From Sphaeroforma arctica JP610 (taxonomy: Eukaryota), in assembly GCF_001186125.1 (NCBI RefSeq), contig NW_014040107.1:9813-60043 (forward strand): 50,231 bases of DNA, read 5' to 3'. The notes beneath the pieces were generated by a model. The model was not told the DNA's origin and ran no database searches. It worked only from the letters and a program-made list of their open reading frames with translations. A program made the translations under genes and the position numbers. Below are positions 1-50,231 of this stretch, piece by piece. Every line of letters begins with the position of its first letter. Positions within the stretch are counted from its first letter, which is position 1.

Positions 1-4
1 TAGA

Positions 5-241
5 TCTCAGAGCAAGATAATCCACTGAGAAAGGATAGGATCAGAGTTGTTAGAATTTAGGACAACATGGTTTTGATTCCTCTTAGCCAGCCAACTAGAT
101 GTGCCCGTCTATGCCTTAAATGGGATGGAGAGCTAGGTACCAAGTGATGGGGTTTAGGTGCAGATGTATACTGCACCAGCTTGGTGTTTTGATTTCAACT
201 CTGATCCTGTCCTTTTCTCAGTGCAATATCTTGCTCTGAGA
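5..241. repeat. Inverted repeat B: arms 5-49 and 196-241 enclosing repeat A
   Basis: tctcagagcaagataatccactgagaaaggataggatcagagttg (5-49) vs the reverse complement of 196-241: 42 matches in 46 columns (3 substitutions, 1 indel). Confidence 0.92.
118..195. repeat. Inverted repeat A, partner at 7820-7897
   Basis: The reverse complement of 7820-7897 matches 118-195 at 75/78 positions by manual alignment, no indels. Confidence 0.95.
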
Positions 242-782
242 CTATTATCGAATTATACCACAGGTTTATACCAACAACCATTTCATGCCTGAGATCCTCT
301 CTCATGGTACTCCCATTAATTAGAGATTCCCAAAGTGTCATTTTTAGGTGTCAGATTTGTATTATTCCGTTATGCAGTACAATTCTAATTTCAGTGAAAA
401 ACCAATCTATATTTGGAAAATCACCTATTTGTCCACAGTAGGAGTCCCATACTCTACTGAGTACTATCGCATGTTCAGAATCTTAAATATCTCAATTCTT
501 GTTCATGTCCAATTCGTTAAACGTATTACAGTACTGTGTATAAACGTTATTACGTTAATACTTTTATAATATACGTTAACTGTGCAACTACTATTAGGAA
601 AAACCCTAAAACCCCCTCAGCTTGAATATTTCAATGTTGGCTTATATGTGGTAGTAGCACATAGACTCAAAATGCTCACATGAATTGTACAAGCGAAAAG
701 AAAAGAAACGGGTTTCAATCATATAACGGCCTCAATGCTTATGTTATATTCTCTTAGACAAAGTATACTTAGACGTTATAAG

Positions 783-1145
783 TTACTCGGTTACTCTATT
801 CCGTTTAGGCTTTGGTCCTTGTGGTCCCCGATGGTGGGTGCGACGTTTCTTAATGCCTTTTGGAGGTACGTACATTCCATGCTGTTTAAAGCTGGGAATG
901 TATGAAGTCTGTGGATAGATCTTAACCACTTCAGGTCGCTTATTCGATGGTATGATTGCTTCTGCATCAGCATTATTTTTGTGTAAGCGTTTGCGAAACT
1001 TCTTATTAAAAGCCTTTAGTACATCCGGATCATCAAATGCTGATGGTGGAAGATTATATTGTGCTCCATCGGCGAACTCCGTAGTGAAATATGTCATATC
1101 CTCATGTTTGTACTTGCCTAGAATTTTCTTAAACTCGTAAGACAT
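783..1145 (-). pseudogene. Divergent chromodomain-like C-terminus of integrase followed by a basic tail
   Basis: YEFKKILG...TYFTTEFADG...LPPSAFDDPDVLKAF resembles the chromo pattern YEVEKIL...YLVKW.G...EP..NL...L..F and lies where chromoviruses carry it. Aromatic-cage tryptophans are not conserved. Confidence 0.6.
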
Positions 1146-1263
1146 AAGAGGTGTAGTAGCTTTACGTGTGTGACGAAGGATTATCTCTGTCGTAGGGATA
1201 ATATTATTTATTTCAAAAATGGCAAGTATGTATGATACAATGTATGAACATATGGTATGGCTC

Positions 1264-2352
1264 TCATAGTCGCTGTAGTGGTTCAGGAAAGAGGATTCGA
1301 TGTGACCCGTTATTTAAGGCACTAGAGCCGTCAACGTTGCTAACTTCATACGTTCCGCTCTTCGTATCGGCCACAGAGATCATAAATGGTCCAATATATT
1401 TAGCCGTAAGCACAGTTGTATCGGAGTTGCGAGCCATAATGTTAGCTTTATCACCTACCTCAAACTCGACTATTTTCTTGGTATCATTCCATCGCTTTTG
1501 TCTCTTCTTGAAAGCAATGTCCTTCATCTCCCTTAAGCAAGGATAGACCCCATCTCTGGCCCGACGCATCTTCTCTAACCATGGTAACACATGATCATCT
1601 TGAGACTCCTTGTTGAAGGGGATCTGTAATTCACTATAACGGCCCGGGAAATAGTGAGCGGGTGTTGTACCAGTGACTGAATCAGGGGATTCGCTCATCT
1701 GTGTCTGTACCCAATTGATTGAGTACGGCCACATGTCAGCATCATCAAGTAGTGCTGCTCGCATGAACTCCTTCATCTTTCTGTGTCGTACCTCGTTCGC
1801 ACATTGTGTCTGAGGCTTGTAAGGTACACCCATCTTATGGTATGATCCCGCAACGAGTAACAGTGTCGTCATGACATCTCCTGTAAACTCACTACCGTTG
1901 TCGGAACATACAATAGCTGGCCAGCCGAAATCTGCGAAGCACTTATATATGCACTCAGCCACAGTTTGAGTTTATTTATCTTTCAGCGGATACAATACAT
2001 TATATTTTGATGCGACATCAAACACGTGACAGACGTATTTATCCTTCGTGTGTTCAGATGTGGGTAGCTCAACCAAATCAATGATAACCCGGCGCCACGG
2101 CTCGTCTTCTGATACGCTGCGTAAAGGTGCGTATCCGTAGCGCTTGATCCGGTGAACTTCGCAGTTGTTACATTCGTGATACACCTGAGATATATATTGC
2201 TTGAGGTTCGGGTGTGCGATTCCGTACCTCTTGCAATCTTTCTCAGTTCTAACCTTACCCATGTGCTTAAGAGCATGATTTTGTCTTAACCACTTCAGAA
2301 TCGCCTCCTGTGATTTACTTGTTCCATCGAAATCAGGAGGTGAGGATTCCAC
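1264..2352 (-). pseudogene. DDE (rve) integrase with HHCC zinc-binding N-terminus and GPF module
   Basis: NHALKHMG...CNNC, PWRRVIIDLVEL, VFDVASKY, FGWPAIVCSDNGSEF, PYKPQTQCANE, KYIGPF. ORFs 1972-2352 and 1264-1962 share a frame, separated by one TAA. Confidence 0.95.
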
Positions 2353-2702
2353 CGCGTCATCACCTGGACTCGAAACTCGTTTCGTCCAATCTCGTCTAAA
2401 GCTTCTACATCGTGAATTCGACTAATGTTTGATTTATCCATTAGTTGAGTCACATGATCATATACCTCGGGAAAGTCATTCATCAATTGCTTAAGCAATC
2501 GAGTTTCTGCTTGGTATGCAGTTTCCCTGTCAGACCGTATTTTGTTGTAGAAGGCTTTCGCTACTGTTGCGCTCCTCTTTGATTCCTTTGAATTTGGCTG
2601 TATCCCTTGAGAATTAGGGCTCAAGACTGGAATCTTGGATTCCTCAACCTTCTGTTTGAAAGTCTCGGATGGTGTCCACTTGGTTGTTCCAACTGGACCT
2701 AT

Positions 2703-3110
2703 TCAACATATAATAGTATGTCGCCAAGGCATCTTTTGGACTGCACGGGTACCCTGGTAGAGAAAAGTATCTACCTTTCTATCCACATAGATCGGCTTAC
2801 ATTGTATCATTGAGATCAACTGTGGTAGCCATTTATCTGAGTGTCTTAAGGGACAACACAACGCGATGGTAGCATCTTGAATATGTCCATAATTTAGCAA
2901 CTGTGGTATTAATAGCCATGGAGGATTTGCCCAGGCATTCTCGTTAGACAAGTCAATCTGGAATCCGTCTCCTTTCGGATGTTCCAGTGTCCGGTGCCTC
3001 GGCAGTTGCGCATTATGATGAACGGCAAACATATCTATGGTATGTGGTCCATGTATGTTGTCTGTGATCTTAAACCATCTAGGATTGACCATCTAATCCG
3101 TAGCTAGTAG
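2703..3110 (-). pseudogene. DNA N6-adenine methyltransferase domain (phage Dam / DIRS-MT-like) embedded in pol
   Basis: TD*MVNPRWF...GPHTIDMFAVHHNAQLPR...DGFQIDLSNENAWANPPWLLIPQLL...LCCP...W. The IDxFA AdoMet-binding region precedes an intact NPPW motif at 2916-2927. In frame with the RNase H end (DMLSR) and with the downstream linker. Confidence 0.88.
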
Positions 3111-3139
3111 CTCCCTAACCACCTTGTTAAAGTCTGGTA

Positions 3140-3500
3140 CGAAGCGAGACAACATGTCGGGTAAGTGATTGTGTATACCCGGTATGTGTGTTATGCCGAA
3201 AGAAAATTTGTGATCGCGTCATGCCATTGACTGACTAACTGTGATCTAGGTTTCATGTCCCTTAGGTGTTGCAATGACTTCTGATCACATAGCACGTTAA
3301 AGTGTGTGCCATATAGATAGTTCTTAAAATGAGTGAGTGCAGTAACAATAGCTAAAAGCTGTTACACGGTTGGGTAATTGATCTGAGACGAATTCATAGC
3401 TCTGCTAAAGAACTGTACATATCTCGGTTTCCCTTCAATCATTTGATACAGAACGCCGCCGAATGCCATGCGGATACGTCTGTTGCTACCATGAATGAAA
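3140..3500 (-). pseudogene. Ty3/Gypsy-type RNase H domain
   Basis: Manual translation across frameshifts gives ATDVS / FGGVLYQ...VQFFSRAMNSSQINYPTV*QLLAIVTALTHFKNYLYGTHFNVLCDQKSL... / FGITHIPGIHNHLPDMLSR, the typical Gypsy RH pattern. Confidence 0.9.
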
Positions 3501-4400
3501 TACCATCATTTGGTGGCTGGACTACTGGTTCCTGTTGAACCACTGTTTTGAGCTGCTTAAATGCGTCATCACAGTCTTTGGTCCACAGTGTGCCTAGTTT
3601 GCTTTTATGACATCTCAAATGTCCAAAGGGCTTTAAATAACTTGCCAGATGTGGTACTACGTCAGACAAAAAGTTGCCGAATCCGCACATGCTGTTGACA
3701 TCCTTACCCGTGGTAGGAGTTCTCCAGTCTAGCAAGTGTTCGACCTTCCCGGGATCGATCATGATTCCATCCCCGGATACTCGGTAACCCAACAGCTGAA
3801 TCTCGTTAACACCGAAGTGACATTTCTTACTGTTGACCTTAAAGTTGTGCTTGTTGAGTCTGTCTAGAACCTCTCGCACAACCTTGTCGTGCTCCTCTTT
3901 GGTTTTGGTGAATACCACAATGTCATCAATGTATACTTGTACACTGTCCATGTCCCTAAACAAGTCTTGCATAATTTGTTGAAAGAACGCAGGTAACATG
4001 TGGAACCCAAAGGGAGCGAATATTGCTGACCCTCCCAGGCAAAGGTGAAATACTTCCGGTGTGGTTTGTAGATCTTCATCTGGTGGTAGCCCTGCTACAG
4101 GTTGATAGTGGAAAATATCTTAGCTCCCTCCATGCGCCTGAGTAGTTCGTTTATCCTTGGTAAGTGAAAATTGTGTGTCGGTATCAAAGCGTTAATTGGG
4201 CTCATATCCAAACACACCCGAACTTTCTTCCGTGTCCCGTCAGAGTTAAATTGGTCGATGGCTAAAAATGCTAGGTTGACGGGAGTCAGCTCATAATTGA
4301 CTGCGATCACTCCGTCATCTAGCCATGCTTTAATCTGTTCTCGTACGACCTGCTCATGACGCCATGCAACATAGTTACGTGTAGGACACTTCAGCTTCGA
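3500..4400 (-). pseudogene. LTR-type (Ty3/Gypsy) reverse transcriptase domain
   Basis: KKVRVCLDMSPINA, FHLPRINELL, AKIFSTINL*QGYHQ, YFTFAWEGQQY, PAFFQQIM, VYIDDIVVF, KKCHFG...LLGYRVS. In-frame TAG at 4095-4097 and a frameshift near 4010. Confidence 0.95.
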
Positions 4401-4599
4401 GAAATCTACTCTCGTCAGGTCTAGACTAACGTATCCGTTATTAGATTTGAACTTAGCCCAGCCAGTGATCTGAATGTTGTCGTTCTCGAGAATCAAGTCC
4501 TTGAGTTTCTTTGTAAAGTGAGGGATCATCTCCTTCACAGTCTTCGAAGGTTTATATACCGGTTTCAACAAGTTGTCGTCCGACTGCTCCTTCTGTGGT

Positions 4600-4961
4600 T
4601 CAATGTTAGTAGGTAAGCCTGTAATTGTGATACATAATGAGAGTAAATCACCCATACCTACTATGAGATCATAGTCTGGTGAAGTGTTACATATGACAGC
4701 CTTAGTAACTGTAGTACGTTGGTCTGCCAATGTAAACATAAGATCGATTGCCATTTCTCTGCAAGTGATCTCTCTTTCATCAGCCAATTTCAACATAGTT
4801 GGCTCTGTCTTACGAGTTACGTCTGCCATTTTACAGAATCTAGAGGATATACATGAAATTTGCGAACCCGGATCTAACAACGCTTTTATTTCATGTCCGT
4901 TAACTCGTATGTCAAGGATTACACTCTCGTCTTGAGGTGCGTCCTTTTGTCTTAGTGACAA
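4600..4961 (-). pseudogene. Retropepsin-type aspartic protease domain of pol
   Basis: ILDIRVNGHEIKALLDPGSQISCIS ... YDLIVGMGDL matches the D(T/S/P)G and ILG-type motifs of retrotransposon proteases. Confidence 0.9.
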
Positions 4962-4976
4962 GACCCGGTATGTTTG

Positions 4977-7451
4977 TCACTTGACTTCAACTTTTGGTTT
5001 CACCTTGCATGTATGCTTGTGGTAACCTCCAGTCCCGGTACAGTCGGCACACTTCTCGATAAAGTGTTTACACTTTTCTGCGTGCCTTCCATTCCATCTG
5101 CCATTCGGCTCATGTTGGGTCATTCGCCAATTGCAATCAGTCTCACTGCAGTTCTTGACCTCCCTATGCCTGGGCTTAGGGTTGGCTGCCGGCGGTCCAT
5201 TTCTGTTGGTCTGGTTACCCTTAAAGATGACATTGATCTTGTTGCCCTCAGAACCATTTGTATTTTTGTTCTTATTGCCACCCTTGTCACCCTCTTTGTG
5301 TACCTTCTGACCTCCATTAGTGGACTGAGAGTCTCGACCATTGCCTGATCCTCCGGTAAGATTGCCGCTGACCTTCGTCTGAGCATTAGTGACTTTCACC
5401 ACGGAACTAGGGCGTTGGTAAACGTCTGATCCGCTCTTGAGTAAAATTCAGCCCAGGTTAAGTCCGCTAGCTTCATTATGCCGTAGGTAGGTCCCTCGAT
5501 GGAGATCTCTCGTACCTTGTCCGGGTAAGATTGATGCATATCGGCGTACAGAATCTCTTGATCTCTCCTTTGTAGGTTTGACCAAAAGATTGCCTGCACC
5601 CATAGTACACACATGGATAGCACATCCGGTGACATCTCCTGAGTCTGGGCCCGTGACATGTGTGTGTCCAACTCTAATAAGTAATGGGACACCGGCGTTC
5701 ATTCTTCCGGCGGTATCATGATCGATACAAGCAATTCCGGCCGAGGGTCCGTCGAAAATAAGTGGATGATCATCTCACTCTGCTCTTTCCACGTTTTCAG
5801 CCTAGTGATCACTTGTTTCGCCTTCTCTAACTTGTTGTACTTGTAAGAGGACGGCTTAAAGCTCTGCTGTGCTGCTTCGAACCATAGGTTCTTCCGTAGA
5901 TTGGCTGTAAGCATAATCTGTCTAAACTTTTCACAGACCTAGATAACAACGCCAGACTGCTAATATCAATTGGATCCTTCCGGTCCTTTGATCAGATCTG
6001 TATGTCGTTGGTAGTTTACCTATGTCCTCTACAAATTTCTTGCCTTCCACAGCCTTCTCGGTCTGAATCACTCTTAGTTCTGAATCAGACCCTAGCGGCA
6101 TCAATCCTACCTAGATCCATCGCCTCGAGTGAAGCTGCCTCAGCCTTGTTCATTTGAACGGTGAATTCAGCAATTTTCAGATCACTACTAGAGTGATCTG
6201 ATCCCTTCTTCTCTAACTCCATCTGACCATGCAGTCAGTTATCTGTCTCATCCTTTGATTCATCGATCTGTTCAATGTTTATGAACGCTTCGGATGGGAC
6301 AACATCTTTTCTCGTCGTGGGGATAGCCGCTGGGGGCGAACTATCTCCCGATGACGACAAAGATTTTCTAGCTTCCACCTGATCAGGTTTAGGCTTTTCG
6401 GTCGGGTTGTCCCTCGGAAATACCTCTGGGGCACTTTGTGGAGAAAACAACTGCGTGCTTGCTTGCCTTCGTCAGTTTTCATTAATATTAACCAATTATA
6501 ATATTTAGAATCCCTAAACAAATCATACCTAACCTTTTTTACCGCTGCATTCATCACATACCTCGGTGAGATGGTACCATCTGGTTTGGTCTTCAATACG
6601 TCCGGAAAGTACGTTTCATACGTATTTCGAAACACCCATGCCCTGTTGGCCCGCTGTCGGATCAACTTTCGTTGACCTTCCTTCTGAATATCAATCAGCG
6701 CCTGGTATGGATTGCCCAGATCAAAGTTCTGTCGCCAAGTCGGTCGGAGTTGTGTTTTGGATATACGCAGGAATTGTGAATCAATCCTGCTGTCCGAATC
6801 GTCGTCCTGACGGTGAAATGTCTGGTCCACATCATCCGGACCAATATCCACGAAATGCAGTTGTTCTTCCGTTACGTTTATTTGGGGATGATACAACAGA
6901 GTTTGTGCTGTTGGCTCATCCTCCGAGCCATCCTCCCCTGATTCATTCTGATTTTGATCCTTCGCTGCGGCTTGCTTTTTCTTCCGCTGCTTAGTAGGTC
7001 GCAAATCATGTACCATTGGTTGGTAGTCCTTCAGGAAAGCTCACCTATCCCTTGCTATCATGTGATCTGATTCCAGTGCATGTCGCACTTCCTCTGAAGT
7101 TGAATCTTCCGAGGATTGCATTTTCTTGGCTTTTCCCTTTCGAGATTTCGCCTTCTTCGCTGGTGGATTCTGTGGTTCCGTAGTCACATTACCTCCGGAT
7201 GCATCTACACCCGAGTCAACCAACTTCTTACGTTTCCGTTTAGTCAGAGTTGGTGCCGGTTGTACCGGTGTGATCTCAGTTGCTTCAGATTCCACTGATG
7301 ATGCCGGGGGTATTTTCTGCTTTTCATCGCCTACAGTGAACCAATTCACTTTTGCAGCCTTGGCTACATTCGCTGCCTTGGCTACATTCGCTGCCTTGGC
7401 TACATTCGCTGCCTTGGCTACATTCGCTGCCTTATTGTTTCCTTTCGTCAT
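4977..7451 (-). pseudogene. Long gag-like ORF1 of the retroelement (about 2.5 kb), broken by stops and frameshifts, with a Cys/His-rich C-terminus
   Basis: ORFs 7041-7451 and 6279-7016 are in one frame, separated by a single TGA. Further fragments (6235-6450, 5699-5914, 5396-5692, 4977-5402) tile the interval and end in CSETDC...H...HAEKC...CADCTGTGGYHKHTC just upstream of the protease. No canonical capsid motif recognised. Confidence 0.6.
7357..7433. repeat. Perfect 18-bp tandem repeat (4 copies plus 5 bp) encoding AANVAK at the N-terminus of the gag-like ORF
   Basis: gccttggctacattcgct x4, read directly from the sequence. Confidence 0.97.
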
Positions 7452-7819
7452 AGTATCTATAGCGTATTATAAACTCAAAAATATGTAAAAGTCGGTCTCC
7501 TCTAGGCTGACTATACGATACCAAGGCGTTTACGTTAATAAGACAATACGCTAAAACGTTAAAATGCAAAATGTTAAATAAGTTTAGCTTCAGCCCTTCG
7601 TACTGAGCAAAAGATTAATGGATTTTAGACTGAGACTATTGTCTATATGCTCCGCTCTAATCACTCACTACTTCGGTCTAGATTTATATATGTTTTAGTT
7701 ACTAAGACTAGATATCATTTCATTGGACGCATATTTTACATTTCACGCCTCGAAACAATTATCTACTCAAACTATCCAATAAAATATCTCTAAGTCCAAC
7801 TTAAGAAAATCAAAAAATA

Positions 7820-7897
7820 AAATCAAAACACCAAGCTGATGCAGTATACATTTGCACCTAAACCACATCACTTGGTACCTAGCTCTCCATCCCATTT
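7820..7897. repeat. Inverted repeat A (partner of 118-195), running up to the assembly gap
   Basis: aaatcaaaacaccaagctgatgcagtatacatttgcacctaaaccacatcacttggtacctagctctccatcccattt is the reverse complement of 118-195 with 3 substitutions. Confidence 0.95.
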
Positions 7898-8290
7898 CAN
7901 NNNNNNNNNNNNNNNNNNNTTGGTGTAGACTCGAAGCAGCGATCGAAGCTGTCGTGTCTGGCTATGTCTCGGTTTGAGGTTGGCGGTTTACCCATAACCA
8001 GTTGGTAGTAGTATTGGCGCCGGGCCATTGCCGCGATCTCCTTGTTGGACCAACGTTTTGTTGAGTTCTTCCTGATGTCGTCACAGCGTTGGCGGAGGGC
8101 TACATGGTCGGGTGTACGCCCGCCCGTGGTTTTGTGTACAGTTTTCAGGTGAGCATAGATACTGTACTTGAAGCGCAATGATGATTTATCGTGGGCCCAG
8201 GCGGATTGCGTCAGAGGGGTAAGTGGATTTGTGCTGGCCATTGAGTTTGAGTTGTATTCCCAGGCAACCTCCGAGGTAGTCCGCGAATGG

Positions 8291-10837
8291 TCACGCGGGG
8301 TGCAGGCCGCAAAAGTGAAGTAAGTTTGTTTGATGTTTGGGAAACCGAGGGTATATAGTGCTCGTGATGATGGCTGCTGCTTGGATTCGTGCTGAGTTAA
8401 AGCGCTCGAATAGGGGGTCTAACGCATCGTTCCATATAGGTGGAGCCCAGACAATAATGTTCAGCCCATATGTAGCCGTGGATAGGATGAATGTTTTGAA
8501 CATCACCAGTCGGTTGCGGGGGTGTCGCCAGCTGAAGCCATGGAAGCCATAAGTGCGGAAAGAGGCGATACCCAGTGACAATGCTGAAACCAGGGATTCC
8601 ATATGTCTAGCGAGGTTGATTCCTGGTACTCCGTGAGAGAGTGGGAACCCCAGGTATTTGGAGTGTTTCGGTTCGGCATGTGTGGGCACCAGTTTCAGGG
8701 GGAGGTAACGTGTGTTCCAAGGTGCGTCTGCAAGCGTCGGCGTGATAAGCTCACCATTTATACGGAGGGTTGGCGCCGCGTGTCGCAAGTCGGTAGATCG
8801 TACTCGGGGTTTAATGACACCCTGTTCGAGGCCAGATTTGCGTCCCCACGCATCAATGTCATCTAAGAAGGGCTGGAGCGAAACCGATCGAGGGGCTTGG
8901 ATCCGTGTGTCATCGACAAATAAATAAGAGCGGAGGAGTTTGGGCCGAAATTGTGCTAGCGTGACAGCTAAGGAATCCATGTAGATAATAAAGAGCTGGG
9001 GGCCAACGATTGAGCCTTGTAGGATGCTATTCGTTCTATGGAATAGAGACGAGAGCGTGCCGCGGTATGTCACTCGGGTAGGGACCCTCCCAAACAGCGC
9101 GCGGAGGCAGTTGATCCAGTTTTCAGGCATTCCAGCGTGACGCAGAAGTACCCATAGGCATGGGAGAGCGACCTTGTCGTATGCCTTGGTTATGTCCAGA
9201 CAGACGTCGTTCCACTCCTCTTCTGACTGTGTCTCAGATTCCATGGCGGCAAGTGCTTGGGTATGACAGGAGTACCGTGATTTGAAGCCAGCTTGGGTAG
9301 CATGGGTAGCAGAGCCGGGGTGGCTCGTAATCAGATTAAGAAAGCACTTTTCAAAGATGCGTCTGACTATTTGCGTAAGCGTGATGGGGCGGAAGTCGGC
9401 GGGGGAGGCGATATCTGCATCGGCTTTCTTTAGGTGCGCTGTCAGGAGGCTGTAGTTCAGGGCTGCGGAGAAGGTACCCGCCTTCAGTAGCTCAGTGAAT
9501 GCTTCGGCAAGGAGTCTAATCAGTGGGCTATGGCGTTCGGTAGAGCGCTCCACTGCGGCCTTCAGGAGGAGGATGTGGATCCCGTCGGGGCCAGGTCCCT
9601 TATTGGGATAGCGTAGTATTGCCTCCATTACATCGTCGGGGCGTATGGTGGAAGTGACATCAGGAGAGGGTCCGGTATCCGGTGGAACCACGTACGGGTT
9701 TGTAGAGTTGAATAGGGCCTCAAAGTAGCCAGCAAGGGTAGCGCCTGTGTCATCGGTACCCGGTATGCAGGGTTGGCGTGGAGACCGTCGTTGGTACGCA
9801 ATATCTTTGAACATTTGAGCATTGCTTTGGGCGGTCAGACGTGGGCAGAAAGAGTGGTTTGGCAGCCGCTGAAACCAAGGTCTGTTTAAGTCAAAATAGA
9901 ACCCTCCAAAGATTTGTGGGTTAGTGGCATAGCGCCAGATGCGGTAGAGGATTCATAGCAGCCCTTCCGCTGGTTCATGTAAAGTGAGATACGACCGTAG
10001 TAGGTTCTGATGCGCCCGGATTTCGGCTTGGAATAGTCGCGCGCGGGATTTGTTGCGTAGGTGATACAGTCGATGGCGATATCGGTTATATCCATGGGAG
10101 GGGAGGCGTTGGTCCGGAGGCGGCGGCATTGCTGGCATTTGTTGGGGCCGATAGATTTGATTCGTGGGAAGTATCTGGAGATCGAGTCTAAAGGTGTGGT
10201 CACCACAGATACTGTAGTCCGTCAGCTTATAAGTTTGGAGGGAGGCGGGGGTGGTAGGTCGATGATACGCATGTTCAGTACCAGTTGAGCCGCCAGCATA
10301 GAGGTAGTCCAAGTGCCACGTATTACGCAGAGTAGTCTCAATCGCTTTCATACATAGTCCGTGATTTGTAGATGCGTGGCCATACTTCCGGGCTTTGAAG
10401 TTGAAATCTCCCCACACGACATCTGGTTGGAAACCGCCAATCTCGGGGGGATTTATATATCGCCTGACATCTTCTTCAGTAAGCGATTTGAGTGGAAAGT
10501 AGAACACGGCCATATGAACGCCAAAGCACACAAATAACACCGCGTACGGTGAAGAGTGTACAAGTTGAAAATTCGATAGGTGGTGTTTGGAAAAGATACC
10601 AATACCACAGTGTGAAGGGTGTAAGATATTATGCCGTGTAGTGTGATGTAGTATATGATAGCGTGTGTTCGAGCGTATATGATTCAGAAATGTGGTGTTA
10701 TGCCAGGTTTCAACCACACACATAACATCAACCTGACTTAAAATCGATATAACGTTCAAACACTTACCTGTATGTGCTGCGTTGTCCATGTTGAGTCCTT
10801 GTGGGTTGAAGAGCGTCATCCTCATTGGTCCTAACAT
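8291..10837 (-). pseudogene. LINE ORF2: AP endonuclease plus reverse transcriptase, one in-frame TGA at 9953-9955
   Basis: APE: TLFNPQGLN, CVVETW, WGDFNF, GDH. RT: KGPGPDGI, FRPITL, QAGFK, LDITKAYDKV, QGSIVGPQLF, YLFVDD, KYLG. I translated 9815-9952 in this frame and found no further stop. ORF 7897-8241 may be a frameshifted C-terminus. Confidence 0.92.
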
Positions 10838-11709
10838 TGTTTATCATCGGTCAATACTACTGGGCTCTCCTCTTTGACGATGTCAGCCATTTCTATATCA
10901 TTGCCTGTCGTCGAAGAGTCCGTCGTGGAAATTTGGTTGAGATACCGATTTAGACGGAAGATACCAAAGAAAGTGGTGGCGATTGAGGGCTGGTTGGGCA
11001 TGTCAGTATTTTTCAAATACTGATTGGGATGGGGGCTTGCCGTAGGGAAAATTGCTCGGAAGAAGAGCCATACCGGAGTTATGTCATCCATTTCATGAAG
11101 AGTTTTGTCCGGCATCGGGCGGCCCACCACTTTCGTCAAAAGCTGTTCGGGTACTGGCGGCTGCGATTGGGACTTTGCAGGCGGAGCAGGCGGGCTTGTG
11201 GAGCCAAATCGGAAAGTGTCGGATGTGTTTTCATCTATAGGTGCACGGGTTTGGGATTTAAGGTCCCGGAGTTCGGATTCAAGGTTGGTTGTTTTTGCAC
11301 TGAGGTTAGTGAGCATTTGGTGTATGGCTGATTTCCTTTGGTCATCAGCCAAAGGCTCCTTGGAGATGGGCCCATCATTGTTCGGGGTTGTTAGAGCCGG
11401 TCCCAAAATTTGATTGAGATTGGCCTGTAGAGTACTGACCCGGGCAGAGAGGTTTGTGATAGATTTTTGTATGTCCAATTTCCATTGGTCATTGGGTAAG
11501 GAGTCGTTGGGGGCGAACGTCTCAATTGGGGATTCGGCCTGGCCCGATATTTTTTCGCGGACGTGGGACTGTGGCGGGGGTTTAAGTATCGCCTTTATTA
11601 GACCGAATCTTACACTGAGAGGATAATATATAGGCAATGTCTCAGCCTCACAATCCTTCAGAGTATTACTGTTTTCACGAGGCATACCTAACTTTACTAA
11701 AAGTCTCAT
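10831..11709 (-). CDS. LINE ORF1 protein (292 aa) with two coiled-coil-like segments and a Pro/Ser-rich linker
   Basis: Open ORF directly upstream of ORF2, with heptad-like ITNLSARVSTLQANL and LTNLSAKTTNLESELRDL. No RRM or zinc knuckle recognised. Confidence 0.7.
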   Translation of the reverse strand: MRLLVKLGMPRENSNTLKDCEAETLPIYYPLSVRFGLIKAILKPPPQSHVREKISGQAESPIETFAPNDSLPNDQWKLDIQKSITNLSARVSTLQANLNQILGPALTTPNNDGPISKEPLADDQRKSAIHQMLTNLSAKTTNLESELRDLKSQTRAPIDENTSDTFRFGSTSPPAPPAKSQSQPPVPEQLLTKVVGRPMPDKTLHEMDDITPVWLFFRAIFPTASPHPNQYLKNTDMPNQPSIATTFFGIFRLNRYLNQISTTDSSTTGNDIEMADIVKEESPVVLTDDKQC

Positions 11710-11764
11710 TTTGTTTATTTACTTTGATATTTTCACGATACTTAGAATTTACCTACTTTCCTAT

Positions 11765-12737
11765 CAGAATGAGTTTTCGGCAGTACAAATAGTTATTCGG
11801 CTGACAGATGGTATTCGGGGAAGCGGTAGAAAAGTTATAATGGATAGTAGATTCTCTGTATTGCGGGTGCTGCACGTTCTACTTTTTTTTTTTGGATTGT
11901 ATGGTATGTTCATCGCCAAAAAAACGTGGCAACTGGCCGAAAGGAATTCCCGGAGACAAAATTAAGAATCAGATAGCAGACAAGATTTCAAGCGGGAATA
12001 TTACAAGGCTTATTCAACTACGATGGAAAGGCCGTGCCAGGTAAGGTAGACTTCTATTGGCTTGCTTTTAAGGATGCACAGTACACTGGTAGCTGTGCTG
12101 CTACATATGGTATAGAAAGGCAAGCGCATGTATAGATTCACGGATGGCAAAGGATACCAAATTAAGTCTCCAATAGTATATTTCGACTACTATAATAAGG
12201 GACGCGCTGCAGTCGAAATTAACAATAATTTACGTAGTAATACCATATCGATAGAGGAAGGCCACTTCACTAGATCCTGGGAGCTACGTATCCATGATTT
12301 TATTATAGATCTTTCCCTTACTAACTCTGTGTATACCAGTAGGCTTTTGTATGACAACCCTTGGACTGTGTCAGATACCAATTTTTTTCTAGCAAAAGAG
12401 TTGTTAGACACAATGGTAAAAGTATAATATTAACCAGGAGTGCAGACGCGGATGCTATTGTCAATTGTAGACTGACGAACAGACAGAAGAATACTGGTGC
12501 TTGGAACACCAAAAACCCCCCCCCGAATTCGGCCGTGTGAAGACTCATTTGCAACCGATACGATGCAACGGAGATTTGTGGGCTAGATTTCCCTTCCTAA
12601 AAAGAGCTCAAAAGACTACATGTCGTGTTTGTACATCAAAGAAGACACTATGCGCCCAAACCAGCACATACCGAGTGCATCCGTGGTCTGGTGCGGCATC
12701 AGTTCACCCCCAACCTCGCTCCTCAACCGAATTATGA
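11765..12737 (+). mobile_element. piggyBac-like DDD transposase remnant (C-terminal half) with Cys-rich tail; frameshifted
   Basis: VIRLTDGIRGSGRKVIMDSRFS (second catalytic Asp region), KKRGNWPKGIPGD after a frameshift, DYYNKGRAAVEINNNLR...TRSWELRIHDFIIDLSLTNS (third Asp region), CRVC in the tail. No TIR or TTAA end visible before the gap. Confidence 0.8.
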
Positions 12738-12884
12738 CGGATAACCTGGTCCTACTTGGAATTTCGTACTCTGCACTAACACATTCTACAGCACTACACA
12801 ATAAAGACCCGATCCGAACCACAGAGGTGAGTACGCTATTTAGTAGGTCAGAAAGCGAATACGTGGCACACTCGATGGTGTCAG

Positions 12885-13819
12885 NNNNNNNNNNNNNNNN
12901 NNNNNNNNNNNNNNNNNNNNNNNNNNNNNNNNNNNNNNNNNNNNNNNNNNNNNNNNNNNNNNNNNNNNNNNNNNNNNNNNNNNNNNNNNNNNNNNNNNNN
13001 NNNNNNNNNNNNNNNNNNNNNNNNNNNNNNNNNNNNNNNNNNNNNNNNNNNNNNNNNNNNNNNNNNNNNNNNNNNNNNNNNNNNNNNNNNNNNNNNNNNN
13101 NNNNNNNNNNNNNNNNNNNNNNNNNNNNNNNNNNNNNNNNNNNNNNNNNNNNNNNNNNNNNNNNNNNNNNNNNNNNNNNNNNNNNNNNNNNNNNNNNNNN
13201 NNNNNNNNNNNNNNNNNNNNNNNNNNNNNNNNNNNNNNNNNNNNNNNNNNNNNNNNNNNNNNNNNNNNNNNNNNNNNNNNNNNNNNNNNNNNNNNNNNNN
13301 NNNNNNNNNNNNNNNNNNNNNNNNNNNNNNNNNNNNNNNNNNNNNNNNNNNNNNNNNNNNNNNNNNNNNNNNNNNNNNNNNNNNNNNNNNNNNNNNNNNN
13401 NNNNNNNNNNNNNNNNNNNNNNNNNNNNNNNNNNNNNNNNNNNNNNNNNNNNNNNNNNNNNNNNNNNNNNNNNNNNNNNNNNNNNNNNNNNNNNNNNNNN
13501 NNNNNNNNNNNNNNNNNNNNNNNNNNNNNNNNNNNNNNNNNNNNNNNNNNNNNNNNNNNNNNNNNNNNNNNNNNNNNNNNNNNNNNNNNNNNNNNNNNNN
13601 NNNNNNNNNNNNNNNNNNNNNNNNNNNNNNNNNNNNNNNNNNNNNNNNNNNNNNNNNNNNNNNNNNNNNNNNNNNNNNNNNNNNNNNNNNNNNNNNNNNN
13701 NNNNNNNNNNNNNNNNNNNNNNNNNNNNNNNNNNNNNNNNNNNNNNNNNNNNNNNNNNNNNNNNNNNNNNNNNNNNNNNNNNNNNNNNNNNNNNNNNNNN
13801 NNNNNNNNNNNNNNNNNNN
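12885..13819. other. Assembly gap (others at 7900-7919, 20972-21769, 40701-41521, 47727-47746)
   Basis: Runs of N. Confidence 1.
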
Positions 13820-13927
13820 ATATATGTATATATATGTAAATATAATATTTATATCACAGATTTTGGTTCACATAGTCGAAATTTCTACCTGGGTTTTAAT
13901 ATAATTGGGCATATATGTGCCTTTGCA

Positions 13928-14845
13928 ATGGCATTCGACAACTTACACAATGGGACTGTAGTAGCCTTCTATCTCACCATCTCCGCTGTACTTGCGTCAG
14001 CGGTGTTCTTCGGCTTTATATTGTTAATTTTGTTTAGAATCTGGATCTGGTGGTTAGATTACGTCCGGCCTAAACAGGATAAAAGCCGGAGAAGCACAAT
14101 TATGACTAAATATGAACGACGTCAGATAAGTGATAGCAAAAGCCATGCAAAATTAGCTGAATGCGACGATCGAAGAGTGATGCCGTCCTGGTACGCAAAA
14201 GGTCATCAGAGGCATCCAAGGGGTTCAATGTCAAGCCTGAGTGCAAGTGGGAGTAGTGCAGACGGAGATTTGAATACAGTGGAAGTTGTAGAGGCTATAG
14301 AACGAAATAATAGACGAAATGAGTTTAGTGGTGAGAAATCAAGAAATGAATGGAGCAGGGGATCTGAGTACGTAGATAGTATCTACAGACAAGCAGGCAA
14401 CAAACCTAGCTCGCAATACACCTCAGGGGAGTATAGGGATCGTATAAACAGACCCACCGACTATGAGGCTACAGGTGCGGTTGCGAATGGTTCAGGGCAG
14501 TCGCACACTGTGTATCCCTCGGGAGAGTGGGGTAGAAGGGAAGAGCGCGAGGGGTTGAACTCGCTGTACGGCTCATACGATGGTCTAGACACATTTGTGC
14601 CACCAGAAATGTCATTTACAGGGGAGGATAGGGGCCGTATGGCAGGCGACAGATCAGATGATAATATTGCTTCGAACGCCGATTATACGCTTGGAGACCT
14701 CGGCGGTGATAAGAAAACGAACGCACGCGGTGGGATGGGCATGCGTTCAAATGAAAACGGAAATGAACACGAGGTGAATATCCACGAGGACGACCGTATA
14801 CGTGGTGCTAGATCGTTTGGAGATGTTGCTAGACGTATTTCGTAG
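13928..14845 (+). CDS. Hypothetical single-pass membrane protein (305 aa) with a long Ser/Arg/Gly/Glu-rich disordered tail
   Basis: Intronless open frame ATG 13928 to TAG 14845. Hydrophobic segment VVAFYLTISAVLASAVFFGFILLILFRIWIWW is followed by basic residues, with an NGT sequon before it. Upstream exons could be hidden in the gap. Confidence 0.7.
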   Translation: MAFDNLHNGTVVAFYLTISAVLASAVFFGFILLILFRIWIWWLDYVRPKQDKSRRSTIMTKYERRQISDSKSHAKLAECDDRRVMPSWYAKGHQRHPRGSMSSLSASGSSADGDLNTVEVVEAIERNNRRNEFSGEKSRNEWSRGSEYVDSIYRQAGNKPSSQYTSGEYRDRINRPTDYEATGAVANGSGQSHTVYPSGEWGRREEREGLNSLYGSYDGLDTFVPPEMSFTGEDRGRMAGDRSDDNIASNADYTLGDLGGDKKTNARGGMGMRSNENGNEHEVNIHEDDRIRGARSFGDVARRIS

Positions 14846-16737
14846 GCGAAACGACTAAGCTTATTGGCTGGTATCCATTTTAGCGCAATTATAGCCTGCC
14901 TAGTAAAAGTGTTTTAAGAATAATTGCAAGCATTACTAGCGACCTGTTCTAGTCTACGTGCCTGTTGCTAAGTAACATCAATCTTACTGGTAGCGCGAGG
15001 CCATATGCGAATATCACACACGATTTGCGTCTGCTAGTACCGGCTGCATTAGGTCACTGGAAGGGGCGACGGGTTGTTTGTGGAGAAGAAGCAGGATCAG
15101 ATGAAGTGATTCATACCTACTTTTATAAGTTACAACTATAGCAGCTCCTTCATTATTTTTCTTCGTCAGGAATTGTTGCTCCGCAGAGTAGCGACTATGA
15201 CATAATTAATCTGTATCGTTCACATCCTGAAGGACAACGCACAAGTGCGATTCGTGAGGTACCCATTGAAGATTTGTATTCAATTACATTTGGTGACTTG
15301 AACCATAAACTGTAACACGACGCTCAGCCCAAACGTCCTGAGAAATAGCAAGCGAAAGCACTTAACTCCAAGTACATTTTAACCACAAGTCTGTTTCAAG
15401 CGTGGCATGGAGTCATGGAGGGTTTAGCAGATATTAAATTAGCATCCAGAGAAGTACTCAGTTGCATCTCAAGTGCTATATCTTCATAGCCTCACATCTA
15501 CGACCTACTGCATATTATCTATTGATTTCATCAGAGGTATGCGTAGACTTGTCGGTCCCACTCCGATGAATCCTCATTCACTGTGGCAGAGTGAACGATG
15601 TGCAGTATATAAATGCGTCTATGCAATGCCTCGATATACGGCAATACCTATTAATCAGAATGGTGTCCTGGACTGCGCACTTGGTGTATGTATATGTAAA
15701 TCGCGCCGCGATGTGTTTCTGAATGTGCACTTTGCCAAGCGATAAGATTGTTTGTATTGCTAACCTAGCACACGGTGACGCATATAGCTTGGTCACAATA
15801 CACTACCCGAAAATTAGGATCGACCAATACACCAATTTTCAAACGAACCCCCAATAAATTGACATCTCCACCTTGGAGTTGCTATAAGCTAGCTCGTTGA
15901 ATTGATGAACGACGATATGGTACCGAGAGGAAAAATCAACACTCACACTCAGACATGAACCGCACGTATCTGCGAGTAAAAAACATATCATAAATACCAG
16001 CTTTGTTCCACAGAACCTTTGTATGGCGTTTTGTATGGCACACGAACACACATACTTCTCATAAGCCGAACGGCTATGAGCGGAGTTGAATCTGGCACCG
16101 TTCAGGTTGTCATCCACATGTTCCCTTGTCCGTGTTATTGAAATCTATACTGCAGCCGCGACGGTGCACTTGACTACTTGCTGAGTGATTATGATGTGTT
16201 CGTAATTTGATACATCGATCGGTTGTCCAGCTTTGTGTTATAGCAATTTGTGTGCATCTTGATTGCTAGATAGATTGCAAAGCTTCTTCTCGGCACGATT
16301 TACACTGTTCTGACAGACCCAGCGGTTGAAATTACAACGTATCTCTCACTGTGTCAGCGTAATTGGTTAATGGGTTGGTGTTGCTCAATGAAAATGAAAC
16401 GATGGCATGGTTCAAGATTACTAGCATATGGAGACGCTAACGACTTCTCGTGGGATGTGCACCTGAAGGTTGTCCCATTTGAGAACCACTTGCGAAATTG
16501 ATATTTTGCATACTGGCGAGAAAGTTATATCACACACAAACCAAGCCAAATCAATGATTCATAGACAGCTTGTCAACAAATGCAAAGGGCGGATTCACTC
16601 AGTATTAATTTATTGGTATCATTGAGCAACCAACATGCATGATGTGAAGGTGTATTTGCGGCGATTGTTAGACACATCGCCCAATCACGCACTGCTTACA
16701 AAGTACGGACCCTGCGTATAACTACTGAGATAACCCA

Positions 16738-19700
16738 TTAGTCCGAGTCCGACCTCGAGTCAGCACTGCTGCTGCTGCTGTTGCTGTCGCGTGAGCGCCT
16801 GCGGTGTCTCCTGTGTCCTGCTCGGCGCTTGGTTGGGCGTCTTCTCGATCTAGATCCGGATCTGGACCTGGAGCTCCTACTTGAGATGCTCCTAGATCTT
16901 CGTTCCCGTTTGCTCCTAGACTTCTTCGGAGAGCTTGATCGTGACGATGAGCGCCTCTTCGACCGGCCCCTATGCCTAGCGCCTCTCTCATGTCGACGGT
17001 GAGAGGTCAGCGGTGACCGCGAAAGGCGGTGCGACCCGTCTGAGGAGGAATCTCTATCCCGCTGATGAGACCTATCCTGAGCGTTTCCGCGTCCTCTCTC
17101 GCGACTGGTAGAACGCGAATGTGTGATCTTTGTGGGGCCACTTTCAGATCTGGCTCTAGAATGTGATCTGGATCTGGACTTTGAGGACGCCTCGGTTGGC
17201 TCGGCATCAGCCGTCTCCCCATCATTCTTCCCCTCTACACGCTCCATCTTATATTCCAAATCATCGCCGTCCATGCGCATAGTGACTGATGCACCCGCAA
17301 TGGGCTGATCACTGCCGTCACTGTCCACGTGATCCTCCTGCTCATCTGAACCTTCATCCACGTGTGCACTCGCCGTGATGATGATATCTCCCATCCCATC
17401 ATCATCCTTGGAATGTGCACTGGACGGGACAATGTCTTGCCTTCTTGTGCCTGCACCGTCACTCACTTCTCCCGGTTCTACCGATGCCGAGGCGCGCTTC
17501 GTCAATTTCCGCTGCTTTTCCTCGTCGTCTTTCTGGCGGCGAGCTTCGCGCTGCTTGTCCAGGCGTGCCTGTATCTGAGTCGACAGGGTTTCCCGTCTGT
17601 CTGCCTCATCACTCGAATTGCCGCGTTCACTTGACGAATACCTTCTGCTACCACGTGCTGCACGGCCCCTGCTACGACTACGATAACGCCTGCGAGTGCG
17701 GCTGGGACTACGACTGAGACTGCGACTATAACTTCGACTTCGACTATCCCTCTCCCTACCCCGATTGCCATACCTGGGAGAATCACGGTCCACATAACCA
17801 CCCTTGCGTTTCCGTGCATCCCACCTGCGCTCATGTTTCGACGCATACATGTATCGGTCACGGTTTGGATCGCGCCGGGCAGCCCCAATAGTGTATCTAG
17901 GGCCTCTCAACGGACTTTGCGCACGGAAACTGCCTCGGCCACGCACTAGCTTACCCGATTTAGAGATGCGTACATTCTTATTTCCAGTATCTGCTTTGTC
18001 CGCCTTTGTTTTGGCTTTAGCATCGCTCTCAACATCACTCACATCCCCGTTGTCACTTCTACTATCGCTGTTGCTGCTCGCGCTGTCATGTCGGCTGCGT
18101 TTCGCTTTTCTTTTCTTGCGCTTGTTCTTGTGCCGTTTGCGGTGTCGACGAGTGCGTGCATCTGAGTTGCTACCAGAATCAGACCCTTCCGAACCTGAGC
18201 CTGACGCGTTCTTGTCGCTGTCGCGGTCTGAGTCAGAGGACGAGGCATGTCGTCTGTGCTTTTTGCGTTTCGACTTCTTTTTCTTCTTCGACTTGCTCTG
18301 AATTGAACACATCGGGTGGAAAACGAAGAAATATCAGACAACCGTGTAGCACGTGCAAGAGTTCTAGAAGTTTCAATCTACTACCACTAATTGAGACACA
18401 AATTTCGCCAAAGATGTATGTTGAGCTCTAAAGTATGAAAAAAAAATACACACGACGTGAATAAGTGGAAACAAACAAATTTCGCGCGGCTAGTTGATGA
18501 AACTCGCGATCCAACATGCAATGCGCAATTTTAAGAACTGCTCACTAAGGGAATTGTCTACTAAGGTTTATAAATTTGGCCCCAATAGTCGTTGATTTGG
18601 CTGACATGGTATAAATATAGTACCAACCTTTTCCTTTTTATGCTTCTTAGACTTCTTTGCTTCCTTCCTCGAGTCGTCACTGTCCGAGCTTGCTTCACTC
18701 CCGGAATCGGCTCCACTACAACAAAAATACGCACAGCATGAGGACTATTCGTTGGCACGTATTGGCATACGCCAGTAGACCCGGCGGCAAGCCCATGCAG
18801 GTGACTGAGAGTACCCTTTTTGAACACTGACAGCGATCAATATTCAACACTGAAATATTAAAAATGCACACGCACGGTGTGTGGCTTATGTAAAGCGTAC
18901 ATCCGCACCAGATAAATATAGATACAGTGCCCATGAGAACAGCGAGGCCTCCTGAGCGCACCGACCCCACTTAAAATACCAGACATGGCACGCGTACAAC
19001 TGTGCAGTAATGATAAGAAACGTTTGCGAACTAAACAAAAACCAATGAACATTTTGATCCGTGTACCTTTTTTCGTCGCGGCTTACTTCCCGTTGCCGCT
19101 TTTCTGACACCTTCGTGGCTGTTGAATGACAGGCACAAAATTAAACGTGAGAAATAATCGAAAAATCTAAGTGATAAAAACGGTCACAGTGACAAAGCTC
19201 GCATAAGTGATGGAACAAAATTATCATTATCGAGTTACAGACCGAACATATTTAAAATAGTGTTGCATGGTCGCTCGTGCAATAAGTACTACCCATGATA
19301 TCGTCATTTGATATTCCATACCATTTCCAGCAGATCGACGCACCAGCTCTCCACATTTCATCACTGTGACCGTCTCGAACGGCCTGTAATTTTCAAAATA
19401 AAAGGTCGATTAGAAAGTTTCGAACATTTTCACATTGGCATGGCGATCCTGTTCTTTTAAGCAATCATATAAAATAATCGGACAGGATGGACACTTTCGA
19501 ATTCGAAGGAGATACAACAAGAAGTGCGTTCTAATCGGTCCTTATCTCCTTCACACTTTTACAATCACAAATTGCACAACCAATATGAGATCACGCCTGG
19601 AGAGAGTGATGAATATGCCAGTATACACTATGATCACCGCACCTGTCTGATCTGTCCGTCTCAACGCCCTCGATCTGTTTCACAACCTCTTCTCCAGACA

Positions 19701-21908
19701 CGACTCTACCGAATACCACGTGTTTGCCATCTAGATGAGGCGCCGCAGTTGTAGTGATGAAAAACTGAGAGCCATTGGTATCTGGACCGCGGTTGGCCAT
19801 GGAGAGTAGAAAGGGCTTGTCATGTGCAAGCACGAAATTTTCATCTGAAACAAGAAATTGCGGGTGTAAAAAATTCAAATAAGTTAGAGAAGAATTGTCA
19901 GTGTTACTTTTAGGACAGCGCGATAAACACAAACATAAGATGTATAGACATAACTCATCCGCTAGCCTTTGAGCCTTAAATGTTTGCAAATATGGGATCA
20001 CAGGTTTACAGTACATTATGCATTTCCCTCACATACCAGGCCACATCCCACCATAGATGGACTGAGGCGGGCCCGAACCAGTACCAGCGGATATATCGCC
20101 ACCCTGTAAAGACGTGCAAAAGTGGTCGAATTGAGCACAATGCATGTTGTATAGAGTGAGTGACAAGTGTACTCTATGGGATCTTACGATTCCGAATCTG
20201 ATTCTGATGATTTATAAAAGGTAAAACATTCGTGAACCATGTAGACTAGACGATCAGTACTTCGTACACATGCATTCGTGGTCAAATATACCACTCGATT
20301 CTGACATAGCGGCAGGTTGTTTGCTACATAGTATTGGCTGCCCTATTTATAATTTAAGTAGACATTTCACAAAGGACGTCACCATAGGTCGTCCTGCAGG
20401 GGTCAGAATTTCCCGTGTGGAGTGTTATGCATACCATATGTATTCGCAGTCCTGAATACTGATTAAAAAAATTAAATCGCATAAGGCCACACCCACACTA
20501 CAATACGCACATACCTGAAGCATGAAATTAGGAATCACTCGATGGATCTTGACCCCTCTGTAGCTCAACGTTTCCCCTAATTCACCAGTACACAGCATCC
20601 GAAAATTCTCAGTTGTTTTGGGGCAAATATTGCCAAAGAGCTCGAATACAACACGTCCGGCCAATTTCCCATCAATACTAAAGTTCATTGTGGCAAATAT
20701 TGATGAAAAGGAAGAGTATAGATATCAGCTGATCATACCGCATGTATATCGATGTGCACAACTAAAAAGGTACTACGAGACATTGATACAAAATAAACAC
20801 TAGCTACACCTACGACTCCTTATGTGAATATTCAAATAAAAACACAAGCATGTAAATTAAACAAGTATTTGTATACTTCTACACTCCTATATATATATAT
20901 ATATATATACAAATATGTGTGTGTGTGTTCGTGTACATATATACGTATACTATATGTATTATCTCATGTATNNNNNNNNNNNNNNNNNNNNNNNNNNNNN
21001 NNNNNNNNNNNNNNNNNNNNNNNNNNNNNNNNNNNNNNNNNNNNNNNNNNNNNNNNNNNNNNNNNNNNNNNNNNNNNNNNNNNNNNNNNNNNNNNNNNNN
21101 NNNNNNNNNNNNNNNNNNNNNNNNNNNNNNNNNNNNNNNNNNNNNNNNNNNNNNNNNNNNNNNNNNNNNNNNNNNNNNNNNNNNNNNNNNNNNNNNNNNN
21201 NNNNNNNNNNNNNNNNNNNNNNNNNNNNNNNNNNNNNNNNNNNNNNNNNNNNNNNNNNNNNNNNNNNNNNNNNNNNNNNNNNNNNNNNNNNNNNNNNNNN
21301 NNNNNNNNNNNNNNNNNNNNNNNNNNNNNNNNNNNNNNNNNNNNNNNNNNNNNNNNNNNNNNNNNNNNNNNNNNNNNNNNNNNNNNNNNNNNNNNNNNNN
21401 NNNNNNNNNNNNNNNNNNNNNNNNNNNNNNNNNNNNNNNNNNNNNNNNNNNNNNNNNNNNNNNNNNNNNNNNNNNNNNNNNNNNNNNNNNNNNNNNNNNN
21501 NNNNNNNNNNNNNNNNNNNNNNNNNNNNNNNNNNNNNNNNNNNNNNNNNNNNNNNNNNNNNNNNNNNNNNNNNNNNNNNNNNNNNNNNNNNNNNNNNNNN
21601 NNNNNNNNNNNNNNNNNNNNNNNNNNNNNNNNNNNNNNNNNNNNNNNNNNNNNNNNNNNNNNNNNNNNNNNNNNNNNNNNNNNNNNNNNNNNNNNNNNNN
21701 NNNNNNNNNNNNNNNNNNNNNNNNNNNNNNNNNNNNNNNNNNNNNNNNNNNNNNNNNNNNNNNNNNNNNGTTGCTATACCGGAACAGGCGGAAAAACACT
21801 TAGAACATACCCGAGATCAAAATAGCACCGACTCGTCCCCTTCATCGCGAGTTTCATCTGTGCGCGCTCTGCTTTCTTCAGTGCCTTTGCAGCCGCTTTC
21901 GACGACAT
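16738..21908 (-). CDS. PPIG: Nuclear RS-rich cyclophilin (peptidyl-prolyl isomerase G / SR-cyclophilin-like), 8 exons
   Basis: Phase-consistent GT-AG exons: 21908-21811, 20677-~20515, 20103-20037, 19844-19643, 19383-19322, 19118-~19067, 18715-~18628, 18297-16738. Gives [21 protein letters not shown]...[13 protein letters not shown]...[18 protein letters not shown]...[10 protein letters not shown], then a long Lys/Ser/RS-rich domain. Confidence 0.9.
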
Positions 21909-22782
21909 GTTGATATACTTACGACTCCCTATAGGAGCTTGCTGTTGTAATAATTTCTCTGAACAGGGATGAGTTCGAATACTACTGTATATATTGTAGA
22001 ATACTGTAAAAGCTGTATGTATTTTATTCTCACAGAGCTTTCTTTATTATGAATACACAAACAATAAACAAAAACACACGCGCGAGACATTCTACTCTAT
22101 TGTAAATATTTTTCGTTTTAGTGCTCAACTCGCTGCGCCTTTTTTTCTTCTTTTTATATATTTTTCTAATAAAAATATCAAAAAGAGCACAATTCACAAT
22201 CCGCATGGAACCGTAGCCTTCAGAGTCTCTCAGATACTTTGTAACGTATAAAATCAATACGGTATATGTTTACTACTAACGTTTACTTTAGTTTGGATCT
22301 GTATGACTGTGCGCTGTGGGCGCAATATTTGAATTCAGAGGTGTACTGGTGCAGTACATTAGAGCTGTCCATGACCCTCGCTACTACTTTTAGAGAGAAG
22401 CCCTTGAGCAATCTCATATTGTCCTATTATAGTCTCTTGTACTAGGTCAGACCCTCTCTTACGTTCTATCGTTTAAAAAATTGGTCTTTGTAAGTTTCCG
22501 TTAAACGCATACACTGAATTACTATAACGCAATGAGGTCAAATAACCTTAGCGAATGACTCATACAAAAAATACATATGAGTGAATATTGTCGTGACACT
22601 TACAATAGAACACTGGACAAAAATCATTGTACAAGAAGAGAGAGTGGACATGACTGCTTCACGTTTCACTATTTGAAAAAATACTGTACAAAGTATACGA
22701 GTAACTACTGCTGAGCTACACAGACTCGCGCAACCTAGGTCATCACACAGTAGCGTTAGATATTGATTTATACTGATTCAAG
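21909..22782. promoter_or_regulatory. Probable bidirectional promoter between the PPIG-like gene and PMPCB
   Basis: Divergent start codons 874 bp apart; AT-rich with poly(dT) tracts. TSS not determinable. Confidence 0.5.
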
Positions 22783-23252
22783 ATGCTTCGTCACCTCGCC
22801 TCTGCGCTCAGCCGTAGAATACCGGCGCAAAGCAATCAGAAGCTCAGCGCTTTCGGCAGTCTACTGAGTAAACGTTCCAAGAGTACACTAGCCAACACAA
22901 CCGTCGATGTTCACAGTGTGTTGCCTGCGTCTCTATTGAGCAGTGCTAAAGCTACTGGACAGCTTCTCAGTTCTAAGCATGCCTATAGCACTGAGGCATT
23001 GGTAGCCGACGAGGATATCGAACATCAGGCCGAAACTAAAATAACGACAATCAGTACAGGTATCGTATTCTTCACACAGAGCGTGCAGGGAAAGACTTTC
23101 ACGTGCATTGTAAAACATAGATAGTAATATATATACTTTTTTTTTGTATATATAGATATTTTGCCGGATTCTTTTATATATATATATGTATATGTATATA
23201 TATGTATATATATATACATATAAATATATCGTATGATTCTTATATATATATA

Positions 23253-23307
<55 letters not shown>

Positions 23308-23524
23308 ATATATATATATATTGTGTGTGTGTGTGTATGTTGTGCGATATGTGTCTGGGTGGGGTGGTTATGTATACGTGTACATGTATAATATATATAT
23401 ATATATATTTAAATTTACATATCTTGTAGTTATGTATATATGTATGTATATTCTATTCTTATGATTATATATTTTTACATATATGTGTGGTATATATGTA
23501 TGTACGTATAAATGAATATATGTA

Positions 23525-23562
<38 letters not shown>

Positions 23563-26500
23563 CGTGTGTTTGTTTTTGTATTCATAAAATAACTGTATAC
23601 GTATATCATTATTTATGTATATGTATGTATTGGTATACATATGTATGTATATGTACATAAATTTTAAATATATATGTGTATTTCTGAATATAAATATATA
23701 TATATATATTGGTGTGTATGTGTGTTTGTTTCGTGTCTGTATGCATCTATGTATGTACATATAGTATCGCAACATATAGTATCGCAACATTCAAATCGTA
23801 TTTTATCCACCATACGTCCAGCGGTAGGTATGATTATGATCAAATATACTGAAGCTATTTGTAAATACAGTAGACCTATTAGTACGAATTTCTCCTGTGT
23901 CATGTCCAATGACTTTGAGGCCCGTGGTATCGCACTATGTGTACTTATCACCGTTGTCAACATCGTCGTAAAATAGTAGCTGGCAACCTGCCACCAGTTT
24001 TGTCATTACACAGTGGTTATCGATTGTCGCCTAGATGACGAATGGAACTACCGCGGCACAAGCGTTCAAGTGTAATCAACAATTGTATCCGTATTAGTTT
24101 TGTTTTCATAATCCTGTGCCCAAATAGCATAGCGCTCAATATATTTCTCACCTACCCGGATACACCTTTCTGTCAGAACTTGCTCAATGTCGCATTTTCC
24201 TGGAATGTAGGTTTGAGAGTGGCAACCGAGTGCACCGGTGGCGAAACAGTTACTGTGAGTTTGTGGATCGATGCAGGCTCGCGGTTTGAGACACCCGAAA
24301 CGAATGGCACGGCTCATTTCCTCGAGCATATGGCGTTTAAAGGCACCTCCTCGCGCACACAGAATGGTCTGGAGATTGAAATAGAGAACATGGGCGGACA
24401 CCTGAACGCCTACACATCGAGAGAAACTACCGTGTACTACGCCAAGGTACCTATTGTCGGCACCCGTTTAGTGACACCCCGATTCTAGTACTGCACTGTG
24501 GATTGTGTGCGCGTTCGTATCCGCGTGTTCAGGCTTTAATGTGAACACACCCGAAGACTGTTCTATCATGCGAATCTCGTGCGCATCTGGATGGTTGGCA
24601 AAGATTGTTTTGTGCGACGCCAAATCAGAAATGATGACACGCGTTGTATAGCGTAGTACTCGGTGACTTGCATCTTGCGCTTCGTGCACGTTCCCGACAG
24701 ATAGTCTGTATGGATTCGAGCGCTAGCTATTGGGCACAATAGATATATACCCGTCGGGCTCGGTGGATAACATCAGAGCCACACGCGACTGTCTATGGGC
24801 AATACGTACTAACCGATTTATACCCAAACACGTGCAGGTGCAAAAGCAAGATGTTGAGAAGGCCATGAATATTCTGGCGGATATTCTGCAGCAGTCGACT
24901 CTGCCGCCAAATCAGATTGAACGTGAGCGAAGCGTTATTCTGCGTGAAATGGAGGAGGTGTGTGGCTCATTGCATAGCATTTCGCCTTACACATTTGGAC
25001 GATGTTTGATGTTTCCCCATTATCTCTGACTCCCTGCTAGCTGTGGGGGTATCGTGATCATATTTATATACTGAAGGGCAAGGTTTGACTAGTATCAATC
25101 AACATAAACTGGTTTACTCACGTGTATATATCTCCTATTTCAGGTCAACAGCAATATGGAGGAAGTGGTGTTCGATCATTTACACGAGACCGCATTCGGC
25201 GATTCTCCGCTCGCTGCCACTATTCTCGGGCCGGTACAGAACATTCAATCAATCACTCGCACAATGCTCAAGGACTATATCACCAAGAATTATGTTGCAC
25301 CCCGTATCGCTCTGGTGGCTGTCGGAGGTTTGTTTACTACATAAGTATTTATTTATGTTAGGAGAATGTCTAGATCATGGTTAGTTTATGGGTGACTACA
25401 TATTGCTACCTTTTCTATGTCTATTTTGACATGGGTTTGAAGTTTGTGTAATATAGTCACTGGATTAAGTCGTGTTCAGTATTTGGGCAAGGTCTACAAT
25501 TAATCGTTTCGGGTTGAATTTGCATGATTGAATTACGTTAAGGCTGAGATGAGTGTGATTTCCACTGACGATCATCATCAGATATCGCCTGAATGAGTGG
25601 TAGAATGGTAGTAGCACCAGCTGTCATATTTAAAGTACACTATAATATAGTTGATCTTTGGCTATTTTTATGGTATTGTCGTTGCGCTTTATAAGTTGGT
25701 GGACCTATTGATGTCATCGTAATTTGAGAGCTATAGTATATTTGCGCTAGCCATCGCTATTGATGAGCCGTGCCAATGGCGCACAAGCGGATAGTCAACC
25801 CTAGGGATGACCATGTGGTCTTGTTTATCTCGTGTGAAATATATCGCAAACCAGGTTTCTTTTGCTCATATATTGCACTTCCGTCATTAGGTGTCGACCA
25901 TGCTGATATCGTTGCACAAGCTGAACGTCAATTGACTGTTTTCCCCCGGGACGACAATGTGGTGAAATTGACGAAGCCCAAATTTTTAAGTAGGGACATG
26001 CACACAATCGATGACAAGCAAGATCTAGCGCATGTTGGTATCGGATTCGAAGGTATATAGATTTTTCGTTTCTAGTACCTTCCCGTGTCGCAGCAGCTTT
26101 TGTCGTATTTCAGGTGTCTACTTGTTACTTGACCGCCTTTGCACTTCTCTCAGTATGTAGGCGCGACACATATTGTCGCTTGAACTCATGCGCTACTCTC
26201 TCGATTGCCACGGTGAAGGCCTTTTTATTTCATCCGTAGAACGCCGTATGCACTCTGGTTGCTTATGTGACAGGAATCGGTCTCAAATTTTATTTTTTGT
26301 TTCAGGTTCTGCGTGGTCAAATCCCGACTTTTTCGAACTTATGATCGCCGCCACTATCGTTGGTAATTGGAATAGGTACGTAAAGTGGGTAATTGAAAGT
26401 ACAATTATAGTTCATAGCTGTGTTGTCCTATCGCACTTGGAGGAGTACATCGTCGCCCTGATTGTTCGAGCTTTCTATTTCGTTAAGCTTCTACACCGAG

Positions 26501-28277
26501 CTCACAGTACGAAAACAGATGAACGATCCGTTCTGGTAGTTCTGCTTTCAACGTTTAAACGCTTCCGCCGCGCTGTATATGTCTTCGACTGTGATTTCTC
26601 GTGCGTGCCTAACTCACATGTTTGGCCCTGTCGTTCGCCCCAACTTGCAGAGCCTTCGGCCATGGAGCCAACGTGACATCCCAACTCGCGAAGAACCTGG
26701 GCACTCGTGGACTAGCCCATTCATACATGGCCTTCCACACCTGCTACAACGACACTGGACTGTGGGGCGTGTACATAACCGCAGACAGAGACACCCTCCC
26801 CCAAGCGGTGGTCGAGGTACAGCGGGAAGTTGTGCGCCTGTGCGAAGAGGTGACGGAAGAGGAGGTGGAGGCCGCTAAGCTCAAGGTGTGTGGTGCATAG
26901 GACATCGCTTGTGTGCGTATTATGTGGTTCAGGGTCCTCTCAGCTTACAATAGCACTTTACTAGGCACAAAGACAAATGTTATGTCTACCTTCTTGTCTG
27001 TAGGGGCAATATGATATTTTACCATCTATTATGGCTCTGTCGTCGTCGTACACGCGCACGCACGTGTATGAACCATGTGCAACATACACTAACGGACACG
27101 GATGCGGTTATTGAGAACCAGTCTGCAAACGAGTCGCTTAGCTGAGGTGTATACCGTGTCGAGTGCATAGCAGCAGCTGTGCTTGATGATTTCCCGCTGA
27201 GCTTCATGGTAGCTGGTGGTATCGTCTGTTTTCAGTGAGCACCATGCCAATATTCGCTATGTCTCTATCGTGTCGTTGTGGCTAGAGCTACTTTGATTGT
27301 CGTTCGTCTACACGAGCCTGTCGCGTATGCGAACGTTAAAAATCTATCTTCAGGGTGATGTTGGCAACTGAGTTCCGCATGCTCGCAAAAAGTAGGCAGT
27401 CGTGGCATACAATCATGAGCATACATTAGTTAAATAATACTAATGCACCGTGTTTGACATTCGTGCAGTACAAAACGCAAACGCTCATGTCCTTGGAGAA
27501 CACCACTGCCATAAGCGAAGAGATTGGGCGGCAATTGCTGTCACTCGGTCGACGCATGACTCCTGCAGAGACTGTCGCGCGGATAGGAGCCGTAACTGCC
27601 CAGAGCGTGAAGGAGGTAAGTACATGTAACGTATATTAGTATAGAATATTTGTATAGAATATTTGAATGTTTTATGCGAATAGGAGAGCGTATAGGAGCT
27701 AAGTATATTTAACGTATATTTGTATAATAATAAAATTGCATGATTCATACGAATAGTAGAGCGCGAAAGAGGTATATGCAACATATATCTGTAAAAAGTA
27801 TTGAATGTTTTATTTCCTAAGCCGCTGTACATGCTGTATACTTATACCAGTAAGTGTCGTCGTGCTGTATACACGTATAAATGGGTATGTACGGGATGGT
27901 ATATCCGTGTTATAGCTATGAACGTGGTAGGATATACGTGCTTATAGTATGAACGTGGTGGTTTACACGTGCAAATAAACATAGGAGTATATACGTACTT
28001 ATAGTATGAACGTGATAATATATACGTGCTAGTCGTATGAACATGATGGGTGCACACGTGCTCATAGTATGAATGTGATGTACGCGTGCTGTTAAGTGTG
28101 TGACCCATGCTACTCTGTATCTGACACTGATACTTAATTGATTTCGTTGTTTGGCAGGCAATGCACAAGTATGTGTATGAGAAGGATCCGGCTGTTGTTG
28201 GAATCGGGCAAGTCCACTACCTTCCCAAAGCATCAAGCTTAAGAGCTTCGCCTTCCTTCCTGCCGCCGGCGGTATAG
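22783..28277 (+). CDS. PMPCB: Mitochondrial processing peptidase beta subunit (peptidase M16), 9 exons
   Basis: Arg/Ser-rich presequence, [31 protein letters not shown] (HxxEH), [38 protein letters not shown]. Exons 22783-23059, 24211-24446, 24838-24957, 25144-25327, 25891-26052, 26306-26375, 26651-26885, 27469-27615, 28158-28277 are phase-consistent. Confidence 0.95.
23127..23760. repeat. (TA)n/(TG)n low-complexity microsatellite tract in PMPCB intron 1
   Basis: Read directly from the sequence. Confidence 0.95.
27900..28085. repeat. Degenerate ~30-bp minisatellite in the last PMPCB intron
   Basis: About 6 units of consensus atatacgtgcttatagtatgaacgtg(g/a)t. Confidence 0.75.
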
Positions 28278-29355
28278 ACGGACCTGGCTACTAATTTACT
28301 TACCAAGTTCCTGCAGCAGCAACTGTTTTTGGATTATTGAGCTTTTGTGATTAGGCCTTTATGGTTAAGCAAGGGTGCAATGGCCGGGGACGAGACGAAA
28401 ATGGAAACGTCACACATTGACTTTTTTATCCCATGAGTACTTTGTTGCGACACAGACGATATCCGCTCACGTAACTGTGGAAGGGTATACAACCCCTTAG
28501 CAGAGGTGCGTATCGTGAAGTAGTGGGATGGCTAGTAGGAATTTTGAAAGTAGTGTTATCCGATCGTAGTAGAAGCGGGTATCGTACCTCAGTGCAAATC
28601 TTATGCCGCGAGTAGCGTGCAGTTAAACGCCTTTCATGAAATAAGGAAGAAGTGACGGACAACTCTATTTGTCGCATAGAAGTGATCGCAACTGATTAGC
28701 GCTGTCATTAACGATAATGTACACTACTATTAGTAATGTATGGCAAGGCATATTAATAAACTTTGCAACACAGAACTCAATGCGAGTGTAGCTCTCCTCG
28801 AAGCTGATGTGAAAAGAGTATTGCGCCACAATGAGGATTATCACAAGGCTTCTCAGGTTGGACTTGAGGTTATACCTGGACAGCCATGTTGCGTGGCAGT
28901 GGACACTCATGATGCACATTCGAGGTCAATTTTATTATTATTCGCATGCCCCCTGGATAAGGGTCTGCGCTAAATTTACGATTCAAATGCGACGGAAACC
29001 TGATTTTCGCTCAAGACTAAATCTAGAGGGCTATGCACTTCGTGGACTGTTCTTGTAGTGCCCGACGACTGTAATGCCTTGCGGTGTCATGGTGACTTAG
29101 TTTCTGTGCGTGTGAAGGTGTTCCTTGCCTCGTATGAGTTCCGATAGGTGGTATTTGACCACACTCGCGTTCTGTTCAGTTTTCGAGACGCACTTAAACA
29201 TTTTGACGTTATATATTCTCATGTGGCAGGTTGCTTCTGTTAAAGAATAGGCAACGCAAATACTACGAAAGTATCAACCGGATTCTCTTTCTATATTCAT
29301 TAGTGCTAGCTAAATATCATTTTATTATTGTCGTGTTCAGATAAAACCACAACTT

Positions 29356-32300
29356 CTAATTTCGTTTGTGTTTCTTGCTCATAACAGCCTTGAAAGTGCC
29401 GGCAGCCTTATTTGTGTGGCGTTTGTTAATGTTCTTCTTATCAAGTGCCACATATGCGAAAGGCTCGAATTTGTTGCCCTTTCTGCGCATATCTCCCGAC
29501 GCTTTCTGTTGTTGAAACCAAAACAAATCAATTTGAGTACACAATAATTGCCGCATGCAAATTCTATAAAGACTTCCTAAACAACAACAAACAAGTACCT
29601 TATCATGATATATATTCAAAAGTCTCAAACCACCTTACCTTTGATCCGTATTGCTGACCCTCGGTATCGTTCTTGCCAGCGTTGTGCTTGGCACCGCCTC
29701 GCTTACTTCGGTTCCAATCCTTCTTGTCTTCGTCATCTTGATCACCACTCATGTCGAACGTGTTATCTCTGTTGCGCTTCTGTCCCTTGATCCTCTTGGT
29801 GTCTTGTATCTCCATCGCGTTATCACTGTCGCCTGTAGTATATTACAATTAAGGACATTAGAAAGAATGTCGTACACGTCTACGTGCCACTATGATCACA
29901 AATCATCTGACTTCACACAACCATAATCAAACAAGGATCATAAATGTGAAGTTTATTCACAATGCTCCGCTGGAATGATTCTGATCTTCGAGAAAAACAT
30001 AGGGCAAATTAGTTATCAAACTGAGCGAGATATTAGCGAATTTTTGCAACACATAACCCTTGAGTGCGGCTTGTGATTTTTTCTTAGCAATGCAAGAGAC
30101 TAGTCTGCAAGAAAAATCAACAATATATACATAAGAGATGTACTATAAGTCCGAAGCATCCATACCAGAGAACTCACAGTTTGACTCAGATACACACACA
30201 TAAACAAGCCAACATACTTCTCCATACTAACGCACACAGAATCCACATACCATCTTCTTCGTCTCCGTTCTCAGCCTCGGGATCCTCCACGAGCATCTTG
30301 CCATCGGCATCGTACTCACTCCAGTGTGCCTTCTGTCGTCTGCCCATGCGTGCGGGGTCGGTAGTTACCATTCGGTTTACGGCCGACGCATCTAAGAAGT
30401 CCAGCACATCTTCGCTCTCGCCATCAGCTGTGTCGCCCTTCAACCACGTGGCGCCTGCAGCAGATAGAGCGGGTCATAGCATGACATTGGTAAATACAAT
30501 TCTCGGAATTGCTAATGGGAACTATCATATTCAGAAGTATAGTATGCATACTGGTCGCGACCACAATAAGTGCACAGTGGAGGAAGTGATGCGCACTACG
30601 GCTTACAGAGAAGAACGTACGCGAGAAGTTATCGTCAGGCAATACATGATCACAACTATCGTTCGACATAACATCCCGTAAATGTGTCGGTCGCATTTCT
30701 GCACATGTGCACAGTTTTAAATATAACGAATACAAAAATGCAATGCTCATCTATTGTGGTTTTCTTGTTTGACCCTTGTATTCCACTTTCAATAGCAACT
30801 GTCGCATGCTTATCCATACCTTCGGCTTCTTTCTTGGCAGTCTTTGCGTTGCCATCGTCTTCAGCATCGCTATCATCACTATCGGCTCCGTACAGGATGT
30901 CTTCGAAGGACTGTGCCTTGGTCTTAGCGGCACCCACTGGTGCGCCCAAGGGGTTCTTGCTTTCAGCGTATTCCCTCCTGGCATCCTTCTCTTCTCGTTG
31001 TTTGCGCAAATCCTGATAGTGAGGCGATCGAACAAACCTTAGTACGAGCAATCACAACTGGTGTCGTAGCTGGCATAATCTTTGGTGTCGCGCAGAGTGG
31101 GCGAGACCGTGATACTCTATTCAGATATGCCAACTACGAAACTAACAAGTGGTTTACAGGCGGTGCTAAACACGGAGTTGGTATGCATGTACTCAACGAC
31201 CCACATAGATAGAGAAAAAAATACCTGTTCCTTCCTCTTTCGGATATTCGCCACGAGTTTTCTATCCTTCTCAGGCATCATATTTGTAATCTCATCCAGT
31301 CCGTATTTTCTAATCAGCCTCTCTAGCAAGAACCGGATTTTCATCTTGAAGTGCTGTTTCTGGTCATCGGGCCAACCCATAAGTGTATCCAGAAGGGTTG
31401 GTAAGTATTGGCCCAGCACCTGGGGTGACACACATACTATGCAGATCTTGAAGAACGCCAGCATGGACTTCGCGATCTCACGGTTCTTGGTCTTGAGCAT
31501 CATGAGCATGGTTTGCAGTAGCTCGTCACGCTTGGCGGGCGCCAGTTGGGTCGAGAACTCGAAAAATAGTCGTCTGTGGTGTGTGTGAAGAGAATAAATA
31601 TCAACATCGATGCGTCGCAAAAAAAAAAGGTGGGTTTGCAATGAAGATCACGATTTAGTGATACTAAAACAACTTGAGTGGATACCTCCAAAGAACAGCT
31701 TGTTGTGTAACAGCGTGTAATAACGTAAAGTATAAAATCGGTTCTGATGGGTTCATTATCTGACCACGCAGGCCCAACTACAGTCTAGGTATATAAGCCC
31801 AACAACAGCCTGTTTATATGCATGTCGCCAGCACAACGAATGAATAAGCTCGCTTACATACCCCAATGACATCACAGAAGCACTGATCATGTGTGGTGTA
31901 GTTCCGCCCAAACCAGCCACTATCATGAGTATAAGCTCGTCCAGACTGGCCGGCACTCGCTCGCCCATAGGGTTTACAAACGTGGCCTGAGCCTCCCCAG
32001 CACGGATCATAGCCGTTCCCATGGTAACCAGCAACCTGTAAGCCAGTTCACGGGTCTTCTCATTGACTTCCTTGGTGGACAAGATGGCTTCGGTCACAGC
32101 CGCAGGAATGATTTCGAGTTCTGATGCGCCGTGCATGACAGGCGATGCTTGGTCTACAAGCAGCGACAATATGCGCAGACGTTGCTTCTTGGCGGCTCCA
32201 GCCACCGCGAGATACGATCCCGAAAGAGCTTCCCTGTGTAATCAAATGTAGTAGAGAACAAAACTTATTAGTTACTTAAGTATGACTTAAGTATGCGAAG

Positions 32301-46600: not shown

Positions 46601-47315
46601 GAATCAGTCACCTTGTCAATAGTAGAGGTTTCGTATCAACCCCTACAAATATCCTGGTCTAAATCTTTCACGTTCTTTTTGTATCTTTACAGGAAAATAG
46701 TAGGAAGAGGTTGGCCGACGGTCAACTGGGGTCCGGTAGCACCTCTAAGATGAAAATGGCAGATGGCTCGAGTGCGAGTGAAACAGAAAAACCGCCATTG
46801 TGGACAGCTGTTGTCAAAGTGAAGCCGAGAGAAGTTGGTATGTTACTGACCAATTTGCAATATCTTTGCGCGATGAAATCATGAATAGCGCCTTGTGTTT
46901 TGTGCTTGATGATATGTGATGCGCTTGGAAAAAGATGCAGCTCTGTTTTAAGGACACTTCGGTCATTGCACATCGAGTTTCGGACTTGCATATTCTATTA
47001 TAGATTGTTGTATGGACTTGTACGCTTCACACACGTCGTCGATTGTAAATTACAATGAGCTTGGTACATTGCTGTCTCATGCAAGGCGTTATCTATTAGC
47101 TTTTTGCAGTACCGTGAAAATATCATCGACACTTCAAGTTGAGATTCTCAAAATCAAATGCAGATTCACATGCCCTGGCGGAAGATCCGAAGGCAAAAGC
47201 AGGATTCAATGTGCACGTGCACCTGATCTCTGGAGATAAGCCGTGTTTTGAAGAATTCTATGCTTTAGCTAAGAAACACGTACTACATCCCTCAGACATC
47301 CATCCCACTGCCTAA
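40465..47315 (+). CDS. TUT1: TUT1/Star-PAP-like terminal uridylyltransferase (zinc finger-RRM-NTase-PAP-associated-KA1-like), 12 exons
   Basis: FCDLC...HVQGKKH (C2H2), RTIFVRGF / FAFVEF (RRM), LFGSTVN..DVD..CDLSFENRLA (Pol-beta NTase), QDPFELSHNL, WVGGRKARR. Exons 40465-40528, 41993-42186, 42505-42721, 42990-43147, 43331-43563, 43757-43949, 44528-44776, 44997-45150, 45453-45610, 45901-46206, 46693-46837, 47164-47315. Confidence 0.85.
40651..41900. repeat. (TA)n/(TG)n tract flanking an assembly gap in TUT1 intron 1
   Basis: Read directly on both sides of gap 40701-41521. Confidence 0.9.
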
Positions 47316-47794
47316 ACCTGTATGCACTTTGGGGATGGGCAGAGAAAAAACGCTCTTAAACTGCTCTCATTGTATGACTCGTACACGTTGTACGTGCACA
47401 AATAGAGTCATCTCGTCAAGAAGTTATTACCAAATCGTGCTATACTCGTTCCTCCGCCGGTTCAGTTTAGACGAAGCTACTGTGTACACCGAAATTTTCT
47501 CCGAACACGGCGATTTTTTAATTCCAGTCATAAACGTACTGTCCAGATATGAATAAACTCACATGTTTGATAACCGATCTTTGATTTTGACTACAATTAG
47601 AACTGAGTGCCTCCAATTAGTTGTGCAATCGAGTGGGTCCTTAACTTGCATTTATAGTCCGTGGTGATGTCTATGCTCTTTGGTCATAGTATAAGTTACA
47701 ATGTTCTACATTTTCTGGTATATATANNNNNNNNNNNNNNNNNNNNTCTATGCTCTTTGGTCATAGTATAAGTTACAATGATTCTACAATTTCT

Positions 47795-48060
<266 letters not shown>

Positions 48061-48370
48061 AAGTATGCCCTTTTAGCGGTGGATACCCTTACTCAAATGG
48101 TGTTTGTTCGGGTCTTTCCGCCTAGTGTTGCTGCTGGGGATGCTGTGCGCTTCTTGGAGGAGCAAGTGTTGGCACTGGGAGTGCCGCAGAGGATTACGAT
48201 GGACGCTGATTCTGTGTTCAACACTAATGATATGGTTAACTTTTGTGAGGCTCGACAGATTGTGCCGCGTTATGTGTCGATCGATCGTCACCAAGGCAAT
48301 GGGAGAGCGGAGGTTCTCATCCGTACGGTGAAGGACTGGCTCAAACGTGAGGTGGCGGCTGCTGATGCGG
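48061..48370 (+). mobile_element. Isolated rve integrase catalytic-core fragment
   Basis: [12 protein letters not shown]...GVPQRITMDADSVF...HQGNGRAEVLIRTVKDWL; open frame, flanked by dinucleotide microsatellite on both sides. Confidence 0.85.
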
Positions 48371-49641
48371 GTGTATGTATATATTTATAAATATATATGT
48401 AATGCTAGTATTTTCTTGCCACGCATATGATACTTTGGAAAGTGTGTGTGTGTTCAACACTGCTTGATTCGGCTTGTCACTGGTTTGGTTGGCTACTTAC
48501 GGAACTTGTCACACGTCTGCTGCTACACAAAAAACATAAACGCTCCACAGCGGAGTAGACCGACCTGTTGTGATTAATAATTGTTATGCTGCAAGTTTCT
48601 AGGACTAGTAGATGACGCTGACTATTGTTTCTTGAATGGGCAAGACGCAAACAAACATGTCTATAGTTTTATTTGAAAATAGGATATCTATATTAGTCAA
48701 AGTAATATTTGATGGGGTACCAATGCTATGTGCAACGTAGCGGGAGAGTTTCGCTCGTATACTCGCGGACACATCCGGATATTGCCAGGCTTGCCCTGCG
48801 TTTCAAACAAACTCACAGAGGCACCACTTGTGGGCTTGAGATTTTTTCTCGTTATACACACAAGAGGTTGACGACTTATTAAATGAAAGCAGAAATGACT
48901 GAATTCTCTCTCACTAGAGAGAGAGAGGTTGATTGGGGCCCTCTGACCTGTGTTGAAGAAAACACTCAATCAGGAGAATTGGCCTTCCATTTATGTAGAT
49001 ATATGCATCCACTTCCGAGCATACTTTCGCCTGCGTTCTATATCACGCTAGCCATCCAAGCTTACCCGCTTGTACTAATCAGACATCTCAAAGAGCGATG
49101 GGGTGCCTCTATGCACATTGAGATCCAAACAAACGCGCACACTATATAGCGATACCACTATTTTTCCCTTCGCAATAACTAAAAAGTGTACTGTACCGCG
49201 AGGCCATGGGCCGTGAGCCGAGTGGGGTTTTACTTATTTTTGTATTTTTTTTCCGAAAAACAAAAAGCGGTATGTATTAAAACATTGTTCCACCACCAAT
49301 ATAAAAGTATCTATCAAGCGATTGGCTACGAATCAGGAATGACCTATTATTATACATTGGATGTTACAGATTTATCTCGAATCGTTATTGGTCGACCAAG
49401 CAACAATCTATCCGATCAGCGATCGTCAATCTGACAATCTGCAGTGTGTTTGTAGTATTTAAGTTTCCTATTTTCTGTTGCAGTGCTGCTAAAGCCTGCT
49501 GCTATGTATTGTATATTGTATATAAGATCAAAGGAATGATCTGACCAATTAGTCAGTATACCGATAGACACTTCTCGAGTAGTCTCCACGGTCTCTTAAA
49601 TATAAGAGTGATACAGTAACTACAGAGCTACAGCATCGGGC

Positions 49642-50114
49642 ATGCGAAATCTCAGTACTGTCGCGTCGACGACACACGCCACCGGGTGGGACATCAAGCA
49701 GGCGAAGGAGGAGAAGATCCACTCAGATGAGACGAGTATGTGCTAGCTATTGACTCGTGTTCTAACAATTATGCAATAGAAAGATTTTGGGCTCTATTTT
49801 AGCCGGTATTGATGAGGTGGTGAAAGAATATGCTATCCCCATCAAACTCTTTCAAAGAGTAGAACCAAATATCAAACAACGTTCCCTTTCAAAATACCAA
49901 GCTTTGTCACGGGAGGAGGAGAGTTTGGTGGGGCTCTCATACTGACAGAAACATGTTTTCTAGGGACACCTCAGTCATGAATCCGATTCAGAAGAACAAT
50001 TACATGGTTATTTCGGTTGTACTCGGTTGTGAAAACTATGCGTTGATTATAGTTCTTTCCGTTTGCACAGACCATGTTGGGGGACATTGTGATTCTGAAG
50101 TCGACAAAATCAAG
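49642..50114 (+). CDS. Possible 5' exons of an unknown gene continuing beyond the window
   Basis: ATG 49642 and a phase-consistent chain of GT-AG exons (about 49642-49735, 49803-49926, 49963-50005, 50071-50114) giving a charged, hydrophilic peptide. One intron would be only about 36 nt; no domain recognised. Confidence 0.35.
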
Positions 50115-50231
50115 GTATGTAAGCTAAAAAAGGGAGCAAATAATGCACAGTATCTAGCAGCATGAATCATGATATATTTCTACGCATAAAAGATATCAGC
50201 ACAAACGAAAATATGTATATATATATATATG

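What the first reader, a model, noticed from the sequence alone, without database searches (positions are those of the whole stretch)
5..241. No LTRs: a composite 124-nt segment is complementary to both ends of the element
Seen: 118-195 is the reverse complement of 7820-7897 (75/78), and the directly abutting 196-241 is the reverse complement of 5-49 (42/46). On the sense (minus) strand the layout is A - gag-pol - B - rc(A) - spacer - rc(B). I found no direct repeat between 241-780 and 7500-7900. Known: DIRS elements have inverted terminal repeats plus an internal complementary region (ICR) pairing with both ends; Gypsy elements have direct LTRs. The polarity differs from a DIRS ICR: this segment joins the inner borders of A and B (7820 and 49), so it equals an uninterrupted A+B sequence with 50-7819 removed. 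Inference: (i) a non-LTR end/priming structure for a DDE-integrase retroelement, (ii) the element carries an inverted copy of its own target site, or (iii) a separate foldback/TIR repeat surrounding a truncated Gypsy. Both outer ends are cut off by the window edge and a gap.
Basis: partly seen in the sequence, partly recalled or inferred. Interest (0 to 1): 0.78.

Follow-up and report, generated by a model that had tools for sequence, protein, structure and literature searches.

The report
Gypsy retrotransposon with DIRS-like inverted ends
A repeated Gypsy-type jumping gene, likely from a single-celled relative of animals, has an inverted repeat near its two ends and an internal complementary copy of its right tip instead of visible direct terminal repeats, so it likely rebuilds its ends by folding back on itself, as DIRS elements are thought to, while being predicted to insert with a retrovirus-type integrase.

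Summary
Both inverted matches are real: 76/80 for 116-195 vs 7820-7899, running into the gap, and 42/46 for 196-241 vs 5-49.

The 80-nt match is the visible part of an inverted terminal repeat. The 46-nt segment is complementary to the element's right tip, in DIRS right-ICR polarity.

Contigs of public runs show a multi-copy family. Its right end lies at about 3-4, at the outer border of the internal copy. The inverted repeat continues into the gap, and both end regions are over-represented alike. No direct LTR is seen.

The coding part is Ty3/Gypsy: protease, RT, RNase H, Dam-like methylase, D-D35-E integrase, chromo-like tail, no tyrosine recombinase. Its named relatives are ichthyosporean. 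That protein architecture is in a May 2026 preprint, which classified by domains and does not describe ends.

Best reading (0.55): an LTR-less Gypsy that restores its ends by DIRS-like fold-back and inserts with a DDE integrase. It is not a DIRS member: no recombinase, no left ICR. The left end was never read whole, so an LTR hidden in the gap (0.2) or transposon-like mobilisation (0.17) remain open.

The parts
4..49 (-). Right tip of the element (outermost 46-47 nt); its last 26 nt can form a small hairpin with a 6-bp outer stem
   Evidence: Multi-copy contig 4-122 starts at 4; 6 of 32 listed pieces begin or diverge at 3-6; hairpin (z -1.2, not significant)
50..195 (-). Right inverted repeat, inner part; 116-195 pairs with 7820-7899; the partner of 50-115 is inferred to lie in the gap
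   Evidence: left-type contigs cover 68-190 and 79-195; best-supported loose ends at 73-84 and behind 195, none listed at 116
196..242 (-). Internal complementary copy of the right tip (right-ICR-like), abutting the inverted repeat
   Evidence: 42/46 in this copy; 46 of 47 with the letters other copies carry at 36, after 29, 226 and 242; 1-260 folds at z -7.6, 0 of 200 shuffles
295..303 (-). 9-nt purine tract, possible plus-strand primer (PPT-like), about 52 nt upstream of the internal copy
   Evidence: function inferred
975..1139 (-). Chromodomain-like C-terminal segment of pol (approximate limits)
   Evidence: No Pfam hit for 912-1196; a profile of 9 family C-termini hits the Pfam-Chromo stretches of P0061, P0017, P0054 at iE 4e-7, 2e-6, 1e-3
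1196..1292 (.). 97-bp insertion absent from other copies
   Evidence: Joint 1195-1293 in 4 of 4 runs
1293..2376 (-). DDE integrase (HHCC-like zinc motif, D-58-D-35-E, GPF motif), one in-frame stop
   Evidence: relative P0004 matches foamy-virus integrase at E 7e-12
2706..3092 (-). Dam-like N6-adenine methyltransferase domain, NPPW motif present
   Evidence: Pfam Dam E 0.003; 66% identical to P0004; alignment
3203..4300 (-). Reverse transcriptase and RNase H, Ty3/Gypsy type, broken by frameshifts and a stop (approximate limits)
4652..4913 (-). Aspartic protease
   Evidence: Pfam Asp_protease_2 E 6.5e-7
4977..6480 (-). gag-like region, broken (limits approximate; Cys/His-rich end)
   Evidence: Translation; no Pfam hit; identity inferred from position
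6480..7451 (-). Upstream ORF of unknown function, with an 18-bp tandem repeat and one in-frame stop; its 3' limit is approximate
   Evidence: only homologues found are two Sphaeroforma arctica hypothetical proteins, 60% and 55%; no usable Atlas hit
7820..7899 (-). Visible part of the left inverted repeat
7900..7919 (.). Assembly gap hiding the left end; a LINE fragment follows

Best explanation
This is a decayed copy of a multi-copy Ty3/Gypsy-type retrotransposon with a Dam-like domain, bounded by an inverted repeat and carrying an internal complementary copy of its right tip, and it likely has no direct LTRs, likely rebuilds its ends by DIRS-like fold-back, and is predicted to insert as linear DNA through its DDE integrase. 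SHOWN: domain order, D-D35-E triad, no recombinase, inverted repeat of at least 80 bp, a 46-47-nt internal complement whose outer border falls at the right end, multi-copy status. INFERRED from contig ends and depth: the inverted repeat runs on into the gap for about 165-190 bp and ends in the same or a similar terminal ~30 bp. INFERRED mechanism, untested: (1) the RNA starts and ends inside the two repeats; (2) the minus-strand cDNA folds into a panhandle and copies the right repeat to rebuild the left, as in the DIRS-1 model; (3) plus-strand DNA primed at the purine tract 303-295 reads through the internal copy and right repeat, and the incomplete 3' ends are finished on that internal copy; (4) because both ends are alike, one internal template is enough and no circle junction is needed; integrase joins the two 3' ends and the host fills the 5' gaps.
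For: Repeats and absence of direct repeats. Same geometry as the right ICR of a recombinase-bearing DIRS control, L019, and as described in PMC3266345 and PMC7192593 (passages). Right end at 3-6 matches the outer border of the internal copy at 241-243; three of this copy's four departures from complementarity are not shared by the listed variants of other copies. Loose ends before 74 in 4 of 4 runs (1, 6, 5, 8 contigs; median 22-46 letters) read like window 17-32 plus 13 other letters; one contig joins 5-32 to 119 through such letters; loose ends behind 195 in 3 of 4 runs read as variants of the left interior. So several diverged copies carry the inverted repeat on the left. Depth steps up from bin 7129-7392 to 7393-7656 in 4 of 4 runs (31.6 to 103.8; 3473 to 27930; 8042 to 60878; 61843 to 139562), to about the level of 265-528: both ends are over-represented alike, which LTRs and solo LTRs would not give. 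One unbroken contig spans 244-401 at flat depth in X16, and none of the 6 joints shows a tip-to-leader hairpin. RT falls with integrase-bearing Gypsy rows, apart from DIRS-type rows, 100/100; Ty3 Gag-Pol E 3e-71; no recombinase hit; an intact RT-RH-Dam-IN relative exists.
Against: The left end was never read as one piece, and no target duplication or terminal dinucleotide could be fixed. Left-type contigs come in two forms (departing at 74-84, or matching the right end at least to 68), so the left tip is unresolved. No listed contig bridges 195|196 in the window's orientation with 31 letters on each side, and X16 has a hole at 196-213 (32 of 1026 pieces shown). One mismatch (22/224) is not listed as variable, which argues against the whole 47 nt being recopied each cycle. 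No left ICR (191 of 200 shuffles score as high). Contig depth is a poor copy number by the tool's own warning; 244-401 at about twice the interior in X16 would also fit an LTR. A purine tract followed by a 6-bp inverted match to the tip (294-289 vs 10-5) looks like an LTR start. No DNA of any related family was found. No RNA or cDNA evidence was obtained.
Confidence: 0.55

Rival explanations
1. An ordinary direct-LTR Gypsy whose 5' LTR is collapsed into the gap. The LTR would start after the purine tract (294) or further in and end at 4-5; the inverted repeat would be a long U5/leader hairpin, perhaps for self-priming.
For: The gap sits where a 5' LTR would be. Purine tract 303-295 is followed by a hexamer inverted to the tip. 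X16 depth of 244-401 (63.6) is about twice the interior (24.5-36.4). The tip resembles an initiator-tRNA primer site with two mismatches (recalled, not tested). The preprint calls the lineage conventional Ty3/Gypsy-like. Self-priming LTR elements exist (PMC4600332 passages).
Against: No fork or depth step at 294 in X16, 6 of 32 listed pieces bridge it, and none of the 24 shown loose ends (of 191) lies there. The leader 7393-7820 is as over-represented as the 3' region in 4 of 4 runs. Four X16 contigs at single-copy depth carry 90-329 letters before 71-84 that lie nowhere on 1-480, and X16 shows no joints; these are diverged copies and could be right ends. A hairpin of 120-190 bp at the 5' end of the RNA is far longer than known primer stems (own knowledge). 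An LTR start between 480 and 780 was not tested at fine scale.
Confidence: 0.2
2. The ends act as transposon ends. An inverted-LTR by-product of faulty reverse transcription, or a TIR/MITE-like unit enclosing a Gypsy interior, spreads as DNA through the integrase (Ginger-like), and the internal copy is a relic of LTR structure.
For: Ends outnumber interiors about 2-3 fold in X16, and an internal deletion 1218-7484 occurs in 3 of 4 runs. Ginger1 transposons have 40-270 bp TIRs and Gypsy-like integrases (PMC2836005 abstract). Earlier unchecked notes describe inverted-LTR by-products in other genomes.
Against: The whole gag-pol with both untranslated ends is present and multi-copy, with contigs in 30 of 30 bins in 4 of 4 runs. 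An intact RT-bearing relative exists. Cut-and-paste does not need a 46/47 internal complement ending at the tip. Several diverged copies share the repeat-to-interior junction, so it is not a one-off.
Confidence: 0.17
3. The 3' end of the RNA folds back on the internal copy and self-primes minus-strand synthesis (hairpin priming), flipping the 146-nt loop in the product.
For: Strong fold of the 3' end (z -6.3, 0 of 100 shuffles). Two opposite-strand joints (51/195 and 37/209), each in 2 of 4 runs, read as the loop flipped between the internal copy and the tip.
Against: The flipped form stands at about single-copy depth, whereas obligate hairpin transfer predicts roughly equal flip and flop forms. 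Recombination between the inverted copies, or a join of the internal copy to a left end, explains the joints too.
Confidence: 0.05
4. Misassembly or a chance chimera of unrelated repeats.
For: The element lies between the window start and a gap; no listed contig spans 195|196 in the window's orientation.
Against: Independent runs reproduce 4-122, 214-401 and the repeat-to-left-interior junction; the flipped contigs place the internal copy's inner border at 195/196; bin 193-208 is covered in 3 of 4 runs.
Confidence: 0.03

Closest known systems
Ichthyosporean DAM-LTR lineage (bioRxiv 10.64898/2026.05.21.726589; whole main text read, supplements closed)
   Same: Ty3/Gypsy pol with a Dam domain and DDE integrase; nearest named relatives are Abeoforma whisleri proteins and Sphaeroforma arctica proteins.
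   Different: The preprint classified by domain content; its main text has 0 hits for 'inverted', 'ICR', 'terminal repeat' or 'target site'. This copy shows inverted ends and no direct LTR. The preprint says the lineage lacks chromodomains; a divergent chromo-like tail is seen here.
DIRS1-like tyrosine-recombinase retrotransposons (PMC3266345, PMC7192593, PMC3783388; passages)
   Same: Inverted terminal repeats, an internal region complementary to the right terminus, a Dam-like domain after RNase H, a small terminal hairpin.
   Different: No tyrosine recombinase; has protease and DDE integrase; RT outside the DIRS-type group; no left ICR or circle junction.
Ginger1 / Ginger2-Tdd DNA transposons (PMC2836005; abstract)
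   Same: Gypsy-like integrase between inverted terminal repeats of similar length.
   Different: The abstract describes them as cut-and-paste DNA transposons; this element has protease, RT, RNase H and an internal complementary copy.
Tf1/Tj1 self-priming LTR retrotransposons (PMC4600332; passages)
   Same: Gypsy elements that replace tRNA priming by pairing within their own RNA.
   Different: They keep direct LTRs and pair the RNA 5' end with a short primer site; here the pairings are 47 and at least 80 bp and no LTR is seen.

Membership tests
DIRS1-like | Tyrosine recombinase ORF | tested here: not met
   tblastn and a profile from 7 recombinase stretches find nothing credible in six frames of 1-7899 (best domain iE 0.13, opposite strand)
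DIRS1-like | No protease, no DDE integrase | tested here: not met
   Both are present
DIRS1-like | RT of the DIRS type | tested here: not met
   Window RT groups with 13 integrase-bearing rows against 12 DIRS-type rows, 100/100; groups labelled by domains, no named DIRS reference
DIRS1-like | Dam-like methyltransferase after RNase H | tested here: met
DIRS1-like | Inverted terminal repeats | tested here: met
   76/80 in the window; continues to at least 68-84 in left-type contigs; outer left limit not read
DIRS1-like | Right ICR complementary to the right terminus | tested here: met
   42/46 here, 46/47 with the variants of other copies; border coincides with the end at 3-6
DIRS1-like | Left ICR abutting the right ICR, with circle junction | tested here: not met
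   244-330 has no direct similarity to 1-117 (191 of 200 shuffles as high), whereas control L019 shows one at 84%; the left tip itself was not available
DIRS1-like | NTT termini and no target duplication | not testable with these tools
   No genome held; flanks not displayed
Ty3/Gypsy (Metaviridae) | Order protease-RT-RNase H-integrase; Ty3-like RT | tested here: met
Ty3/Gypsy (Metaviridae) | Integrase with D-D35-E triad | tested here: met
   Spacing 58 and 35 in the window and in P0004
Ty3/Gypsy (Metaviridae) | Direct long terminal repeats | tested here: inconclusive
   None in the window; contig ends and depth argue against; the gap is unread
Ty3/Gypsy (Metaviridae) | TG...CA ends and 4-6 bp target duplication | tested here: inconclusive
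   Right end at 3-6 shows no CA in this copy; in about half of the depth a CA lies just outside the internal copy (243-244); flanks not seen
Ty3/Gypsy (Metaviridae) | Primer-binding site and polypurine tract next to the LTRs | tested here: inconclusive
   No TGG right after the left repeat; 9-nt purine tract at 303-295; host tRNAs not available
Ichthyosporean DAM-LTR | Dam domain in a Gypsy pol with integrase, ichthyosporean host | tested here: met
   host inferred from named homologues only
Ichthyosporean DAM-LTR | Placement in the preprint's DAM clade | not tested
   Preprint sequences are in closed supplements; 3 of the 4 best Dam hits after P0004 are Abeoforma proteins
Ichthyosporean DAM-LTR | Lacks a chromodomain | tested here: inconclusive
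   No Pfam Chromo but a chromo-like tail by profile
Ginger DNA transposons | Integrase-only cut-and-paste element with TIRs, no RT | tested here: not met
   RT, RNase H and protease are present
Tf1-type self-priming LTR elements | Primer site complementary to the RNA 5' end within a direct LTR | not testable with these tools
   No transcript start and no LTR shown

The most novel reading that the evidence does not exclude
A structural class of retrotransposon not found in the papers searched: Gypsy protease-RT-RNase H-integrase with no LTRs, replicating through DIRS-like inverted ends and a single internal complementary region. The lineage that took its Dam domain from DIRS would then also use DIRS-type end logic, adapted to make a linear substrate for a DDE integrase, and the ichthyosporean 'DAM-LTRs' would not be LTR elements.
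Probability: 0.45. Interest if true: 0.88.

Novelty: new variant of a known kind. Interest (0 to 1): 0.72.

Why it matters
In the usual scheme, direct LTRs go with a DDE integrase, and inverted ends with an ICR go with a tyrosine recombinase. An element with DIRS-like ends and a Gypsy integrase would show that end restoration and integration chemistry can be uncoupled.

It would give a natural test of what the ICR does apart from circle formation. It would also mean that a newly described methylase-carrying lineage was named after repeats it may not have. LTR-finding programs would miss such families.

Tried and rejected
No whole genome is held, so copies, flanks and target duplications could not be read.

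Searches for DNA of this or related families:
- The repeat pattern found 0 matches in metagenome, viral and prokaryote contigs.
- The family alignment gave 0 confirmed loci in viral and prokaryote contigs and 34 loci in metagenomes.
- None of those 34 had a hit to five integrase queries; 5 had a recombinase hit. They served only as DIRS controls.

Other searches that led nowhere:
- No RNA holder was listed.
- The word-index search with the Dam piece alone found nothing.
- The Atlas gave no hit for the upstream ORF and no host clue from a host gene.
- No tRNA gene lies in the window.
- only re-found its own pattern.
- Earlier-finding look-ups by place and sequence were empty.

Readings rejected:
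- Target-site copy: 4-122 is a multi-copy element end.
- TG at 7899 as the left terminus: left-type contigs go on past it and no loose end is listed at 116.
- Troyka: it has LTRs and CG ends (PMC12440569, part 1 of 5 and passages).
- The terminal hairpin alone is not significant (z -1.2).
- A weak inverted match of 244-330 to 97-115 (7 of 200 shuffles) was not pursued.

Full report
OBSERVATION. Both matches are present and far beyond chance. 118-195 pairs with 7820-7897 at 75/78, and the pairing continues to the last base before the gap: 76 of 80 for 116-195. 196-241 pairs with 5-49 at 42/46. BLAST gives E 1.6e-30 and 5.7e-11, and 0 of 200 shuffles reach either score. There is no direct repeat between 1-800 and 7450-7899 (73 of 200 shuffles as high), and no other copy of these ends in the window.

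CODING CONTENT. The minus strand carries an ORF of unknown function from 7451, a gag-like region, and a broken pol: protease, RT, RNase H, a Dam-like domain at 3092-2706 with NPPW, an integrase with D-58-D-35-E, and a chromo-like tail. An intact relative, P0004 (1376 aa; RT, RNase H, Dam, rve), is 49-71% identical over five blocks and 34% in the last. It matches Ty3 Gag-Pol at E 3e-71 and foamy-virus integrase at 7e-12. In a 26-row RT tree the window groups with 13 integrase-bearing rows against 12 DIRS-type rows at 100/100; rows were labelled by domain content, not by named references. No tyrosine recombinase was found. Named relatives are Abeoforma whisleri proteins (3 of 10 clusters looked up) and two Sphaeroforma arctica proteins, so the host is probably an ichthyosporean (inference). 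This architecture is the 'Ichthyosporean DAM-LTR lineage' of bioRxiv 10.64898/2026.05.21.726589 (whole main text read; supplements closed). That work classified elements by domains, and its main text has no hit for inverted, ICR, terminal repeat or target site.

RE-PARSING THE ENDS. DIRS1 elements read lITR-ORFs-lICR-rICR-rITR-rE, with the right ICR complementary to the right terminus (PMC3266345, PMC7192593; passages). A recombinase-bearing metagenome locus, L019, shows this: 2030-2102 pairs with its end at 73 of 73, and 1986-2033 repeats 2279-2326 at 84%. Read the same way, 118-195 is part of the right inverted repeat and 196-242 is a right-ICR-like copy in DIRS polarity. The real difference is that no left-ICR-type repeat is found at 244-330 (191 of 200 shuffles as high).

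OTHER COPIES: THE RIGHT END. Twenty of 24 listed runs hold part of the stretch, in 7 studies; six runs were laid. Contigs cover 30 of 30 bins in 4 of 4 runs with several hundred variant places. On 1-480 (shown: 24 of 191 loose ends, 32 of 1026 pieces, 6 joints with no cut notice), six listed pieces begin or diverge at 3-6, including one of depth 82 where single-copy pieces have about 3-4.5. None listed reaches 1-2; 5-15 contigs per run go over an end of the stretch, which end is not given. Variants at 36, after 29, 226 and 242 make the internal copy complementary to 4-49 at 46 of 47; 243 pairs with 3 in about half of the depth; 22/224 stays mismatched.

OTHER COPIES: THE LEFT END. No loose end is listed at 116, so the left repeat continues into the gap. 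Loose ends stand before 74 in 4 of 4 runs and before 84 in 2 of 4, reading like window 17-32 with two changes plus 13 other letters; one X5 contig joins 5-32 to 119 through such letters. Loose ends behind 195 in 3 of 4 runs read as variants of the left interior. One left-type contig instead matches the right end from 68 on, so the left tip may be either a perfect inverted copy or a divergent one. One X16 contig runs unbroken over 244-401 at depth 63.6. In one search, depth rises from bin 7129-7392 to 7393-7656 in 4 of 4 runs, to about the level of 265-528, and an internal deletion 1218-7484 appears in 3 of 4 runs. Both end regions are therefore over-represented alike, as for internally deleted derivatives. 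The tool warns that depth is no copy number, so this is supporting evidence only.

RESULTS AGAINST. The left end was never read whole. No listed contig bridges 195|196 in the window's orientation with 31 letters on each side, and X16 has a hole at 196-213; bin 193-208 is covered in the other three runs, and two single-copy-depth contigs with the loop flipped place the border there. The X16 depth of 244-401 is about twice the interior, which an LTR would also give. A purine tract at 303-295 is followed by a hexamer inverted to the tip. The tip resembles an initiator-tRNA primer site (recalled, untested). An LTR start between 480 and 780 was not examined at fine scale. No DNA of another family was found, so all of this rests on one family.

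MECHANISM (inferred). In the DIRS-1 model the left repeat is rebuilt from the right one and the tips from the ICR, which is essential for retrotransposition (PMC7192593, passages). I propose the same fold-back logic with a linear end product. The RNA lacks both tips. The minus strand copies the right repeat onto the left by panhandle pairing. Plus-strand DNA primed at the purine tract exposes the internal copy, on which the 3' ends are completed. Two like ends suit a DDE integrase and make a left ICR and circle junction unnecessary. The fixed mismatch at 22/224 suggests that only the outer ~18 nt are templated. Confidence 0.55. Rivals: LTR hidden in the gap 0.2; transposon-like movement of an inverted-end unit 0.17; obligate hairpin priming 0.05; misassembly 0.03.

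COMPARISON AND NOVELTY. At its ends it works like DIRS, but it is not a DIRS member: recombinase, RT type and left ICR were tested and not met. It is Gypsy by its enzymes, with direct LTRs not shown. It is not Ginger, since it has RT (PMC2836005, abstract), and not Troyka (PMC12440569, part 1 of 5 and passages). PMC3783388 (passages) states that recombinase retroelements lack protease and DDE integrase. PMC4600332 (passages) describes self-priming LTR elements. PMC12859917 (passages) added nothing. Six full-text searches listed no paper whose title or abstract start describes a Gypsy-type integrase element with inverted ends and an ICR; most listed papers were seen as listings only, and subscription journals and Repbase were not searched. 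Earlier AI notes of this scan mention inverted-LTR by-products and Dam-bearing Gypsy elements elsewhere; they were used as leads only.

VERDICT. A real feature. The protein architecture is known since 2026; the end structure is apparently undescribed. New variant of a known kind, interest 0.72; if confirmed across families, a new structural class (probability 0.45, interest 0.88).

Noticed in passing
window 50-195: Two contigs, each in 2 of 4 runs at about single-copy depth, read as the loop flipped between the internal copy and the tip (joints 51/195 and 37/209), or as the internal copy joined to a left end.
   Followed up: partly
window 975-1139: Divergent chromodomain-like tail shared by the Dam-Gypsy relatives, although the preprint says the ichthyosporean lineage lacks chromodomains.
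   Followed up: partly
window 278-297: The sequence just after the purine tract shares the terminal hexamer and about 10 letters with the divergent left-type end seen in contigs; possibly a vestige of an ancestral LTR start. Noticed after the fact, not tested.
   Followed up: no
window 1196-1292: 97-bp insertion absent from other copies in 4 of 4 runs; many contigs continue behind 1292 with other sequence, so it is probably a piece of another high-copy repeat.
   Followed up: partly
window 6480-7451: ORF upstream of gag with no Pfam or Atlas hit; its 18-bp tandem repeat (7357-7433) varies in copy number among copies (joint 7356-7411 in 3 of 4 runs).
   Followed up: partly
window 7920-11718: LINE-type element on the minus strand (endonuclease and RT), cut by the same gap.
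   Followed up: no
window 47953-48390: A second, unrelated integrase-core fragment next to a TA microsatellite.
   Followed up: no
window 601-617; joints 4840-5027 and 6266-6388: Telomere-like TTTAGGG letters occur in the 3' untranslated region and between the sides of two deletion joints in run X1.
   Followed up: no
L019 1986-2366; L013 9-50 and 4476-4517: Metagenome DIRS elements with recognisable ICR geometry; L019 also has a terminal hairpin.
   Followed up: partly
protein P0046: A 2144-aa protein combining endonuclease, Dam, RT, RNase H and integrase zinc domains in one frame.
   Followed up: no
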